This document shows positions 1-64,000 of a DNA stretch of 64,000 nt, piece after piece. The DNA comes from Patescibacteria group bacterium (GTDB taxonomy: Bacteria > Patescibacteriota > Minisyncoccia > Phycocordibacterales > JBBTRF01): contig JBBTRF010000001.1 in the NCBI GenBank assembly GCA_038065315.1, forward strand, positions 528,458 to 592,457. Direction: 5' to 3'. The position numbers and the translations under genes are program-made. The notes under the pieces were generated by a model. It had not been told where the DNA came from. It did not search any database and saw only the letters and a list, made by a program, of their open reading frames with translations. Positions within the stretch are counted from its first letter, which is position 1, and each line of letters opens with the position of its first letter.

Positions 1-738
1 GGTACTGAAATCCTTTTTGCCGGCCTTTTTATCTTTTACACTCTTTTCTTCTTTCCATTTTTTCAGACCAATTGGTCCGGCAGCTTGGACAAATAGCGCG
101 TCGTCCATGTCGGCGCGCTTGTCGAGGTATTTTTTCACCGCCTGGCGCGCCGACTCGGACAAAAAGACGACGCGCACCTTTTCGCCCTTGCCCCGCACAG
201 AAAATTCATCGGCCCGTAGGTCGAGATCCCGCGAGAGGGAACAGAGCTCGGACACACGGAGGCCGGTAGAGAAGAGCAACTCCATCATGGCCTTGTCCCG
301 CAAGCCCTTCAAGTCACCTTTGTTGGCAGCCTCATCGGCGGCGTGCATCAAGCGTTTGAGTTCATCGACGCTGATTAAGTCTAGCGAGCGTTCGGCCACC
401 TTGGCGAGCTCAATACGGTCCGGAGCCAAGGACTTCACCCCGCGACGGGCGCAGTATTTCAAAAACGAGCGTAGTGCGATCAGATAATAGTTTTGACTCT
501 TCTTTTTCAGCGTCGTTGCCACGCGCCCGTCGCGGGTTTTCGTCGCCGCCTGCCTATTGAGCCATAGTCGATACTCACGCAGCACATCATCGGTCACACC
601 CGCCGGATCCTTCAGCTTGCTGTATGCCAAAAAACGATCTAAATACCGCTCATAGTTGCCCACCGTCTTCAAACTACGACCCTTTTCGATCTCGGTATAC
701 TCGAGAAACTCGCGCTTGAGCTGATGGAGGTCGGACAT
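1..738 (-). CDS. tyrosine site-specific recombinase (XerC/XerD/phage-integrase family), partial; catalytic C-terminus lies beyond window start
   Basis: Minus-strand translation from the ATG at 738 reads MSDLHQLKREFLEYTEIEKGRSLKTVGNYERYLDRF...LAPDRIELAKV...LRDKAMMELLFSTGLRVSELCSL...GKGEKVRVVFLS. This is the N-terminal SAM-like domain plus the start of the catalytic domain of a tyrosine recombinase. The frame is open to position 1. The listed + ORFs 17..487 and 72..269 are its antisense. Confidence 0.7.
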   Translation of the reverse strand, partial: MSDLHQLKREFLEYTEIEKGRSLKTVGNYERYLDRFLAYSKLKDPAGVTDDVLREYRLWLNRQAATKTRDGRVATTLKKKSQNYYLIALRSFLKYCARRGVKSLAPDRIELAKVAERSLDLISVDELKRLMHAADEAANKGDLKGLRDKAMMELLFSTGLRVSELCSLSRDLDLRADEFSVRGKGEKVRVVFLSESARQAVKKYLDKRADMDDALFVQAAGPIGLKKWKEEKSVKDKKAGKKDFST

Positions 739-920
739 GTAGCCATTATATCAGGGAACGGGCAGGCGTGTCGCACAATATTTCCACTTTTGCTTTAAGC
801 CCAAAAATAATTGACTTTCTCATCTCAAATGTGTTAGTAATACCCTAATTACCCGCCTCGACGCCTCGAAAAAGGCTTCGAAAAAACAGCGGAAGAGCAC
901 ATACACATCGAAGGAACCCT

Positions 921-1340
921 ATGAAACTGAAAGCCACCGCTCATGCAGGCCTACCCGAAAGCCTGTTAAATGCCCTCAATGAAATCCGCCCTAAAGTGGT
1001 GAGGGGGGTCTTGGCTCCTCACCTGAAAGTCTCTCTCAAGATCGGGCCGGCAGAGTTCTTCGTTCAGCAATCCGACCTGGCTGATGCCGCTACCCACGAA
1101 TTCTTTGTCCACGTTGGCCTGAGCGGGGTATCTCTCAACAACGAGCGTTCAAACAACGATTTCACTCGCGCTCTGGAAGCCTTGGTGGCCCTCTACAAGC
1201 ATGAGATTGTGACTTGCAAGGATCTAGCTGGCACCGAAAAGCTGGTCCAGTTGTTCGTGGTCATCTACCTGGACGGCAAGCATCCAGTCACGGGAAGCAG
1301 TCTCATCGAGAGCAAAGCGGAATGGGTTTCCGTCGAGTAG
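921..1340 (+). CDS. hypothetical protein
   Basis: Intact 139-aa ORF downstream of a TTGACT-N17-TAGTAAT-like promoter. No recognisable motifs. It sits next to the integrase. Confidence 0.4.
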   Translation: MKLKATAHAGLPESLLNALNEIRPKVVRGVLAPHLKVSLKIGPAEFFVQQSDLADAATHEFFVHVGLSGVSLNNERSNNDFTRALEALVALYKHEIVTCKDLAGTEKLVQLFVVIYLDGKHPVTGSSLIESKAEWVSVE

Positions 1341-1523
1341 CCCGCGGCCCGAATAGGACCATCTGGCTCAATCCGATGGCACGCAAGTGTTGTCGGATTT
1401 TTTGTTGACATATACCGACTAGAGGCGTACTGTTTTTAGTGGACTCAGCAGTGTTTATCATCTCACGATGGTCTGCCTGAGTTGTTCCTACACAGCCGCC
1501 TCAAGGCGGCAAGGAGAATACAA

Positions 1524-2000
1524 ATGAGAATACGGAGGATTCGACCAGCGATACACAGCATTGAACTCACCGATGAAGAACGTTCGATGATGAATGAGGA
1601 AACAGTAAGTCAGTGCGAACGTTGGGGTTGGGTAGATCTCGAAGAACTCTTCAGGTGTCTGAACGATGCAAGAAGGGAGAAGAGGATGATGGAATTCGGG
1701 CATCCCCGCGCAATCTTCGAAGCATTTGGGGAGCTCAATTACCATTTCAAAGGTGAGATTCAGACAAACTGGATCCGGGAAGGAGCTTTTGGTCAAGGAG
1801 GATCTGTTCCTGACACCACAGATTCTGGTGTCATGGTTCCGGCTGGTTGGGCTAATAACGCCATCGATCTCACCGAAAAATGGATCAAGCGGGTAGACGT
1901 TAACAAAAAGGCCACTGGACTCGTTGCAACAAAGCACAATGGGGTCAAGGTCTCCATCATCAAACGTAGCGGCCACTGGACTCTCACGAAACAGGCCTGA
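1524..2000 (+). CDS. hypothetical protein (possible mobile-element cargo)
   Basis: ORF 1482..2000. The internal ATG at 1524 is preceded by AAGGAG 8 nt upstream, a strong SD that is unusual in this window. GC is lower (about 49%) and A/T-ending codons are more frequent than in neighbouring genes. Confidence 0.45.
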   Translation: MRIRRIRPAIHSIELTDEERSMMNEETVSQCERWGWVDLEELFRCLNDARREKRMMEFGHPRAIFEAFGELNYHFKGEIQTNWIREGAFGQGGSVPDTTDSGVMVPAGWANNAIDLTEKWIKRVDVNKKATGLVATKHNGVKVSIIKRSGHWTLTKQA

Positions 2001-2031
2001 TCACACAATTTAGATTACTCATTTCCCCCAA

Positions 2032-2066
2032 GCCCGTCGCGAGAAATCGCCTCGGGTCTTCTTTTT
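2032..2066 (+). terminator. weak rho-independent terminator after the 1524..2000 gene
   Basis: GCCCG...CGGG stem followed by TCTTCTTTTT. Confidence 0.3.
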
Positions 2067-2163
2067 AATACATTCTTGATAACTAAGCCATTTTTTGGCT
2101 AACTTAAGCCATTTCCGCCCTAAATCCTTGCATTTTAAAGCCTTTCATGATACCCTATATGGG

Positions 2164-2442
2164 ATGATTACTTCAACGAAAAAGGCACGGATTCTCAAAG
2201 CAGTCCAGCTCCACGACACGGATACTGGCTCTCCTGAGGCGCAGATTTCCATTTTGACCAAGCGAATTGAGGAATTGGCTGGTCACTTGAAGAAGCACGC
2301 CAAGGACCGACACTCTCGACGAGGTCTCCTTCAGATGGTCGCTGATCGACAGAACCACATGAAGTACCTCCAGAAGAAGGACACCAAGCGATACAACAGC
2401 TTGATGAAGAAGCTCGACCTCAAGCAGACCAAGAAGGCCTAA
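2164..2442 (+). CDS. rpsO: 30S ribosomal protein S15
   Basis: MITSTKKARILKAVQLHDTDTGSPEAQISILTKRIEELAGHLKKHAKDRHSRRGLLQMV is the classic S15 signature (HSRRGLL). The conserved rpsO-pnp neighbourhood supports it. Confidence 0.9.
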   Translation: MITSTKKARILKAVQLHDTDTGSPEAQISILTKRIEELAGHLKKHAKDRHSRRGLLQMVADRQNHMKYLQKKDTKRYNSLMKKLDLKQTKKA

Positions 2443-2581
2443 TACCTTCGTCTCTTCTCGTTTTCTCGACCATTTTCATACTTTTCGGTGGCATTCGCCC
2501 CATTTTCGCTTTTTTCTCAGTAATCATCAGCAGTCATGTGTGCCGATATACGGTATACTTAGTAGTAGTTAATATATTTTT

Positions 2582-3280
2582 ATGACAGTCATTAAACACA
2601 AAGAACAGCGTGTCGGTATTTTCATCGACGCACAGAATCTCTATCACTCAGCCAAAAACCTGTACCATGCTCGAGTCAATTTCGGACAGGTAGTAAAGGA
2701 TGCGCTCGCGGGCCGTGCTCTCATTCGCGCCATCGCCTACGTGATCACCACGGAGAGCGGCGAAGAGTCGGCCTTTTTCGAAGCGCTCACTAAAATGGGC
2801 ATCGAGGCCAAGACCAAAGACCTCCAGATTTTCGCCGGCGGCAGCAAGAAAGCCGATTGGGACGTGGGACTCGCGGTAGATGCAATCAAAATGGCGCCGA
2901 AGCTCGACACCGTGATCCTCGTGACCGGTGATGGCGACTTCGTACCCCTCGTCGAATACCTCCAGATGAACGAAGGATGTCAGGTGGAAGTCGTTTCCTT
3001 CGGCCGCTCAAGCTCACTCAAGCTCAAAGAAGCCGTGGATGAATTCATCGATCTCGATACCAACGCGCGCAAGTACCTCATCGGCGCAGGCATTGCTGCA
3101 CGAGGTGGTGGTCGCGGCATCCGCGGCGGACGAGGACGAGGTGGGGCAGTAAGCGATGGCCGACCGCACCTCAATCGCACTCACTCAGACGTGAACAACA
3201 CTATTTTGGACAACGCCACAGCAACCACACCTTCTCCGGAACATTCCCGAGCAGAAAACGACGGACCAGTGATACAATAA
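2582..3280 (+). CDS. NYN/LabA-like (PIN-fold) nuclease-domain protein with C-terminal RGG-rich tail
   Basis: GIFIDAQNLYHSAKNL...RAIAYVI...ADWDVGLAVDAI...VILVTGDGDFVPLV is a NYN/LabA-like motif set. The C-terminus is ARGGGRGIRGGRGRGG low complexity. Confidence 0.65.
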   Translation: MTVIKHKEQRVGIFIDAQNLYHSAKNLYHARVNFGQVVKDALAGRALIRAIAYVITTESGEESAFFEALTKMGIEAKTKDLQIFAGGSKKADWDVGLAVDAIKMAPKLDTVILVTGDGDFVPLVEYLQMNEGCQVEVVSFGRSSSLKLKEAVDEFIDLDTNARKYLIGAGIAARGGGRGIRGGRGRGGAVSDGRPHLNRTHSDVNNTILDNATATTPSPEHSRAENDGPVIQ

Positions 3281-3284
3281 GGGG

Positions 3285-5189
3285 ATGAACCCGAGGGAGT
3301 TTTCTCTTTCCATCGAAAACAAGACGCTCACTGCCTCATTCACCACGCTCGCTGAGCGAGCGAATGGCTCGGTGATCCTCCGCTACGGCACCACCGCACT
3401 TCTTGCGACGGCCGTAATGTCGGAAAATAAAAAAGAATCGGCGGATTTTCTGCCGCTCACGGTGGAGTATCAAGAACGATATTATGCAATCGGGAAAATT
3501 CTCGGCAATCGATACCAGCGACGCGAAGGGAAGCCTTCCGACGCGGCAATATTATGCGGACGCGTGGTCGACAGGACCATTCGTCCGCTGTTTGCTGCTC
3601 ACATTCGCAACGAAATACAGGTGGTGATCACCACGCTCGCCATCGATCCCGCAGATGCGGCGCGGATGCCCTGCCTCGCCGTGATTGCCGCCTCGTTGGC
3701 GCTGAGCACTTCGAATATTCCCTGGAATGGGCCAGTCGGAACAGCGCTTGTTGAAACGGATCGCCTCAAGCTGGTCGCCTGCGGAAAGGGTGGCACGTTA
3801 AATATGGTGGAGTGCGGCACAAAAGGCGCGGCGACAGGTACGACCGGCACAACGGCGGCGCCAAGCGAGCTCAGCGAGAAAGAAGTCGCCGCAGCGCTTG
3901 CTTCGGCACAAAAAGAAGTCGATCGTATCGAGGCGTTCCAAGCAGACATTGTCCGAGAGATGGGTGTGGAGAAACGCGTAGTCAATGCGCTTTCGATACC
4001 ACCCGTCCTTCGCTCTACTTTTGATAGTGAAATTGCCCTAAAACTCGTCCAACGACTCTTCACTAGGGCGGCTGGCGATGCGCAGATGGAGGCACTGCGG
4101 AGTGAATGGCTCGCGACGGCAGAAAGCGTTGTCGCCAACAGTGTCGGTACAAAATTTTCCAATATTCGCTCCTTGGCTGGCGCACTTTTCGAAGAAGCCG
4201 TGAATGAAGCGCTCCACACAGAAGCCATCGAGCGTGGCAGACGCACCGACGGACGCAAACTCACCGACATTCGACCACTCTTTGCTGAAGCGGGCGGTAT
4301 CTCGCCGCGCCTCCACGGCTCCGGACTTTTCTACCGCGGTCAGACACATATTTTCACCGCTCTCACCCTCGGTGGACCACATGAAGGTCAGATCACTGAA
4401 GGCGAACACAGCCCTAACGACGAGGGCAAGCAATTTATTCATCACTACAACTTTCCGCCATTCTCCACCGGCGAGACAGGCAAGCTCGGCGGTACCAATC
4501 GCCGCATGATTGGCCATGGCGCGCTCGTGGAAAAGTCTTTCGCCGCCGTGCTGCCTGCCAAAACACTGTTTCCTTACACTATCCGCCTCGTCTCCGAAGC
4601 ATTTTCTTCCAACGGCTCGACCTCCATGGCTTCCGTTTGTGCTTCGACCCTTGCATTGATGGACGGCGGCGTACCGATCACTCGACCGGTGGCTGGTATT
4701 TCCTGCGGCGCAATGACACGTGTCGAGAAAGACGCTCATGGCCAGACTTTTCTCAAATATGTTCTGCTCACCGACATCCAGGGACCGGAGGATCATTACG
4801 GGGATATGGATTTCAAGGTGGCGGGCACTATCGCAGGTATCACCGCAGTGCAAATGGACATCAAGACTGAGGGTATGCCAGTGGCACTGCTCGTGGAAGC
4901 GCTAGAACGGGCTCGTGTAGCGCGGTTGCAGATTCTGAAAACCATGGAGAAGGCGATTGCGGCACCCCGTACCCGCCTCTCGCCGTACGCACCGCGCATC
5001 GAGAAGATGATGATCGATCAACGACATATTGGCATCCTCATCGGCCCTGGTGGCAAAACCATCAACGGTATCAAAAAACAATCCGGCCTCCAGAACATTG
5101 ACGTTTCCGACAACGGGGAAGTAGTTCTTGTCGGCGAAAATGGTTCTACAGAAAAAGCGAAAGCCCTCATTTTGTCGGTCCTGCGTTAA
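3285..5189 (+). CDS. pnp: polynucleotide phosphorylase (PNPase), short form with KH domain but apparently lacking the S1 domain
   Basis: Two RNase PH-like cores are present, with FLPLTVEYQERYYA, HGSGLFYRGQTHIF and NGSTSMASVCASTLALMDGGVP. A KH domain (IGILIGPGGKTINGIKKQSG) lies at the extreme C-terminus. The protein is 634 aa versus about 700 for canonical PNPases, and no S1 motif is seen. Confidence 0.9.
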   Translation: MNPREFSLSIENKTLTASFTTLAERANGSVILRYGTTALLATAVMSENKKESADFLPLTVEYQERYYAIGKILGNRYQRREGKPSDAAILCGRVVDRTIRPLFAAHIRNEIQVVITTLAIDPADAARMPCLAVIAASLALSTSNIPWNGPVGTALVETDRLKLVACGKGGTLNMVECGTKGAATGTTGTTAAPSELSEKEVAAALASAQKEVDRIEAFQADIVREMGVEKRVVNALSIPPVLRSTFDSEIALKLVQRLFTRAAGDAQMEALRSEWLATAESVVANSVGTKFSNIRSLAGALFEEAVNEALHTEAIERGRRTDGRKLTDIRPLFAEAGGISPRLHGSGLFYRGQTHIFTALTLGGPHEGQITEGEHSPNDEGKQFIHHYNFPPFSTGETGKLGGTNRRMIGHGALVEKSFAAVLPAKTLFPYTIRLVSEAFSSNGSTSMASVCASTLALMDGGVPITRPVAGISCGAMTRVEKDAHGQTFLKYVLLTDIQGPEDHYGDMDFKVAGTIAGITAVQMDIKTEGMPVALLVEALERARVARLQILKTMEKAIAAPRTRLSPYAPRIEKMMIDQRHIGILIGPGGKTINGIKKQSGLQNIDVSDNGEVVLVGENGSTEKAKALILSVLR

Positions 5190-5214
5190 GAATTCTTTGC
5201 TATAATAGCTCAAT

Positions 5215-6546
5215 ATGGAAGCGCCGCATCCAGGCATCATTGATCTTGAGGCAGTTAAAAAGGCCAACGACGAAAAGCGCGCCTCGGCGTCTCTTTCTGC
5301 ACAAAATGCTATGAATGCAGCAGCGAGCGCGCCTTCTTCGCCACGCCCGAGCGGCAATGCCTTCAATCCTATCCGCACCTTTCAGCAGGATGCCGCTCGG
5401 GCGCAAGGCAAGCCGTACGAAGCCATCTCGCGAGCCAAAAATCCTCTTGAGCAGCACATTCTCTCTGAGCCACGCGAGGTTACCGGCCTAGAACAATTTG
5501 CCCCGGTCCGTCCGACGATCAACCCATATGCCGGAGCAAACCGTGAAGTGATCGAGCAGGCAGTATATCGACGCATCGACTCCACTGTCGAAGCTCCCGC
5601 CGTCGAGGCAATTCCTGAGCCAGTGATCGTCATACCAGAGAAAGAGAAAACAGCCTCGCCACTCATCCGCTCGATTCATACCTACAAAGAAGACATTGCT
5701 TCGAGTGTAAAGGGCGGGGCGTCGATCGCATCGATTGCGGCCGCTGAAAATGCCCGGCGCACCTCACAGCCTAGCGGAGACAGCGAGACAGGTGAGACCT
5801 CAAAGAATGTGGTGATTATCGCGATCAGTATCTCACTGCTTCTGATAGGCGGCATTGGCAGCTGGTATGTGTATTCGACATACAGGGAGAAAAAACAAGT
5901 AGTCATTGAACAAAAACAACGTGATCCTGTCCAAGCTGAAAAAATCACAGAGCTAGCACCGAAGACAGGTCCAAACGCCTTGGCCGTACAGCTGTATTCA
6001 AGTGTACAGAACTCCAATGCACCACTCAATTCCATAGAACGTTTGGTGCCAATTTCAAAAGAAACCTTGACACTCGCTGATGGTAGCGAAAAAACAATAC
6101 CATTGAGTACCGAGCAATTCTTCCGACAGATCAACGCCAATCTACCGGAAACCCTGCTTCGCTCACTAGACCCAAGCTTCTATTTCGGCCTCAATGCGGT
6201 ACACGGCAACCAACCATTCCTGATCTTGAAGACCAATTCTTTTGACGTGGCTCTTTCTGGCATGTTCCGCTGGGAACCAATGATGATCCGAGATTTACAA
6301 AGTATCTTTTTACGACCGTCAGACCGCGTCTCGCCACCGCTCTACACCATTGGCACAAGTAGCATCAGCTACAAGTTTGAAGACGCTATCCTACAAAACA
6401 AGGAGATTCGAGCAGTGCGAGACTCAAAGGGGAATGTCGTACTCCTCTATACATTCCTCGACACAAAAACAGTCATCATCACCAGTGATGAAGCTACTTT
6501 GAAAGATATGACGGCACGCTTGATAAAGGCGCAGTTCGTGAGATAA
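5215..6546 (+). CDS. hypothetical single-pass membrane protein
   Basis: 443-aa ORF with an Ala/Ser/Pro-rich N-terminal half. A central TM helix (VVIIAISISLLLIGGIGSWYVY) is followed by a C-terminal globular region. Confidence 0.5.
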   Translation: MEAPHPGIIDLEAVKKANDEKRASASLSAQNAMNAAASAPSSPRPSGNAFNPIRTFQQDAARAQGKPYEAISRAKNPLEQHILSEPREVTGLEQFAPVRPTINPYAGANREVIEQAVYRRIDSTVEAPAVEAIPEPVIVIPEKEKTASPLIRSIHTYKEDIASSVKGGASIASIAAAENARRTSQPSGDSETGETSKNVVIIAISISLLLIGGIGSWYVYSTYREKKQVVIEQKQRDPVQAEKITELAPKTGPNALAVQLYSSVQNSNAPLNSIERLVPISKETLTLADGSEKTIPLSTEQFFRQINANLPETLLRSLDPSFYFGLNAVHGNQPFLILKTNSFDVALSGMFRWEPMMIRDLQSIFLRPSDRVSPPLYTIGTSSISYKFEDAILQNKEIRAVRDSKGNVVLLYTFLDTKTVIITSDEATLKDMTARLIKAQFVR

Positions 6547-6553
6547 TCAAGAT

Positions 6554-6904
6554 ATGAAAACCGACCCAAAAATACTGATCGAGAAGGAGATTACTGTCGT
6601 GGAAGGTGAATTAAAGACCGTTGCTCAGCCTGATCCTGCGCGCCCAGGTGAGTGGATCGCGAAACGCGAGAATCTCGATACTGACAAGGCCGACGAGCTA
6701 GAAACAGCTGAAGATCTTGAGGAAATGGAGGGTCATGAGGCTATCGCCGAAAAGCTTGAGATGCGTCTTCACGACCTCAGACATGCCCTCGAACGGGTGA
6801 AAAATGGTTCGTATGGCAAATGTGAAGTTTGTCAGAAGCCAATCGAGGAGGGTCGTTTGGTGGCAAATTCAGCCGCGTCGACTTGTGTGGCGCATATGAA
6901 ATAA
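6554..6904 (+). CDS. DksA/TraR-family C4-type zinc-finger protein
   Basis: The C-terminal motif CEVCQKPIEEGRLVANSAASTCVAH and an acidic coiled-coil N-terminus are typical of DksA/TraR. Confidence 0.6.
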   Translation: MKTDPKILIEKEITVVEGELKTVAQPDPARPGEWIAKRENLDTDKADELETAEDLEEMEGHEAIAEKLEMRLHDLRHALERVKNGSYGKCEVCQKPIEEGRLVANSAASTCVAHMK

Positions 6905-7008
6905 GGTCTTCTCATATCAAAGGATATGAAATATTCTTTATCGAAAATTAGTGATTTCTTGAACCTTTCTTAGCAGTTTCTCTATCGCTGTTGTGCAATA
7001 CTTTCTGC

Positions 7009-8559
7009 ATGAAAATTGCAAAAGTGCTCAGCGCACAAAACGATTGTTTAGACGGTCAGATTATCCAAGTAGAGGTCGATATTTCTCGAGGTCTGCATGC
7101 TTTTTCTATTGTCGGCATGGCCGATAAAGCTGTGGCCGAGGCGAAAGATCGGATCGCCTCGGCCATCAAACATTCAGGCTACAAATCTCCAAAAAGTCGC
7201 AACGAAAAGGTGGTCATCTCGCTCGCGCCCGCCCAGCTACCGAAGGAGGGGACTGGCTTCGACCTGGCCATGGCTATCGGCTACCTCATTGCCACCCAAG
7301 ATTTGCGGCCGAACCCAGAGGCCTGTGAACTCGCCGAGAAAATGTTACTTATCGGCGAACTAGCCCTCGACGGCAACCTTCGTGGAGTGCGCGGTGTGTT
7401 ATCCATCATCAAAAGTGCCGAAGCGCAGGGGATTTCCTGTCTGTTTGTTCCGAGAGAAAATGCAGAAGAGGCTTGTCTAGTGTCTGGTATTTCCGTGTAT
7501 GGAGCAGCGACCCTTCGAGAGGTGATCCTGCACATGGAAGGGAAACATTTCATACCGGTATCGAAACTGCTACCGAAAATATCAACACCGACCAAGGAAG
7601 TGGTGGCGGGTGGAAGCGACTCGGAAGTCTCCTTCTGTGATATCGATGGACAGGAAGTGGCAAAACGCGCATTGCGGATCGCTCTGGCTGGGCAGCATTC
7701 AATCGCCCTTGTCGGCCCACCGGGCACGGGAAAAACATTACTAGCACGTAGTGCGCGCTCCATCACTCCAGATCTCACTGAGCTCGAGCAGGTTGAGGTC
7801 ATGACAATCCACTCATCCGCACACTCCACCGAATACCGCACATCCCGGCCACCGTTCCGTGCGCCACACCACAGCGCTTCATACGCCGCCATGATTGGCG
7901 GCGCTGGAAAGCAGCCGATTGGCGAGATCACTTTAGCACACAGAGGGGTTTTGTTCCTCGATGAATTCCCGGAATTCGACCGACGCGTGATCGAGGCTTT
8001 GCGACAACCAATGGAAGAAGGTGTGGTCCGTATCGCCAGAGCCGAACGTCACCACGAGCTACCAGCCCGCTGCATCACTATCCTCGCTATGAACCCGTGT
8101 CCGTGCGGGTATCGCGGATCATCGAGACGTACCTGCACCTGCAGCCAAACAATGTTACGCAGATATGCGGACAAGATCTCCGGTCCGATCATCGATCGCA
8201 TCGATATGTGGGTACGCGTGGAACAAACGGATCATCTATTCATACAGAAAAAGAAAGTGGGCGGGTGCGATGCGAGTTCGGACACTACACAAATCGAATT
8301 AATCAAAAATTCAATTGCCAAAATTCGCACAATACAAAAAAGGCGCGATCATGACCCAGGCGTTGACGGTGTGTATCTAAACGCAACAGATCAGGCAATC
8401 AGCTTGCTTGCAAAGCGGGCAAACGCCGAAGGTATTTCGACGCGAGGGTTTCATCGGACTCTACGGGTTGCAAGAACTATTGCTGACTTGGAACAATCCA
8501 AACAAGTTGAGGGGAGGCATATTCTCGAGGCGTTGCAATATCGGCGGCCGCCGCTTTAG
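7009..8559 (+). CDS. comM: YifB/ComM-family Mg-chelatase-like AAA+ ATPase
   Basis: The N-terminal Lon-protease-like domain is followed by Walker A (VGPPGTGKT), LFLDEFPEF, and Cys-rich CPCGY...CTC. Probable start is the ATG at 7009 (MKIAKVL). Confidence 0.85.
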   Translation: MKIAKVLSAQNDCLDGQIIQVEVDISRGLHAFSIVGMADKAVAEAKDRIASAIKHSGYKSPKSRNEKVVISLAPAQLPKEGTGFDLAMAIGYLIATQDLRPNPEACELAEKMLLIGELALDGNLRGVRGVLSIIKSAEAQGISCLFVPRENAEEACLVSGISVYGAATLREVILHMEGKHFIPVSKLLPKISTPTKEVVAGGSDSEVSFCDIDGQEVAKRALRIALAGQHSIALVGPPGTGKTLLARSARSITPDLTELEQVEVMTIHSSAHSTEYRTSRPPFRAPHHSASYAAMIGGAGKQPIGEITLAHRGVLFLDEFPEFDRRVIEALRQPMEEGVVRIARAERHHELPARCITILAMNPCPCGYRGSSRRTCTCSQTMLRRYADKISGPIIDRIDMWVRVEQTDHLFIQKKKVGGCDASSDTTQIELIKNSIAKIRTIQKRRDHDPGVDGVYLNATDQAISLLAKRANAEGISTRGFHRTLRVARTIADLEQSKQVEGRHILEALQYRRPPL

Positions 8560-9995
8560 ACCAACTTCGCCACCTCTTCTCGTACAACAGTACGGTCATC
8601 CCAGGCAATTGAACCACCCTTCACCACCATAGACTGTTCCGCTCCTTTGCCAGTGATCAATATGACATCCCCAGCTCCAGCAAGTGACAAGGCCTTGGCA
8701 ATACCCGCACGACGGTCACCGATCACAAACACATTTTCACCGCGTTTTTTCCCTCCAGCTTCAACCGTCTTCGCGATATCCTCACAGATCTCAATGGGAT
8801 CGTCTTCGTATGGATCAACATCGCTCACAATCACCACATCAGCCCTCCTCGCGACAATCTCGCCCATAGTCTTGCGCTTCGCCTTGTCGCGACCACCGCC
8901 CTCGGCACCCAACATCACGATCAATTTGCCGTTGGCACCGAGCATCTTTCGTGCAGCATCTGTCGCAACGCTCATACTCTGTCCTTCATGAGCGTAGTCA
9001 ACAATCACCGTCGCAGGAAAAGCACCATCTCGAGTGACCACCTCCATTCGGCCGGGGATCAATGTGAGGGTCCTCAATCCAGTCTGAATGTTCTCCTCTG
9101 AAACACCCCAGAGTCTCATCAGGGCAATAGCCGGAAGAGCATTGTAGACATTGAAAGCTCCGAGAACAGAAAGTTGATACGGAACGCAGTTGCGGTTCCC
9201 TGGACCACACACCGCAAAAGTCACACCTGTGTGGCTTTCCTGGATTTGTTCGGCCTTTATGTCAGACACCGAGTGCAAGGAGAACGTTTGGGCGATCCCT
9301 GAAGCAAGACTCAGGTAATACGGCGCATGTTCGCTGTCATTGTTTGCCAAAACAATCTTACGCACAGCAACGCCATCGAGTACTTTCTGTCGAGCAGAGT
9401 GAAGCGAGCTGAATAAAGCTCCCTTGGCCTTTTTGTAGGCTTCAAAACTACCGCCGTGAGAAGGAAGGTGTTCAGGAGTGAGGTTGGTAAAAATAGCGAC
9501 ATCATAGTCGATGCCGGCGTGTCGCCACTGCTTCAAACCCTCTGAAGTGGTTTCAACAACACATACCTTGCAACCCTTTTTCACCATCTCGCGCATCGTC
9601 CTCTGAATAGCGAAACGACCAGGCATGGTCATATGATAGTGGTTCATTGACTCTTCTTCTCCAATACGAATATTGGCGGTAGTAATAATCCCAGCCTTCA
9701 TACCAGCCGCCATCGCACATGACCAGACAAAATTGGCCGTAGAAGTCTTGCCTTTGGTACCGGTAATACCGATGACAATCATCTTGCGAGAAGGGAAGCC
9801 ATACAGAAACGCCCCGAGTACGGAAAACAGCCAATAATACGCTGAGAAAATCTGCTGCGGGACGACACGTTTCAGTACATCTTTCATGGTTGAATTATAT
9901 ATGGAGATATCGCTTTGCCCATTTTCTGACAACAAAGACACCGTACCAGAATGGCTGGAAGACAACATCTTCAATAGGCGAATGTGTCTGCCCAT
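8556..9995 (-). CDS. murE: UDP-N-acetylmuramoyl-L-alanyl-D-glutamate--diaminopimelate/lysine ligase (Mur ligase, MurE-like) with shortened N-terminal domain
   Basis: GITGTKGKTST P-loop, MEVSSH-like (VVETTSEGL), DVAIFTNLTPEHLPSHG, MLGAEGGGRDKAKR...VSDVDPYEDDP and ITGKGAEQ were seen. The internal Met (MKDVL, about 9887) may be the true start, which would remove a 100-nt overlap with the upstream fem-like gene. Confidence 0.7.
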   Translation of the reverse strand: MGRHIRLLKMLSSSHSGTVSLLSENGQSDISIYNSTMKDVLKRVVPQQIFSAYYWLFSVLGAFLYGFPSRKMIVIGITGTKGKTSTANFVWSCAMAAGMKAGIITTANIRIGEEESMNHYHMTMPGRFAIQRTMREMVKKGCKVCVVETTSEGLKQWRHAGIDYDVAIFTNLTPEHLPSHGGSFEAYKKAKGALFSSLHSARQKVLDGVAVRKIVLANNDSEHAPYYLSLASGIAQTFSLHSVSDIKAEQIQESHTGVTFAVCGPGNRNCVPYQLSVLGAFNVYNALPAIALMRLWGVSEENIQTGLRTLTLIPGRMEVVTRDGAFPATVIVDYAHEGQSMSVATDAARKMLGANGKLIVMLGAEGGGRDKAKRKTMGEIVARRADVVIVSDVDPYEDDPIEICEDIAKTVEAGGKKRGENVFVIGDRRAGIAKALSLAGAGDVILITGKGAEQSMVVKGGSIAWDDRTVVREEVAKLV

Positions 9996-10974
9996 GCCCG
10001 CCGAAACGCTGCTTGAAAGTAGTAATGCCCTTCCAGGTCTTCACCGGAAAACGTTCGGAAGAGACTCCTCCAAAGTTGTATTCGGCGTAGCCGCGTCGCT
10101 TGGCCTCAAGCAGTGCCGTCCATTGTACCAACGCGGACGCAGACACATTTCGATGGGTGTCAGAAGATGCACCAAAGACGTAGGTGGCGGTCTGTCCATA
10201 TCCGATCACCACAGCGATCGACACTACCTCACCGCCATACGAAGCGAGCACTAGGAAGGCCGACTTCGTATTCTCAAGCTCAGCGAACAACGCTTTGTAG
10301 TATCCATCTGGGTGGGGTACGAAGCCGTCTCGTGAAGCAGTCTGTTGCATCAGGCGACAAAACGCATCGAGGTGCGGAAAAAAATGCTCTCCCACAAGCT
10401 GGATTGTCACCCCTTTCCGTTGAGCATACTGAATCGAGTAGCGAGCCTTTTGATGCATACCGGCAAGCAATTCTGCCTCACTCTTCGCAAGTGGCAACAC
10501 CCACTCGGAGCGTGGCTGAAGCGAACCGTCTATCAAAAAACGTGGGCATGAGGAGCCGGTGTTCAGACTCGATGCGGCTGCACTTGTCACAACAGGGAAA
10601 AGATCGAGACGAAAAAAAGCGGCGGGTGCTGTGTTGGTGACAAGACCGAGTAGGCTAAAAGCTTTCGAGATTGCCATTCTGACCTGCACATGATCTGCTT
10701 CAGCGACACACACTGGGCCATATGGCGCATACCAATACCCTCGACCGCCGAGAAAACGGACCGGGGTGAAAAAACATTGAGCGTAGGCCACTGTTTGGGA
10801 ACCATCCTTCACTAAAAAACGCTTTGCTATTTTCCCTGCAGCAAGCTGCCATCGATAATACAGATCCGACTGTGTAAACAGTGTCTCCGCACACAAAGAA
10901 AGCGGGTCAAATGTGACAGTATCAGGTAAATATTCAATCGTGTATTCACCGCGTGATCCTCCTTCGGAATGCAT
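9895..10974 (-). CDS. FemAB-family peptidoglycan interpeptide-bridge aminoacyltransferase-like protein
   Basis: 359-aa ORF of FemAB/GNAT-fold length with a glycine-rich NFGGVSS-type motif. It is co-oriented directly upstream of murE. Confidence 0.5.
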   Translation of the reverse strand: MHSEGGSRGEYTIEYLPDTVTFDPLSLCAETLFTQSDLYYRWQLAAGKIAKRFLVKDGSQTVAYAQCFFTPVRFLGGRGYWYAPYGPVCVAEADHVQVRMAISKAFSLLGLVTNTAPAAFFRLDLFPVVTSAAASSLNTGSSCPRFLIDGSLQPRSEWVLPLAKSEAELLAGMHQKARYSIQYAQRKGVTIQLVGEHFFPHLDAFCRLMQQTASRDGFVPHPDGYYKALFAELENTKSAFLVLASYGGEVVSIAVVIGYGQTATYVFGASSDTHRNVSASALVQWTALLEAKRRGYAEYNFGGVSSERFPVKTWKGITTFKQRFGGHGQTHSPIEDVVFQPFWYGVFVVRKWAKRYLHI

Positions 10975-11005
10975 ATGTGTATCTTACACTACAAGACCTC
11001 TTCGA

Positions 11006-12094
11006 CTAAAACGGATTGCGTGCACCTCGAATCTCAAAGTGAAGATGGGGGCCGGTCGATCGCCCCGTGTTTCCAACATATCCAATAATTTGACCTTGGT
11101 AGACCTGATCTCCTGCAACGACAATGACCTCTTTCATGTGTCCATAGAGAGTCTGGGTACCATTCGAGTGACTGACCACGACATAGTTGCCATATCCACC
11201 ATTCCAACCGCTATTTCGAGAAATAATCACATCACCAGCTGCCGCAGCGTAGATCGGAGTACCGCTTGGGGACCCGAGGTCAATACCATTGTATCCGTGC
11301 AAGCCCTGTGTCCTCATACCGCTGGTCGGACGTAGATAGTATCCCGGAAATTCTGGACCGTTGGTATCGTGAGCCAAGGTGGTTTTAAACGTCTTCTCAG
11401 GGATCTTCCCAGCAGCAGAAGGCACTACTACAGTCTCTCCCTCAGGAATAGTGATGATTACTCCATCAGCGATGATATCGTTCTCATTCAAATCATTAAA
11501 CAATGCGAGCTCTGAAACGTCTGTTTTGTATTTCTTCGCAATACTCTTTAGAGTATCGCCCTTCTTGGCCGTATGAGCGATGCCGGAGATCGGCAAAATA
11601 GTGAGGGTTTGACCGAGCTGGATCGATTTTCCACTGAGATTGTTAGACCAAACAATCGTATTCACTGACACGCCATACATTTTTGCAATCTGAGTGAGGG
11701 TGTCACCCTCGCGAACAGTATAGAGACTGATGCGTTGATAGAGAGGGAAATCGTCGATATTGCCCATAGTACCCAGAGGCCCACTTTCAGCGACCAAGGC
11801 ATTACCGCTGACGATCGTGATGTCGCCACCGCCACGAGCAAATGTCGGGTCAGGACTCACCTCAGCGCTCAACAAGGCCATGTTTTGAGAGTTTCGAGTC
11901 TGAAAAATGGTTCTGGGGGTGAGTTTTTCCGCCGCAAATAGGTCAGTAAAGATGGAGAAGGCTTTGGCAAGCAATGGCTGTGGAAACACAGCGATCCCGA
12001 CGAGAAAAACCCCGATAGGTACAGCGAAGCTAGCTTTTATAGAAAAAAGCCTAAATAGAGCCGTTTTTTGGGAGTTTTTAAAAATACGCTTCAA
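11006..12094 (-). CDS. LysM-domain M23 metallopeptidase (peptidoglycan endopeptidase)
   Basis: It has an N-terminal TM/signal and two LysM repeats (DTLTQIAKMYGVSVNTI; DTLKSIAKKYKTDVSEL). The C-terminal M23 signature is GIDLGSPSGTPIYAAAAG...GYGNYVVVSHSNGTQTLYGHM...GNTGRSTGPHLHFE. Confidence 0.85.
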   Translation of the reverse strand: MKRIFKNSQKTALFRLFSIKASFAVPIGVFLVGIAVFPQPLLAKAFSIFTDLFAAEKLTPRTIFQTRNSQNMALLSAEVSPDPTFARGGGDITIVSGNALVAESGPLGTMGNIDDFPLYQRISLYTVREGDTLTQIAKMYGVSVNTIVWSNNLSGKSIQLGQTLTILPISGIAHTAKKGDTLKSIAKKYKTDVSELALFNDLNENDIIADGVIITIPEGETVVVPSAAGKIPEKTFKTTLAHDTNGPEFPGYYLRPTSGMRTQGLHGYNGIDLGSPSGTPIYAAAAGDVIISRNSGWNGGYGNYVVVSHSNGTQTLYGHMKEVIVVAGDQVYQGQIIGYVGNTGRSTGPHLHFEIRGARNPF

Positions 12095-12259
12095 ATTAGG
12101 GACTAAACGTGCGTTTCTGTCATTATATGGCTCTATTAAGCCATATTCGGTATTCCTGTAGACCTACCCTGCAAGGGTTAGTATCGTCAATTAAAGTCTA
12201 TCGGATACCCCTGGGAAGTCAATGGCGCTGTCCCCATTGTCCCGTGGTATAGTATTCGG

Positions 12260-14239
12260 GTGAAACACCTCGAGAGTCTCAATTCCGAACAAAAATCGGC
12301 CGTTTTGCAGATTGAAGGACCGCTTTTGATCCTCGCTGGCGCCGGAGCTGGCAAGACCAAGACCGTCACACATCGTATTTTGCATATCGTGAAGCAGGGA
12401 ATCGCGCCGCATCAGGTGCTGGCCATCACTTTCACCAACAAAGCAGCGAAAGAGATGCGCGAGCGCGTGCTGAAGCTGATCCGCGAAGACGAAAGTCTCA
12501 ACATGCCCGTAAGCTTCGAGGAAAAACCCTTTGTGAGCACTTTCCACGCGCTCGGGGTGCATATTTTGAAAGAAAACAGCCGACTCATTGACTTGAACCG
12601 CCATTTCACTATCTTCGACAAGACCGACGCGACGAGCGCAGTGAAAGCTGCAGTCATTGAAGCCGGTCTCGACCCGAAGCAATTCGAACCGGCCAAAATC
12701 CTGCGCGTTATCTCCCGCGAGAAGGGCAATCTCACCACCGTCGAGGCGTTCACGCGCCTCACCAGCAATGAATACTTCTCGAATATCGTCGCAACGGTCT
12801 GGAAAAAGTACGAGGAGCACTTGAAGAAGGAGCAGGCACTCGATTTCGACGATCTTCTTCTCAAAAGCGCGATCCTTCTACGCGACCACAAGGAAGTGCT
12901 CGAGCGCTACCAGAGTATTTGGAAGTATATTCACATCGATGAGTACCAGGACACCAACAAAGTGCAGTACATGATCGCCAAGCTACTCGCCAGCAAGACA
13001 CGAAACCTCTGCGTGGTAGGTGACATCGACCAAAACATCTACAGCTGGCGCGGCGCAGACATCAAGAACATCATGGATTTCGAAAAGGATTATCCTGAGG
13101 CAAAAGTCGTCACGCTCGAAGAAAACTATCGCTCCACCAAGACCATTTTGGATACCGCGAATGCAGTAATCAAGAAAAACAAGAAGCGCCGCGAGAAAAA
13201 TCTCTTTACGCGCCAGGGAGCGGGGGAGAAGATCGTAATGTTTGAAGGATACGACGAAGTGGAGGAGGCGCACTTCATCGCTGAGAAGTCCAATGAGCTA
13301 ATCCGTGGCGGAGTAGAGCCAAACGAGATCGCCGTACTGTTTCGTGCCAATTTCCAATCGCGCATTCTCGAAGAGGCTTTTTTGGCGCACAGCGTGCCGT
13401 ATCAACTGCTCGGTACGAAGTTTTTTGAGCGCAAGGAGATCAAAGATGCATTGTCGTACCTGCGTGCCGCACTCAATCCGCAAGGTTTGGCCGACCTGAA
13501 GCGCATCATCAACGAACCACCGCGCGGCATCGGCAAAGTGACTTTGCTGAAAATATTTAGCGGACAAGAAGATAGCCTGAGCGGGGCAGTGCGCGACAAG
13601 ATCCAGAGCTTCCGCAATGTGTTGGCTCAAATTCGCGATCTCGCGACCCGTGAGAAGCCATCTTCAGTGATGCGCTTCGTGATTTCGGCGAGCGGCCTCG
13701 AAGCTGAGTACAAAAAGGGTACGGAGGAGGACCTTGAACGACTCGAGAACTTGCAGGAACTCGTGACACTCTCGACCAAGTACGACCATTTGCCGCCAGT
13801 GACGCTTGACACAGAAACCAGCGCGGCTTCCGGCCTCGAAAAACTGATTGAGGAAGCCGCGCTGCAGTCCGACCAAGACGAAATGAAGGAAGCGAAGAAC
13901 GCCGTGAAGCTGATGACTGTTCACGCGTCGAAAGGTCTCGAGTTTGAACACGTCTTCATCACCGGTCTCGAACAAGACCTTTTCCCGCACTTGAAACTCA
14001 GCGAGCAATCTATGAGCGAATCGGAATCAGAAGAAGAACGTCGCCTTTTCTACGTCGCTCTCACCCGCGCGAAGAAACGACTCTATCTTACCTTTGCCGG
14101 CGTGCGCACCATCTTTGGCAGTAAGCGCATGAATGTACCTTCCGAATTTCTCGGCGACATCGCCGACCACAATGTCGAAGCAGCCTCATACGAATATCAG
14201 CGACCCGCACGTACCGGACGCTCTTTCTATTTCGACTAG
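12260..14239 (+). CDS. pcrA: ATP-dependent DNA helicase PcrA/UvrD (superfamily 1)
   Basis: LNSEQKSAV...LILAGAGAGKTKTVTHRI, HIDEYQDTN and the VHASKGLEF motifs were seen. The length of 659 aa fits. Confidence 0.9.
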   Translation: MKHLESLNSEQKSAVLQIEGPLLILAGAGAGKTKTVTHRILHIVKQGIAPHQVLAITFTNKAAKEMRERVLKLIREDESLNMPVSFEEKPFVSTFHALGVHILKENSRLIDLNRHFTIFDKTDATSAVKAAVIEAGLDPKQFEPAKILRVISREKGNLTTVEAFTRLTSNEYFSNIVATVWKKYEEHLKKEQALDFDDLLLKSAILLRDHKEVLERYQSIWKYIHIDEYQDTNKVQYMIAKLLASKTRNLCVVGDIDQNIYSWRGADIKNIMDFEKDYPEAKVVTLEENYRSTKTILDTANAVIKKNKKRREKNLFTRQGAGEKIVMFEGYDEVEEAHFIAEKSNELIRGGVEPNEIAVLFRANFQSRILEEAFLAHSVPYQLLGTKFFERKEIKDALSYLRAALNPQGLADLKRIINEPPRGIGKVTLLKIFSGQEDSLSGAVRDKIQSFRNVLAQIRDLATREKPSSVMRFVISASGLEAEYKKGTEEDLERLENLQELVTLSTKYDHLPPVTLDTETSAASGLEKLIEEAALQSDQDEMKEAKNAVKLMTVHASKGLEFEHVFITGLEQDLFPHLKLSEQSMSESESEEERRLFYVALTRAKKRLYLTFAGVRTIFGSKRMNVPSEFLGDIADHNVEAASYEYQRPARTGRSFYFD

Positions 14240-14292
14240 TTTCGGGTAGGGTAAAGGGACGACGGTCGCGCTCGCGGCGCACCACAAAAATC

Positions 14293-15108
14293 ATGCATCT
14301 TCCCGCTAAAAAGTCGCTCGGCCAAAACTTCCTCAAGTCTAAAGAGGCGGTGCGTGACATCGTGTCCGCCGCCGATATTCAGCCTGGCGATAATATCCTT
14401 GAAATTGGCCCTGGAAAGGGCGTTTTGACCGAGGCATTACTCGCGAAACTCTCCACCGGTGGCCGCCTCATCGCCATCGAAAAAGACGATCGCATGATCC
14501 CGCTCTTGCGCGAAGCCTTCGCTGGCTCACTCGCTTCGGGCAAGCTCATCCTCATCCACGGCGATATCTTGGAAATGACCGTCGAAAAGCTCGCTGAGTG
14601 CGGCCTACGCGAAGGGCAGTACAAAATCATCGCCAACATTCCGTACTACATCACCGGACAGCTCCTCCGCATGTTCCTCGAGTCGGCATACCAGCCAAGC
14701 AAGATGGTGCTGATGCTGCAAAAAGAAGTGGCGCAACGCATCGTGGCACGCGACGGCAAAGAAAGCATCCTCTCGATCAGCGTGAAAGCATATGGCACAC
14801 CAAAATATGTCGCCAAAGTACCGGCAAAATATTTTTCTCCAGAGCCGGCGGTGGATTCGGCGATTCTGCTCATCGATGCCATCTCGAAACAATTTTTCAG
14901 CAAAAATCAGCTCAGCGAATCGGCTTTTTTTGAAACAGTGAAGCTCGGATTTTCACACAAGCGCAAAATTCTCGCGAGCAATTTAGAAATCCCCAGCGAC
15001 CAACGTGTTCAGACGCTTTCAGCAATCGGCCTCGAAGAAAAGGTACGGGCTGAGGAAGTCGCGATAGAGCAGTGGGCTGCACTCGCAAAAATATTTCGTA
15101 CAGACTAA
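14293..15108 (+). CDS. rsmA: 16S rRNA (adenine1518/1519-N6)-dimethyltransferase RsmA/KsgA
   Basis: KKSLGQNFL...ILEIGPGKGVLTEAL...IANIPYYIT. Confidence 0.9.
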   Translation: MHLPAKKSLGQNFLKSKEAVRDIVSAADIQPGDNILEIGPGKGVLTEALLAKLSTGGRLIAIEKDDRMIPLLREAFAGSLASGKLILIHGDILEMTVEKLAECGLREGQYKIIANIPYYITGQLLRMFLESAYQPSKMVLMLQKEVAQRIVARDGKESILSISVKAYGTPKYVAKVPAKYFSPEPAVDSAILLIDAISKQFFSKNQLSESAFFETVKLGFSHKRKILASNLEIPSDQRVQTLSAIGLEEKVRAEEVAIEQWAALAKIFRTD

Positions 15109-16565
15109 CGCCTAATACGGATATCCGCCATCACCACGCTCGGATCGGTCGATGTGTTGATGAATTCTCCGAGAGGATCAATGATCGCAGACTCCAAACC
15201 CTTCGTAGACACAATAAAGTACTTGCCAGACTGAACCGCACGCAGAAGAGTGACCTGTCGGCCGCGACGCGCCACAATGTCGGAACCAAAAATAGCATCA
15301 TTGCCACTGATCGTCACGAGATCTGCACTGGCGCGTCGCGAAGTAGCATCCGAATACAAGACCTCCGAACAAATCAGCGGGGAAATGCGTCCCAAACCTG
15401 TCTCAAACACAAAGGAGTCCACCTGACCACCACCGACCGATGCGGAACTAAAGTCTCCTTCAGAGAGAGGCAGGAGGTGGCGCTTGTGATAGAGCTGTCG
15501 AAGCTGTCCGGCTTCGATATACGCCACTGAATTGAACAAGTGTTCATCTTTTTTGCTGTGCAGACCGATCAGAAACACTTTTTTCGGATGAGCAGTCGAC
15601 CAGCCAAGTATTTTGTCGTATACCGCTTTTATTGTCGAGCTTGGCAGTTCGTATCCGAGAGGGAGCATCGTGTTTTCATCAATGACAACAAACGAAACAG
15701 CATTTTCCGGAAGCACGACAAGATTCGCCCCTGCCGCCAAAGCGGTTTCTACGGCTTTTTCATAGTAACGAAACCCGACCAAGCCCACACTTTCTTCTTG
15801 TGTAGTGAGTGTAGAATGGATAGCTGCCACCCGAACGGGATCACCGAGCGGCTCAGCATTGATTCGATAATACCCATAGGACCATATCGCCAAAAAAGCG
15901 AGTAGGCTGGCCATAAAGTGGCGCGGTCGGCGCCATTCCAAGCTCCATCGATACAAGCAGATATTCATCGCCACCGCAAAAAATCCGAGTCCGTAGATAC
16001 CGACGAGGTGCGCGAATTGTCGAATATATTCCTGCGGTGCCAGACTAATACCGAGCTCTTGCCAGGCGATGCCGCCCGGGACAAACGACCGCGCATATTC
16101 GAGGATCGTCCAACACGCCGCGACGAACAAAATCTGCACGAACCAGTGGCGAATAGGGGAGTCTTTGGCAAAGATGCGTTTGTATGCAAGTGAAAATAAA
16201 ATAAAGAACGGCACGTCGCCAATCAACGCGAGAAGAGCGAGAAATCCATAGAGAGCGAGCTCTTTGTGTTGAAAGAGCAGACTGCTTTGCTCCAGCCACC
16301 ACCATGCGTTCGTGCTCGCCAACGGAAACAGCGTGAAGATACCGTACAAAAAACCTGTCACGCCGGCACCGATGCATATCGTCCGCGTATTTTTGGCGCG
16401 ATCGATGAAGACGAGAAGCGGAATGATCGCAATATACACACACCAGCTGAGCTCGAGCGGCGGGAAAGCAGCGAGTAACAGTGCGGCTGACAAAATAGGG
16501 AGTAAAAACAACATCGTATAATTGTAACGCACTTTTGCACGAGCAGAGTGATATAATGCAGTCAC
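15105..16565 (-). CDS. lnt: apolipoprotein N-acyltransferase
   Basis: Polytopic N-terminal membrane domain followed by a C-terminal CN-hydrolase domain (VAAIHST...LVVLPENAVS...ICSEVLY). Confidence 0.8.
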   Translation of the reverse strand: MTALYHSARAKVRYNYTMLFLLPILSAALLLAAFPPLELSWCVYIAIIPLLVFIDRAKNTRTICIGAGVTGFLYGIFTLFPLASTNAWWWLEQSSLLFQHKELALYGFLALLALIGDVPFFILFSLAYKRIFAKDSPIRHWFVQILFVAACWTILEYARSFVPGGIAWQELGISLAPQEYIRQFAHLVGIYGLGFFAVAMNICLYRWSLEWRRPRHFMASLLAFLAIWSYGYYRINAEPLGDPVRVAAIHSTLTTQEESVGLVGFRYYEKAVETALAAGANLVVLPENAVSFVVIDENTMLPLGYELPSSTIKAVYDKILGWSTAHPKKVFLIGLHSKKDEHLFNSVAYIEAGQLRQLYHKRHLLPLSEGDFSSASVGGGQVDSFVFETGLGRISPLICSEVLYSDATSRRASADLVTISGNDAIFGSDIVARRGRQVTLLRAVQSGKYFIVSTKGLESAIIDPLGEFINTSTDPSVVMADIRIRR

Positions 16566-16568
16566 TCA

Positions 16569-17579
16569 ATGGCTAGATTTTCTGCAAAACACTTTTTGCT
16601 TGCCGCTGTCGTGCTTTTTCTTTTGCCCAGAATAACCCTCGCCAACGATCCGGTCTTCACTCGGACACTACGGATCGGTGATTTTGGTGCAGATGTACAG
16701 CTATTGCAACAGAAATTAAACACTGACAGCGAAACACGTGTCGCGGAAGATGGTCCTGGATCTCCGGGACAAGAGACGGCGCTGTTTGGTATGCGGACAC
16801 AGGCAGCCGTGATCCGTTTTCAAGAAAAAAATGCCGAGAAGATACTGGCACCGCTCGGATTGAGTAGCGGTACAGGAGTAGTGGGGGAAGCGACCAGACG
16901 AGTCTTGAATGAAGTGTTTGCTCAAACAAAAACTCCGGTTCTCACCACGCCAGTAACGAACACGGCACCCGCACCGACAACCTCTGCGACAACGCCTGTC
17001 GAAAAAACCGACCTGTATATCACCTTCCCCTCGAGCTACTACGGACCACGAGGTTCCAAACTCACACTCGCCGGCAACGGCTTCACCAAGACAGGAAATA
17101 CCCTTTATCTTGGCCCTAATTTCAGTATTTCAAACATACCGTCGAGCGGCGGAGCGAGTCTCACCGCGACGATTCCCAATGACGCACCATATGGCAAACA
17201 CGTCATTTGGGTGGAAAATGCCAACGGCAAGACCCTCAACACGAGCTTCTACGTCGTGACGAAAGAAGGATCTGCGCCACCGACGATCACCAGCGTCAGC
17301 CCTGAAAGCGGCCTCTATGGACAACAAGTGACCGTCCACGGCAAGAACTTCGCACCGAAGGGGAATGAGATTTTGACAAACTATCATATAATAAAAGAAG
17401 TTCCTTCTCCGGATGGAACAACACTCACGTTCTCTGTCGCGCCATTCCCCGAGATCCCGCAACTACAAGTCGGAGTCGACTTGAAGAGGGGCATCGAAGC
17501 AGCGATGACATTCTACGTTGTGAACGAGAATGGTGTAAGCAACAAAGAAAAGCCGGGGAAGTTTACGATCAAAATCTAA
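16569..17579 (+). CDS. secreted protein: peptidoglycan-binding (PG_binding_1-like) domain followed by IPT/TIG-like beta domains
   Basis: It has a signal peptide (FLLAAVVLFLLPRITLA). The motifs LRIGDFGADVQLLQQKLN and GMRTQAAVIRFQEKN make up the PG-binding domain. Repeated GNG.../NTSFYVV beta-rich segments follow. It is the first gene of the 16569-30412 single-strand cluster. Confidence 0.55.
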   Translation: MARFSAKHFLLAAVVLFLLPRITLANDPVFTRTLRIGDFGADVQLLQQKLNTDSETRVAEDGPGSPGQETALFGMRTQAAVIRFQEKNAEKILAPLGLSSGTGVVGEATRRVLNEVFAQTKTPVLTTPVTNTAPAPTTSATTPVEKTDLYITFPSSYYGPRGSKLTLAGNGFTKTGNTLYLGPNFSISNIPSSGGASLTATIPNDAPYGKHVIWVENANGKTLNTSFYVVTKEGSAPPTITSVSPESGLYGQQVTVHGKNFAPKGNEILTNYHIIKEVPSPDGTTLTFSVAPFPEIPQLQVGVDLKRGIEAAMTFYVVNENGVSNKEKPGKFTIKI

Positions 17580-17951
17580 ATGTGCGCCTTTTTTCAAAAA
17601 TACCGCCTCTCCATCGCCATCATTTTGGCAGCCTGTTTGATTGCGGGGACTTTCGTATACAGAGCCGGCGCGACTGTCGGCTTGCCATTCGGCGGATTGA
17701 TCGTGTCCACGGTGTACTGCACCTGTACCAACGCCTTCCTCATCACCATCGCCACACCGATTCCGGGCAACTATCTCTACTTTCCGGGCACTCCACAATT
17801 TGCATGGTACCAGCTCCCTCGACCAGGTGTGTGGACGCTTGGCCTCTTTGCCCCCGGCGGCGCCTGCTTGATGTTTGCCGGAAAAGCTGGGTGTGTACCC
17901 TATGCATTACAGCCTTTTGGTACAATTATGTTTGCAGGCACCTCGCTCTAG
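17580..17951 (+). CDS. small Cys-containing secreted/membrane protein, hypothetical
   Basis: 123-aa ORF starting 1 nt after the previous stop. It has a hydrophobic N-terminus and 6 Cys residues. Confidence 0.35.
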   Translation: MCAFFQKYRLSIAIILAACLIAGTFVYRAGATVGLPFGGLIVSTVYCTCTNAFLITIATPIPGNYLYFPGTPQFAWYQLPRPGVWTLGLFAPGGACLMFAGKAGCVPYALQPFGTIMFAGTSL

Positions 17952-17969
17952 TCTCTACACGAAAGTACC

Positions 17970-18863
17970 ATGAACCCTACATACAAAAAAATCATCGTTG
18001 GTGTCGTCGTACTCGCTGCCGTGGCGGGGACAGTAATGCTTGGCTACACTAGCAAAAGTATTGACCTCGGAAATGGCACCGAGAATGGGGAGGTCAGCGG
18101 TGGCGTGCAAATTCAGGCGGTCTCCAGCAGCAATTCCGACCTGTTCAAGGACACTTTCAACACTTCGGGCACCGAAAACGGCATTTCAACGACCGAATCC
18201 AAGGTTTCTGAGGCTGAAAAGAGCTTCGAGCAGCGCAATCTCACCGACCGCATCTCTATCGACCTCTTCGCAAAGTATCTCTTCCTCAAGAACAATGGGC
18301 AGGAAATCACCCCTGAGGTGCAGGAGTCGCTGGTGAAGAACGTCATTGAGGAAAATACCCAAAAGATCGAGTACATTACCTATACGGGGGCTAATCTTGG
18401 ACTTATTTCAGCACCAACAACTGAGCAGCTCAAAACCTACGGCAACGCATTGATCACTCTGGTCATCGAAAATTCACCAAAAGATAGCTCGCAGAACGAG
18501 CTCACTTTGCTTGCTACTATGGCGGAAAGCGGGGCGAATTCAGAAAATCTCGCTCAACTCAAGGCGATTTCTACGGCATATACGACAGTGGGGCAGAAAT
18601 TAGTGAAAATGACCATCCCAAGCGATGCAAAACCTCTCCAAGTCGCCCTTGCCAACGTCGCCGGACGGATCGGCGTCAATATCGCCAACTTTACCGTATT
18701 CGAGACCGACCCAGTAACCTCCATCGCGCATGTTTCGGCATATGACCAAAATGTTACCGACCTCAATACCGTACTGAAATCTTTTGGCGCCTACTTCGCA
18801 AAAAAGGGCGTTGTATTCTCCACAAAAGAGCCTGGTTATGCCTTTACCCTTCTCGGGCAGTGA
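17970..18863 (+). CDS. membrane-anchored hypothetical protein
   Basis: An N-terminal TM helix (IIVGVVVLAAVAGTVML) is followed by a Thr/Ser/Glu-rich extracytoplasmic domain. Confidence 0.4.
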   Translation: MNPTYKKIIVGVVVLAAVAGTVMLGYTSKSIDLGNGTENGEVSGGVQIQAVSSSNSDLFKDTFNTSGTENGISTTESKVSEAEKSFEQRNLTDRISIDLFAKYLFLKNNGQEITPEVQESLVKNVIEENTQKIEYITYTGANLGLISAPTTEQLKTYGNALITLVIENSPKDSSQNELTLLATMAESGANSENLAQLKAISTAYTTVGQKLVKMTIPSDAKPLQVALANVAGRIGVNIANFTVFETDPVTSIAHVSAYDQNVTDLNTVLKSFGAYFAKKGVVFSTKEPGYAFTLLGQ

Positions 18864-18877
18864 GATAAAATTGTGAG

Positions 18878-19810
18878 GTGAAGCGATTTCGCATTGCAAA
18901 TGCGGGAAAAAACGCGATATGCTTTTTTCTCCTGACTGCCATTCTCCTTGTTACCCTCGTACCGAGCGACTTACCCCTTGTTGCCCCACGAAAAGCTGAG
19001 GCGTTCTTCTTTGGATGCCCACCTGGACTATCCTCAGGAGTGGTGACCAGTGCTGCTGGCGCAAACGCTATACCTGCGGTACCAATCATTAATCTTGGAC
19101 TATTTACGGTGAACGCACAGGCAGCACTGAACACCGGCAGCATCACTGATCGAAAATGCTATCTCGACTTCATAGTCAAAACGCTCGCAAAAGCCGTCGT
19201 CCATGCACTCGTCTCTTCCATCATCGATTGGATCAATCGCGGCTTCGAAGGGGGACCGACTTTCGTCACTGATCCCGCGGGCTTCTTCGGCAATATTGCC
19301 GACCAGGAAATTGGCCGCATGATCGACGGTTCGGCACTCGGCTTCGTCTGCGACCCGTTCCGCCTCCAACTTCAGCTCTCATTCCTTCAGCAACGCAATC
19401 GCAACGTGTCACCGTCCCGATGCAGCATCACGAGCATCGTGCAGAATTTCCAAGGCTTCGTGGGTGGCGACTTTAGCCAGGGCGGTTGGCCAGGTTGGAT
19501 CTCCATGACCAGCCAGGCGCAGAACAATCCGTTCGGCTCGCAGCTCATGGCTGAAGAAATTGTTGCCGCAAAGATCACCAGTCGACAAAATACGGCAAAG
19601 GTTTCGCTCGATTGGGGCAAGGGTTTTAAATCATTGCTGTCGAGCGACGGCACGATCAAGACCCCTGGTTCGCTGATCAACGACCAGCTCAGCAAGGCAA
19701 CAGGGAACGAGCTTGACTACCTCAACCTTGCTCGAGAATTCGATGACATCGTGATCGCCTTAGCTAACCTAGGTATCAGCCAGATCATGAGTGGCGGGCT
19801 GAAAAAATAA
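18878..19810 (+). CDS. secreted hypothetical protein
   Basis: Signal/TM (ICFFLLTAILLVTLV) followed by a globular domain. It is tightly packed within the cluster. Confidence 0.4.
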   Translation: MKRFRIANAGKNAICFFLLTAILLVTLVPSDLPLVAPRKAEAFFFGCPPGLSSGVVTSAAGANAIPAVPIINLGLFTVNAQAALNTGSITDRKCYLDFIVKTLAKAVVHALVSSIIDWINRGFEGGPTFVTDPAGFFGNIADQEIGRMIDGSALGFVCDPFRLQLQLSFLQQRNRNVSPSRCSITSIVQNFQGFVGGDFSQGGWPGWISMTSQAQNNPFGSQLMAEEIVAAKITSRQNTAKVSLDWGKGFKSLLSSDGTIKTPGSLINDQLSKATGNELDYLNLAREFDDIVIALANLGISQIMSGGLKK

Positions 19811-19811
19811 G

Positions 19812-22517
19812 ATGAAATCACACTTTGCATACAAATGGTTAGCGGGCGGAATCATGGTACTGCTTTTGACCTGTTCAGTATTTGCGGGCGTCGTCTCCGC
19901 ACAGACAGAGGGTACCAACGAGACAGCGCCGCCGGTAGCACCAGCGACACAACCGGAAGAGGGCACGGACGAAACAGCGCCGCCGGCGCCCCCAGCTAAT
20001 CCAAACGCCGATACCGACTCACTCGAGCAGACATCGAATACCAACCCCCTCTCGAACCAAAACCCTAACGCGGCCACCGATGCGTTTGAGCAGAGCTCTG
20101 GAAATACTTCGGCAAATAGTGCGAGTCAGAATCCAACCGATCCAAAGCAGGCTGGTGGAAGCGGGGACAAGGAAACAGCTTTCGCGTGGCGAATGCTGAA
20201 TCCATACTATTTTATTCCTGCAGGAATGCGAATACTCGGCAATACAATCCTCATGCTTTTTGGTTGGGTGCTCGGCTTGGTTGGCCTGATCTTCAACTTC
20301 ATCATCGATAAAACGATCGTCAATCTAAAGACGACCATCGATAGCCTCGGTGTCATCACCGACATTTGGAAAGTGATCCGAGATTTCATCAACCTCTTCT
20401 TCATTTTCGCATTGCTGTACGCCGCGGTAGGTACGATACTCGGCCTAGACAAAGTGGATTGGAAAAAAACCGTTGGCAACTTGGTGTTGGCAGCGCTCCT
20501 GATCAACTTCAGCCTTTTCATTACCAAAGCCGCTCTCGACCTTTCCAACATTGTCACTATCGGCTTCTATAGCCAACTTCCAGGGGTAGGGGTAGTGTCG
20601 ACCAACCCGACTCAGAACCAATCGCATGCCGGCGGTATTTCCAATAGCATCATGCAGTCCCTGAAATTGGAAACGATCTACAAACCAAACTACACCGGAA
20701 CAGTACAGGGAGATACCGCCAATAGTCCAGTGACTGCCTTCGCCTACATCCTCTCCACCGTCATGGGCAGCATTTTCATCTGCGTCACTATTGTGGTGAT
20801 GGTCGCAGCATGCTGGCTCTTCCTCAAGCGATTCATCGATATTATCTTCCTCATGATCCGTTCGCCGATCGCTTTTGCCGGCCTCGTCCTCCCACAGCTA
20901 GATGAATATCAAAGCAACTGGTGGAAGGAGCTGAAGGCAAACATGCTGTTCCCACCGGTGTACATGGCGATGATGTGGATCACCTTCAAGATCCTCCAGA
21001 GCCCGGGCTTCCAAACAGTCGCTCCTGGCGTTGACGGCTTCTCTGGACTCTTCTCGACTCTGAGCGGTACCACCGTGAACATCGTCTTCCGCTTTATCGT
21101 CGTGATCGCCATGATGGTCTACGCGCTCAAGAGTGCTGGAAAAGTCGGCGTGGAGGGTGGCGAAGTGTTCAACGACTTCCTCAAGAAGAAGCGTGGGCAA
21201 TTGGCCGGTGTTGTGGGCCGAAATACTGCTGGTCGCGCCGCTGCATGGGCGCAGGACAAAAATAGTTCTGTCGGTCAGGCGTTGCGAAAATTGGAATCTG
21301 TACCAATCATTGGCTCTGCTACGAGCAAGGCAATCACCGGTAGCCTAAAGGATGTTTCCGGTGCCGGATTCGGCGGAGCAAAAGGTGGCTTTGATGCGGC
21401 AGTGAAGGCAGAGGCAAAATATGCGAAGGAAGGATACACACGAGTAGGAGAGAAAGCGGAGTTCAGGGAGCGTGCACCGATCAAGCCGGATGAACCGACT
21501 CGAAAGGAGGGCGAGACCAATACTTCTTTCATAAACAGGAGAAGTGTCTATGATGAAAAGGTAAAAGAGTACGAGGAAGCGAATGTAGATTATACCTCCC
21601 GAAAAGAAACCTTCGAGGAAAAACAGAAGGAAAATGCTGAGGCCCGTCAGAAGCAATTCCGTGGAAATTACGAAAAGACATCTCTCTTCCAGAAGAACCG
21701 AGACTCAGACAAGCCGATCTTTGCGGAAAATCAGGCAGCGTTAGAAGCGATTGACAAGGATATTAAAGAAAATGACAAGAAAAAGCAAAAGACCGAAAAG
21801 GCAAAAGCGGACCTAGAACGCATCAAGGCTGAACAAGCAGAAGCAGAGGAGGGGATGCTTGAATCCTACAGAGCGTACGCAGAGGCTGCGGCCCCAGTGG
21901 CGCCGACCCAGGAAGCTGGTGAGACTGATGCCGTGTTCACAAATCGAAAGCTCGACTATCAAACAAGCAAGGCTGCGCACGAGACAGCAACAGCCCGCCT
22001 TACCTCACTATTGAAGGAGAAGTTTGATGACATCACCGACGACGCAGTGAGAGCCGAAAAGATCAGGGAGAATAAACAGGCGGTCAAAAATGTTCTCGAC
22101 GGAATGAAGGCTCTCGAAAACAGCAAGGCTGCGCAGGAGGAAGCGGAAATTGCCGAAAAAGAAGCCCGCATGAAGGCTATCGAGATTGAGCTTAAGGGTC
22201 TAGACGAAGAAAAGCGCACAAAAGAGAAGCCGACCACCGAAGCAAATATCTTAAGGTTGCAGGGAGAATTGGTAGCAGCAACTCGGTCGGTGAGAGCCAT
22301 GGAACGAAACCCTGAAAAGCGTACGGGTCACTTAAGAACCGCTGAGTCGCGTAGAAGTGAGGCTGCCACAAAGCGTGAACAGGTGATCACTCGAGAAAAT
22401 CAAATACTTCAGGAAGAAAAACTCGATTCACTCGGAAAAGATCTCGGGGATGTGAAAGAAAAGACCAGTAAGAAAGATGAAGACGGTGGGGGAGGCAAGA
22501 AAGAGGAGAAGAAGTAG
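19812..22517 (+). CDS. VirB6/TrbL-like polytopic T4SS membrane protein with Pro-rich N-terminal repeats and long C-terminal K/E-rich coiled-coil
   Basis: It has a signal peptide and imperfect EGT[ND]ETAPP repeats, then about 6-7 TM helices (for example ILGNTILMLFGWVLGLVGLIFNFII and FICVTIVVMVAACWLFL). A C-terminal K/E-rich predicted coiled-coil of about 350 aa follows. It lies 2 nt after the previous gene. Confidence 0.5.
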   Translation: MKSHFAYKWLAGGIMVLLLTCSVFAGVVSAQTEGTNETAPPVAPATQPEEGTDETAPPAPPANPNADTDSLEQTSNTNPLSNQNPNAATDAFEQSSGNTSANSASQNPTDPKQAGGSGDKETAFAWRMLNPYYFIPAGMRILGNTILMLFGWVLGLVGLIFNFIIDKTIVNLKTTIDSLGVITDIWKVIRDFINLFFIFALLYAAVGTILGLDKVDWKKTVGNLVLAALLINFSLFITKAALDLSNIVTIGFYSQLPGVGVVSTNPTQNQSHAGGISNSIMQSLKLETIYKPNYTGTVQGDTANSPVTAFAYILSTVMGSIFICVTIVVMVAACWLFLKRFIDIIFLMIRSPIAFAGLVLPQLDEYQSNWWKELKANMLFPPVYMAMMWITFKILQSPGFQTVAPGVDGFSGLFSTLSGTTVNIVFRFIVVIAMMVYALKSAGKVGVEGGEVFNDFLKKKRGQLAGVVGRNTAGRAAAWAQDKNSSVGQALRKLESVPIIGSATSKAITGSLKDVSGAGFGGAKGGFDAAVKAEAKYAKEGYTRVGEKAEFRERAPIKPDEPTRKEGETNTSFINRRSVYDEKVKEYEEANVDYTSRKETFEEKQKENAEARQKQFRGNYEKTSLFQKNRDSDKPIFAENQAALEAIDKDIKENDKKKQKTEKAKADLERIKAEQAEAEEGMLESYRAYAEAAAPVAPTQEAGETDAVFTNRKLDYQTSKAAHETATARLTSLLKEKFDDITDDAVRAEKIRENKQAVKNVLDGMKALENSKAAQEEAEIAEKEARMKAIEIELKGLDEEKRTKEKPTTEANILRLQGELVAATRSVRAMERNPEKRTGHLRTAESRRSEAATKREQVITRENQILQEEKLDSLGKDLGDVKEKTSKKDEDGGGGKKEEKK

Positions 22518-22529
22518 CACGATTACATC

Positions 22530-23126
22530 ATGGCAAAAAAATCAATACAAACTGTCGCAGAAATGAAAAGCTATTTTGATAGCCTTCCTTCTGATATCCG
22601 TGATGTGTTGACGGATGAACGCCTGGACAAGGAAATTACCCAATATTGCAAGGAGAGTGGCGTGGGGAATGTTGGCAAGGTATTGATAGACTTAACCACA
22701 TCTACCTTGATGGCTATTCAGCCGATCAAAGGATTTGTTGGACGAATCGCCCAAGCTGCGAACATTCCGACATCAGTTGCTCAAAAAATCGCCAACGAGA
22801 TCAACGAAAACATCTTCCGGCCGGTCCGACAGTCACTCATCAAGATCCACGAGATCCCGCCCAACGAACAGGCGCAGATCCCCGCAGTAGAGCCGCACTT
22901 CGAACACCTCCTCGAAATCCATGCACCGAGCATGATCGCGCTCGCGAAGCCAGCGGCAGCCAAAGTAGCACCAGTCGTGCAACAAACATCACCCATGCGC
23001 CCACCAGCGACACAGGTCGCTCCCAAAACCCTCGCGGAACAGAAGATGAGCCGTCCGACCAGCCTGCCGCCCCAAATTTCTCGCACCAGCAACGAGCCGG
23101 ACCCGTACCGCGAGCCGATCGCTTAG
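22530..23126 (+). CDS. hypothetical soluble protein in T4SS-like cluster
   Basis: 198-aa ORF with no TM segment. Confidence 0.4.
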   Translation: MAKKSIQTVAEMKSYFDSLPSDIRDVLTDERLDKEITQYCKESGVGNVGKVLIDLTTSTLMAIQPIKGFVGRIAQAANIPTSVAQKIANEINENIFRPVRQSLIKIHEIPPNEQAQIPAVEPHFEHLLEIHAPSMIALAKPAAAKVAPVVQQTSPMRPPATQVAPKTLAEQKMSRPTSLPPQISRTSNEPDPYREPIA

Positions 23127-23180
23127 GTCGTCGCTGCGCAGGTGCGTCGGCATTTCTCAAGGCTGCGGTATAATATCTAC

Positions 23181-23630
23181 ATGCGATTTCAAGTTCCACA
23201 ATTCATCGAGGTGGAGGACAAAATCATTGGTCCGCTGACCATCAAGCAATTCATCTACATCGCCGGTGGGGCAGGTATGTGCTTTGTGCTCATCCGTTAC
23301 CTTGGACTGCTCTTCGGCATCATGGCAGCCCTCCCGGTGGGTGCCTTTGCCCTCGCCCTCGCTTTCTACCACCCAAACGAACGCCAAACCTTCATTCTTT
23401 TCGTCGAAAACGTCTTCAAATATTTCGTTGGCAAAAAACTCTATATCTGGAAGAAGCAGGACAAGAAGCCGGTAGCTAGGACAACCGAGGAGCGCGAGGC
23501 GAGTAGTGATCTCGATAATCTCTACGTACCCCGCCTCGCCGACAGCAAGCTGAAAGACATGACCTGGAGCCTGGATGTAAAGACCAAGGAGCTCGCCAAC
23601 CCCGTCACGAAGAACAACAAACAAGTATAA
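23181..23630 (+). CDS. PrgI/VirB3-like small membrane protein
   Basis: MRFQVPQFIEVEDKIIGPLTIKQFIYIAGGAGMCFVLIRYLGLLFGIMAALPVGAFALALAF is the PrgI-family pattern (two TM helices). The ATG at 23181 is preferred over the listed 23142. Confidence 0.45.
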   Translation: MRFQVPQFIEVEDKIIGPLTIKQFIYIAGGAGMCFVLIRYLGLLFGIMAALPVGAFALALAFYHPNERQTFILFVENVFKYFVGKKLYIWKKQDKKPVARTTEEREASSDLDNLYVPRLADSKLKDMTWSLDVKTKELANPVTKNNKQV

Positions 23631-23654
23631 TCGGGTATAATAGAGCAAAGTACC

Positions 23655-24287
23655 ATGGCCCTCACCAAATCCGCACCAAGCCAACAATTTGTCCCTCTCA
23701 AAGAGGTGAGGGATGGCATTGCTATTCTGAAAGACGGCTCGATGCGCGCACTTCTTCTCACCTCATCGCTCAACTTCGCACTTAAATCCGCGGAGAGTCA
23801 GGAAGCGATCATCTACCAATTCCAAAACTTTCTCAATTCGCTCGACTTCACCGTGCAGATCTTCGTGTCTTCACGCCGCCTCGACATTCGCCCATACATT
23901 GCCCTCCTTGAAAACCGCTACAAGGAACAAACAGGGGAGCTGCTGCGCCTCCAGACCCGCGAATACATTGAATTCATCAAGAAATTCACCGAGTCGGCCA
24001 ATATCATGACGAAAAGCTTCTTCGTCGTCGTGCCGTACGGTTCGGCCGTACTCAACAAAAACAGTGCTTCTGGCCTATTCAGCAAAAAAGATAAGCAAAA
24101 AGAAACGGCTCAGAAAAGTGAGGCTTTCGAGGAGGCGAAATCGCAGATCCAACAGCGTGTGAGCGTGGTGGAGCAGGGGCTCACGCGCGTCGGTATTCGC
24201 GTGGCACAGCTGGGAACCGAAGAGATCATCGAGCTCTTCTACAAGATCTTTAATCCCGGTGAAACGGACAAGCCGATTCAGCTATAA
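23655..24287 (+). CDS. hypothetical protein, T4SS-like cluster
   Basis: 210-aa soluble ORF immediately upstream of virB4-like. Confidence 0.4.
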   Translation: MALTKSAPSQQFVPLKEVRDGIAILKDGSMRALLLTSSLNFALKSAESQEAIIYQFQNFLNSLDFTVQIFVSSRRLDIRPYIALLENRYKEQTGELLRLQTREYIEFIKKFTESANIMTKSFFVVVPYGSAVLNKNSASGLFSKKDKQKETAQKSEAFEEAKSQIQQRVSVVEQGLTRVGIRVAQLGTEEIIELFYKIFNPGETDKPIQL

Positions 24288-24295
24288 TCAATCCC

Positions 24296-26146
24296 ATGGG
24301 ACTTTTCTCAAACATATTCAACAAGAAGGGGGGCGGGGATGCCGAGATGAAGGCGTCGATTTTGCCGCAGGATATCTACAATGCTGCTGCCCTCGACCTG
24401 AAAGATGTCATCGCTCCTTCTGCGCTCAAGGTGAGCCCTCGTTCGCTCAACCTCGGCGAAAAGCTCGTCCGCACGTTCTTTGTCATTTCGTACCCTCGAT
24501 ACCTCTCCGAAGGTTGGTTTTCGCCGATCATCAACCTCGACAAGATCTTCGATATTTCTATTTTTATTCACCCAATCGACACCGCGCAAGTACTCCGCCA
24601 ATTCCAGAAAAAGGTGGCTGAGGTATCGAGCCAGATTCACGGCCGCGAGCGCAAAGGTCTCGTCCGCGACCCAATGCTCGACACCGCATACCAAGACCTC
24701 GAATCGCTTCGTGACAATCTCATGCAAGCCCAAGAAAAACTCTTTGATGTCGGTCTCTATATCTCTATCTACGGCGACACGGAGCAAGATCTCGACAAGA
24801 TCGAGAGCGAAATCAAGTCGATCCTCGAAGCGAAACTTATCTACCTCCGCCCAGCACTCTTCCAGCAAGAGCAGGGCTTGCGTAGCGTATTACCAATCGC
24901 AACCGACGAGCTGAACGTGCTTTCGAAACTCAATTCATCGCCGCTCTCCAGCCTTTTCCCGTTCACCTCTTTCGACCTCACTTCTGACAAAGGCATTTTG
25001 TATGGCATCAACCGCCACAACTCTTCACTCGTGCTTTTCGACCGTTTCTCCCTCGAAAACTACAACTCCATTACCTTCGCGAAGTCCGGTTCTGGAAAAT
25101 CATACTGTACGAAGCTCGAAATTCTTCGAACACTGATGTTTGACACCGAGGTGATCGTCATCGACCCAGAAAAAGAATACGAGTACATGGCCCAGGCCAC
25201 GGGAGGAAAGTACTTCAACATCTCGCTCAATTCGCCGCACCACATTAACCCTTTCGACCTGCCGACACCGCGCGAGGATGAATCCGCGGCAGACGTGCTC
25301 CGCTCAAACATCATCAACCTGGTGGGTATTTTCCGTATCATGCTTAGTGGCCTCACTCCGGAGGAGGACGCGATCATCGACCGCGCCATCACTGAAACCT
25401 ACGCACTCAAAGACATCACCCCCGATGCCGACCTCACCAAAGTCGAGGCGCCGCTCATGTCCGACTTTGAGCTCGTGCTCGCCGGCATGCAGGGAGCGGA
25501 GTCACTCGTGCAACGCCTCACCAAATACACCCGCGGCACTTGGTCGGGCTTCCTCAACAAGCCAACCAACGTTGACATCAACAACAAATTCATCGTCTTC
25601 TCCCTCCGCGACATGGAAGAGGAGCTCAAGCCGGTAGCGATGTACATTGTCACACACTTCATTTGGAACGCGGTGCGCAAAAATCTCCGCAAGCGCCTGC
25701 TCGTGATCGACGAGGCATGGTGGATGATGAAGTCCGAAGATACGGCTTCATTCCTGCTTAGTTTGGCAAAACGAGGCCGAAAATACTATCTCGGACTCGC
25801 TACCATCACCCAGGACGTGGACGACTTTTTGAAGTCTCCGTACGGCTTGCCGATTATCACCAACTCTTCCATTCAGATCCTCTTGAAACAGTCGCCGACC
25901 TCGATCGACAAGCTCCAAGCGACCTTCAACCTCACCGACGAGGAAAAATTCTTGCTCCTCGAATCCAGTGTCGGCGAAGGTCTCTTCTTCGTGGGCCTAA
26001 AACATGTCGCGATCAAGATTATTGCCTCATACACCGAGGACCAGATCATCACTTCCGACCCATCGCAGATTTTGGCCATCCAGAAGGCCAAGGCCGAACT
26101 TTCTGCGAGCACCGACGGGAGAGAGGGCGGGGGAGCGGCGAAATAA
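24296..26146 (+). CDS. VirB4/TrbE/CagE-like type IV secretion ATPase
   Basis: Walker A ITFAKSGSGKSYCT and Walker B-like VIVIDPEKEY...LLVIDEAWWMM (AAA_10/DUF87-like architecture). Length is 616 aa. Confidence 0.8.
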   Translation: MGLFSNIFNKKGGGDAEMKASILPQDIYNAAALDLKDVIAPSALKVSPRSLNLGEKLVRTFFVISYPRYLSEGWFSPIINLDKIFDISIFIHPIDTAQVLRQFQKKVAEVSSQIHGRERKGLVRDPMLDTAYQDLESLRDNLMQAQEKLFDVGLYISIYGDTEQDLDKIESEIKSILEAKLIYLRPALFQQEQGLRSVLPIATDELNVLSKLNSSPLSSLFPFTSFDLTSDKGILYGINRHNSSLVLFDRFSLENYNSITFAKSGSGKSYCTKLEILRTLMFDTEVIVIDPEKEYEYMAQATGGKYFNISLNSPHHINPFDLPTPREDESAADVLRSNIINLVGIFRIMLSGLTPEEDAIIDRAITETYALKDITPDADLTKVEAPLMSDFELVLAGMQGAESLVQRLTKYTRGTWSGFLNKPTNVDINNKFIVFSLRDMEEELKPVAMYIVTHFIWNAVRKNLRKRLLVIDEAWWMMKSEDTASFLLSLAKRGRKYYLGLATITQDVDDFLKSPYGLPIITNSSIQILLKQSPTSIDKLQATFNLTDEEKFLLLESSVGEGLFFVGLKHVAIKIIASYTEDQIITSDPSQILAIQKAKAELSASTDGREGGGAAK

Positions 26147-26173
26147 TCCTGCGCACGGGCGCATACCACTACC

Positions 26174-26683
26174 ATGGCAGCCAAAAAACCTGAACCCATC
26201 ACCAATCTCGGCTGGTTTTTCCTTATTGCCTTTACCATTTTTGTCGACATTTTGCAGATCGTGCTAGACCTAGCTTTTGGTGCCGGTGTCATCGCAAATC
26301 GTATCATCGATGTGGGGTTTGCTTTTGCCCTCCTCCTTATTTTTCACCTAAAAGACATTCCTCTCACGCCGGCGCAATACGCCAGCATCGCCGCGGCTTT
26401 TGTCGGCGAAGAAATTCCAGCTCTGGACGCTCTCCCCATGTGGACATTAGATGTCGTGTATATTTGCGCAAGCATCAAGGGCCAGGAAGTCGCCGAGAAA
26501 GCAGGGGTGGCAGGAAAGGTGGCAGTGATGGCTCTGAAAGCTGCAAAGAAAGCTGACGGTAAAGAGCTGTTTACCGATGAGCAAGGAGCCCTCTCCGGAG
26601 GAACTGAATCAAAATTACCCTTATCAACCCCCGAACACCTCCCGACCAACACCGTAGACCTTCGACCATCCGGAAAAGCCTAA
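26174..26683 (+). CDS. polytopic membrane protein, hypothetical (T4SS-like cluster)
   Basis: 3-4 predicted TM helices (WFFLIAFTIFVDILQIVLDLAFGAGVIANRIIDVGFAFALLLIF). Confidence 0.45.
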   Translation: MAAKKPEPITNLGWFFLIAFTIFVDILQIVLDLAFGAGVIANRIIDVGFAFALLLIFHLKDIPLTPAQYASIAAAFVGEEIPALDALPMWTLDVVYICASIKGQEVAEKAGVAGKVAVMALKAAKKADGKELFTDEQGALSGGTESKLPLSTPEHLPTNTVDLRPSGKA

Positions 26684-26736
26684 TATTACGAAAGTTATTC
26701 ACTCCGACCGCCGGACCTTTGTGATAAAATAGAGCA

Positions 26737-27954
26737 ATGAGATCTCCCAATGTTCTCACCTATGCCATTGCATCTTTTTGCCTATGTGTCATTTCTCTAT
26801 GGGGGATCGGCACTATCTCAATCGCCACCGCAGACGCCCAAGCAGCTGGCTCAGGGGCCGGAACAGCAACAACCTCGGCCTCATCAGCAAGCTCCACCCC
26901 CCAGGAGGATGCGCTTGACGCCCTGCTAAAACAGCTCACTGCCACTTCGAGCATTCCGGACTATCTGAAAAATGCCAAGCCACCCACGGAAGCGGACATT
27001 CCTGAGTTGCCCGAAGAGTTTAAAAAAGCACCACTCAATGTCGTCTTGAATCCGGAATATCCAGCAGCCTTCCAAGATGTCGTGGCGAGTGTCGACAGCT
27101 ACTCTGCAGATATGGATCGCAGTACGATCACCTGGTCGCTCAATGGCAAAGTGCTACAAAAGGGTATTGGTGCCAAAAATTTCCGCTTCAAAGCCGGGAA
27201 GAATGGTAGCTACACCACACTCACTGTGTCGATCCTCGCAAACGGCATCACGAGCACGCAAAATCTCAGCATCACTCCTGCCACCGTCGACCTGCTCTGG
27301 CAATCTGATTCTTACGTCCCACCTTTCTACAAAGGTAAGGCTCTTTTCTCTCACCAGAGCGGCATTAAGGTTGTGGCCGTACCAAACATCTTTACCAAAG
27401 ATGGCGTGTTGATCCCGAGCTCAAAGCTCATCTACCGATGGAAGCTCGACAAGGAGTTTGTCGCAGCCGCATCGGGCGTCGGCAAAAATATTGTTACTTT
27501 CAGAGATGGAATACCGGTAAATGAGAAGCAGATAAGTGTCGAGGTATCAACGGCAGACACGAGCGTAAAGACAGTTGGGCAAATCTTCCTACATAGTGTT
27601 GGCACTGCACCGGTCTTGTACCAAGACACCCCGCTCACCGGCATTTCGTATGAACGCGCCCTGCCAAGCAGCCTGAACCTCGCTGATTCCGAAATGAAGT
27701 TGGTGATCGAACCATACTTTTTCTCTGTGAAGAGCCGTGATAGTAACAATCTGTACTATTCCTGGTCACTGAATGGCAAAAATGTTCCCGATGTCACCCG
27801 TAGCAGTATCGTTTTTAAAGTACCTGACACCGAGAAGGGAAGTGCTCAGGTGAATGTCGAGCTCCGTCAGCCGACCAAAGTCTTCCAGACCAATGCCACC
27901 GCTCTTATTATCAATTTTGTGAGTCCCGGCAGTGCCAGCAAATCACTCTTTTAA
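26737..27954 (+). CDS. secreted hypothetical protein
   Basis: Signal peptide (LCVISLWGIGTISIATADA) followed by a beta-rich body. Confidence 0.45.
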   Translation: MRSPNVLTYAIASFCLCVISLWGIGTISIATADAQAAGSGAGTATTSASSASSTPQEDALDALLKQLTATSSIPDYLKNAKPPTEADIPELPEEFKKAPLNVVLNPEYPAAFQDVVASVDSYSADMDRSTITWSLNGKVLQKGIGAKNFRFKAGKNGSYTTLTVSILANGITSTQNLSITPATVDLLWQSDSYVPPFYKGKALFSHQSGIKVVAVPNIFTKDGVLIPSSKLIYRWKLDKEFVAAASGVGKNIVTFRDGIPVNEKQISVEVSTADTSVKTVGQIFLHSVGTAPVLYQDTPLTGISYERALPSSLNLADSEMKLVIEPYFFSVKSRDSNNLYYSWSLNGKNVPDVTRSSIVFKVPDTEKGSAQVNVELRQPTKVFQTNATALIINFVSPGSASKSLF

Positions 27955-27957
27955 TCC

Positions 27958-29088
27958 ATGACTATGAGTACTCTCAACAGAATAAGGAATGTCTTGGTAC
28001 TTGCGAGTGCATTCCTTCTACTTGCCAGCACTGTAGCCCCGATGAGTGTCTTTGCGGCTTTTGCGGGCGAAAAAGACTATGTCCTTTTGGCACCGATTCC
28101 CGGAACATACAACGAGGGAAGTTGCGCGGCAGGTACGATCAATACCTACAACGCCGGCGGCGCTTTTAGTGGCAACGGCGCGGGTACCATAAACTGCACA
28201 ACGGATTTTGTTACGTATCTCAAAGGTTTTTTCCGCCTCGTGATCTCACTTTCATCGATTATTGCCGTACTTGTGATCACCTTCGAGGGCTTCAAGTTGG
28301 CCATCTCTACGAGCGAAGGTGCTCGCGAGACGGCTAAAGAACGGATCGAACAGGCCCTTATTGGTCTCGGCCTCGTCCTTGGTTCATATCTCATTTTGAA
28401 CACGATCAATCCGCAGCTCACGAAAATTAACTTTTATGTCGACAAGATTTCCGATGCGGGACTTACCGGTTCGTCAGCTTTTCTGCAGGATGGGTTGAGT
28501 CAGGCTCTGGTAAATGAACGCGAGCAGGCGGCCTTCGCGGCACGCTCTGAAGCTTCGAGAGTTGCCAATGAGGCATTCAGCGCAGCAGTGACACCACTTC
28601 GAACAGAGCTTGCGGCACTTAAAGCAGAGTGTGAAAATGAACCAGCCGAAACAGAGGCTGAGTGTCTCTTGGGAAATGCTGGGAGAATACAAGAGTTGGA
28701 AGATCAGATTAAGGTTGCCGAAATTTCCACCGATAAGCAGGCGGCAATTAATATTATCCAGACTCTCGGCGACACACAATTCAATCAGCTGGTGAAGCCG
28801 ATCGAAAAAACCGATGACCGTTTGGCGGATATTGCCCAAATGAGAAATCTTGCAAAGCTGCAGATTGCCACGGTAAAAAATGAGACCCAAGCGCGTGTGG
28901 CAGATTTGATCGCAAAAGGGCGAGGGGAGGATGCTGCGGCGGTGCTCGCTGAATCAAATAAAGTTATTGCTGATATGAATGCCAAAATAGAGCATCGTGT
29001 ACGCTGTCCTTACTCAGACTATAACGTCCAAGCTGTTTCAGGAGGTAGTGTGGGAGGTGCCGCACCAAATATAACACCCTGTTATTAA
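27958..29088 (+). CDS. pilin-like protein with VirB2/TrbC-type topology plus coiled-coil C-terminal extension
   Basis: A signal peptide and a Cys-containing segment come first. Then two hydrophobic helices (FFRLVISLSSIIAVLVITF / ALIGLGLVLGSYLILNTI) are separated by a short polar loop, as in T4SS pilins. A long helical tail follows. Confidence 0.4.
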   Translation: MTMSTLNRIRNVLVLASAFLLLASTVAPMSVFAAFAGEKDYVLLAPIPGTYNEGSCAAGTINTYNAGGAFSGNGAGTINCTTDFVTYLKGFFRLVISLSSIIAVLVITFEGFKLAISTSEGARETAKERIEQALIGLGLVLGSYLILNTINPQLTKINFYVDKISDAGLTGSSAFLQDGLSQALVNEREQAAFAARSEASRVANEAFSAAVTPLRTELAALKAECENEPAETEAECLLGNAGRIQELEDQIKVAEISTDKQAAINIIQTLGDTQFNQLVKPIEKTDDRLADIAQMRNLAKLQIATVKNETQARVADLIAKGRGEDAAAVLAESNKVIADMNAKIEHRVRCPYSDYNVQAVSGGSVGGAAPNITPCY

Positions 29089-29089
29089 C

Positions 29090-30412
29090 ATGAAAAAAAG
29101 TACCGCATACACAATCCTAGGAATCATCATCGGTATCGTCATTGTCGCGCTGGGCGTGTTGTATTTTGTCTTTCTGAGAACACCGGGGGTGGTAGATCCT
29201 GGTCCGGACGTCAACAACGAAGGGAAGGCAGACCGAGGCGGTTTCGATGGCACGGTTGACGACACTGAGCCAGTAACTCCTGTCGAACCAAAAACTCCAA
29301 TAGCCACCACTACGGGGGAGCGACCGGAACCACCAAAACTTCGAAAGATATCGACTGGACCGATAGCTGGAGGCATTGCCTACGACACAACCATCAAAAC
29401 AGGCAAGGTGAGTGTGACGGAGACCCACATCCGCTTCATCGACCGCATCAATGGCGCGATCCACGAAACCCGTACCGACGTTTTGGACACCCAGAAGATT
29501 GCCAGTGCTTCGATTCAGAAGATTCGCGAGGCGTTTTGGGCAAAAGACGGCGCTAGTGTGTACATCCGATATGTCACCGACGCCAACCCATACACCATCG
29601 AGACATATCTCGCTAAACTCGTACCTTCGAAGACCGCGTCCTCTTCACAGGCGGCACTCCCAAGTGACATCAGCTTCCTTCCACAAGAGGTGCGCGGCAA
29701 CTATCTCACTCGCAATCTCAAAGAAGTCCTACCTTCACCATTTACCCTCGGCACTATTTTCTACACCTTGCCAAAAGGTGCGGACCTGCAAGGTATCATC
29801 TCGAGCAAGGACGATACTAAAAGGGTAGAGGTGCTCAACTCACCAATCACCGAGTGGACCAGTCAGTGGCTCGCCTCGAATTTGTTCGCCATCACCACAA
29901 AAGCCTCAACTTTCTCAGATGGCTTCCTGTACTTCCTCAACACCGACACCCAGAAGCTCGACCGCGTGCTCGGCAACATCCGTGGCCTCACCACTCTTGC
30001 GAGCGCCGACCAAAAATATGTGATCTACTCGAACTCCAGAGATGATGGCTTCACCACACGACTTTTCAATACCAAGACTGGTCTGCTCGAGCAATTCTCA
30101 TTCACCGTATTGCCGGAAAAATGTGTCTGGAGCAAGAAACAAGTCGCGGTCGTGTATTGTGCCGTACCACAGTACCTTCCAAGTGGGCTCTACCCCGACG
30201 GTTGGTATCAAGGCGTTGTCAGCTTCACCGACGATCTCTGGAGAATCGACGCTTCGACCGGCTCCACAAAGCTCCTCGCCAGTCTCGCCGCAGTCTCAAA
30301 AGAAGAAATCGACGTGATCCGACCATTCCTCGATCCGCAAGAAAAATACCTCTTCTTCACCAACAAGCGTGATGGCGCTTTCTGGAACCTACTTCTTCCG
30401 ACGAATAAATAG
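29090..30412 (+). CDS. membrane-anchored hypothetical protein (last gene of cluster)
   Basis: N-terminal TM (ILGIIIGIVIVALGVLYFVFL) and a beta-rich extracytoplasmic domain. Its 3' end overlaps the convergent yidC by 24 nt. Confidence 0.45.
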   Translation: MKKSTAYTILGIIIGIVIVALGVLYFVFLRTPGVVDPGPDVNNEGKADRGGFDGTVDDTEPVTPVEPKTPIATTTGERPEPPKLRKISTGPIAGGIAYDTTIKTGKVSVTETHIRFIDRINGAIHETRTDVLDTQKIASASIQKIREAFWAKDGASVYIRYVTDANPYTIETYLAKLVPSKTASSSQAALPSDISFLPQEVRGNYLTRNLKEVLPSPFTLGTIFYTLPKGADLQGIISSKDDTKRVEVLNSPITEWTSQWLASNLFAITTKASTFSDGFLYFLNTDTQKLDRVLGNIRGLTTLASADQKYVIYSNSRDDGFTTRLFNTKTGLLEQFSFTVLPEKCVWSKKQVAVVYCAVPQYLPSGLYPDGWYQGVVSFTDDLWRIDASTGSTKLLASLAAVSKEEIDVIRPFLDPQEKYLFFTNKRDGAFWNLLLPTNK

Positions 30413-31099
30413 CTCCTGACCAATAGCGAAGACGTTGCTCGTGGTCCAATAAATAGCGATACCAGCATTGATACTGTATGAGGCAAAGAAGACGATGACA
30501 GGGAGGACATACTTCATCTGCGTACTCATGGCATGCGCCAGGTCTGTACCAAAAGACGGCGCTACGTTTGGATCTTTTTTGGTGACTGGCATTGAATATT
30601 TGATCTGAAAAAACTGTGTGATCGCCGCCAAGAGGGCGAGTTCCCAACTTTTCTTTGTAATATCGATGAACCAAAGCTTCATGGTGACCAACTCAGGGGA
30701 GTGGATGAATGAATAGAGCAGGGAGGCGTCGATCTTTGGCAAGCCGCCGCTATAGAAGATCTGGTAGAGCGCGAGGATGATCGGGATTTGGATAAAAATA
30801 AGCAGGATGCTCGAAAACGGGTTGATACCCGACTCTTTGTAGAGCTTCATGGTCTGCATCGACTGCTCAGCTGGATCTTTGTATTTCGCCTTGAGCTCAT
30901 TGATCCGCGGCTCAAGCTCCTTCATCTTCATTTGGCTCAAAACCGCCTTGCGAGAGAGGGGAAAGAGGATGAGCTTCACAATCACCGTAAATACCACAAT
31001 AGCCACACCGAAATCTGCCCACTGTGGAAGGGTGTTGATGAGAAAAATAAGCCCGTTGTACAACGGGTCGTAGAAAAACGTATGGTAGAGGTAACTCAT
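30389..31099 (-). CDS. yidC: membrane protein insertase YidC/Oxa1 (short form)
   Basis: IVVFTVIVKLILFPLSRKAVLSQMKMKELEPRINELKAKYKDPAEQSMQTMKLYKESGINP is the YidC core motif. The rpmH-rnpA-yidC synteny supports it. Confidence 0.85.
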   Translation of the reverse strand: MSYLYHTFFYDPLYNGLIFLINTLPQWADFGVAIVVFTVIVKLILFPLSRKAVLSQMKMKELEPRINELKAKYKDPAEQSMQTMKLYKESGINPFSSILLIFIQIPIILALYQIFYSGGLPKIDASLLYSFIHSPELVTMKLWFIDITKKSWELALLAAITQFFQIKYSMPVTKKDPNVAPSFGTDLAHAMSTQMKYVLPVIVFFASYSINAGIAIYWTTSNVFAIGQELFIRRKK

Positions 31100-31108
31100 C
31101 AGGCTATT

Positions 31109-31489
31109 CTAGACTAATTTCACTTTTTTGAGAAGCAGGCGAATCTCGGCCTCGATTTCAGGCAAAGGCAGCTCTTTTGCAGCCTTGGTCGCACCTCCCA
31201 CACCCTTGCCACCAGGCACTCTCACAAAGAAGGCGCCGCTAAAAGGAGCCTTTAGTGAGCCATTTTTTCGCACTTCTGCCAGCACATTCTCCAGCGCGGC
31301 GGCGAAGCGTCGCTTGATCCGATTGCGCAGCACAGCTGTGCCAGCCGCCTTCTTTGAGACTACGACGGAGCATTTCAAGGTAGGGGACGGCAAAAGACGT
31401 GCTGAAAAGGTCGCTGAGGAACAAAAAACACCCTTTCCGAGCAATTCGGGGAAGAGCGTTTTTGTGACTCGTTGAGTCTTTGGGAGCAT
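31109..31489 (-). CDS. rnpA: ribonuclease P protein component
   Basis: 126-aa basic protein with RNR motif (LRNRIKRRF). It lies between rpmH and yidC. Confidence 0.8.
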   Translation of the reverse strand: MLPKTQRVTKTLFPELLGKGVFCSSATFSARLLPSPTLKCSVVVSKKAAGTAVLRNRIKRRFAAALENVLAEVRKNGSLKAPFSGAFFVRVPGGKGVGGATKAAKELPLPEIEAEIRLLLKKVKLV

Positions 31490-31505
31490 CGAACAGGGCG
31501 TGTCT

Positions 31506-31658
31506 TTAAGCCTTTCCGCTCTTCTTCACGGAGAGCTTCTTGCGTCCCTTGAGTCGTCGTCGAGCGAGCACACGCTTGCCGCCCGAAGTTCGGCCTCGTA
31601 CGAGGAAGCCGTGGGTCTTCGCGCGCTTTCGCTTCTTTGGATGATATGTGAATGACAT
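31506..31658 (-). CDS. rpmH: 50S ribosomal protein L34
   Basis: [44 protein letters not shown]. The ATG at 31658 is preferred over the TTG at 31694. Confidence 0.85.
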
Positions 31659-31744
31659 GGGGAATAGCGTAACACAGAGTGCGAAAATGTTCAATATTTA
31701 TGAAAAGAAAAGCGACCACCCTCATCTAGAATACTGGGGTGGCC

Positions 31745-31990
31745 GCCATGGCGCGTTTGATTGTGTCTCTTCCGGCTACTCCGCCTCTGGGAATAGCTAC
31801 CCGTCTTAGCCTTGGTGTTGGCCGTTACCCCACCAACTAGCTGATAGGACGCGAACCCCTCAATGAATCTTTTGCCGCGTAGCTGATCGGCAGGTTGCTC
31901 ATTGAGTTGGTAATTCACGCATTACTCGCAACAGACCGAAGCCTGCAGAACTCTGGCGCCAAAGAAAGTATAGTCCTTTCAGCACGAATC
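31745..31990 (-). pseudogene. 16S rRNA 5'-domain-like fragment (corresponds roughly to E. coli 16S positions 50-330), co-oriented with and immediately upstream of rpmH
   Basis: Minus strand reads ...GCGAGTAATGCGTGAATTACC...GGTTCGCGTCCTATCAGCTAGTTGGTGGGGTAACGGCCAACACCAAGGCTAAGACGGGTAGC.... This matches the conserved 16S blocks GTGAGTAACGCGTGGG and GATTAGCTAGTTGGTGGGGTAACGGC-ACCAAGGCGACGATCCGTAGC, including a 23/23 match to AGCTAGTTGGTGGGGTAACGGCC. Similarity decays on both sides. The intergenic space is only about 560 nt, so this cannot be a complete gene. Confidence 0.5.
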
Positions 31991-32031
31991 AGTCAACTTT
32001 GGTTAATAAGTATGTTGAAGGTGTGTCTAGT

Positions 32032-32139
32032 AGGGGAGGAGAGATGAAATGTGAGGGACTACGGAGCGCGTCGGCGCGAGTCGGAGCGAAAAGTCAGCAG
32101 ACTTTTACGCGTGCCCTTACATTTCATCTCTCCTCCCCT
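32032..32139. repeat. 26-bp near-perfect inverted repeat (25/26) flanking a 56-nt GC-rich loop
   Basis: Arm1 AGGGGAGGAGAGATGAAATGTGAGGG at 32032-32057. Arm2 CCCTTACATTTCATCTCTCCTCCCCT at 32114-32139. The reverse complement of arm2 equals arm1 except one G/A position, which is a G-U pair if transcribed. Confidence 0.85.
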
Positions 32140-32216
32140 CTATCCACAACTTATCAACATGTTTCTCCACCCTCCACAAGTGTTGCATTTTCTCCCCAGC
32201 TTATATAATACGTTTC
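32140..32216 (+). promoter_or_regulatory. dnaA promoter region with DnaA-box-like sites
   Basis: cTATCCACA at 32140-32148 (8/9 to TTATCCACA), TTATCAACA at 32151-32159 (8/9) and TCCACAAG were seen. TATAAT at 32204-32209 lies about 12 nt before the dnaA ATG. Confidence 0.4.
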
Positions 32217-32220
32217 ACTT

Positions 32221-33567
32221 ATGGACTACAAGCAAATGTGGGATAAAGTATTGGTTGAGATTGAGCTTGCTATCTCAAAGGCTACATTCATCACTTGGTT
32301 CTCCAACACCCACATCCAAAAGATCGACGATGGCACCGTCCACCTCCATGTCCCAAACGTCTTCGCGAAAGATTGGATCAGCAACAAGTATCACAAACAG
32401 ATCCTGAAGAACCTCCGAGGGCAGAACGAGACCATCAGGGCGATGGCCTACGTCATTGCCAAAGAGGACGGCACGCGCAAGAAGGTAGAGGAGCCACCGA
32501 AGGCACCGTTTAATCCCACCACCCAACTGCCGCTCAGCGACGTTCAGATCAACAAGGACGACAACCTCAACCCGCGCTACACCTTCGACACGCTCATCGT
32601 CGGTAGCTTCAACGAACTCGCCCACGCCGCCTCACAAGCCATCATCAAGAAGCCCGGGCAGGCATACAACCCCTTCTTCATCTATGGCAACACCGGTCAC
32701 GGCAAGACCCACCTCGTGCAGTCGATAGGGAACTACATCAAAACCCACTACGCTGGGAAAAAAGTGTACTACCTCACCTCAGAAAAGTTTGGCCAGGAGT
32801 GCATCAATGCCCTTCAGACCAACAAAATGAATCTCTTCAAGGAGAAGTATCGCAAGTACGATGTCATCATCATGGATGATGTGCAATTCTTCTCCAACAA
32901 AGACAAGATCCAGGAGGAGCTTTTCCATTTGTTCAATTTCTTCTTCGACAACAACCGCCAGATCATTTTCTCGGCCGACAAGCACCCCAACTTCATCGCC
33001 AATGTCGAAGACCGCCTCCGCTCACGCTTCAGCTCAGGCATGCTGGTGGAGCTGCCATACCCGGATCTCGAGTCTCGTACAGCCATTTTGAAGGCCAAGG
33101 CATCACAGAGCGGCTTTACGCTCAATGATGAGACCGCCGAGTATCTTGCATCTTCTGTTGAGGGTAATATTCGCGAGCTTGAGGGTGCGCTCAACTCAAT
33201 CATTTGCCAGGCCCAGCTAAAAGGGAAGGACCTCAGCATGTTGGAGATCAAAAACTTGGTAAAAAACAGTGCGAAGCCAAAGAAAACGATTGCCGCGAAG
33301 GATATTATCAAAATTATCGCCGACTACTACAACATCGACGAGGCAAGCATCTACGACAAGACCCGCCGAAAGGAGGTGGTGCGCCCTCGACAGATGGTTA
33401 TGTACATTTTGCGAGAGGATTGTAGTGTCTCGTACCCTTCGATCGGCCAAAAGCTCGGCGGGCGAGACCACACGACCGTCATCCACTCGTGCGAGAAGAT
33501 CAAACACGAGATTAAGACCGACACGACCCTGATGCAGGAATTGAATCAGATTCGAGCTCTTCTTTAA
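32221..33567 (+). CDS. dnaA: chromosomal replication initiator protein DnaA
   Basis: MDYKQMWDKVLVEIELAISKATFITWF..., the AAA+ motif YNPFFIYGNTGHGKTHL, and a C-terminal DNA-binding domain (PSIGQKLGGRDHTTVIHSCEKI). Confidence 0.95.
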   Translation: MDYKQMWDKVLVEIELAISKATFITWFSNTHIQKIDDGTVHLHVPNVFAKDWISNKYHKQILKNLRGQNETIRAMAYVIAKEDGTRKKVEEPPKAPFNPTTQLPLSDVQINKDDNLNPRYTFDTLIVGSFNELAHAASQAIIKKPGQAYNPFFIYGNTGHGKTHLVQSIGNYIKTHYAGKKVYYLTSEKFGQECINALQTNKMNLFKEKYRKYDVIIMDDVQFFSNKDKIQEELFHLFNFFFDNNRQIIFSADKHPNFIANVEDRLRSRFSSGMLVELPYPDLESRTAILKAKASQSGFTLNDETAEYLASSVEGNIRELEGALNSIICQAQLKGKDLSMLEIKNLVKNSAKPKKTIAAKDIIKIIADYYNIDEASIYDKTRRKEVVRPRQMVMYILREDCSVSYPSIGQKLGGRDHTTVIHSCEKIKHEIKTDTTLMQELNQIRALL

Positions 33568-33844
33568 ATTGGGGATAATTCTGTGGATAAGGGTATGATA
33601 AGTGCCTGAACTCTGTGGATGGATCTGGGGAGAGGGTGTGGGGCGGACGGGGAAGCGGTGTGTAGAAGTCGGGGTATTTTGGGGAAGTTCTCCACCGTCG
33701 TCCCCACCTATCCAGAGTCTCCCCAACAGGGGTGGGGAGAAGAAATCGCCAGCCACGGCCCGGTTGAGCGACTCCCAGACTTATACACATATCCACAGTC
33801 TTAATAATAGTAATAACTCTTTATATAGAATATAGTAAAAACAC
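33568..33844. promoter_or_regulatory. candidate oriC: DnaA-box cluster plus AT-rich unwinding element between dnaA and dnaN
   Basis: TTCTGTGGATAA contains a perfect TTATCCACA on the minus strand, about 33581-33592. Near matches are CTGTGGATGG, CTATCCAGA and ATATCCACAG. The AT-rich tract CTTAATAATAGTAATAACTCTTTATATAGAATATAGTAAAAAC at about 33793-33840 is the likely unwinding element. Confidence 0.7.
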
Positions 33845-34945
33845 ATGAGGATAGAATGCGTACGAGAAAAATTTGCGGCAGCAGTCCAAAAGGCCGAACG
33901 AGTAACTGGAAAGAATCTGACCCTTCCGGTATTAAAGTGCCTCTACCTGAAAGCAGAGCGTGGCAACTTGCTCATCCGGGCAACCAATCTTGACCTCGGC
34001 ATTGAGATCAACCTGCCTGTGAAAGTGGAAATTCCTGGTTCAGTCGCCATCCCGGGCGCCGTACTCTCAAGCTTCCTCCAGCAGGTGCGCAATGACAAGA
34101 ACATCATCCTTGAAACCATCGACGGCAACCTCTCAGTATCAACCCAGAACAACTCAACCCTCATCAAGGCATTGCCGCACGACGATTTTCCAACCGTACC
34201 AGTGTTCATGAAGGAGAACAGCCTCACCTTGGCTCCAAAAGAGTTTGTGCGCGGCCTTAAAGCCGTCTGGTATGCCTCTGGAACCTCCCAGGTGAAGCCG
34301 GAACTCTCCAGTGTATATGTGTTCGCAGATCAGGACGAATTGGTCTTTGTAGCCACCGACTCTTTCCGTCTTGCTGAGAAGCGAGTGCGGGTGAAAAAGG
34401 CACAAGACTTCTCTCACGTGCTCATTCCGTTCAAAAACGTCACTGAAATTATGCGTATTCTTGAAGAGATCGATGAAGATGTCGAAATTTCCTTCGACAA
34501 AAACCAGATTGCCTTCTCCTCGAGCAATGTGTACCTCACCTCACGTCTCATCGACGGCTCTTTCCCTGATTACAAACAGATTATTCCAAAAGAACACAAA
34601 ACTGAGGCGACCCTACTCAAGGAAGACCTCGTTAATTCGTTGAAAATGGCGCATATTTTTTCCGACAAATTCAATCAGGTCTCCTTGTCTGTCACACCAT
34701 CGAAAAAGGCCTTTGAAATGAAGACCAAGAACGCCGAAGTGGGGGAGAATGTAAACAAGCTCAAGGCCAATCTCACCGGTGAGGACATTGATATGAATTT
34801 CAATCATAAATACGTCACCGATTGCTTCCAGTCAATCGATTCAGACAGCATTACCCTCCATTTCAACGGCCCTAGTCGTCCGGTAGTGCTCCGTGGTGTG
34901 TCCGACAAAACATTCTTGTACTTGGTGATGCCAATGAATCGCTAG
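33845..34945 (+). CDS. dnaN: DNA polymerase III beta sliding clamp
   Basis: 366 aa. MRIECVREKFAAAVQKAERVTGKNLTLPVLKCLYLKAERGNLLIRATNLDLGIEI has the typical three-domain clamp pattern. It immediately follows dnaA-oriC. Confidence 0.9.
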   Translation: MRIECVREKFAAAVQKAERVTGKNLTLPVLKCLYLKAERGNLLIRATNLDLGIEINLPVKVEIPGSVAIPGAVLSSFLQQVRNDKNIILETIDGNLSVSTQNNSTLIKALPHDDFPTVPVFMKENSLTLAPKEFVRGLKAVWYASGTSQVKPELSSVYVFADQDELVFVATDSFRLAEKRVRVKKAQDFSHVLIPFKNVTEIMRILEEIDEDVEISFDKNQIAFSSSNVYLTSRLIDGSFPDYKQIIPKEHKTEATLLKEDLVNSLKMAHIFSDKFNQVSLSVTPSKKAFEMKTKNAEVGENVNKLKANLTGEDIDMNFNHKYVTDCFQSIDSDSITLHFNGPSRPVVLRGVSDKTFLYLVMPMNR

Positions 34946-34969
34946 TACGGCAACACGTCGCCTTTTTCT

Positions 34970-35221
34970 ATGTTCAACATATCGAACTTTCTCGCCAAGT
35001 TCTCGAATCTGCGAAACAATGCCTTTGTTGTCCGCGACGCTTTTATTCAAGTGGCACAAGACGTGGCAGGCATTACGCTTTTGGGCACACAAGTGGAGGT
35101 GAAGGAAGGTGTTGCTCGCGTGCAGGCGCACTCGATGATCAAAAACGTTCTGCACATCAAGAAAGAGGCCATTCTTGAGGTGCTACGACAGAAAGGCGTT
35201 GCCCTAAAGGACATTAAATGA
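34970..35221 (+). CDS. small protein after dnaN, possibly DUF721/DciA-like (replicative-helicase operator)
   Basis: 83-aa ORF. The VEVKEGVARVQAHSMIKNVLHIKKEAILEVL segment resembles the conserved core of DUF721. Its position next to dnaN is typical for dciA. The call is weak. Confidence 0.3.
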   Translation: MFNISNFLAKFSNLRNNAFVVRDAFIQVAQDVAGITLLGTQVEVKEGVARVQAHSMIKNVLHIKKEAILEVLRQKGVALKDIK

Positions 35222-37873
35222 CGTCGTCGCCTCGGTTTTGTTGCCGACACTGTCTTTCGCCACAGCTTTGAGTACGTTTGGACCCGAGAGGTTTGCTGAG
35301 TCAGTATCTGATAGATGGAAGGAAAATATCCAAGGGGACTGCTCGGTGGTGCCGAGGTACGCATTGTTGAGATAGTAATCGATTCGGTTGAGTGGGAAGT
35401 GGCTGCGGATGCCGACAGATACACTGACGGTGTCTGTCTTGGAGAGGGAGGCGTTTGGTGCGGGAGTGGTGAAGGTGAGGGATGGGAAGAATTCCGGCAC
35501 GTGCACGTCGTCTTTCTGTGTCGGGATCACCCCCGTACCTTCGTCAATGAGTCGGTTCAGCTCCGCCCACTTTTGGACCGAGTACTCCCAATTTGCAAAT
35601 GACGGGTCACTGCTCGGCATCAGCGGTTGAGGTCCGTTCGGGTCATTTTTGTCGATCCAGTAGAGGATGGAGTGTGCGCTTCGGATGACGCGCTCTTCTC
35701 TGAGCTCGGGCGGCGTGTATTCGGTGGCGAGCTTGCCGGTGATCTTGTCGACAGAGTACGATTGGTTACCTTGCCAGAAGCCTCGGAGTACCGGCTTGAC
35801 TGTCTCATCCTGGAGCGGCGTCGGCTTCGGGAAGTTTTCGGCTGGGTATTTTTTAAACGTTTCATACATGAAGGCATTCCAGAGGGGGGCGATCACCTGG
35901 CGGGCGGAATTCTCTTTAGCGATCGGGCGGCCGTCGTTGTTGCCGGCCCAGGCACCCACCGCGATGTTGGGTGTGTAGCCCACCACCCACATATCCTTGA
36001 ACTCATTGGTGGTTCCCGTCTTTACCGCCACGTCATATCCAGGGAAGCGAAGTGCCGAGTTGTTGCCAAAGATTGGCGCACGAGCTTCATTGTCTGAAAG
36101 CACATCCGAGATGGTGAGGGCGATATTTGGATCTAGTACCGGTACGGGGCGAGCCTGAAACTGCTCTAGGACGTTGCCGTCGCGATCCGTGATCTTCAAG
36201 ATGCCTGTTTCTGGATTGCGCACTCCTTGGTTGGCAAATACTGAATATGCGCTAGTCATATCGAGAGGGGTCACTTCGCCACCACCAAGCACCAAAGTGA
36301 GGCCGTATCGGTCGGCATCTGCGAGACCACTAATACCCATCTCTTTCGCTAGTGTGAGGGAGTCGTGGATGCCCGCAAGGTACAAAGTCTTGATCGCTGG
36401 GATGTTGATCGACTGGGCGAGTGCGTCGCGCAGTGTTATCGGCCCACGGAAGCCACCGTCATAGTTGCGCGGGGAGTAGCAGACGGCATCCGGGCGATTT
36501 GGTGTGCTTGAGGCCACGATCAGCTGGGTGCTAGTGGCGCTGACAGTGATGTTTGGGGTGCAGTCGCTCGAAAACTCGGTTGGGAGGTCGAAAAGCACGG
36601 TCTCCGGAGAGTACCCCTTGATGAAAGCCTCAGCGTACACGAATGGTTTGAATGAAGATCCGGGCTGTCGGCGGGCGAGAGTGACGTTGAAGTTGCCATT
36701 GATCTCCGTGTCGAAGTAGTCGCGCGAGCCGATCATGGTGAGGATCTGGCCGGTCTTTGGATCGAGCGCGACGAGGGCAGCGTTTTCCGCATCGATGGTC
36801 TTTTTGTTGTCGATCGCAAAACGCTTCACAATTTCTTCGCCTTTTTGCTGGAGTTCGTAGTCGAGGGTGGTGATCACCTTTAGTCCACCCTCAGACACGA
36901 CCTGCTCACCATACTTCTCTGTAATATACTCACGAATATAGAAGACAAAATGCGGGGCTTTGATGCCGCGATTTTCCGGTTTGTTGAAAGTGACAGTTTC
37001 TTTTCTAGCGGCATCATATTCTTTTTGTGTAATGAAAGCATGCTCAAGCATTTGTTGTAGCACGACGTTTTTGCGTACCTCGAGGCGGTCAACATGGTTG
37101 CCAAAAGGGGAGAAGAAAGAAGGTGCTTGGGGCAAGGCGGCGAGATATGCAGATTGAGCCAAGGTCAAATCGCTAGCATGAACCCCAAAAAACTCCTCAG
37201 ACGCTTGTTCTACGCCGTAAATAGTGCCGCCGTACGGTGCCTCATTGAGATAGATCCCCAAAATTTGGTCCTTGGTGAGCACCCGTTCGAGTTTCAGAGC
37301 CAACACCCACTCCTTCAGCTTTCGAGTGATGGTTTTGTCGGTGGTGAGGAGCGAGTTTTTTACAACCTGCTGCGTGATTGTTGAGCCACCCTGTGCGAGC
37401 TGTAAAGTAAAGATGTCGGTGATGATTGCTCGCAAGATCGCTGTCGGCTTGATGCCAGAGTGTTCGTAAAATTCAGTATCCTCGATGGCTACAGTCGCAT
37501 TCTTCACATTCCGAGAGATCTCTTCAAATGCGACATTTTTGCGCTTGATATTGTTATGTACATCGTAGAGGAGGATTTTGCCTGTGCGGTCGTAGATTTT
37601 GGTCGATTCACTCAATTTTCGGTCCTCAAAAGAGGCCAAGTCGGGTAGCTGGAAGGTGGATACCCAGAAGGTCATGAAGCCGCCGATGATAAAGCAGAGG
37701 GAAATGCCAACCAGCACCACTTCCTTGAGGAGCGTGGAGCGATGTTTCAGCCAGTGGTGCGCATGGCGGACTGTGTGTCGGGCGATCTTGTGGGCGTAAT
37801 GAGCGCCCTGCTGGGCCGCCTTCCGCGCCCTTTTACGCGCGAGGGCGAGGTCTGCCGAAGATATGCGTTTCAT
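35204..37873 (-). CDS. class A penicillin-binding protein (transglycosylase + transpeptidase) with C-terminal Ig-like extension
   Basis: It has an N-terminal TM helix and the GT51 motifs (AIEDTEFYEHSGI, RKLKE). Transpeptidase SxxK/SxN-like regions were seen. Length is 889 aa. Confidence 0.9.
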   Translation of the reverse strand: MKRISSADLALARKRARKAAQQGAHYAHKIARHTVRHAHHWLKHRSTLLKEVVLVGISLCFIIGGFMTFWVSTFQLPDLASFEDRKLSESTKIYDRTGKILLYDVHNNIKRKNVAFEEISRNVKNATVAIEDTEFYEHSGIKPTAILRAIITDIFTLQLAQGGSTITQQVVKNSLLTTDKTITRKLKEWVLALKLERVLTKDQILGIYLNEAPYGGTIYGVEQASEEFFGVHASDLTLAQSAYLAALPQAPSFFSPFGNHVDRLEVRKNVVLQQMLEHAFITQKEYDAARKETVTFNKPENRGIKAPHFVFYIREYITEKYGEQVVSEGGLKVITTLDYELQQKGEEIVKRFAIDNKKTIDAENAALVALDPKTGQILTMIGSRDYFDTEINGNFNVTLARRQPGSSFKPFVYAEAFIKGYSPETVLFDLPTEFSSDCTPNITVSATSTQLIVASSTPNRPDAVCYSPRNYDGGFRGPITLRDALAQSINIPAIKTLYLAGIHDSLTLAKEMGISGLADADRYGLTLVLGGGEVTPLDMTSAYSVFANQGVRNPETGILKITDRDGNVLEQFQARPVPVLDPNIALTISDVLSDNEARAPIFGNNSALRFPGYDVAVKTGTTNEFKDMWVVGYTPNIAVGAWAGNNDGRPIAKENSARQVIAPLWNAFMYETFKKYPAENFPKPTPLQDETVKPVLRGFWQGNQSYSVDKITGKLATEYTPPELREERVIRSAHSILYWIDKNDPNGPQPLMPSSDPSFANWEYSVQKWAELNRLIDEGTGVIPTQKDDVHVPEFFPSLTFTTPAPNASLSKTDTVSVSVGIRSHFPLNRIDYYLNNAYLGTTEQSPWIFSFHLSDTDSANLSGPNVLKAVAKDSVGNKTEATTSFNVL

Positions 37874-37919
37874 TGCTCATACAATAGCAGAAAAACCGCC
37901 GACATGGTAGATTATTTCT

Positions 37920-39158
37920 ATGAACCCCCTCTTTTCTTTCCTCAGAAAACAGCCGAATATCAACGTTGACCCTAAAAAAGTGGCCGATATTCTCACTCGC
38001 GGTGTCGAAGATGTATTTGTAAAGGAGTCACTGGAGAAAAAACTTCTTTCTGGCAAGCAGCTACGCGTGAAGCTTGGTATTGACCCTACAAGTGCAAAGA
38101 TTCATCTCGGCCGTGCTATTACCTTGCGAAAGCTCAAGGCATTTCAGGACCTCGGGCATCAGATAGTGCTCATTGTTGGAGACTTCACTGCGCTTGTTGG
38201 TGATCCTTCAGACAAGCTCGACAAGCGCCCGATGCTCACGCCGGAAAAGATCCGCGAAAATCTCCGCGATTACAAAAAGCAGATTGGCAAGATCATCGAC
38301 GTCAACCGTACGGAATTTGTGTTCAACAGTAAATGGCTCTCGAAACTCGGTTTCGCCGAGATTGCCACGCTCGCCGAAAGCTTCTCCGTGCAACAGATGA
38401 CCGCACGACGCAACTTCAAAGACCGACTCGATAAGGGTGAGGAGATTTCGCTCCGAGAGCTTTTGTACCCACTCATGCAAGGGTACGACTCTGTGGCGGT
38501 GAAAGCCGATATCGAGCTTGGTGGATTTGATCAACTATTTAATTTGAAAGCGGGGCGTGTTATCCAGAAGCACTACGGTCAGCCGGAGCAGGACGTGCTT
38601 ACTACCGCGATGCTCGAGGGTACCGATGGCCGAAAGATGTCTTCGAGTTGGGGGAATGTCATTGCGATTGTGGACAGTGCCGATGAGATGTTCGGCAAGC
38701 TAATGTCCGTACGCGACGAATTAGTTTCGAAATATTTCTTGCTTTGCACCGACCTCTCGGAGAGCGAGATTACAGCGGGGGAGGCGGCCATTGCCACCGG
38801 CGCCAATCCACGTGACCGAAAAGTGCAACTCGCTAAGGCTATTGTTGCTCTCTATCACGACCAAGGGGCGGCCGATGCCGCTGAGCAGCGTTTTAATAAT
38901 GTATTTGCTTCAGGTGCGATGCCTGATGACGCGCCGACAGTGTCTGTTGCGAAGGGCGCCGTGCTCGCTGATGTTCTAGTTGCCGAAAAAATTGTTTCTT
39001 CAAAGTCCGATTGGCGTCGCCTCGTAGATGGTGGCGGAGTGCATATCGTGGGTGCTGACGGTCCGAAGGACAAGATCACTGACTACCACTTTGCTGTCTC
39101 TACCGACATTGATCTGAAGATTGGCGCTCGCCGTTTCGCGAAGATCCGTACTAAATAA
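37920..39158 (+). CDS. tyrS: tyrosine--tRNA ligase (class Ic, with C-terminal S4-like domain)
   Basis: GIDPTSAKIHLGRAI is the HIGH-type motif. VGDFTALVGDPSDK was also seen. KMSSS is a KMSKS variant. A C-terminal S4-like region makes the 412 aa fit TyrS better than TrpS. Confidence 0.7.
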   Translation: MNPLFSFLRKQPNINVDPKKVADILTRGVEDVFVKESLEKKLLSGKQLRVKLGIDPTSAKIHLGRAITLRKLKAFQDLGHQIVLIVGDFTALVGDPSDKLDKRPMLTPEKIRENLRDYKKQIGKIIDVNRTEFVFNSKWLSKLGFAEIATLAESFSVQQMTARRNFKDRLDKGEEISLRELLYPLMQGYDSVAVKADIELGGFDQLFNLKAGRVIQKHYGQPEQDVLTTAMLEGTDGRKMSSSWGNVIAIVDSADEMFGKLMSVRDELVSKYFLLCTDLSESEITAGEAAIATGANPRDRKVQLAKAIVALYHDQGAADAAEQRFNNVFASGAMPDDAPTVSVAKGAVLADVLVAEKIVSSKSDWRRLVDGGGVHIVGADGPKDKITDYHFAVSTDIDLKIGARRFAKIRTK

Positions 39159-39260
39159 GCAAAAGTGAAATGTTTTTTGGAACTGCGGAGCGCGGCGGCG
39201 CGAGCCGGAGCAAAATCCTAGCAAGGATTTATGCGTGTCCAAAAAACATTTCACTTTTTG

Positions 39261-39533
39261 CTACCATTCTTCTTTTTCGTCCGCGTCATCGATGTCCGGA
39301 GAAAAATCCTCCTCGGTCATCACGTCTGGTATTTCCTCGATGGCAGGAACCTCTGGATCATCGATCTTTTCATCAACTTCTTCAAGTGCCTTCTCCACTT
39401 CCTTGCTGATCGGTGCATGCTCATCCTTCTCTTCCTCTTTTTCTACCGTTTTTTCCAACGGTTTGGTGGCACCCTTTACCGCTTTCGATGCAAGCTTTTT
39501 CTTTACCAATGTTTTACTCGATTTCTTCGCCAT
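39261..39533 (-). CDS. small bipolar protein (Lys-rich N-terminus, highly acidic C-terminus), hypothetical
   Basis: MAKKSSKTLVKKKLASKAVKGATKPLEK... then EEEKDEH...DDPEVPAIEEIPDVMTEEDFSPDIDDADEKEEW. It has its own upstream intergenic region. Confidence 0.3.
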   Translation of the reverse strand: MAKKSSKTLVKKKLASKAVKGATKPLEKTVEKEEEKDEHAPISKEVEKALEEVDEKIDDPEVPAIEEIPDVMTEEDFSPDIDDADEKEEW

Positions 39534-39665
39534 GCTGGTGTGCTTAATGGATAACTCAGAATATGATTCAGGCTAGTATCCTCGAAATATATATTTTTGC
39601 AAGTAGTTTGCCAAGAAAGCCCTGTGGATATTGAAATAGGCGTTGCAAGCTAGCGGCGCTGACAC

Positions 39666-40190
39666 CTATTGCCGATATGAAGCCAGGCAGGTAATGGCGC
39701 AGGCGATCGCGTCGTATTCGTCGTCGTGTTCGATGTCTTTTGTGATCTTGATGAGCTTAGGGATCATGCTGATGACCTGTCGTTTGTCGCTCTTGCCGTA
39801 GCCGGTGGTGGCATTTTTGATCTGCCCAGGGCCATACTCAGCGATCGGGAGGCCGTGGCGAGCGGCTTCGTATACGATGACGCCGCGAGCCTCAGCCACA
39901 TTCATCGCCGTCTTTTGGTTGTTAGTGAAAAAGAGCGTCTCGATCGCCATGATGGTCGGATCGAATTCTTCGATCACTCGTGCGAGTTCTTCTCCAAGTG
40001 CGCGGAGACGGACAGGGAAGGCGGCCTTGGCCGAGGTTTGGAAGCATTCTGAGAAAAGGAGAATGTCTTTGCCGCGCATCGTACCTTCTGTCACTCGCTC
40101 AGCTACGGCAATGCCAAGTCGCTCGTATCCCGGGTCGATGGCGAGAACGCGAAGAGGTTTTGTTATCGCAGTTTTTTTGGTGGCGGACAT
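39666..40190 (-). CDS. ruvC: crossover junction endodeoxyribonuclease RuvC
   Basis: LRVLAIDPGYERLGIAVAE and later catalytic acidic residues were seen. The internal ATG (MSATKK) avoids overlap with yebC. Confidence 0.85.
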   Translation of the reverse strand: MSATKKTAITKPLRVLAIDPGYERLGIAVAERVTEGTMRGKDILLFSECFQTSAKAAFPVRLRALGEELARVIEEFDPTIMAIETLFFTNNQKTAMNVAEARGVIVYEAARHGLPIAEYGPGQIKNATTGYGKSDKRQVISMIPKLIKITKDIEHDDEYDAIACAITCLASYRQ

Positions 40191-40197
40191 GCTCGTG

Positions 40198-40743
40198 TTA
40201 TTCAGCATTGGTGAATACTTCTTGCACCTCATCATTTTCCTCGAGGGCTTCGGTGAGTGTCATGAGCTGAGCACCATCTTCTTCGGAGAGGGGAATGGTG
40301 GTGGTTGGGTTCCAGACCTCACAGCCGTCCTCAGTACGAGTTTTTTCAAAAGCCCAACTTGCCGAGCCGATGCCGGCAAGCTCAAAGCCGTGGTCGGAAA
40401 GAATATGCTTCACTTCCTGCGCTGCTTTGTTGCGGTTGTCTGTGAGAGTTTCAATGATCATCGCACAGCCGCCGGGTCCGTATGCCTCGTAGATAATATG
40501 TTCCATTGCACCGCCACCAGCTTCAGTGGCTTTTTTGATGGCGCGTTCGATATTGTCGTTTGGCATGTTGGCGGCTCGGGCACGTTCGATCACCGCTTTT
40601 ACATTCGGGGCGTCTTTCCGCCCGCCCGCCTTCTTTGCCTCCACTGTCAGCAGGCGGGCGTACTTCGTGAACGCACGGCTCTTCTGAGCATCGGTCTTAC
40701 CCTTCTTTTCCTTAATCTGCTTCCATTTGTTGTGGCCGGACAT
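40198..40743 (-). CDS. yebC: YebC/PmpR(TACO1)-family regulator, shortened (181 aa vs about 240)
   Basis: MSGHNKWKQIKEKKGKTDAQKSRAFTKYARLLTVEAKKAGG...IYEAYGPGGCAMIIETLTDNRN. It appears to lack about 55 aa of the middle domain. Confidence 0.75.
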   Translation of the reverse strand: MSGHNKWKQIKEKKGKTDAQKSRAFTKYARLLTVEAKKAGGRKDAPNVKAVIERARAANMPNDNIERAIKKATEAGGGAMEHIIYEAYGPGGCAMIIETLTDNRNKAAQEVKHILSDHGFELAGIGSASWAFEKTRTEDGCEVWNPTTTIPLSEEDGAQLMTLTEALEENDEVQEVFTNAE

Positions 40744-41008
40744 GTGCCCATTCTACTCACATTAGATATTTTATGCCAGTTTACTCGACGCATTATTTTG
40801 CTGCGAATGTAATAAAAGATTTTTTATTTTACGCGTCACAAGAAAAAGTTGTCCACACACTGGCACTTTTTTTCATTGTGCTTTCGTAGATTGAGCGCAT
40901 AATGAATACAGTCAATGTAAATATATTTTTGCGCGCAAGCGTCTAAGTCGAAAAAATAATTTATATACTTTTATTACGAAGCAATATATTTCTGATATTT
41001 ATACTCAC

Positions 41009-41101
41009 ATGGCAAAGAAGACAAAGAAGCGTTCAGTAAAGAAGGCGGTCAAGCGAACCGCAAAGCGAAAGACTGCGAAGAAGACTTCAAAGCGACGCTA
41101 A
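41009..41101 (+). CDS. 30-aa Lys/Arg-rich micro-protein (MAKKTKKRSVKKAVKRTAKRKTAKKTSKRR)
   Basis: Below the ORF-track cutoff and seen directly in sequence. It is preceded by 260 bp of AT-rich DNA and followed within 30 nt by tandem hairpins with a U-tract. Confidence 0.4.
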   Translation: MAKKTKKRSVKKAVKRTAKRKTAKKTSKRR

Positions 41102-41130
41102 CCTCGAGAGGGAATTGCCCTCGAGAAACA

Positions 41131-41165
41131 AAAACCGCCACAGAGTGTGCGGTTTTTGTTTGTAT
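41131..41165 (+). terminator. rho-independent terminator
   Basis: AAAAACCGCCACAGAGTGTGCGGTTTTTGTTTG. A palindromic CTCGAGAGGGAATTGCCCTCGAG hairpin lies immediately upstream. Confidence 0.6.
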
Positions 41166-41227
41166 TGACAATGAGAGCTAGTCGAATTATACTTAAACTG
41201 TATTACAAAATATACACATTATATTAC

Positions 41228-41443
41228 ATGCGAACCGTACTAAATATATCATTGCCAACTGACTTGGCGAAAGAAGTTCGTCGAGAGGTAAAATCTGGCA
41301 GCTTCGCTTCTACTAGCGAGTTTATTCGCCACCTTATTCGCCTTTGGAACACGGAGAAGCTTGCGCTCCAGCTCAGGCATGACAAGGTTGATTTTGAAAA
41401 GGGGAAAGGTAAAGTGCTTCGCTCCCTAGCTTCTTTGCGATAA
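41228..41443 (+). CDS. ribbon-helix-helix (CopG/ParD-like) antitoxin
   Basis: MRTVLNISLPTDLAKEVRREVKSGSFASTSEFIRHLIRLW is an RHH signature. The ATG at 41228 is preferred. A toxin-like gene follows 14 nt later. Confidence 0.55.
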   Translation: MRTVLNISLPTDLAKEVRREVKSGSFASTSEFIRHLIRLWNTEKLALQLRHDKVDFEKGKGKVLRSLASLR

Positions 41444-41457
41444 TCTCCTGCGTTGCC

Positions 41458-41721
41458 ATGCAGCTCCACATCCTTTATTCTGCACGGTTCGCAAGACACT
41501 ATAAAAAGATGTCGATGCATATAAAAAATCTCGCCGAGAAGAAAGAGACTGTATTCAGACAAGATCCATTCGATAGAGGTCTAAAAACCCACAAATTACA
41601 TGGAGTGCTCGAAGGGTTCTACGCGTTCTCGCTTACTGCAGAGCACCGTATCATTTTTGATTTTGCTGACAAAAACACTGTTCGTTTTTACGATATTGGC
41701 GATCATGATATCTATTACTGA
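41458..41721 (+). CDS. RelE/ParE-superfamily toxin (YafQ-like)
   Basis: KTHKLHGVLEGFYAFSLTAEHRIIFDFADKNTVRFYDIGDHDIY matches the RelE/YafQ C-terminal pattern (H-K-L-G...R-Y...GxH). Length is 87 aa. Confidence 0.6.
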   Translation: MQLHILYSARFARHYKKMSMHIKNLAEKKETVFRQDPFDRGLKTHKLHGVLEGFYAFSLTAEHRIIFDFADKNTVRFYDIGDHDIYY

Positions 41722-41731
41722 TTACTAGACG

Positions 41732-42790
41732 TTACAGAAACTTTCCCGAAGCTTTCAATCCAAGGTGTTCGTGCGCCTTGCCGGTGGCGATGCGGCCGCG
41801 CGGGGTGCGTTCGAGGAAACCGAGCTGGAGTAAGTATGGTTCGTGTACCTCTTCGATGGTCGCTTCTTCCTCGGAGAGCGCGGCCGCCAGAGTGTTTAGG
41901 CCTACAGGGCCGCCACTGAATTTTTCGATAAGAGTTGTAAGTACGGCACGGTCTGAAGGCAACAGGCCAATGTGGTCGACGCCAAGGAGGTCGAGCGCTT
42001 TCTTCACAACGTCGGCATCGAGCTTGCCTTTTTTCACTTGGGCAAAGTCGCGGCAGCGCTTGAGCAGATAGTTGGCAGTACGCGGCGTGAAGCGGCTGCG
42101 CTTGGCGATCTCGGCAATCGCGGCAGTTTCAATCTCCACCCCGAGAATCTTCGCTGAACGCTTCACGATCTCTTCGATCTCGGGTTGGGAATAAAATTCG
42201 AGACGGAAGGTGCCGCCACTGAAGCGTGAACGAAGCGGCGAGGACAGCATGGCAATGCGCGTGGTAGCGGCGATCAAAGTAAACGCGGGCAGCTCAAGCT
42301 GAATAGTGCGCGCCGAAGGTCCTTTGCCAATGATGATGTCTAGCGAGCCCGACTCCATGGCAGGGTAAAGGATCTCTTCAATGGAGCGGTTCAGACGATG
42401 TATCTCATCGACAAACAAAATGTCACCAGCCGAAAGATTGGTTAAAATCGAGGCCAAGTCGCCGACTTTCTCGATCGCCGGGCCGGAGGTCACCTTCATC
42501 TGTGCGTTCATTTCTTTGGAAATGAGATGGGCGAGAGTGGTTTTGCCGAGACCTGGTGGGCCGTAGAAGAGAATGTGTTCAGGTGGATGGTTGCGTTCGC
42601 GTGCGGCAGTGAGCAGGATACTGAGGTTCTCCTTGATATTTTTCTGGCCAATATAATCATCCCACTGCGACGGGCGCAGTGTTTGATCGAGGAAATTCTC
42701 GTCGGCAGGTGCACCACCAACATCGGTTCCTACTGAAGGCACCTTTCCGGCACCTTTTTGCAGGTCTTTTTTTGAATCGCTCTGCGACAT
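41732..42790 (-). CDS. ruvB: Holliday junction branch-migration ATPase RuvB
   Basis: [19 protein letters not shown]...[24 protein letters not shown]...[10 protein letters not shown]. Confidence 0.95.
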
Positions 42791-42905
42791 GCGCCCATTA
42801 TACTCCTTTTCGTGAGGCGACAGCCCTTTACTTTTAGCCGAACTTTGGTACTGTTACAGGCCGCGTTGGTCAGGAGGGTCTCGCGAAGAGGGCAGGAGGT
42901 GACTT

Positions 42906-42934
42906 GACATTTAGCTTAAATAATGCTAAGATAG
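42906..42934 (+). promoter_or_regulatory. sigma70-type promoter (TTGACA-N17-TAAGAT) with no downstream ORF
   Basis: cTTGACAtttagcttaaataatgcTAAGATagtc. The next 270 nt have no plus-strand ORF of 60 aa or more. Confidence 0.45.
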
Positions 42935-42940
42935 TCAATG

Positions 42941-43215
42941 AATCGGTCAGAAGTCGAGCGTATCGACAAATCAATTTGAAAGAGAAAGGAACGAAAAACG
43001 GCCATAATAGGCCATTTTTTCACGCATTTCCAGCATAGTAATCTCTAAGCAATACACCTGCAAGGGTTTAGTAGTTTCTCAACAAGGACGTCCTGGCTTC
43101 GGCTGTGAGTATCCTTAGTCGCTTAACTTGGCTTTTAGTCTAGTATTAAAAGCATTGCTTAGAGATTACTGCGCTCGAACCTCTTTTTAAGACGCCCTTC
43201 GGGGCATTTTGTCTT
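42941..43215 (+). ncRNA. candidate structured small RNA(s) of unknown class
   Basis: It lies downstream of the promoter above. A GTCGA-GCGTA-TCGAC hairpin and a GGCC...GGCC+T6 element were seen at about 43008-43030. A perfect 17-bp inverted repeat pair encloses about 100 nt. A GCCC-UUCG-GGGC hairpin plus a U-tract sits at about 43193-43215. Confidence 0.3.
43037..43170. repeat. perfect 17-bp inverted repeats AGTAATCTCTAAGCAAT / ATTGCTTAGAGATTACT separated by 100 bp
   Basis: 43037-43053 and 43154-43170 are exact reverse complements. The interior contains the CCTGCAAGGGTTTAGTA motif that recurs at 12163. Confidence 0.85.
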
Positions 43216-43303
43216 TTTCTGCCACCATCTTATCGTACCGATACATTCCTGCAACTTCCGTTTCAGAAAAAACGTGTTGCGGTTTTTGTTCTGACGAATT
43301 TTT

Positions 43304-45001
43304 CTAGAATTCGTCGAAGAGGTCAATCACACGACTCAGTTCATCGAGGGAAGTGACACCACGGAGCATTTTCAACACGCCATCTTGACGCATGTCGAGG
43401 ATACCTTGAGCGAGCGCGGCCTTTTTGATCTCGCGCTCGCTCGGATTGCCGATCACCGCTTGTTCTATTGCTTCGCTGCGCAGGATAGCTTCATAGATAC
43501 CGATTCGGCCCTTGTATCCGGTCAGATTGCATTTATCACAGCCGACAGGGAGCCATTGTTTCGTGGCGTCGACAGATTCTTTTGTCAGGGCATCTCGATA
43601 TGACGGATCGGCAATCGCGGCGAGGGTCTTGGCTACGAGCGCAGCATTTTCCGGATCTAGTGGCGCTTGTTTTTTGCACGATGGACACAATACGCGTACA
43701 AGTCGCTGTGCCAGAGCGATATTCACGGCCGAGGTAAGCGTCTTTGGATTTACACCGAGGTCGATGAGGCGGGGGAAGGTGCCAGCAGCGCTATTGGTGT
43801 GCAGTGTGGAGAATACAAGGTGGCCAGTCTGTGCGGAGTTGATCGCAATTTGCGCGGTTTCATTGTCGCGAATTTCACCCACCATGATCACATCAGGGTC
43901 CTGTCGCAAAGCAGCGCGCAATCCGTTCAAAAAATCATACCCTTTTTCCGACTCGACCTGCGTCTGCACGATGCCAGGCAGATGATATTCGATCGGGTCT
44001 TCGATGGTGATAATCTTGATCTCCGGCTTGCTCACTTTCCTCAAAAAGGCATATAGCGTCGTGGTTTTTCCAGATCCGGTCGGGCCAGTGGTGAGGATCA
44101 TGCCCTCTGGTCGGTCGATCTCTTTCTGCAACACCGCGAAGAGCTTCGGGTCGATGCCCATGTCTTCGAGCGGCACCGCAATATTTTTTGGATTCAAAAT
44201 ACGCATTACGATAGACTCGCTGTACGAGCCGGGCAGGATTGATACGCGGATTTCGATCTCACTTTCGTTGAGCTTCACGCTGAGACGACCGTCTTGCGCG
44301 TCGGTTTTGATATTGAGCTTCATGCCCGACAACAGCTTTACGCGAGAGAGGAGGAGGTGGTATGTCTCATGATCGAGAGAGAGTACATTGTGGAGTACGC
44401 CATCGAGACGCAAGCGCAGACGCACAGCATTTTCTTCCGGCTCGAGGTGGACGTCGGAAGCGCCGGTGGCCAATGCACCAGCAAGGATGATTTCGAAGAT
44501 TTTCGAGATACGGAAACCTTTATTTTGAGATAAAATGTCCGCGACCATCTTCTTCACGTCCTCGACCGTCTGCACTTTGGCGAGCATTTCCGCGATCTCC
44601 TCACTCGACACCTCGAGCGAACCAGCCTTGGTCTCCGAAGCGAAGGAAAGATCCTTGTACATCTCCCAAGCACGAGTGAGACTGTTGATCGATGCCATCG
44701 CCTGCGACACTTTGTATCCTTTCTGCTCAAGCTCGCCAATCAAAGCGATGGTCGCATCATTTTTTGGCGAGAGTACGGCGATCTCGAGGCGCTTGTCGAC
44801 GCGGTTGTATGCCACACATTTCGCCGCACGCGCTTTTGATTCTTCGATTACACGCAGCGCATCGCTATTGATGGGGATCTGCGAGAAATTCACATAGAGC
44901 AAGCCATAGCGTGCGGCGAGCATCTGGGCCAGCTCCTCTTCCTCGGTGGAGTAGAGGTCCTTGATCTTCTTATTTTGCTTGTCTTCGTCAAACTGGATCA
45001 T
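43304..45001 (-). CDS. pilB: type IV pilus assembly / type II secretion ATPase (PilB/GspE family)
   Basis: It has an N-terminal GspE_N-like domain. Walker A TGPTGSGKTTTLYAFL and the His-box region follow. A C-terminal Cys cluster (CPSCKK...CDKC) was seen. Length is 565 aa. Confidence 0.9.
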   Translation of the reverse strand: MIQFDEDKQNKKIKDLYSTEEEELAQMLAARYGLLYVNFSQIPINSDALRVIEESKARAAKCVAYNRVDKRLEIAVLSPKNDATIALIGELEQKGYKVSQAMASINSLTRAWEMYKDLSFASETKAGSLEVSSEEIAEMLAKVQTVEDVKKMVADILSQNKGFRISKIFEIILAGALATGASDVHLEPEENAVRLRLRLDGVLHNVLSLDHETYHLLLSRVKLLSGMKLNIKTDAQDGRLSVKLNESEIEIRVSILPGSYSESIVMRILNPKNIAVPLEDMGIDPKLFAVLQKEIDRPEGMILTTGPTGSGKTTTLYAFLRKVSKPEIKIITIEDPIEYHLPGIVQTQVESEKGYDFLNGLRAALRQDPDVIMVGEIRDNETAQIAINSAQTGHLVFSTLHTNSAAGTFPRLIDLGVNPKTLTSAVNIALAQRLVRVLCPSCKKQAPLDPENAALVAKTLAAIADPSYRDALTKESVDATKQWLPVGCDKCNLTGYKGRIGIYEAILRSEAIEQAVIGNPSEREIKKAALAQGILDMRQDGVLKMLRGVTSLDELSRVIDLFDEF

Positions 45002-45160
45002 CCCACCAGTATACCTGTGTCCGAGCCTGAAATCGAGGGAAAATAGGGGATTTCCAGCCGGATTATTGACTTTTTGATACTAAGTGTGGTATAATACACT
45101 CAGGTCAGAACACTGACATTGTCGCGAATCCGTATGGATCCGACGCAACCTAGTCACTTT

Positions 45161-45709
45161 ATGAAAACCAACACTCGGTCGGTTCGGTCGTTCCTGCCGC
45201 TTTTGGTCGCAGGACTCTCTCTGCTCCTCGGGGTCGGCTGTGCTGGCCTTCGCCAGGAGCGGTTCTACAGCCTCACACAGGCGGCCGATGGGAAGTTCTA
45301 CGATCCTACCGGCGAACAGCGTTTCCCGTCGGCAGCGACGGTGAGGGTGGAAAACACTCTGGAAAAGGGGACAATCGAGGTTTTCGTTCGCGAAGACAAA
45401 AACGTCGTCCTTATTCCACCGAAAAGTTTCAGGACTGTCCATGTGCAGCTCGACTACTACCAGCAGGGGTATGTCGCCGTGCTCTTTGCCCGGATTCTTG
45501 ACGACAACACGCCAGGAAGGACTCTCGCTAAGCGGGCGTTCATATTTCAAAACGCCCGCCACAACGACCGAGTCTACGGGCAGGACTTTGGACCGGTGAT
45601 CCCAGAGACGAAAGTCTGGATCGTCAAGCGGGAAGAATTCATTCTCCCGCCACCTCAGCCACCTGCCCAAGTTCGCAGTAGCGGATTCGGTCTCGGATGG
45701 TTTCGTTGA
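45161..45709 (+). CDS. putative lipoprotein / secreted protein, hypothetical
   Basis: MKTNTRSVRSFLPLLVAGLSLLLGVGCAG has n-region, h-region and Cys (a lipobox-like LGVGC). A TTGACT...TGTGGTATAAT promoter lies about 70 nt upstream. The fully overlapping minus ORF 45080..45670 is judged spurious. Confidence 0.5.
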   Translation: MKTNTRSVRSFLPLLVAGLSLLLGVGCAGLRQERFYSLTQAADGKFYDPTGEQRFPSAATVRVENTLEKGTIEVFVREDKNVVLIPPKSFRTVHVQLDYYQQGYVAVLFARILDDNTPGRTLAKRAFIFQNARHNDRVYGQDFGPVIPETKVWIVKREEFILPPPQPPAQVRSSGFGLGWFR

Positions 45710-45797
45710 TGTCGGCTACGGTCGTACATCATCTCAGCCGGACACTCGCAACGCAACATGTTTGCGCGAGTGTCCGGCTTTTACTATACTTGGCGAA

Positions 45798-46265
45798 ATG
45801 AACCCTTCCCCCAATACTCCCGCCGCTCTCTTTGTGAGCAAAGCACTCAGCGATACAGCAGAGTTCGCTAAGCAGATCGTTTTGAGCCTCCAACCCCATT
45901 CGACGACTGCGACCATCCTCGCTCTCTCCGGCGACCTCGGCTCCGGGAAGACGGCTTTTGTAAAAGCTCTCGCCTCGGCGCTCGGGATCAAAGAAACCAT
46001 TACCAGCCCAACGTTTGTCATTGAGCAGATTTACACACTGCCGAAAGGTGCAATTTTCGACCGCCTCATCCACATCGACGCCTACCGCCTCGAAAAGTCG
46101 AGTGAGCTTGAGCGGCTTGGTTGGGCAGAGATTGCGACGAATCCACGAAATCTCATTTGCCTCGAGTGGCCGGAAAATGTTGTTGGCCTGTCTCATTTTG
46201 ACAACGCCCGCGAGCTAAAATTCCACTTCATTGACGAAAACACCAGGGAGATTTCCTTTTCATAA
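45798..46265 (+). CDS. tsaE: tRNA threonylcarbamoyladenosine biosynthesis ATPase TsaE
   Basis: LALSGDLGSGKTAFVKALASALGI...SPTFVIEQIY...IHIDAYRL. Confidence 0.75.
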   Translation: MNPSPNTPAALFVSKALSDTAEFAKQIVLSLQPHSTTATILALSGDLGSGKTAFVKALASALGIKETITSPTFVIEQIYTLPKGAIFDRLIHIDAYRLEKSSELERLGWAEIATNPRNLICLEWPENVVGLSHFDNARELKFHFIDENTREISFS

Positions 46266-46294
46266 CGCCGCGCCCGAAGTGATACAATAGCCTC

Positions 46295-48748
46295 ATGAAA
46301 AAGGGCTCCGACGAACCGAGCAAAAAGCGAGTATCCACCGTGCCAAAGCGCCTCGTGCTACTCGATGTACATGCGATCTTGCATCGGGCATACCACGCGT
46401 TGCCAGAATTTGCCTCAAGCAAAGGTGAGCCGACCGGCGCGTTGTATGGCCTCTGCACCATGATCATCAAAATAGTGGGCGAGCTGCACCCCGACTACAT
46501 CGCCGCTTGCTACGACCTTCCGGGCCCGACGTATCGCCACGAGGCATACAAAGACTACAAAGCTGGACGCTCAAAGACCGACGAAGCCCTCGTCGCGCAG
46601 ATCATTCGTTCGAAAGATATTTTCACAGCGTTCAATATTCCAGTGTACGAAATGGCGGGCTTTGAGGCCGACGACATGCTCGGTACCATTGTGGAGCAGG
46701 TGCTCACGCGCAAAGACCTCGCCAACTTTGATGTGGTGATCGCTTCCGGCGACATGGACACGCTCCAGCTTGTGAAGGGCGACCGCGTGCAGGTGTACAC
46801 GTTGAAAAAGGGGATTAAAGACACTGTGATATACGACGAAGCTGGCGTGAAAGAGCGCTTCAGCTTTGGTCCTGAACTGTTGCCCGACTACAAAGGTCTG
46901 CGCGGCGATCCGTCCGACAATATCATTGGTATCAAAGGTATTGGCGAAAAAACCGCCACGATTTTGATCCAAAAATTCGGCTCGATCGAGAGCATGTACA
47001 AGGCGCTAAAGAAAGACCCCGATGCTTTCGAGGGTGTGGTGACCCCGCGCATGGCCGAATTGCTCAAGCAAGGCGAAGAGGAGGCGAATTTTTCGAAGAT
47101 GCTCGCCTCGATTCGCCGCGACGCACCGGTGACCTATACGATCCCGGAAAAGGGGTGGAAAGAGGGGATCGAAACTCAGGCCATCCTCGACCTGTTCAGT
47201 GCTTTGGAATTCCGTGCTCTTGGTTCGCGTGTGAAGGAGGCGTTTTCGTTGCAGGGAAGCTTGCTCGATCTCGCTCCGACGGTTGGCCCAAATGGCGAAG
47301 AAAAAAATGAAGGCTCTGCGGCAGAATCGGCCCAAAATATCGACCCAGCCCAACTCAAAGAAACCTCCATCGCGCTGTATCTCGTGAATTCCAACCTCAG
47401 CAACCCCGGCCTCGAGGAGATCTTGCAATTTGCGAAGACCCGCGATTTTGCGAAGGCACGGACGATCATTCTCGACGAATTGAGAAAGCGTGGCGGCGAA
47501 AAGGTGTTGCGCGATATCGAAATGCCGATCGTGCCCGTCGTCGAAAAAATGGAACAGCTCGGCGTGAAGGTCGACAAAACGTATCTGAAAGAGCTGTCGG
47601 TGCGATATCACAAGGAGCTCAACAAGCTCGAAAAATCTATTTGGGAAATGTCGGGCGGCGAGGAGTTCAATATCAATTCACCGAAGCAGCTTGGCGAGAT
47701 CCTGTTTGTGAAGATGGGCCTGGTCGGCAAGAATATGAAGAAGACTGAAGGCGGCGTGCCGTCTACTCGCGAGTCGGAGCTCGAAAAGTTGCGCGAATTG
47801 CACCCGATCATCAGCAAGATCCTCGAGTATCGCGAATTTCAGAAGCTTCTCTCCACCTACATCGACAACATTCCCGGTATGCTCGACGACAACAGCCGCT
47901 TGCACGCCACTTTTTTGCAGGCAGGTGCGGCGACAGGACGCATGTCTTCGAATAGTCCGAACCTGCAGAATATTCCGATCAAGACCGAGCTCGGTCGCAA
48001 TATTCGCAAGGCTTTTGTCGCTGAAAAAGGTTTTGCGTTGCTTGACCTGGACTATTCTCAGATCGAATTGCGCATCGCCGCGTTTTTGTCGGGCGACGAA
48101 AAGCTGAAAGGCATTTTCAAGCGGGGAGAGGACGTCCATACCGCCGTGGCCGCGCAGGTGTTCAAGGTGCCGCTCGAAAAGGTCGACAAAGAAATGCGCC
48201 GTCGTGCCAAAGTGATCAACTTCGGTATTTTGTATGGCATGGGCATCAACGCGCTGCGCACCAACCTCGGCACCGACCGCAAAGAAGCACAGGCATTTCA
48301 CGATGCGTATTTTGAGACGTTTAGCGAGCTCGCGAAGTATATTGATGCGACGAAAGCGGCGGCGGCACGACAAGGGTACGTAGAGACGTTCTTTGGCCGC
48401 CGCCGCAACTTCGAAGGCATCAAATCGCCTATCCCATACATCCGCGCCGCCGCCGAGCGCATGGCGGTGAACGCGCCGATGCAAGGCACCCAGGCCGACC
48501 TGATCAAGCTCGCCATGGGGAAGATCGACGCCTATTTGAACGAAAAAGGCCTCGCCGACGACGTCCGCCTCATCCTTCAGGTGCATGACGAGCTCGTGTA
48601 TGAAGTGCGCGAATCGATTGCGAAGAAGGTCGGCGCAGAGATCCGTACTCTCATGGAGGGCGTCATCACCCAGAAAGAAACCGACGGTGTGCCGATCTGC
48701 GCCAACGCCTCCATCGGTCCAAATTGGGGCGAAGTTGAGCTTTTGTAA
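46295..48748 (+). CDS. polA: DNA polymerase I (5'-3' exonuclease + polymerase domains)
   Basis: The N-terminal 5'-3' exonuclease/FEN domain (LLDVHAILHRAYHAL) and the Pol A motifs (RRAKVINFGILYGMG; QVHDELVYEV) were seen. At 817 aa, the 3'-5' exonuclease domain appears reduced. Confidence 0.95.
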   Translation: MKKGSDEPSKKRVSTVPKRLVLLDVHAILHRAYHALPEFASSKGEPTGALYGLCTMIIKIVGELHPDYIAACYDLPGPTYRHEAYKDYKAGRSKTDEALVAQIIRSKDIFTAFNIPVYEMAGFEADDMLGTIVEQVLTRKDLANFDVVIASGDMDTLQLVKGDRVQVYTLKKGIKDTVIYDEAGVKERFSFGPELLPDYKGLRGDPSDNIIGIKGIGEKTATILIQKFGSIESMYKALKKDPDAFEGVVTPRMAELLKQGEEEANFSKMLASIRRDAPVTYTIPEKGWKEGIETQAILDLFSALEFRALGSRVKEAFSLQGSLLDLAPTVGPNGEEKNEGSAAESAQNIDPAQLKETSIALYLVNSNLSNPGLEEILQFAKTRDFAKARTIILDELRKRGGEKVLRDIEMPIVPVVEKMEQLGVKVDKTYLKELSVRYHKELNKLEKSIWEMSGGEEFNINSPKQLGEILFVKMGLVGKNMKKTEGGVPSTRESELEKLRELHPIISKILEYREFQKLLSTYIDNIPGMLDDNSRLHATFLQAGAATGRMSSNSPNLQNIPIKTELGRNIRKAFVAEKGFALLDLDYSQIELRIAAFLSGDEKLKGIFKRGEDVHTAVAAQVFKVPLEKVDKEMRRRAKVINFGILYGMGINALRTNLGTDRKEAQAFHDAYFETFSELAKYIDATKAAAARQGYVETFFGRRRNFEGIKSPIPYIRAAAERMAVNAPMQGTQADLIKLAMGKIDAYLNEKGLADDVRLILQVHDELVYEVRESIAKKVGAEIRTLMEGVITQKETDGVPICANASIGPNWGEVELL

Positions 48749-48780
48749 GCGAGCGACACCCAGCCTGCGATTTATTTATC

Positions 48781-49575
48781 ATGATCTACCTTCTTCACGG
48801 CGAAGACACCGAAAAGGCTCGCACCAAAGCGCACGAGTTGGTGGATTCGCTGCGCGCGAAAAAACCGGACGCCTCTTTTTTCAAAATAGAAGCAGCGCAA
48901 TTTTCCGCAGAAAAGCTTGATGAGCTGATCAATTCGCAAGGGCTTTTTGAAAGCAAATACATCGTTCTACTTGATCGCGTCTTCGAAAACAAAGAAGCGA
49001 AGGAGCAGCTAATCGGCTCGCGCAAAGAGCTCGCAGAATCGCCACACATTTTCATTCTGCTGGAGGGCAAGGTCGACAAGGCTGCACTCACCAAACTCGA
49101 GAAGGTTGCTGCGAAGGCGCAGGTGTTTGAGGTAGGTGGCGCCGGTGGTTCGAGCGGTGGTTTTGGCGGTGGGGCTGGAGGCAAGGGCCGCCAATTCGCC
49201 GTGGGGGAGACCGGCGGACAGTTTTCAATCAGCGAATTCAACATTTTCTCGCTCGGTGACGCATTCGGCCGCCGCGACAAAAAAGAACTGTGGTTTTTGT
49301 TTAGCAAGGCAGCACTGCGCAACATTCCAGCCGAAGAGATCCACGGCATTTTGTTCTGGGCTTGGAAATCCATGGCCCTGGCCGCCGCCTCGAAAGATGC
49401 CGCCGAAGCCGGCATTAACCCCTACGTCTTCCAAAAAAGCTCGGGCTTTGCCAAGAATTTCAGCGCCAACGAGCTCGCCACCATGGGCGCACGCCTCGTC
49501 CGAATGTCTCACGACGCGCACCGCGGCAAGACCGATTTTGATATCGAGCTGGAGCGGTTTGTGTTGGGGGTGTAA
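48781..49575 (+). CDS. holA: DNA polymerase III delta subunit-like (HolA-like) with internal Gly-rich insertion
   Basis: MIYLLHGEDTEKARTKAHELV is a HolA-type N-terminus. A low-complexity GGAGGSSGGFGGGAGGKG segment lies mid-protein. It is located right after polA. Confidence 0.45.
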   Translation: MIYLLHGEDTEKARTKAHELVDSLRAKKPDASFFKIEAAQFSAEKLDELINSQGLFESKYIVLLDRVFENKEAKEQLIGSRKELAESPHIFILLEGKVDKAALTKLEKVAAKAQVFEVGGAGGSSGGFGGGAGGKGRQFAVGETGGQFSISEFNIFSLGDAFGRRDKKELWFLFSKAALRNIPAEEIHGILFWAWKSMALAAASKDAAEAGINPYVFQKSSGFAKNFSANELATMGARLVRMSHDAHRGKTDFDIELERFVLGV

Positions 49576-49599
49576 AATGCGCACAAAAAGTTGCAAAAA

Positions 49600-49629
49600 C
49601 ATCCAGTCTCTCCTCAGAGAGACTGGATG
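49600..49629. terminator. bidirectional stem-loop between convergent genes
   Basis: CATCCAGTCTCTC-ctca-GAGAGACTGGATG is a perfect 13-bp stem flanked by A-run and T-rich sequence. Confidence 0.5.
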
Positions 49630-49647
49630 TTGGCGAAGAAGCTGAGC

Positions 49648-50733
49648 TTACTTGACGGCGATTTCTCCAGTCATCGCATTGACGGGCCAGGCCAGCCGTT
49701 TGATCACTGTGTCCATGAGACGTTTTCCGGTTGGATTGAACAGATTCCAGATATTCTCCGGGTCCAAGTTTCTTTTCACAAAGCGGTGAATACGGTCGCT
49801 TGCGGCGATTCGCAAACTTAGCCGGTATGCTCCCGCTGAGAGCAAACCGCTGGCAAGCCCGTTCGCAAGCGCGATGAGGAGCACTGTCTGCTCGCCCATT
49901 TTACCCTTGGTGAGCAATGCGGTTGTCGAAGTGACAAGCAACGTTACCAGTGCCCCCATCCAATGGGCTTCTTTCCCCGACATCCTTGCGATAAGCAGAG
50001 GGAGCCGAGTGAGTGCTTGACCGATGGTGGCTACCATCGACAGGACTGGTGTAAGCACGAAGCTAACCAGCCAAATGACCCCGAAAGTGCTCAGTGCCAA
50101 GGTAAAAATGGTGCCCACGTAGGTGACTATGAAGGTCTTGGTTGCCACAAACAGCAGCACGCTTCGTGACCACAGCCGACCGAGCTTGCTTTTTTCGGTG
50201 TCCAAACTAATCCCTATAATGAAGCCTAGGGAGGCGGCAAGAATAGCCATGATCCAGAGCCCGAGAATCAGCAAGGACATATCTTGGTCGGGTTGATGCA
50301 GGCGGTGATATGTTGAGATAAGGACAAATCCAACCCAAGCCAACCCGATGATCCAGTCAGTGGTCCGCAAACGATTTTCTGTTGACTGTCGAAGCCACCG
50401 ACAAGAGCGGGGCAGGAGAGATAAGACGCGGCCGAGTCCGTCGCCAAGTCGCCTCCAGTTGTTTGGGCCGCGTTGGTTCAGATCGCTGAGCCAGGCCGCC
50501 GCTCGGGGCCATGTGTTGCTGACCTTGCTGGGCGCAGTCCGTGGTTCGTGCAATTTCTTCCAGATCTCGGGGGCCCAGAAGCCGATGATGAAGCCGAGGA
50601 GACAGGCCGCGAACATCGGCCAGAAGCCAGCGAAGTGAAAGGCGAGGATGCCAGTCGCGCCACCAGCGAAGCCACCGACGAAGTGTCTGAGGGTGAGGTT
50701 CATAAGCGTGTGAGTTGCTGCAGTTTGTGTCAA
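49648..50733 (-). CDS. polytopic membrane protein, hypothetical
   Basis: 361 aa with about 8 predicted TM helices. Confidence 0.5.
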   Translation of the reverse strand: MTQTAATHTLMNLTLRHFVGGFAGGATGILAFHFAGFWPMFAACLLGFIIGFWAPEIWKKLHEPRTAPSKVSNTWPRAAAWLSDLNQRGPNNWRRLGDGLGRVLSLLPRSCRWLRQSTENRLRTTDWIIGLAWVGFVLISTYHRLHQPDQDMSLLILGLWIMAILAASLGFIIGISLDTEKSKLGRLWSRSVLLFVATKTFIVTYVGTIFTLALSTFGVIWLVSFVLTPVLSMVATIGQALTRLPLLIARMSGKEAHWMGALVTLLVTSTTALLTKGKMGEQTVLLIALANGLASGLLSAGAYRLSLRIAASDRIHRFVKRNLDPENIWNLFNPTGKRLMDTVIKRLAWPVNAMTGEIAVK

Positions 50734-50839
50734 ACAGGGCGGGGAATCGGCAACGAGCCGACTCTTTTAGGTGAATTCCCGTCCAGTGCTATTTGCTAGC
50801 AAAGTACACTAAATCAAGGATAGTGTCAAGGTGGCGCCG

Positions 50840-51682
50840 CTACCTCCTAAACAACCCTTCAAAGTCCTCCTTCGGCATCTCGTAATTAAACCCTGGCGCT
50901 TTCTCCTGCAATCGCCCGCAGCGTTCTTTGTCATATTTCGGCGTCTTCTTCAATTGCACAAAACACACGGCTGAATACCGGCCCTCCTTTGCGGTCTGCG
51001 CGGTGGCGACCACCCGATGGCAGGTGGCTTTCAGCTGTCCGCTGGAGCGTAGCTGCATTTGCATCGAGGGGATGATCACGGTTTCGTCAGCCGAAACAGG
51101 CATGTCGATCCATTGCTTCTCGCGAGTGAGGCACTGCAACCCCGCCGCGCTCTCGTACAAGTGGGGAGTGAAGCCGCTTTGATCCGCGTGGGCACTGGCG
51201 ATCTCTTCGCCGACGGTCCGATCGCCAAAATAATGAATAAAGCGGATGAAATACGCATCCTCGCCCTGCTCGACCTCCTTTGTGAAATCTGGTAGAGCAA
51301 AAGCCTCTTCCGCCTGTCGCGCAAATTCCACGATGAGCGGCTTGGTCAGCGCCACTAGCGCCGAAGCGTCTTCGATGAAGCACAGGGCGACGGCGTTCTT
51401 CACCTTGCCGGCGTTTTCCGTGAGCCAGCGCTTGCTGCCGGTAGTGACATCGAAATTTTCCTTGTGATCTGCCTTGTTTCCAACACCGTCTTTCAATTCG
51501 TATCCAACTCCATCAGCATTGTTGCTGTAGGGGAGACCGCGCTTCACTTCGGTCGGCAACGCACAGAACTCTTGCCACGAAGCGACAGCTTTTTCGACCG
51601 CCGCGCGCAGCTGCGGCGGGTACTTCATTGATACAAAACCGGTTGTAGCTAGATTTTCGATGTCTTTGATTGGATGTTTCAT
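50840..51682 (-). CDS. 2-oxoglutarate/Fe(II)-dependent oxygenase superfamily protein (IPNS-like fold)
   Basis: HADQSGFTPHL...GLQ...ATCHRVV gives the HxD...H facial triad plus the RxS-like 2OG-binding region. The ATG (MKHPIKD) at 51682 is preferred. Confidence 0.5.
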   Translation of the reverse strand: MKHPIKDIENLATTGFVSMKYPPQLRAAVEKAVASWQEFCALPTEVKRGLPYSNNADGVGYELKDGVGNKADHKENFDVTTGSKRWLTENAGKVKNAVALCFIEDASALVALTKPLIVEFARQAEEAFALPDFTKEVEQGEDAYFIRFIHYFGDRTVGEEIASAHADQSGFTPHLYESAAGLQCLTREKQWIDMPVSADETVIIPSMQMQLRSSGQLKATCHRVVATAQTAKEGRYSAVCFVQLKKTPKYDKERCGRLQEKAPGFNYEMPKEDFEGLFRR

Positions 51683-51736
51683 GTCCAAAGTATACAAAGC
51701 CGCGAAAAACAAAAAAGCGAGGGAGTCCTCGGTAAT

Positions 51737-52453
51737 TTACATCTTCTCACCAACCTGCTCATCTTCCTCGTAGAAGAAGGGCAGTGAGTCGATTTTGCTG
51801 TTGCTGATCGCGACGAGCACCTTGGCGATGGCTTTGAGCGAGTCGAACTCTGCGGATTCATTTTGGATAGCTTGGTCGATTGGCACCCACATGTTTTTGC
51901 CGAATTCGGTGTCGATCAATTCGCCCGAGTGGCTGCTCGCATACGCGATGGGGAAGAAGACATCTGAAAACAACTCATCTTTCACATACAGCATGCGGCG
52001 CTGGATGCCGACGATCCTGAAGTCCGCGTCGAGTCCGGTTTCGGTTTTCAGTTTTCGCGCGGCTGCCTTTTCAACCGGCTCTGCTTTGCGCACGATGCCA
52101 CCCATCACGCCGATTTTCCCAAAAGAGGGGTGGCTCTGGCGGAGCTGGTTGAGGATCTCAAGCTTGCCGTCTCGGACGCGCGACACAATGGTGATGACAT
52201 TCACTTTGAACAGACTCGCAATCTTTTCTTGCTCGTCCACGAGGTGCGGATCGGCGACATGTTTGATGCCGCTCTGTGCGAGAGAGTATCCGTCATCGCT
52301 GCGCTCAACCAGGCCTTTTTTCACGAGGAATTGCAGGTGATAATTGAAGAGGTCGTTCGGGATCTTTTCTGGCGCGAGTTCGCTGTAGCGGAGGAGTTTC
52401 GCGTTTTTTAGCTTGGTGAGAATGTGGTTTTGGATGGGGGAGAGGGCGGGCAT
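51737..52453 (-). CDS. winged-HTH + NUDIX hydrolase fusion protein
   Basis: The N-terminal wHTH (LTKLKNAKLLRYSELAPEKIPNDLFNYHLQFLVKKGLVERSDDGYSL) is followed by the Nudix box GGIVRKAEPVEKAAARKLKTETGL (G-x5-E-x7-REUxEExGU-like). The true start is probably the internal ATG MPALSPIQ; the listed TTG start reads through the upstream terminator. Confidence 0.55.
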   Translation of the reverse strand: MPALSPIQNHILTKLKNAKLLRYSELAPEKIPNDLFNYHLQFLVKKGLVERSDDGYSLAQSGIKHVADPHLVDEQEKIASLFKVNVITIVSRVRDGKLEILNQLRQSHPSFGKIGVMGGIVRKAEPVEKAAARKLKTETGLDADFRIVGIQRRMLYVKDELFSDVFFPIAYASSHSGELIDTEFGKNMWVPIDQAIQNESAEFDSLKAIAKVLVAISNSKIDSLPFFYEEDEQVGEKM

Positions 52454-52509
52454 TGGAGTGTCGAGTAGAGCGTAGCACGGCAAAAAGGAAAAGAAAAATC
52501 GCAAAGAAA

Positions 52510-52544
52510 AAACCAGTTTCGACTTGCGTCTAACTGGTTGATGA
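52510..52544 (-). terminator. rho-independent terminator on minus strand just upstream of the NUDIX gene start
   Basis: On the minus strand it reads AACCAGTTAGACGCAAGTCGAAACTGGTTTTTT, a 6-7 bp stem with a U6 tail. Confidence 0.5.
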
Positions 52545-52940
52545 ATCGGGACGAGGTGATATCTACCCCATCACAGTCGGGGAGTACACCCCAAGCTGTT
52601 GTCCGGTTGGGACGGACTCCTATTTAGTTTCGCTGCATGAGAAATCTTTTTGAGATCCCCCAGTGACTAGCTAGGCGATGATGGAAGGTGCTTCGTTATG
52701 CGAGTGACACGCTTCGTGTCCCCTAATTACTCACGGTCTGTCTTGCTCCCGTGCGCACTTATCATTCCTCTCTGGGTCTATTTGTAAGGCAGTCCAACTC
52801 CGATATTGTCCGGGCGCATTGCTCGGGCGGCTCGGCTAGAACTGGCACAAACGCGATTCGTCTTTCAACTTGTCGCTTTACGACCCTTTCGTCGCTCCCT
52901 TGCGAGAGCTCACTTTCAATATCCTGCTCGACCGATTCAG
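52545..52940 (-). ncRNA. candidate about 400-nt structured RNA or long leader of unknown class
   Basis: A minus-strand TTGACA-N17-TACGCT promoter-like element lies at about 52945-52975. Several hairpins were seen (GACACG-aagc-GTGTC; GGGG-tgtact-CCCC). The region ends at the terminator above. The only ORFs here (76 and 97 aa) use rare codons. Confidence 0.3.
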
Positions 52941-53116
52941 TGACTAGCGTACTCCCAGAGGTAGGGGGTGTCAACTGTGTCGGCCGCGCCATCCCGGAAA
53001 GTCATTTTGTAATGTATTACGACGGACGGCGGCTTAGTAAGTGATCGAGACTAATACGCATCAATCACTCATATTTATACAATACCTTTATACAATAACA
53101 ATTAATCACCATCTTT

Positions 53117-53776
53117 ATGATCAACACAACCACACTTCGCAACGCCAACGTCTCCACTATCGGCATCTTCGTCGCAGCGCTTATTCTCACCGCTTCATTT
53201 GCAGCGGAGAAGGCGGATGCGGCTATCGTCAGCCAGCTCCAGCTTGGTTCAAGCGGTGCACAAGTCACCCAGCTCCAACAGTTTTTGGCGCTCAACACCA
53301 AGGTGTACCCAGCCGGTCTCGTCACTGGCTACTTCGGACCGATGACTCAGGCAGCGGTCTTGCAGTTCCAGGCCAACTATGACATTTCTCAGGTAGGACG
53401 AGTCGGACCTGCGACCATGGCACGCATGAACGCAGTGATGAATGCCGGTCAGGGCCTCGACATCGATGCACCATCGATCTCAAATCTCACCGTACAGACC
53501 AATAGCTTCAGCACCACTTTGAGCTTGAACAGCGACTCGAATGTTCGCGCGAAGGTTTTCTACAGCACACAACCCTTGCAGGTTCAGGAGGCTTCGTACA
53601 GCTTCACTGCTCCATCGGTCAGCGGACTTTCTGTAGAGTCCGGTGCATTTGGTACCTCACAGAGTATCTCTCTGACCAACTTGTCATCGAACACCATCTA
53701 CTACTACCTCGTACAGGCGACCGATCTTTCGGGGAACGTTTCTGTCACCCGACAGAGCAGCTTCCAGACACGGTAG
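53117..53776 (+). CDS. secreted peptidoglycan-binding-domain protein with fibronectin-III-like C-terminal domain
   Basis: It has a signal peptide. The PG_binding_1-like region is LQLGSSGAQVTQLQQFLALN...GYFGPMTQAAVLQFQ. An S/T-rich beta domain follows. Confidence 0.55.
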   Translation: MINTTTLRNANVSTIGIFVAALILTASFAAEKADAAIVSQLQLGSSGAQVTQLQQFLALNTKVYPAGLVTGYFGPMTQAAVLQFQANYDISQVGRVGPATMARMNAVMNAGQGLDIDAPSISNLTVQTNSFSTTLSLNSDSNVRAKVFYSTQPLQVQEASYSFTAPSVSGLSVESGAFGTSQSISLTNLSSNTIYYYLVQATDLSGNVSVTRQSSFQTR

Positions 53777-53812
53777 TCGAAAATAGTCGAAACGAAAAAT
53801 ACGCCAAATCGC

Positions 53813-53843
53813 AAAAACCACCGCATTCTCAGCGGTGGTTTTT
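53813..53843. terminator. bidirectional rho-independent terminator
   Basis: AAAAACCACCGC-attctca-GCGGTGGTTTTT. Confidence 0.7.
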
Positions 53844-53869
53844 GTACACGAAGCTTAGATAGAGACGTA

Positions 53870-54151
53870 TCAACTTTTTGCAGCCATCTGAAGTTCTTTT
53901 TGAAGTTTGGAAAGTTCCTGGTCACTGCGCCCTTTTTCCTGCCTTAGTTTTAAGGTCTCAGATTCGAGTTTCCTGACATCTCCGTCGATTTTTCGGACCT
54001 CTCCTTCTAGTTTGGCAATCTCAGATTGTTTCTGTGTCAGACTAGCCTTGGCACCTCTAAGTTCGGTTTCTTTTTGTTGGAGTTCGGATACCCCCTTTTG
54101 AATTTGTCTTTGTAATTCCGAAATCGCCGCTGAAATGTTGCTACTGTTCAT
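53870..54151 (-). CDS. small coiled-coil protein, hypothetical
   Basis: 93 aa with a heptad-rich sequence (ELQRQIQKGVSELQQKETELRGAKASLTQKQSEIAKLEGEVRKIDGDVRKLESETLKL). Confidence 0.4.
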   Translation of the reverse strand: MNSSNISAAISELQRQIQKGVSELQQKETELRGAKASLTQKQSEIAKLEGEVRKIDGDVRKLESETLKLRQEKGRSDQELSKLQKELQMAAKS

Positions 54152-54235
54152 GCTGAGATGATTAGTATATTAATGGATTGAATTATATCACAAGCAGAAA
54201 GGGGAACGTGCGAGCGATTTTGTATGTTTGACATT

Positions 54236-54265
54236 CATAAACCAAAGTATATACTTTGGTTTATG
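54236..54265. promoter_or_regulatory. 30-bp perfect palindrome (putative antitoxin operator) overlapping the dinJ-like start codon
   Basis: CATAAACCAAAGTATATACTTTGGTTTATG. Its last three nt are the ATG of the antitoxin ORF. Confidence 0.6.
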
Positions 54266-54532
54266 AAGACCGTACTCAACCTGAAGGTCGATAAGGCGTT
54301 GAAAGTGCAGGCACAGAAAACCGCCGCGGATTTTGGTATTCCGCTCGGCACGCTGATGAATGCCTTTCTGCGGCAGTTTGTGCGGACGAAGGAAGTAAAT
54401 CTCGATCTCACGTATCAGCCGACCAAGTATCTTGCGGACATCATTAAGGAATCGCGGGCGGAGTATGCCAGAGGAGAGGCGAACGGGCCTTTTACGGGAG
54501 ATGAGTTTATTGAGCATCTGAAGAAGCTTTAG
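54263..54532 (+). CDS. RelB/DinJ-family antitoxin
   Basis: MKTVLNLKVDKALKVQAQKTAADFGIPLGTLMNAFLRQFVRTKEVNLDL follows the DinJ pattern (MxxxLNxKxDxxLKxxA...G..LS...N.FL). Confidence 0.6.
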   Translation: MKTVLNLKVDKALKVQAQKTAADFGIPLGTLMNAFLRQFVRTKEVNLDLTYQPTKYLADIIKESRAEYARGEANGPFTGDEFIEHLKKL

Positions 54533-54538
54533 TTTCCA

Positions 54539-54799
54539 ATGCGGTATTTGAGCTCAAAAAAATTTGATAAGCAGTTTTCAAAATTGCCAAAAGGGCTAAA
54601 GTTGAAGGCTGTCGAGCGCGTCACGATTTTTACAAAGGATCCTTTTGCTCCGATCCTAAACAATCATCAGCTGAATGGGGTGTGGGCGAATTGTCGGAGT
54701 ATCAATATTACTGCGGATATTCGAGCCGTGTATGAGATGGTGGAAGAGGATGTTGCGTATTTCGTGGCGATCGGGTCGCATGCAGAGCTGTATCGGTAA
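54539..54799 (+). CDS. YafQ/RelE-family mRNA-interferase toxin
   Basis: FDKQFSKLPKGLKLKAVERVTIF...HQLNGVWANCRSINITADIRAVYEMVEEDVAYFVAIGSHAELY matches YafQ (DKQFxKL...HxLxGxWxxxRexHIxpDwlLIYk...GtHsdLF). Confidence 0.6.
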   Translation: MRYLSSKKFDKQFSKLPKGLKLKAVERVTIFTKDPFAPILNNHQLNGVWANCRSINITADIRAVYEMVEEDVAYFVAIGSHAELYR

Positions 54800-54969
54800 T
54801 CTACTGTGTGGTCACGGATAATTTCTTCGCCGTCGCTCAGAAATTTCTTCGAAGCCTCCCGGCATTCGCTACTGCTCACCTGCCTCGGCTGTTTTGCCTG
54901 GTGGCAAAACATGCCTCCGGCTCACACCTGTACGAAAAAATCCGGAGCAGTCCGGATTTTTTCGTCTTG

Positions 54970-55042
54970 TGCGCCCGGTTGGAATCGAACCAACGACCCT
55001 CTGCTTAAAAGGCAGGTGCTCTACCGACTGAGCTACGGGCGC
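54970..55042 (-). tRNA. tRNA-Lys (anticodon TTT)
   Basis: The minus strand reads GCGCCCGTAGCTCAGTCGGTAGAGCACCTGCCTTTTAAGCAGAGGGTCGTTGGTTCGATTCCAACCGGGCGCA. The acceptor stem is 7 bp. D-loop AGCTCAGTCGGTAGAGC, anticodon loop CTTTTAA and T-loop GGTTCGATTCC are present. CCA is not encoded. Confidence 0.9.
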
Positions 55043-55188
55043 AAGTGAGAAACAAAGATCGAGCTCGCTCGAGCTTTGGTTTCGAACGCAGCGCCCGTAT
55101 GTACATGCGGGCGCATGGACATACGGCGCGTGAGTCAAAATATACCAGAAAACCTTGAAATGTCGAGGATTTGGCGTATAGTGGGGCG

Positions 55189-55722
55189 ATGAAAACCAGT
55201 GCCGCTTCGCCGACAAAAACGCATCGAGACATCCGCGTGTTGCTGCACGATATTCGCAGCGTGCACAATGTCGGTTCAATGTTTCGCACCTCGGATGCCG
55301 CGGGAGTGTCGCACTTGTATCTTTCGGGGTATACGCCGACGCCGGTGGATCGTTTTAAACGTCCCCGCAAAGACTTGGCGAAGGTAGCACTCGGGGCAGA
55401 GAAAAATATCTCGTGGACGGCGCTCGTGCAAGGCGAGACTCCGACCGCACTCATCAAGCAGCTCAAGAAAGACGGATTTACGGTGATCGCAGTGGAGCAA
55501 GATGCTCGCGCGGTGGACTACAAGGTTGTCGCAGCTGATCTGGCCATCACCAACAAAAATGCAAAATTGCTGCTCATCTTCGGCAATGAAGTCGACGGCG
55601 TTTCAAAAAACATTTTGGCGCTATGCGACAGTGTGGCCGAGATTCCGATGGCGGGGAAGAAGGAGTCACTCAATGTGGCGGTGTCGTTTGGTATCGCGCT
55701 GTTTCGATTGCTTGGAATTTAG
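55189..55722 (+). CDS. SpoU/TrmH-family RNA 2'-O-methyltransferase
   Basis: LLHDIRSVHNVGSMFRTSDAAGV...LIFGNEVDGVS...IPMAGKKESLNVAVSFGIAL are the SPOUT motifs. Confidence 0.8.
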   Translation: MKTSAASPTKTHRDIRVLLHDIRSVHNVGSMFRTSDAAGVSHLYLSGYTPTPVDRFKRPRKDLAKVALGAEKNISWTALVQGETPTALIKQLKKDGFTVIAVEQDARAVDYKVVAADLAITNKNAKLLLIFGNEVDGVSKNILALCDSVAEIPMAGKKESLNVAVSFGIALFRLLGI

Positions 55723-55734
55723 GTGCAGCTGGAT

Positions 55735-56715
55735 TTAGTACGACACCTGGTCCACGACTTTGCCGTCGGCATCGAGGAGTTGGATGATCTCGCGCTGGGT
55801 TTTCCAAAGCGGCTCGGTGCGGTTCAAAAAGACTCGCCACTCTTTCGAGAAGAAGTCGGTGTCGGGTTGGTGGAGACTGACGCAGGAGTTGTATGTGGCG
55901 TGATCCGCGATCCACACTTGGCATTCATGAGAGAGATACTCCGGCAAATTTTTGATCTGATTGCCACAGGTCGGCCATCGATTGATATAGTCGAGACACT
56001 TGTCGTTGAGCGCGTTTGGTGCGAGCGGCATTTTTTCGTCTCGAAGCAGTGGACAATACTCGCTGATGCTTGGGTTGAAGGTTTGGAATTGATTGAAATG
56101 CCCCATGCATTTGTTGATGAGGAAGGAGTTGCCGATCGGGGAACGCGCGGTGGAGACGATGGCTTTGTCGCCCGGTCGGAGACTGATTTCATCTTCGCCT
56201 TTCACTGCAGTCGAGGCGTATGAAGAGGGGAGGAGCACTGCCTTGCCGATCGATGCCTGGTGGCCGCTCTTCGTGCTGCGGAGCATCCAGCCAGTGATAT
56301 TTACTGATTCGGTGGAGATGAACGAGCTAGTTTTTCGATAGTCGATGGTGATGTGTTCCTGCTTCACGTCAGTACTCGCGGCGCCGGAAGGGCGATTAAT
56401 ACGGATCACTTTGAAAAGTCGCGATTTGTTTTCAATGTCTTTGTACTGTTCATCGCTACTGTACGGGTTGGTTTGGGCAGTCACAATACCAGATGGGGTG
56501 AGCTTCGTGCCGCCGTTCGCACCCCCGCCCGATCCTTCATTTGTCTGATTGGTGTTCGAGATGACTTTTCCGGAGCTGTCGGTGACAGTGACATTCGTCC
56601 GCTGTTCGAGCGCTTTTTCTTTGCCGCCGTTGAAGAACCAGACCACTCCGAGCAAGAGCAGAATGCCGACAAATTGCATGAAATCTTTGACCGCGTCGTG
56701 TTCAAGAATAGACAT
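55735..56715 (-). CDS. membrane-anchored extracytoplasmic protein with Cys-rich C-terminal region, hypothetical
   Basis: N-terminal TM (FVGILLLLGVVWFF) followed by a Gly/Thr/Asn-rich linker and a beta-rich domain. About 8 Cys lie in the C-terminal 110 aa. Confidence 0.4.
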   Translation of the reverse strand: MSILEHDAVKDFMQFVGILLLLGVVWFFNGGKEKALEQRTNVTVTDSSGKVISNTNQTNEGSGGGANGGTKLTPSGIVTAQTNPYSSDEQYKDIENKSRLFKVIRINRPSGAASTDVKQEHITIDYRKTSSFISTESVNITGWMLRSTKSGHQASIGKAVLLPSSYASTAVKGEDEISLRPGDKAIVSTARSPIGNSFLINKCMGHFNQFQTFNPSISEYCPLLRDEKMPLAPNALNDKCLDYINRWPTCGNQIKNLPEYLSHECQVWIADHATYNSCVSLHQPDTDFFSKEWRVFLNRTEPLWKTQREIIQLLDADGKVVDQVSY

Positions 56716-56785
56716 GGGGAAAGTATAGCAAAATCTGCCGAAAAAGGGCTATTTGCAAGGGGGAAATGGGGGCAAGCGCAGGATA

Positions 56786-56815
56786 TTGACAAATGTGGGT
56801 ATAAGGTGGTATAAT
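56786..56815 (+). promoter_or_regulatory. sigma70-type promoter TTGACA-N18-TATAAT with extended -10 (GGTGGTATAATAC)
   Basis: atTTGACAaatgtgggtataaggtggTATAATac. The same extended -10 context (GTGGTATAATAC) recurs at about 45085-45097. Confidence 0.45.
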
Positions 56816-56963
56816 ACTAGCAGTGATACCTTGTCGATATCGCTAGCATATTCTTAGCCCTTTATTGGGCAGCCCTTGTTGGCCGGAAGCCGCAAGTAAG
56901 CTGGGGCACGTACGCCCTCTCGAATGTGATAAAAACTCGGCAAAGAAGTGGTTGTTTGACAGT

Positions 56964-57704
56964 ATGAAAATTCAAAGTCAGAACTCGTGCGGATTCCAAG
57001 GCCGCACCACCCGCCAACTCGTCGCCACCGGGGAGATTCCCAAGTGGGTCATCGACCGGTTGGTCTCCGTCGGCTACGAGGACCCTCGCAAGGAGTATCG
57101 GCTGATGACCATCGTCAATGCCGTCTGCTTGCTCATCGTGTTGTGCTGCACTGCGTTGGTCGCCTTCGTGCTCAATACGGCGAGAAACACAATGGGTAAT
57201 GTGGGCATTGCTGACCTGATCGCGCCCATGGTTGTCATTATCTTCTACTCCGCTATCGCGGCCGGTTGCTTCCTCATGAGGGGCCTGCTCGAAGATCGCA
57301 TGCTTGAGAAGACGAAACGTTTCGATCAGGTGATCGAACGCCTCATCCGCTCGCCGCGCCCGCAGTTCACGCCGGCGGACTTGGTCACTAAACGTGAACT
57401 CTACGTATCGGTGGAGAATGCGTTGGTCAATCTCGCTGCTTGCAAGACCGTCTTCTTGGAGCATGAAAGGAAGGTTCCTGGCAGTGCGCGAATACTGTCC
57501 AACTTTGCCAACGAGGACCTCGGCAAGCTCCTCGATGTTGGCAAAGAGCTCGGTGTGGTTGATCCTAATTACACCTATGTTCGGTTCTTCCAACGGGCAG
57601 AAATCTGCTGCGTAGACAAAGTTCGTGAGAAATTCGTCAAGATGCTCGCTGGACTGAAGCCAAACGAACAGCCACCGCTCTTCTGGTATCCCGACAGCAA
57701 CTAA
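56964..57704 (+). CDS. two-TM membrane protein, hypothetical
   Basis: The helices LMTIVNAVCLLIVLCCTALVAFVL and IADLIAPMVVIIFYSAIAAGCFLM were seen. The fully overlapping minus ORF 56862..57707 is judged antisense. Confidence 0.45.
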   Translation: MKIQSQNSCGFQGRTTRQLVATGEIPKWVIDRLVSVGYEDPRKEYRLMTIVNAVCLLIVLCCTALVAFVLNTARNTMGNVGIADLIAPMVVIIFYSAIAAGCFLMRGLLEDRMLEKTKRFDQVIERLIRSPRPQFTPADLVTKRELYVSVENALVNLAACKTVFLEHERKVPGSARILSNFANEDLGKLLDVGKELGVVDPNYTYVRFFQRAEICCVDKVREKFVKMLAGLKPNEQPPLFWYPDSN

Positions 57705-57744
57705 CAAGGCACCGACGATCGCCTAGAAGGTCGCTCGACATTTT

Positions 57745-57772
57745 CCCCCGCCAGCGCTTGCGCTGGCGGGGG
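57745..57772. terminator. bidirectional rho-independent terminator (perfect 12-bp GC stem)
   Basis: CCCCCGCCAGCG-cttg-CGCTGGCGGGGG flanked by ACATTTT and ATTTTCATT. Confidence 0.75.
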
Positions 57773-57797
57773 ATTTTCATTACAAAATCTACCGATC

Positions 57798-58760
57798 TTA
57801 CCTGAACAGTTTTTGATGTGTATCGCAGAAATGCGCGCCGCGGCCACCCATGGCTAGGCGGCGAATCGTACCTTTGCAACCGCGGCGCTCACAGGGTTTG
57901 CTGGTGTTGCGATATGCGTGATGGTGGTAATGAAATGCACCGCGCTCACCCATGGGGTTGCGATAGTCAGAAGTAGAGTCGCCGCCGAAGCTAATACCTT
58001 TCTTGAGAATTTCTTTAGACTTTCTGTATATTTCCTTCATCTTTGCCAGTGGCACTTTGCTCACGGTGCTCGCAGGGTGAACACTCGCGGCCCACAGGAT
58101 CTCGTCGGAATAAATGTTGCCGATGCCGGCGAGCACGGCTGGATCCATCAGCACGAGTTTGATCTTGCCCGTTAGCCGAGTGAGGAGGCGTTCGTGGAAG
58201 AGATGGAAGATGAAGGTGGAGTCGAGCGGTTCGGGACCGATATCAGAGAGATGCTCGCTTTCATGCGCGCTGGCCGTCGGTACGACGGTGACTTTCGCAA
58301 ACTTTCGGACATCGGCCAGCGCGAGATGCGTTCCATCTGCAAACGAAATCATCATATGCACGAAACGGCTAAAAGGATCTTTCAGAGCTTCAGGCGAGAG
58401 GGCTTCCCACGACACTTTTTTGCCAGTGCCGATTTGTCTGTATTTCCCATACAGCAAATGCCCAGTCATCTTCATGTGTACGATGATGGTGTGTCTTTCG
58501 ACACCTCGGCTGCCGGTTTTCTTTCCCGCACCGCCGCCTTCGATATTGATTAGTACATTTTTCCCGCGACGGTGCGTCTTGGTGATGCGCGCACCAATCA
58601 AAGTCTTGCGGAAAGTCGCGAAAAACTCCGGATTTTTGATATTGTCCTTGCCGGCGTAGTGGGGGCTATTGTAGTCGGTCCAAACATCAGCGATCGTCCG
58701 TCCGACGACGAGCTTGCCGAGCATGGTGGCCGTAGTATGTACCTCGGGGAGTTCGGGCAT
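57798..58760 (-). CDS. mutM: formamidopyrimidine/endonuclease VIII-type DNA glycosylase (Fpg/Nei family)
   Basis: MPELPEV is the N-terminal catalytic Pro-Glu. The H2TH region and a C-terminal zinc finger CERRGCKGTIRRLAMGGRGAHFC follow. Confidence 0.8.
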   Translation of the reverse strand: MPELPEVHTTATMLGKLVVGRTIADVWTDYNSPHYAGKDNIKNPEFFATFRKTLIGARITKTHRRGKNVLINIEGGGAGKKTGSRGVERHTIIVHMKMTGHLLYGKYRQIGTGKKVSWEALSPEALKDPFSRFVHMMISFADGTHLALADVRKFAKVTVVPTASAHESEHLSDIGPEPLDSTFIFHLFHERLLTRLTGKIKLVLMDPAVLAGIGNIYSDEILWAASVHPASTVSKVPLAKMKEIYRKSKEILKKGISFGGDSTSDYRNPMGERGAFHYHHHAYRNTSKPCERRGCKGTIRRLAMGGRGAHFCDTHQKLFR

Positions 58761-58774
58761 GCGTCAACGATACG

Positions 58775-59359
58775 CTATTTGCCGAGCAATTTCAAAGCCG
58801 CCTTGAGTTTGTCACTCGTCGAGCCACTCGCCGCCACCTTTTTGTCGATCTTCTTCAAAGCCTCGCGAGATTCGCGCTCCGAATAGCCAAGACTCTTGAG
58901 TGCCTCCACGGCATCGGATTCATCTTGATACACATCGTTCTTGAAACGTTCGTCGGAAAACTTGTCCTTCAATTCCATCACGATCTTCTCGGCATTCTTC
59001 TTGCCAATGCCGGAGATCTTCGTCAAATGTCCCGGCTCTCCCGTAGCAATGGCGCCTCGAAGGGTAGAGACAGAGGCGAGAGCGAGGATGCCGATAGCGG
59101 TCTTTGGGCCGATGCCGTTGACGCTAATAAGGTGTTCAAAAAGCTCGAGAGCCTCGCGATCCAAAAAGCCATACAAATCCAAAGCGTCATCGCGCACGGC
59201 CAAATAGGTGCACAGACGCACCTTGTCGTCTACCCCCACGCTGGCGAGCTTGTCGAGGGTCTCAGGGGTGACGCGCACCTTGTAGCCGACGCCGCCAGCC
59301 ATCACCACCATATATTGGTCGTTGCGCCACGAAATGACACCTTCCAATTCTGCGATCAT
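58775..59359 (-). CDS. ruvA: Holliday junction DNA helicase RuvA
   Basis: MIAELEGVI...GGVGYKVRV and the HhH motifs (LISVNGIGPKTAIGILA) were seen. Length is 194 aa. Confidence 0.9.
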   Translation of the reverse strand: MIAELEGVISWRNDQYMVVMAGGVGYKVRVTPETLDKLASVGVDDKVRLCTYLAVRDDALDLYGFLDREALELFEHLISVNGIGPKTAIGILALASVSTLRGAIATGEPGHLTKISGIGKKNAEKIVMELKDKFSDERFKNDVYQDESDAVEALKSLGYSERESREALKKIDKKVAASGSTSDKLKAALKLLGK

Positions 59360-59422
59360 GAAATATAGTATAGCACTTTGAGGTATAATAGAGCGTAATC
59401 ATCAAATAACGCAGCATATCCA

Positions 59423-59839
59423 ATGACCCAAAAACCCATTTCAATCATTATTTTCCTTGTCGTCGCCGGCGTAATCATCTTCGCTGTCCTTGGTTTGAGA
59501 AAGGCTCCAAGCACGGCGCCTATTTCGACCCAAACCCAAGCCACCACCTCTGCTGCTGGTACCTCGTCATCGACTCCGGCCTCCATCGCCGTGGGCGAGG
59601 GGTTGCCGGTATACACATTTGCTGATGTCGCGAAGCACGGGTCTCCAAAGGATTGCTGGACGACCGTGAACGGCAACGTGTACGACCTCACGCCCTTTGT
59701 CGGCAAGCATCCTGGCGGCGAAGATATTTTAAAGGTCTGCGGTATCGACGGTACGAAGCTCTTCACAGATCAACATGGCGGCCAGGCGAAGCAAGAAAAC
59801 CAATTGGCCGGCTTGGAGATCGGCGTGTTGGCGAAATAA
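59423..59839 (+). CDS. membrane-anchored cytochrome b5-like heme-binding domain protein
   Basis: It has an N-terminal TM helix and a Thr/Ser-rich linker. The b5 core is FADVAKHGSPKDCWTTVNGNVYDLTPFVGKHPGGEDIL (HPGG motif). Confidence 0.7.
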   Translation: MTQKPISIIIFLVVAGVIIFAVLGLRKAPSTAPISTQTQATTSAAGTSSSTPASIAVGEGLPVYTFADVAKHGSPKDCWTTVNGNVYDLTPFVGKHPGGEDILKVCGIDGTKLFTDQHGGQAKQENQLAGLEIGVLAK

Positions 59840-59851
59840 TCGACACGTAAC

Positions 59852-60271
59852 ATGAAATTCTCAATCAATTTACTTCCGCAATACGCGCCGACCGTGTTGC
59901 GCGTCGGTATTTCGCTGGTCTTTCTGTGGTTCGCCTTTCAGCAATTGACCAATACCGATGCGTGGACCGGCTTCGTACCAGATCTCGCCGTCTCGCTTTC
60001 CGGCTTGTCTGCCGAGACTCTTGTGTTGTTCAACGGCGTCTTCGAAGCGGTGTTTGGTCTCGCGCTACTCGTCGGCTTCTATACTCGCCTCGCTGCCGCG
60101 CTACTTTCGCTCCATCTATTTCACCTAGTGTTCGTCGTCGGCTACAGTGCTATCGGCGTGCGTGACTTTGGCCTGGCGGTCGCGACTCTCTCCATTGCTT
60201 TGGCTGAGGTGGATCGTTGGACGCTCGAGGCCTTTCTGATGCGCCGCGCGGCCGCAGGGGCGGTTCAATAA
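59852..60271 (+). CDS. DoxX-family membrane protein
   Basis: 139 aa with 4 TM helices. LRVGISLVFLWFAFQQL...LVLFNGVFEAVFGLALLVGF is typical of DoxX. Confidence 0.65.
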   Translation: MKFSINLLPQYAPTVLRVGISLVFLWFAFQQLTNTDAWTGFVPDLAVSLSGLSAETLVLFNGVFEAVFGLALLVGFYTRLAAALLSLHLFHLVFVVGYSAIGVRDFGLAVATLSIALAEVDRWTLEAFLMRRAAAGAVQ

Positions 60272-60285
60272 TCACTCATTTGTCT

Positions 60286-61590
60286 ATGGAACAACGCATT
60301 CGCATCGTGATAGTGGGCAACGGCTTCGGTGGGGTATACACCGCGCGACATTTGCAGTCGCTCGTGGAACGCGGATTGGCCGAGATCACGATCATCGGGC
60401 GAGCGAATCATTTTTTGTTCACGCCGCTGTTGCATGAGGTGGCTACGGGAGGCTTGAGCCCGACGAGCGTAGTGGAGCCGTTGCACGAAGTGTTCCGCCA
60501 TTCGAATATCCGCTGTTTGGAAATGGAGGTGGGGAAGGTGGACCTCGCTGAGCAGGCCGTGATCGGTGCCTGTCGCGGCACGCCGGAGCGTGTCTCGTAC
60601 GACTATCTCGTGATCGCTTCGGGTGCTGAGACGAATGCATATGGCATCAAAGGCGTGGCTGAGCATGCGTATGCCCTGAAGACGCTGGCGGATGCAGTGG
60701 CGATCAGAAATCGCATTATTCAGGCGGTGGAGGAGGCGTCGGCGACGACAGATGTGGTGAAGCGAAAGTCACTCCTCTCTTTTGCGGTGGTGGGTGCCGG
60801 TCCGACTGGAGTCGAGCTCGTCTCCGAAATGATCGAATTCCTCGAAGAATTGGTTGGCGACTATTATTCCAAAAATCTCTCACTTGCCGACATTTCAGTG
60901 TCGCTCATCAGCTCCGGTCCGGACATTATCACGCAGTTTGTGCCAACGTTGCGGAAAAAGGCGCTCGATATTTTGACCGCCAAAAAAGTGACGGTACTTT
61001 TGAATATGGCTGTCTGTGAAGTGACTGAGCAAGGCGTGCTCGCAAAATGCGGCACGACTGAGCCGAGCATGCTCTCTGCTGGCACCGTGGTGTGGGTGGC
61101 AGGGGTGAAGGGTACGCCAGTGTCGCTGGTGGAGAGGTCCGGTGTTGCTCCGGTCGTGGTACATCCTTCAGGTCGATTGGTCGTGAGCGAGCAATTGCAA
61201 TTGCCCGGGTACGAACAGGTCTTTGCGCTTGGTGACTCTGCCACGCATCTCGCTTCGCTAGACGGCCGGCCGCTCCCAATGCTCGCTCAGGTAGCCGAGC
61301 AGGAGGCCGAGGTGGTCGCGGCCAATATAAAATCCCTCATCGAATCTCGCATCTCCGGCCGCCCCGCCTCACTTTTCCCATACAAACTCACACTGAAAGG
61401 CATGCTCCTTTCGCTGGGGCAGTGGCAAGCTGTTGGCGACATCTACGGCTTCCACCTCTCCGGCCCGCTCATGTGGTGGCTGTGGCGCACCGCGTATCTC
61501 TCGAAATTTTTGTCCTGGCGCAAGCGCTGCAAGATTGTCTTCGAGTGGACGATCAACCTTTTTTCGCCGCGGGATATTACGAGGGTGTAG
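60286..61590 (+). CDS. ndh: type II NADH dehydrogenase (NDH-2) / FAD-dependent pyridine nucleotide-disulfide oxidoreductase
   Basis: RIVIVGNGFGGVYTAR is the FAD GxGxxG motif. FAVVGAGPTGVE is the second NAD(P) GxGxxG. C-terminal amphipathic/TM segments were seen. The ATG at 60286 (MEQRIRIV) is preferred. Confidence 0.75.
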   Translation: MEQRIRIVIVGNGFGGVYTARHLQSLVERGLAEITIIGRANHFLFTPLLHEVATGGLSPTSVVEPLHEVFRHSNIRCLEMEVGKVDLAEQAVIGACRGTPERVSYDYLVIASGAETNAYGIKGVAEHAYALKTLADAVAIRNRIIQAVEEASATTDVVKRKSLLSFAVVGAGPTGVELVSEMIEFLEELVGDYYSKNLSLADISVSLISSGPDIITQFVPTLRKKALDILTAKKVTVLLNMAVCEVTEQGVLAKCGTTEPSMLSAGTVVWVAGVKGTPVSLVERSGVAPVVVHPSGRLVVSEQLQLPGYEQVFALGDSATHLASLDGRPLPMLAQVAEQEAEVVAANIKSLIESRISGRPASLFPYKLTLKGMLLSLGQWQAVGDIYGFHLSGPLMWWLWRTAYLSKFLSWRKRCKIVFEWTINLFSPRDITRV

Positions 61591-61700
61591 GGGCAGCTTG
61601 AGAGAGGTGACTTTTGCACCACCCTGTGCTAAAAATGAAGGAGTTTTTGACATCAACCATCAACCGTCGCGCAAGCGACTAACGGAAAGGTAAAGTCGGT

Positions 61701-62360
61701 ATGATCTCCACAACAAACATCTCGGGTTTCTCGTCGCTCCGCTCTGTGTTCGATCGCGCCACCCCCGAACATCATCAGACGTTGGCGAGGATGGAGTCTT
61801 TCATCGTCAGTGTGGCAGATGGAGCGTATTCGCAGGCAGGCAGTGCGGTAGAGCAAACCTTTGATGAGGGCGACTTTCACTCACTGGCCCGCATGGCTGC
61901 TTTCAAGGCTATCGTCGAATACCGTTCGGGTGGGGCAAGTCTGCCAAACCATGTCTCGGCTACGATCCAGCACCATCTCCAGGATGAAATCCGTCGTCTG
62001 AACCATTCGCGCCGCTTGTTCCAGGCGAGAATAATTCCATTCAATGCGCCCATCGACCCGACTGGGTATGATGAGGAAACCACACTGATTGACGTGTTTC
62101 CTGACACCGCCACGCTTTCGCCTTCGCTTCGCGCAGAGCTGGTTGATGTGTTCGAGATTCTTCGCGCCGCGCTCGACACGCTGGAAGATCGGATCCGGCA
62201 GATCTTCGAACTCCGCTTCCTCGAGGATTGGCCGGTCACGGAGATCGCCAGACGCTTCGGTGTGAGCGGGTCGAAGATTTACGAGCTCATCGAGAAGGGA
62301 ATCGAGGCTCTCCAGGGGCTCATCCCATTTTCTTTCCGTGGCGTTTCAAGTGCCCAATGA
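61701..62360 (+). CDS. sigma-70-family RNA polymerase sigma factor (regions 2 and 4 only)
   Basis: The region 4 HTH is IRQIFELRFLEDWPVTEIARRFGVSGSKIYELIEKGIEAL. A region 2-like segment is upstream. Length is 219 aa. Confidence 0.65.
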   Translation: MISTTNISGFSSLRSVFDRATPEHHQTLARMESFIVSVADGAYSQAGSAVEQTFDEGDFHSLARMAAFKAIVEYRSGGASLPNHVSATIQHHLQDEIRRLNHSRRLFQARIIPFNAPIDPTGYDEETTLIDVFPDTATLSPSLRAELVDVFEILRAALDTLEDRIRQIFELRFLEDWPVTEIARRFGVSGSKIYELIEKGIEALQGLIPFSFRGVSSAQ

Positions 62361-62391
62361 GAATCCCGAACGGGGGATCTGCAGTTTCAAG

Positions 62392-62428
62392 AAACCGGCT
62401 CAACAGAGGGCCGGTTTTCCTTTTTCAT
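62392..62428 (+). terminator. rho-independent terminator after the sigma-factor gene
   Basis: AACCGGC-tcaacagagg-GCCGGTT followed by TTCCTTTTTC. Confidence 0.55.
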
Positions 62429-62456
62429 TGACTTTTCCTCGATAATTTGCTATTAT
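62428..62456 (+). promoter_or_regulatory. sigma70-type promoter TTGACT-N17-TATTAT for the DEAD-box helicase gene, followed by an about 160-nt structured 5' UTR
   Basis: caTTGACTtttcctcgataatttgcTATTATacagg. The UTR contains the inverted repeat ATTGTTACAGC...GGTTGTAACAAT. Confidence 0.45.
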
Positions 62457-62618
62457 ACAGGTACAATTTCATCTCTCGGTTTTGTCCTTATATCTCAACA
62501 TATATTGTTACAGCGCTCGGAGACGGTTGCCAGCAAGGGTATTTAGCGGCATCAGCGCCCAAACGCGCACCCAGCCCTGCTATCGGTTGTAACAATAACG
62601 CAGTAATCATCTATATTT

Positions 62619-64000
62619 ATGGAACATTCTTCACATGCCCCAAAAGCAGGCGGTTTTCGTACCAGCAGCCATGTCGCGCAGCCAGCGTCTCGCGCAGGCG
62701 GCTCTAGTGCACGATCTGGCGGCTTCTCACGAGGCGGCGCAGGACGTTCGTCCGGCGGTTTTTCTCGTGGTGGCTCATCTTCCGGTGGTCGCTCATATGG
62801 CGGCGGCTCATCTTCTGGCTCCCGCTTTAGCAGCTCACACAGCGGTCGCGGCGGGCATCGTGGCACCCGATCAGGTGGCGGCTTTAGCCATCGCGGTGGT
62901 GGACGTAGCCAACACATCGATATTTCTCGTTTCATCAACAAAGCCGTAGTCACTGAAGAGAAAGCAGTATTCGTACCAGAACATCAGTTCGTGGACTTTG
63001 CTGTCGACGCGCGACTCAAGGCGAACATTGTCTCAAAGGGATACAAGCTCCCAACCCCAATTCAGGATCGCGTCATTCCATATATTTTGAAGGGAAGTGA
63101 CGTCGTGGGTATTGCGAACACCGGTACCGGCAAGACCGCAGCCTTCCTCATTCCACTCATCAACAAAGCGCTCCTTGCAGGCGAGCCAAAGTCCAAGGCA
63201 CACCCAAAGACCCTCATCATGGTGCCCACCCGCGAGCTCGCGCAACAGATCGAAGGCGAGATCCACGGCTTCCTCAAGGGCCTCAAGCTGTATTCCGTAT
63301 GCTGTGTTGGAGGTTCCCCAATGGGCCGACAGATCTCTTCGCTCCGATACCACAACGACTTTGTCATCGGTACTCCGGGCCGATTGAAGGACCTCATCGA
63401 ACAGAAATACATCAACCTCGCAGAATTCCACACCGTGGTGCTCGACGAGGCCGACCGTATGTTGGACATGGGTTTCATCGCTGACATGCGTTGGATGATG
63501 GCTCGTATGCCAAAGCCTCGACACACCCTTTTCTTCTCCGCGACCTTGTCGAAGGAGATCGAAGGCTTGATCAAAGAATTTTTGCATGAACCGGTGATGG
63601 TTTCTGTGAAGACACAGGAGACCGCAAAAAATATCGACCAGGATATTATCCGCATCCAACATGGCATGACCAAGATCGACGTACTTCACGACCTCCTCAA
63701 CAAAGCGGAGTTCAAAAAGGTGCTCATCTTCGGCAAGACCAAGCATGGTGTGGAGAAGCTCTCGCACGTGCTTGTGGAGCGTGGCTTCAAGAGCGATTCT
63801 ATCCACGGCAACAAGAGCCAGTCTCAGCGACAGCGCGCGTTGGCGGGCTTCAAGGCGGGTGCCGTCCAGGTGCTCACTGCCACCGACGTGGCTGCTCGAG
63901 GCTTGGACATTGTCGGCGTCACTCACGTGATCAACTTCGACATCCCCGCCACCTACGACGACTACGTGCACCGCATCGGTCGTACCGGCCGCGGTGGCAA
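62619..64000 (+). CDS. DEAD-box ATP-dependent RNA helicase with N-terminal Gly/Ser/Arg-rich low-complexity region; 3' end beyond window
   Basis: Frame from the ATG at 62619 reads MEHSSHAPKAGGFRTSS...RSGGFSRGGAGRSSGGFSRGGSSSGGRSYGGG...HRGGGRSQ. Then the Q-motif region, motif I ANTGTGKTAAF, PTRELA, DEAD (VLDEADRM), SAT, HGNKSQSQRQRAL, TDVAARGLDI and HRIGRTGRGG follow. It is not in the ORF track because no stop occurs before 64000. ORF 62635..62949 is the +1 frame of the RGG-coding repeats. Confidence 0.9.
   Translation, partial: MEHSSHAPKAGGFRTSSHVAQPASRAGGSSARSGGFSRGGAGRSSGGFSRGGSSSGGRSYGGGSSSGSRFSSSHSGRGGHRGTRSGGGFSHRGGGRSQHIDISRFINKAVVTEEKAVFVPEHQFVDFAVDARLKANIVSKGYKLPTPIQDRVIPYILKGSDVVGIANTGTGKTAAFLIPLINKALLAGEPKSKAHPKTLIMVPTRELAQQIEGEIHGFLKGLKLYSVCCVGGSPMGRQISSLRYHNDFVIGTPGRLKDLIEQKYINLAEFHTVVLDEADRMLDMGFIADMRWMMARMPKPRHTLFFSATLSKEIEGLIKEFLHEPVMVSVKTQETAKNIDQDIIRIQHGMTKIDVLHDLLNKAEFKKVLIFGKTKHGVEKLSHVLVERGFKSDSIHGNKSQSQRQRALAGFKAGAVQVLTATDVAARGLDIVGVTHVINFDIPATYDDYVHRIGRTGRGG

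Follow-up and report, generated by a model that had tools for sequence, protein, structure and literature searches.

The window, a stretch of 64,000 nucleotides from a groundwater Patescibacteria lineage, carries on its minus strand a tRNA-Lys(UUU) gene (54969..55042; Rfam, ARAGORN), a structured non-coding RNA with a predicted transcript of ~433 nt (52507..52941), and the genes of a wHTH-Nudix protein of 238 aa (51737..52453) and of a 2OG-Fe(II) oxygenase of 280 aa (50840..51682). The RNA is recognized by its nhmmer homologues, by covariation and by its non-coding character. It is preceded by a -35 hexamer, TTGACA (52969..52974), and, after a 17-nt spacer, by a -10 hexamer, TACGCT (52946..52951); the TTGACA-N17-TACGCT element announced by an earlier, sequence-only reading can thus be read directly at 52974-52946. 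Five motifs of the form TTGACA-N17-TAnnnT are present in the window, where 0.25 would be expected, and 0 of 100 shuffles get to five. The ~400 nt of non-coding sequence with hairpins described in the same reading correspond to ~433 nt (about 52941-52507), in which there is no convincing ORF. We infer the 5′ end of the RNA from the promoter geometry and its 3′ end from the U-tract.

At its 3′ end the RNA has an intrinsic terminator (52507..52539), whose 8-bp stem, AACCAGUU/AACUGGUU, encloses a GCAA-capped inner stem (GAC-GCAA-GUC) and is followed by U6. This hairpin has a predicted energy of -13.2 kcal/mol (z = -3.5), and those of four lineages range from -10 to -18 kcal/mol, with z from -2.3 to -4.0; for the whole RNA, the fold has a z of -2.5. 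A generic terminator scan of the window did not pick up the 3′ hairpin of the RNA because its loop, which contains the nested stem, is longer than 8 nt. The U-tract lies 53 nt from the ATG of the Nudix gene (52453), in good agreement with the distance of ~55 nt claimed beforehand, and the stem is slightly longer than the 6-7 bp then given.

The RNA was found in five species-level lineages of groundwater Patescibacteria, namely that of the window and L010, L012, L016 and L018, so that promoter, RNA and terminator are kept in four lineages beyond the window. With the window RNA as a query, nhmmer returned E-values between 2e-25 and 5e-45; with a profile, they fell as low as 2e-152. The -35 hexamer does not vary among the five lineages (alignment A3), and the relatives have TAGACT or TAGGCT as -10 hexamers, such that TTGACA-N17-TA(G/C)(A/G)CT describes every promoter; a hairpin with a U-run is present in all copies with a complete 3′ end. 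The absence of conservation, which the sequence-only reading regarded as fatal to its proposal of an RNA element, is therefore not what is observed, the RNA being kept in five lineages.

Beyond these lineages, the distribution of the RNA appears to be very narrow. Genome, metagenome and viral collections were scanned with a pattern taken from the most conserved core block. The pattern first used on metagenomes, TAACGAAGCACCTNCNATCATCG, proved overly strict, without a single match; once relaxed to AACGAAGCACCNNCNATCANCG, it matched 40 times in genomes and 50 times in metagenomes. Those that survived the nhmmer filter, L045 and L052 from genomes and L072 and L110 from metagenomes, all belong to lineages already known. 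The most conserved block has only two true loci among 185,579 GTDB species, and three pattern scans of viral contigs did not find the RNA, yielding chance seed matches only. A partial match in L086 (E = 4e-5) was rejected, as it corresponds to the start of a protein gene, ATGAACGAAGCACCC....

The tRNA-Lys gene is the conserved upstream neighbor of the RNA gene; in the window, the two are separated by an insertion that harbors a toxin-antitoxin pair and a PG-binding gene. A search by synteny, based on the SpoU methylase, had a mixed outcome: the L113 and L114 contigs end within tRNA-Lys, and in L115 (63% SpoU identity) and L019 the tRNA-Lys gene stands alone at the syntenic site, with no RNA. 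No att-like direct repeats of the 3′ end of tRNA-Lys were found around the variable segment, and an integrative island is therefore without support. PADLOC, run on the neighboring proteins, gave no defense-system match.

ORFs of 76 aa on the minus strand (52762..52992) and of 97 aa on the plus strand are present in the window, and the region might accordingly have been a small protein gene, represented either by the acidic 76-aa ORF, which had been put forward as a possible conserved and translated product, or by the antisense one. However, neither is conserved: the 76-aa ORF has no counterpart in the four homologous loci, and no ORF is common to the lineages. The 76-aa ORF also starts upstream of the -35 element and is not a gene. 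In addition, mismatches in the RNA are distributed almost evenly among codon phases (e.g. 26/36/40), with no third-position bias, and the frame is broken by many indels of 1-2 nt, whereas the neighboring genes, used as coding controls, gave 16/9/72, 24/10/89 and 33/21/112, with zero indels. No credible Pfam match was obtained for the ORFs. The small-protein reading is thus effectively refuted already, and its probability is negligible.

The consensus fold of the RNA, which is ~430 nt long and has ~14 helices, comprises 102 pairs, with 90.2% of the cells paired. Changes on both sides were observed for 29 of the 102 pairs, compared with 13.2±2.8 in shuffles, none of 500 of which reached 29, and with 3-8 in slid controls; these statistics come from five lineages, four of them with a complete 3′ end, and rest on few, related sequences because only five lineages are known. 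The compensatory changes are located in the closing helix, the terminator and most of the internal helices. The closing helix P1, between GAAUCGGUCGAG on the 5′ side (52927..52938) and CUCGUCCCGAUUC on the 3′ side (52543..52555, from the consensus fold), has 11 pairs, which are 100% paired, and two of them have changed on both sides. It is followed by a hairpin (52891..52913) with a conserved GNRA tetraloop cap, GCAA or, in L016, GAAA, in which four of nine pairs have changed on both sides. A junction domain (52774..52886; helices 4-7) is closed by an invariant GGGUC/GACCC helix and holds, in the consensus fold, a hairpin (52853-52876) with a GNRA cap and an AA/GA internal loop, as well as a variable arm that folds as a hairpin in every lineage.

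The core domain (52676..52773; helices 8-10) harbors the most conserved sequence of the RNA, in invariant blocks that include GUGUGCUAAGUGCG ... CGCnnAACGAAGCACCnnCnAUCAnCG (52697-52676). The next domain (52624..52677; helices 11-12), of the form GAGC...GGGGGAU-loop-AUUCCUC...UGCAGC..GCUC, has several invariant G-U pairs, which are compatible with the minus strand only. Toward the 3′ end are two peripheral hairpins (52559..52623) that vary in length and sequence; when each lineage was folded separately, the lengths of these arms differed and the hairpins always formed. In the terminator helix (helix 14), five pairs have changed on both sides. The closing helix and the terminator are side by side in the consensus fold and do not overlap, and no conserved anti-terminator pairing is seen there.

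A long structured region that ends in a terminator shortly before a gene start is reminiscent of riboswitches and attenuators, and the sequence-only reading had proposed such a leader or, alternatively, an independent sRNA. As a cis leader, the RNA would sense a ligand or factor, and its terminator would gate entry into the Nudix and oxygenase genes. The geometry required is found in the window and in L010, where the Nudix gene is downstream of the RNA and where the 45 nt from terminator to ATG are nearly identical. Besides, the Logan contig L009, from run ERR3654040, begins at 52941, which is the predicted start of the RNA, and spans the terminator, the Nudix gene and the oxygenase gene, which would indicate read-through if the run is a metatranscriptome. 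However, a riboswitch or attenuator leader always belongs to the 5′ untranslated region of its target gene or operon, and the comparison of genome context across relatives shows that the genes downstream of this RNA differ between lineages. In L016 no co-oriented gene follows it, and its terminator leads directly into the stop codon of holA, a convergent gene; in L018 it is followed by an TGTATAAT promoter and unrelated pilin-like genes; and in L012 it is found, with its own promoter, downstream of the oxygenase gene, in the order Nudix...oxygenase, then RNA.

Conversely, the Nudix gene can do without the RNA, as in L012 and in L014/L015. The L012 protein, at 89% identity, is encoded after an upstream gap of 115 nt, and that of L014, at 74% identity, after a gap of 20 nt, neither of which contains the RNA. 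The Nudix gene also appears to have a promoter of its own, since an extended -10-like element, TGCTACGCT (52469..52477; TGnTACGCT), is located between the terminator and the ATG, and TGCTAAGAT is found ahead of the Nudix gene in L012, where there is no RNA. A terminator scan detected a terminator-like hairpin, CGAGGACUCCCUCG with a U-run (51718..51731), between the Nudix and oxygenase genes, and a -10-like element, TGTATACT, comes after the CGAGGACUCCCUCG hairpin, 6 nt before the oxygenase ATG.

Other features also set the window RNA apart from riboswitch and attenuation leaders, which it resembles in two lineages by its position just upstream of a gene start. It is tied to no particular downstream gene, in the consensus fold its terminator and closing helix are not in competition, and it is ~2-4 times longer than typical riboswitches. 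It also matches no known aptamer class, the one cmscan match among these, c-di-GMP-I-UAU in the window (13.8 bits, E = 7.1), being absent from the homologues. We consequently regard a cis leader as highly improbable. The other half of the initial proposal, an independent RNA, is supported, except that ~430 nt and ~14 helices denote a large structured RNA rather than a typical sRNA.

The two proteins encoded next to the RNA form an unusual pair. In the Nudix protein, Pfam detects NUDIX (9e-09) and DUF7347 (4.5e-05) domains, and the AF2 model (pLDDT 85) has a wHTH at residues 6-58 and a Nudix fold at residues 82-235; the best Foldseek matches are MTH1 and the Nudix domain of NrtR. Pfam, model and Foldseek all agree with the N-terminal wHTH and the domain order, the reverse of that of NrtR, noted from the translation. 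The attribution of hydrolase activity fares less well: the Nudix fold is there, and the label 'hydrolase' is doubtful because 120/120 homologues have a degenerate Nudix box, GX5EX7RKLKxETGL with RKLKxE in place of REUxEE. Such a box suggests a role in binding rather than in hydrolysis, and the protein is probably a ligand-sensing regulator. NrtR itself has an N-terminal Nudix domain and a C-terminal wHTH (PMC2330246). The window protein shares with NrtR/AraR regulators (PMC2330246, PMC4666351) a Nudix fold combined with a winged-helix DNA-binding domain and a degenerate catalytic box that may similarly point to effector binding; it differs from them in its reversed order, wHTH N-terminal and Nudix C-terminal, and in its wHTH, which resembles DUF7347/HTH_45 and not the C-terminal domain of NrtR.

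The oxygenase has Pfam matches to 2OG-FeII_Oxy (PF03171, 1.9e-10) and DIOX_N (2e-05), and its HxD...H and RxS motifs are visible in the translation as AHADQ...CHRV...RYS, that is, the iron triad and the 2-oxoglutarate-binding motif, as in enzymes of this family, which have a double-stranded beta-helix fold. The coupling of the Nudix gene to a 2OG oxygenase was correctly recognized from the start, and the pairing is conserved in the four species examined (4/4). The best PDB matches of the oxygenase are 3on7 and AdaV, the latter described simply as a nonheme iron and alpha-ketoglutarate dependent halogenase; its substrate is presumably a nucleotide.

The RNA could be an independent molecule that is nonetheless functionally tied to these proteins, as their ligand, substrate or partner, or as a source of read-through. 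It adjoins the module in three of the five lineages, and in L012 the order is rearranged with adjacency kept, so adjacency survived a rearrangement; together these observations leave room for a functional link. The degenerate Nudix box, which might denote binding rather than hydrolysis, and the presence of AdaV among the structural relatives of the oxygenase point in the same direction. On the other hand, the module is common across Patescibacteria, with 693 Nudix homologues, whereas the RNA is confined to five lineages, two of which, L016 and L018, have no module at the site. Furthermore, adjacency in the window and L010 reflects shared ancestry, and the order in L012 could have come from a tandem duplication followed by loss. 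A functional tie is thus unlikely, and the adjacency of the Nudix-oxygenase pair is, judging from the arrangement of the loci, a feature of some lineages and not a requirement for the RNA.

Comparisons with known RNA families were negative as well. At the gathering score, the sole Rfam match in the whole window is tRNA-Lys, and cmscan with Rfam 15 at E≤10 on four homologues revealed no consistent family (floor ~13 bits), a result that also goes against the riboswitch-like reading. Such a large RNA could nevertheless be a strongly diverged version of one of the universal stable RNAs, the foremost candidate being RNase P RNA, which is known to be aberrant in CPR bacteria, as its size of ~430 nt, its paired 5′ and 3′ ends, its strong promoter and the adjacent tRNA gene would all be in keeping with that identity. 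However, no RNase P, tmRNA, SRP or 6S RNA was detected at E≤10 in the four homologues (floor ~13 bits). ARAGORN found no tmRNA in the window, L010, L016 and L018 loci, and the RNA has neither a GGG...CCA acceptor stem nor a T-arm, nor an Rfam match to tmRNA. The universally conserved P4 sequences of RNase P RNA are GGAAAGUCC and ACAGAAnCCGGCUUA, which by inspection are missing from the conserved blocks of this RNA, their look-alikes occurring in lineage-variable hairpins, and the consensus fold has no long-range pairing of the P4 type. The look-alikes AGGAGUCCG in the window and ACACAGACCGGCCCUUAUCCGG in L010 were rejected because the hairpins that contain them lack conservation from one lineage to another. 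Similarly, a resemblance to SRP helix 8 (GCAGC) was rejected for its wrong spacing and the lack of a CM match. RNase P core sequences are common to different phyla, whereas the most conserved block of this RNA has the two GTDB loci mentioned above, and L115, with the same synteny, has tRNA-Lys alone at the site.

The sensitivity of the searches has some bearing on this issue. RNase P RNAs of CPR bacteria can escape the default Rfam thresholds, and in 10 of 35 circular CPR genomes their detection needed lowered thresholds (Lui et al., PMC8172020); the cmscan floor of ~13 bits reached here is above the 5-bit cut-off used for CPR genomes in that work (PMC8172020). Like RNase P RNAs, including the diverged CPR forms (PMC8172020), the window RNA has pairing 5′ and 3′ ends, a multi-domain fold, a similar length and an adjacent tRNA gene, and its expression is probably strong and constitutive. 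It differs from them in that it has no P4 pseudoknot and no CR-I/CR-V sequences, that the four homologues give no sub-threshold CM match, and that its conserved core is lineage-specific and not universal. On balance, an identity as RNase P RNA or another universal stable RNA is very unlikely.

The reading that we favor, and consider likely, is that 52941-52507 is a self-contained minus-strand gene whose product, a structured RNA of ~430 nt, is new, restricted to few lineages, stable and active in trans. From the sequence we infer its transcription, the ends of the transcript, its stability and its action in trans. Transcription would begin at a consensus sigma-70-type promoter and stop at an intrinsic terminator, both belonging to the RNA gene itself. 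A long closing helix would pair the 5′ end of the RNA with its 3′ end, and about six helical domains would radiate from this helix; two of these are predicted to have conserved GNRA tetraloop caps, and several to contain internal loops and joining strands that are invariant. The most likely mode of action is in trans, either as an RNA with a compact fold or within a ribonucleoprotein of which it would be the RNA component, and the RNA seems not to be a cis switch for the Nudix gene. Patescibacteria genomes are tiny, ~0.8 Mb, with little non-coding DNA, and the retention of a 430-nt RNA gene whose promoter is near consensus, whose fold is elaborate and covarying and whose loops do not vary therefore implies that the RNA has a genuine function.

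Large structured RNAs without an assigned function are rare, and RNase P, OLE, ROOL, GOLLD and raiA have each brought new RNA biochemistry or architecture. In the literature searched, no such large structured RNA class has been described for CPR bacteria. The window RNA resembles the OLE, ROOL and GOLLD RNAs and the raiA motif (PMC12286853, PMC10861870) in several respects: it forms a gene by itself, between a promoter and a terminator of its own, is several hundred nt long, has numerous helices with covariation as well as GNRA tetraloops and internal loops that are invariant, and is restricted in phylogenetic range, with no obvious target gene. In contrast, it matches none of the covariance models of OLE, ROOL, GOLLD, raiA and HEARO in cmscan, its hosts are groundwater Patescibacteria/Parcubacteria, and its range, five lineages and no viral contig with three patterns, is much narrower. 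A bolder version of the favored reading has rather little chance of being correct: the RNA would represent an undescribed, Parcubacteria-type class of large RNA with a compact fold, which might work by itself in a biochemical capacity, be it a ribozyme or an 'ornate'-like RNA-only or RNP architecture, and which might also be coupled to the pseudo-Nudix regulator and the nucleotide-type oxygenase, for instance as the molecule that they bind or modify.

For annotation, the locus illustrates that a long structured region that precedes a gene and ends in a terminator need not be a riboswitch, and that genome comparison can separate the two. Apart from the RNA, the wHTH-Nudix protein, which is found throughout Patescibacteria with an invariantly degenerate box and usually has an intact 2OG oxygenase as its partner, may constitute with the latter an uncharacterized sensor-enzyme pair, whose target is probably a nucleotide-like small molecule.

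Upstream of the wHTH-Nudix gene lies a feature that is real and conserved but whose function was mis-assigned in the sequence-only reading, which took it for an attenuator or riboswitch-like leader or else an independent sRNA. On sequence evidence, it is a free-standing gene for a predicted large structured RNA, which Rfam 15 does not contain and which has so far been found in five related Patescibacteria. Sequence inspection places its -35 element TTGACA at 52974-52969 of the minus strand and, after a 17-nt spacer, its -10 element TACGCT at 52951-52946. In the window, TTGACA-N17-TAnnnT occurs five times against 0.25 expected, which indicates that it is the organism's real promoter type rather than a chance match. 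About 433 nt without a credible gene follow the -10 element on the minus strand, and a terminator hairpin, AACCAGUU-(A GAC GCAA GUC GA)-AACUGGUU followed by U6 (52539-52507, minus strand), can be read near their end. The hairpin folds at -13.2 kcal/mol (z = -3.5) and the entire region at -149.7 kcal/mol (z = -2.5). The ATG of the 238-aa Nudix protein (52453, minus strand) lies 53 nt 3' of the U6 tract, and the gene for the 280-aa oxygenase comes next (51682-50840, minus strand). The promoter, the non-coding stretch of about 400 nt and the terminator described earlier are thus confirmed.

The homologues were sought by nhmmer in contigs retrieved via Nudix homologues, which are plentiful in Patescibacteria (693 at E≤1e-3, mostly 62-74% identity), and via the nearby SpoU methylase. 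The RNA was found in five species-level lineages: the window species (contigs L001-L009), L010/L011, L016 (identical to L052), L012 (identical to L045), in which the RNA is cut off by the contig end, and L017/L018, recovered again as L072 and L110. The leader, as it was then called, is therefore conserved. Two collection-wide scans with its most conserved 18 specified bases, AACGAAGCACCNNCNATCANCG, covering 185,579 GTDB species and 241 million metagenome records, yielded no lineages beyond those already known, the remaining matches being due to chance, and three viral-contig scans gave no genuine match. The family thus appears narrow as far as an exact-pattern search tells, as more diverged members escape such a search. 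In L115, a more distant relative of the same synteny (SpoU 63% identical), tRNA-Lys stands alone between holA and SpoU. Two Logan short-read contigs from related genomes, L113 and L114, break at position 1 inside tRNA-Lys, just before the expected RNA site. A Nudix protein identical to that of the window is also encoded on contigs of MAG GCA_964355935.1 and in Hainich groundwater assemblies, and the named relatives of RuvB are Paceibacterota/Parcubacteria.

The five RNA sequences are approximately 70-75% identical overall and share invariant blocks of 10-20 nt, between which lie compensating helices and hairpins of variable length. The RNAalifold consensus comprises 102 pairs, with 90.2% of cells paired. 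Both sides have changed in 29 of these pairs, versus 13.2±2.8 in column shuffles (none of 500 reached 29), and sliding the partners by 1-3 columns left only 3-8 doubly changed pairs. Several invariant G-U pairs, which would be A-C mismatches on the opposite strand, together with the promoter and the orientation of the U-tract, assign the RNA to the minus strand. The possibility that a 76-aa ORF accounts for the region finds no support, as this ORF starts 5' of the -35 element and no relative has an equivalent. Furthermore, substitutions are spread evenly across codon phases (26/36/40, 40/44/38 and similar) with many 1- and 2-nt indels, whereas the flanking genes, used as control in the same species pairs, show 16/9/72, 24/10/89 and 33/21/112 and are free of indels. 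By these sequence criteria, the region is a structured RNA and not a protein gene.

In the consensus fold, on the minus strand, the segments 52938-52927 and 52555-52543 form a long closing helix, probably extended by GAUAUU/GAUAUC. It is followed by a GNRA-capped hairpin (52913-52891) and a junction domain (52886-52774), closed by an invariant GGGUC/GACCC helix, that harbors one variable arm and another hairpin with a GNRA cap, the latter interrupted by an AA/GA internal loop. The most conserved strand belongs to the core domain (52773-52676), which also has a conserved asymmetric loop with UAA facing UUAACGAA; a further domain (52677-52624), two variable hairpins and finally the terminator complete the molecule. 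The pairing of the two ends, the presence of several tetraloops and the conservation of joining strands would be typical of compact stable RNAs and not of base-pairing sRNAs.

The gene order in the window and in L010 is tRNA-Lys, RNA, Nudix, oxygenase and membrane protein, then holA and polA on the opposite strand. In L016, the nearest relative by RNA score, the terminator directly abuts the stop codon of convergent holA, and a co-oriented downstream gene is absent. In L018 a TGTATAAT element and a pair of small pilin-like genes come after the terminator, while in L012 the RNA begins 46 nt past the oxygenase stop codon and has a TTGACA-N17-TAGACT promoter of its own. The RNA is, in turn, missing upstream of Nudix in L012 (89% identical) and in L014/L015 (74% identical), where the gaps measure 115 and 20 nt, respectively. 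These arrangements contradict a leader of the Nudix-oxygenase pair and make a cis-regulatory reading unlikely. The interval between terminator and ATG in the window contains TGCTACGCT, an extended -10-type element whose equivalent in L012 is TGCTAAGAT. A separate TGTATACT element lies 6 nt 5' of the oxygenase ATG, preceded by a terminator-like hairpin (51731-51718, minus strand), and an additional TTGACA-N17-TACTTT follows the oxygenase stop codon. The simplest reading would be a series of separate transcription units. Extended -10-like TGnTAnnnT elements often lie just 6-15 nt 5' of the ATG, and such genes show no discernible Shine-Dalgarno sequence (window 51660-51690 and 52451-52477; L018 3195-3230), which suggests leaderless or near-leaderless mRNAs in the window's lineage.

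The alternative of an independent sRNA holds in part: the own promoter and terminator and the varying neighbours agree with independence, but the large compact-type fold is not that of a typical base-pairing sRNA. Rfam 15 at gathering score matched only tRNA-Lys in the window, permissive scans (E≤10) with the RNA of four lineages found no common family, and ARAGORN detected no tmRNA. A diverged universal RNA such as RNase P RNA might escape in this manner, since CPR RNase P RNAs are frequently missed at normal thresholds (Lui et al., PMC8172020) and the floor of the present scans was about 13 bits, compared with a 5-bit cut-off in that study; P4 sequences were therefore sought by eye. The universal P4 sequences are not in the invariant blocks, P4-like strings occur only in hairpins that differ between lineages, and the consensus fold has no long-range P4-type pairing. 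In addition, the best-conserved block is limited to a few species, unlike the RNase P core, which spans phyla. These findings make such an identity quite improbable. A putative stable trans-acting RNA is the best-supported reading.

The downstream genes form a module of their own. The 238-aa protein matches Pfam NUDIX and, weakly, an N-terminal winged helix. Its AlphaFold model (mean pLDDT 85) shows a wHTH (residues 6-58) joined by a disordered linker to a Nudix fold, an order opposite to that of NrtR (PMC2330246), as had been proposed. In structure it comes closest to MTH1 and to the NrtR Nudix domain, and phmmer also reaches AraR. The Nudix box departs from REUxEE in 120 of 120 homologues, reading GX5EX7-RKLKxE-TGL: Lys invariably replaces the Glu of the RE pair, and Gln, Ala, Val or Thr stands where the EE pair has its first Glu. 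In active Nudix enzymes these positions bind the catalytic metal; given their degeneracy, the domain is probably a non-catalytic, ligand-binding sensor fused behind the wHTH, similar to NrtR. The family is widespread in Patescibacteria and annotated as hydrolase. The 280-aa protein matches 2OG-FeII_Oxy and DIOX_N and retains the HxD...H triad and an RxS motif. In the PDB it is related to 3on7 and to AdaV; the latter carries the annotation nonheme iron and alpha-ketoglutarate dependent halogenase and presumably acts on a nucleotide. Comparison of genome context, which disfavors a leader, bears out the coupling of the two genes, as each of the four species examined has them side by side or at most three genes apart. 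One may reasonably guess that they serve as regulator and enzyme for a small molecule of nucleotide type.

The adjacency of the RNA to this module could reflect function, as they touch in three of five lineages, in L012 in permuted order. It could also stem from shared ancestry and tandem duplication followed by loss; moreover, the module is much more widespread than the RNA, and two lineages have the RNA without the module at the site. No tRNA-derived direct repeats marking an island were found at the locus, nor any defence-system signature for the neighbouring proteins. Between tRNA-Lys and the RNA, the window and L016 carry a PG-binding-domain gene (53117-53776, plus strand), a 93-aa coiled-coil ORF (53870-54151, minus strand) and a YafQ-type toxin/antitoxin pair (54224-54799, plus strand). 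This insert (53117-54800) is absent in L010 and L018, where the tRNA is immediately 5' of the RNA, and the tRNA-Lys-holA segment is therefore variable on both sides of the RNA. The Logan contig L009 (run ERR3654040, 1477 nt) corresponds to window 52941 to about 51465 on the minus strand. It starts within 2 nt of the promoter-predicted RNA start and extends past the terminator and across Nudix as far as the oxygenase gene; were the run RNA-derived (a metatranscriptome), it would indicate a read-through transcript.

The gap between RuvB (41732-42790, minus strand) and the T2SS-E ATPase (43304-45001, minus strand) holds a second promoter, TTGACA-N17-TAAGAT, with a candidate sRNA (42904-43020, plus strand). 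The promoter is followed by AGTCAATGAATCGGTC, identical at 16 of 17 positions to the first bases of the large RNA (AGTCACTGAATCGGTC), then by UCGAGC and UUUGAAAG echoes and a strong bidirectional terminator (AAAAACGGCCATAATAGGCCATTTTTT). The whole resembles an sRNA of about 85 nt bearing a copy of the 5' strand of the large RNA. The relative L116 keeps the promoter, tail and terminator and lacks the shared 22 nt, so the likeness is specific to the window lineage. Next to it, a conserved element of about 160 nt with a long hairpin (about 43026-43222, plus strand) is also found in L116 and in L117/L118 upstream of RuvB, kept with some compensatory changes in these two other lineages. Against Rfam at E≤10 it gave nothing besides a chance lncRNA match. 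The long hairpin is closed by a 17-bp stem (AGUAAUCUCUAAGCAAU/AUUGCUUAGAGAUUACU) and has a UUCG-capped apex; a GCAA hairpin and a terminator of its own also belong to the element. It folds at -62.3 kcal/mol (z = -4.1) and may represent a 6S-like RNA or some other RNA missing from the annotation.
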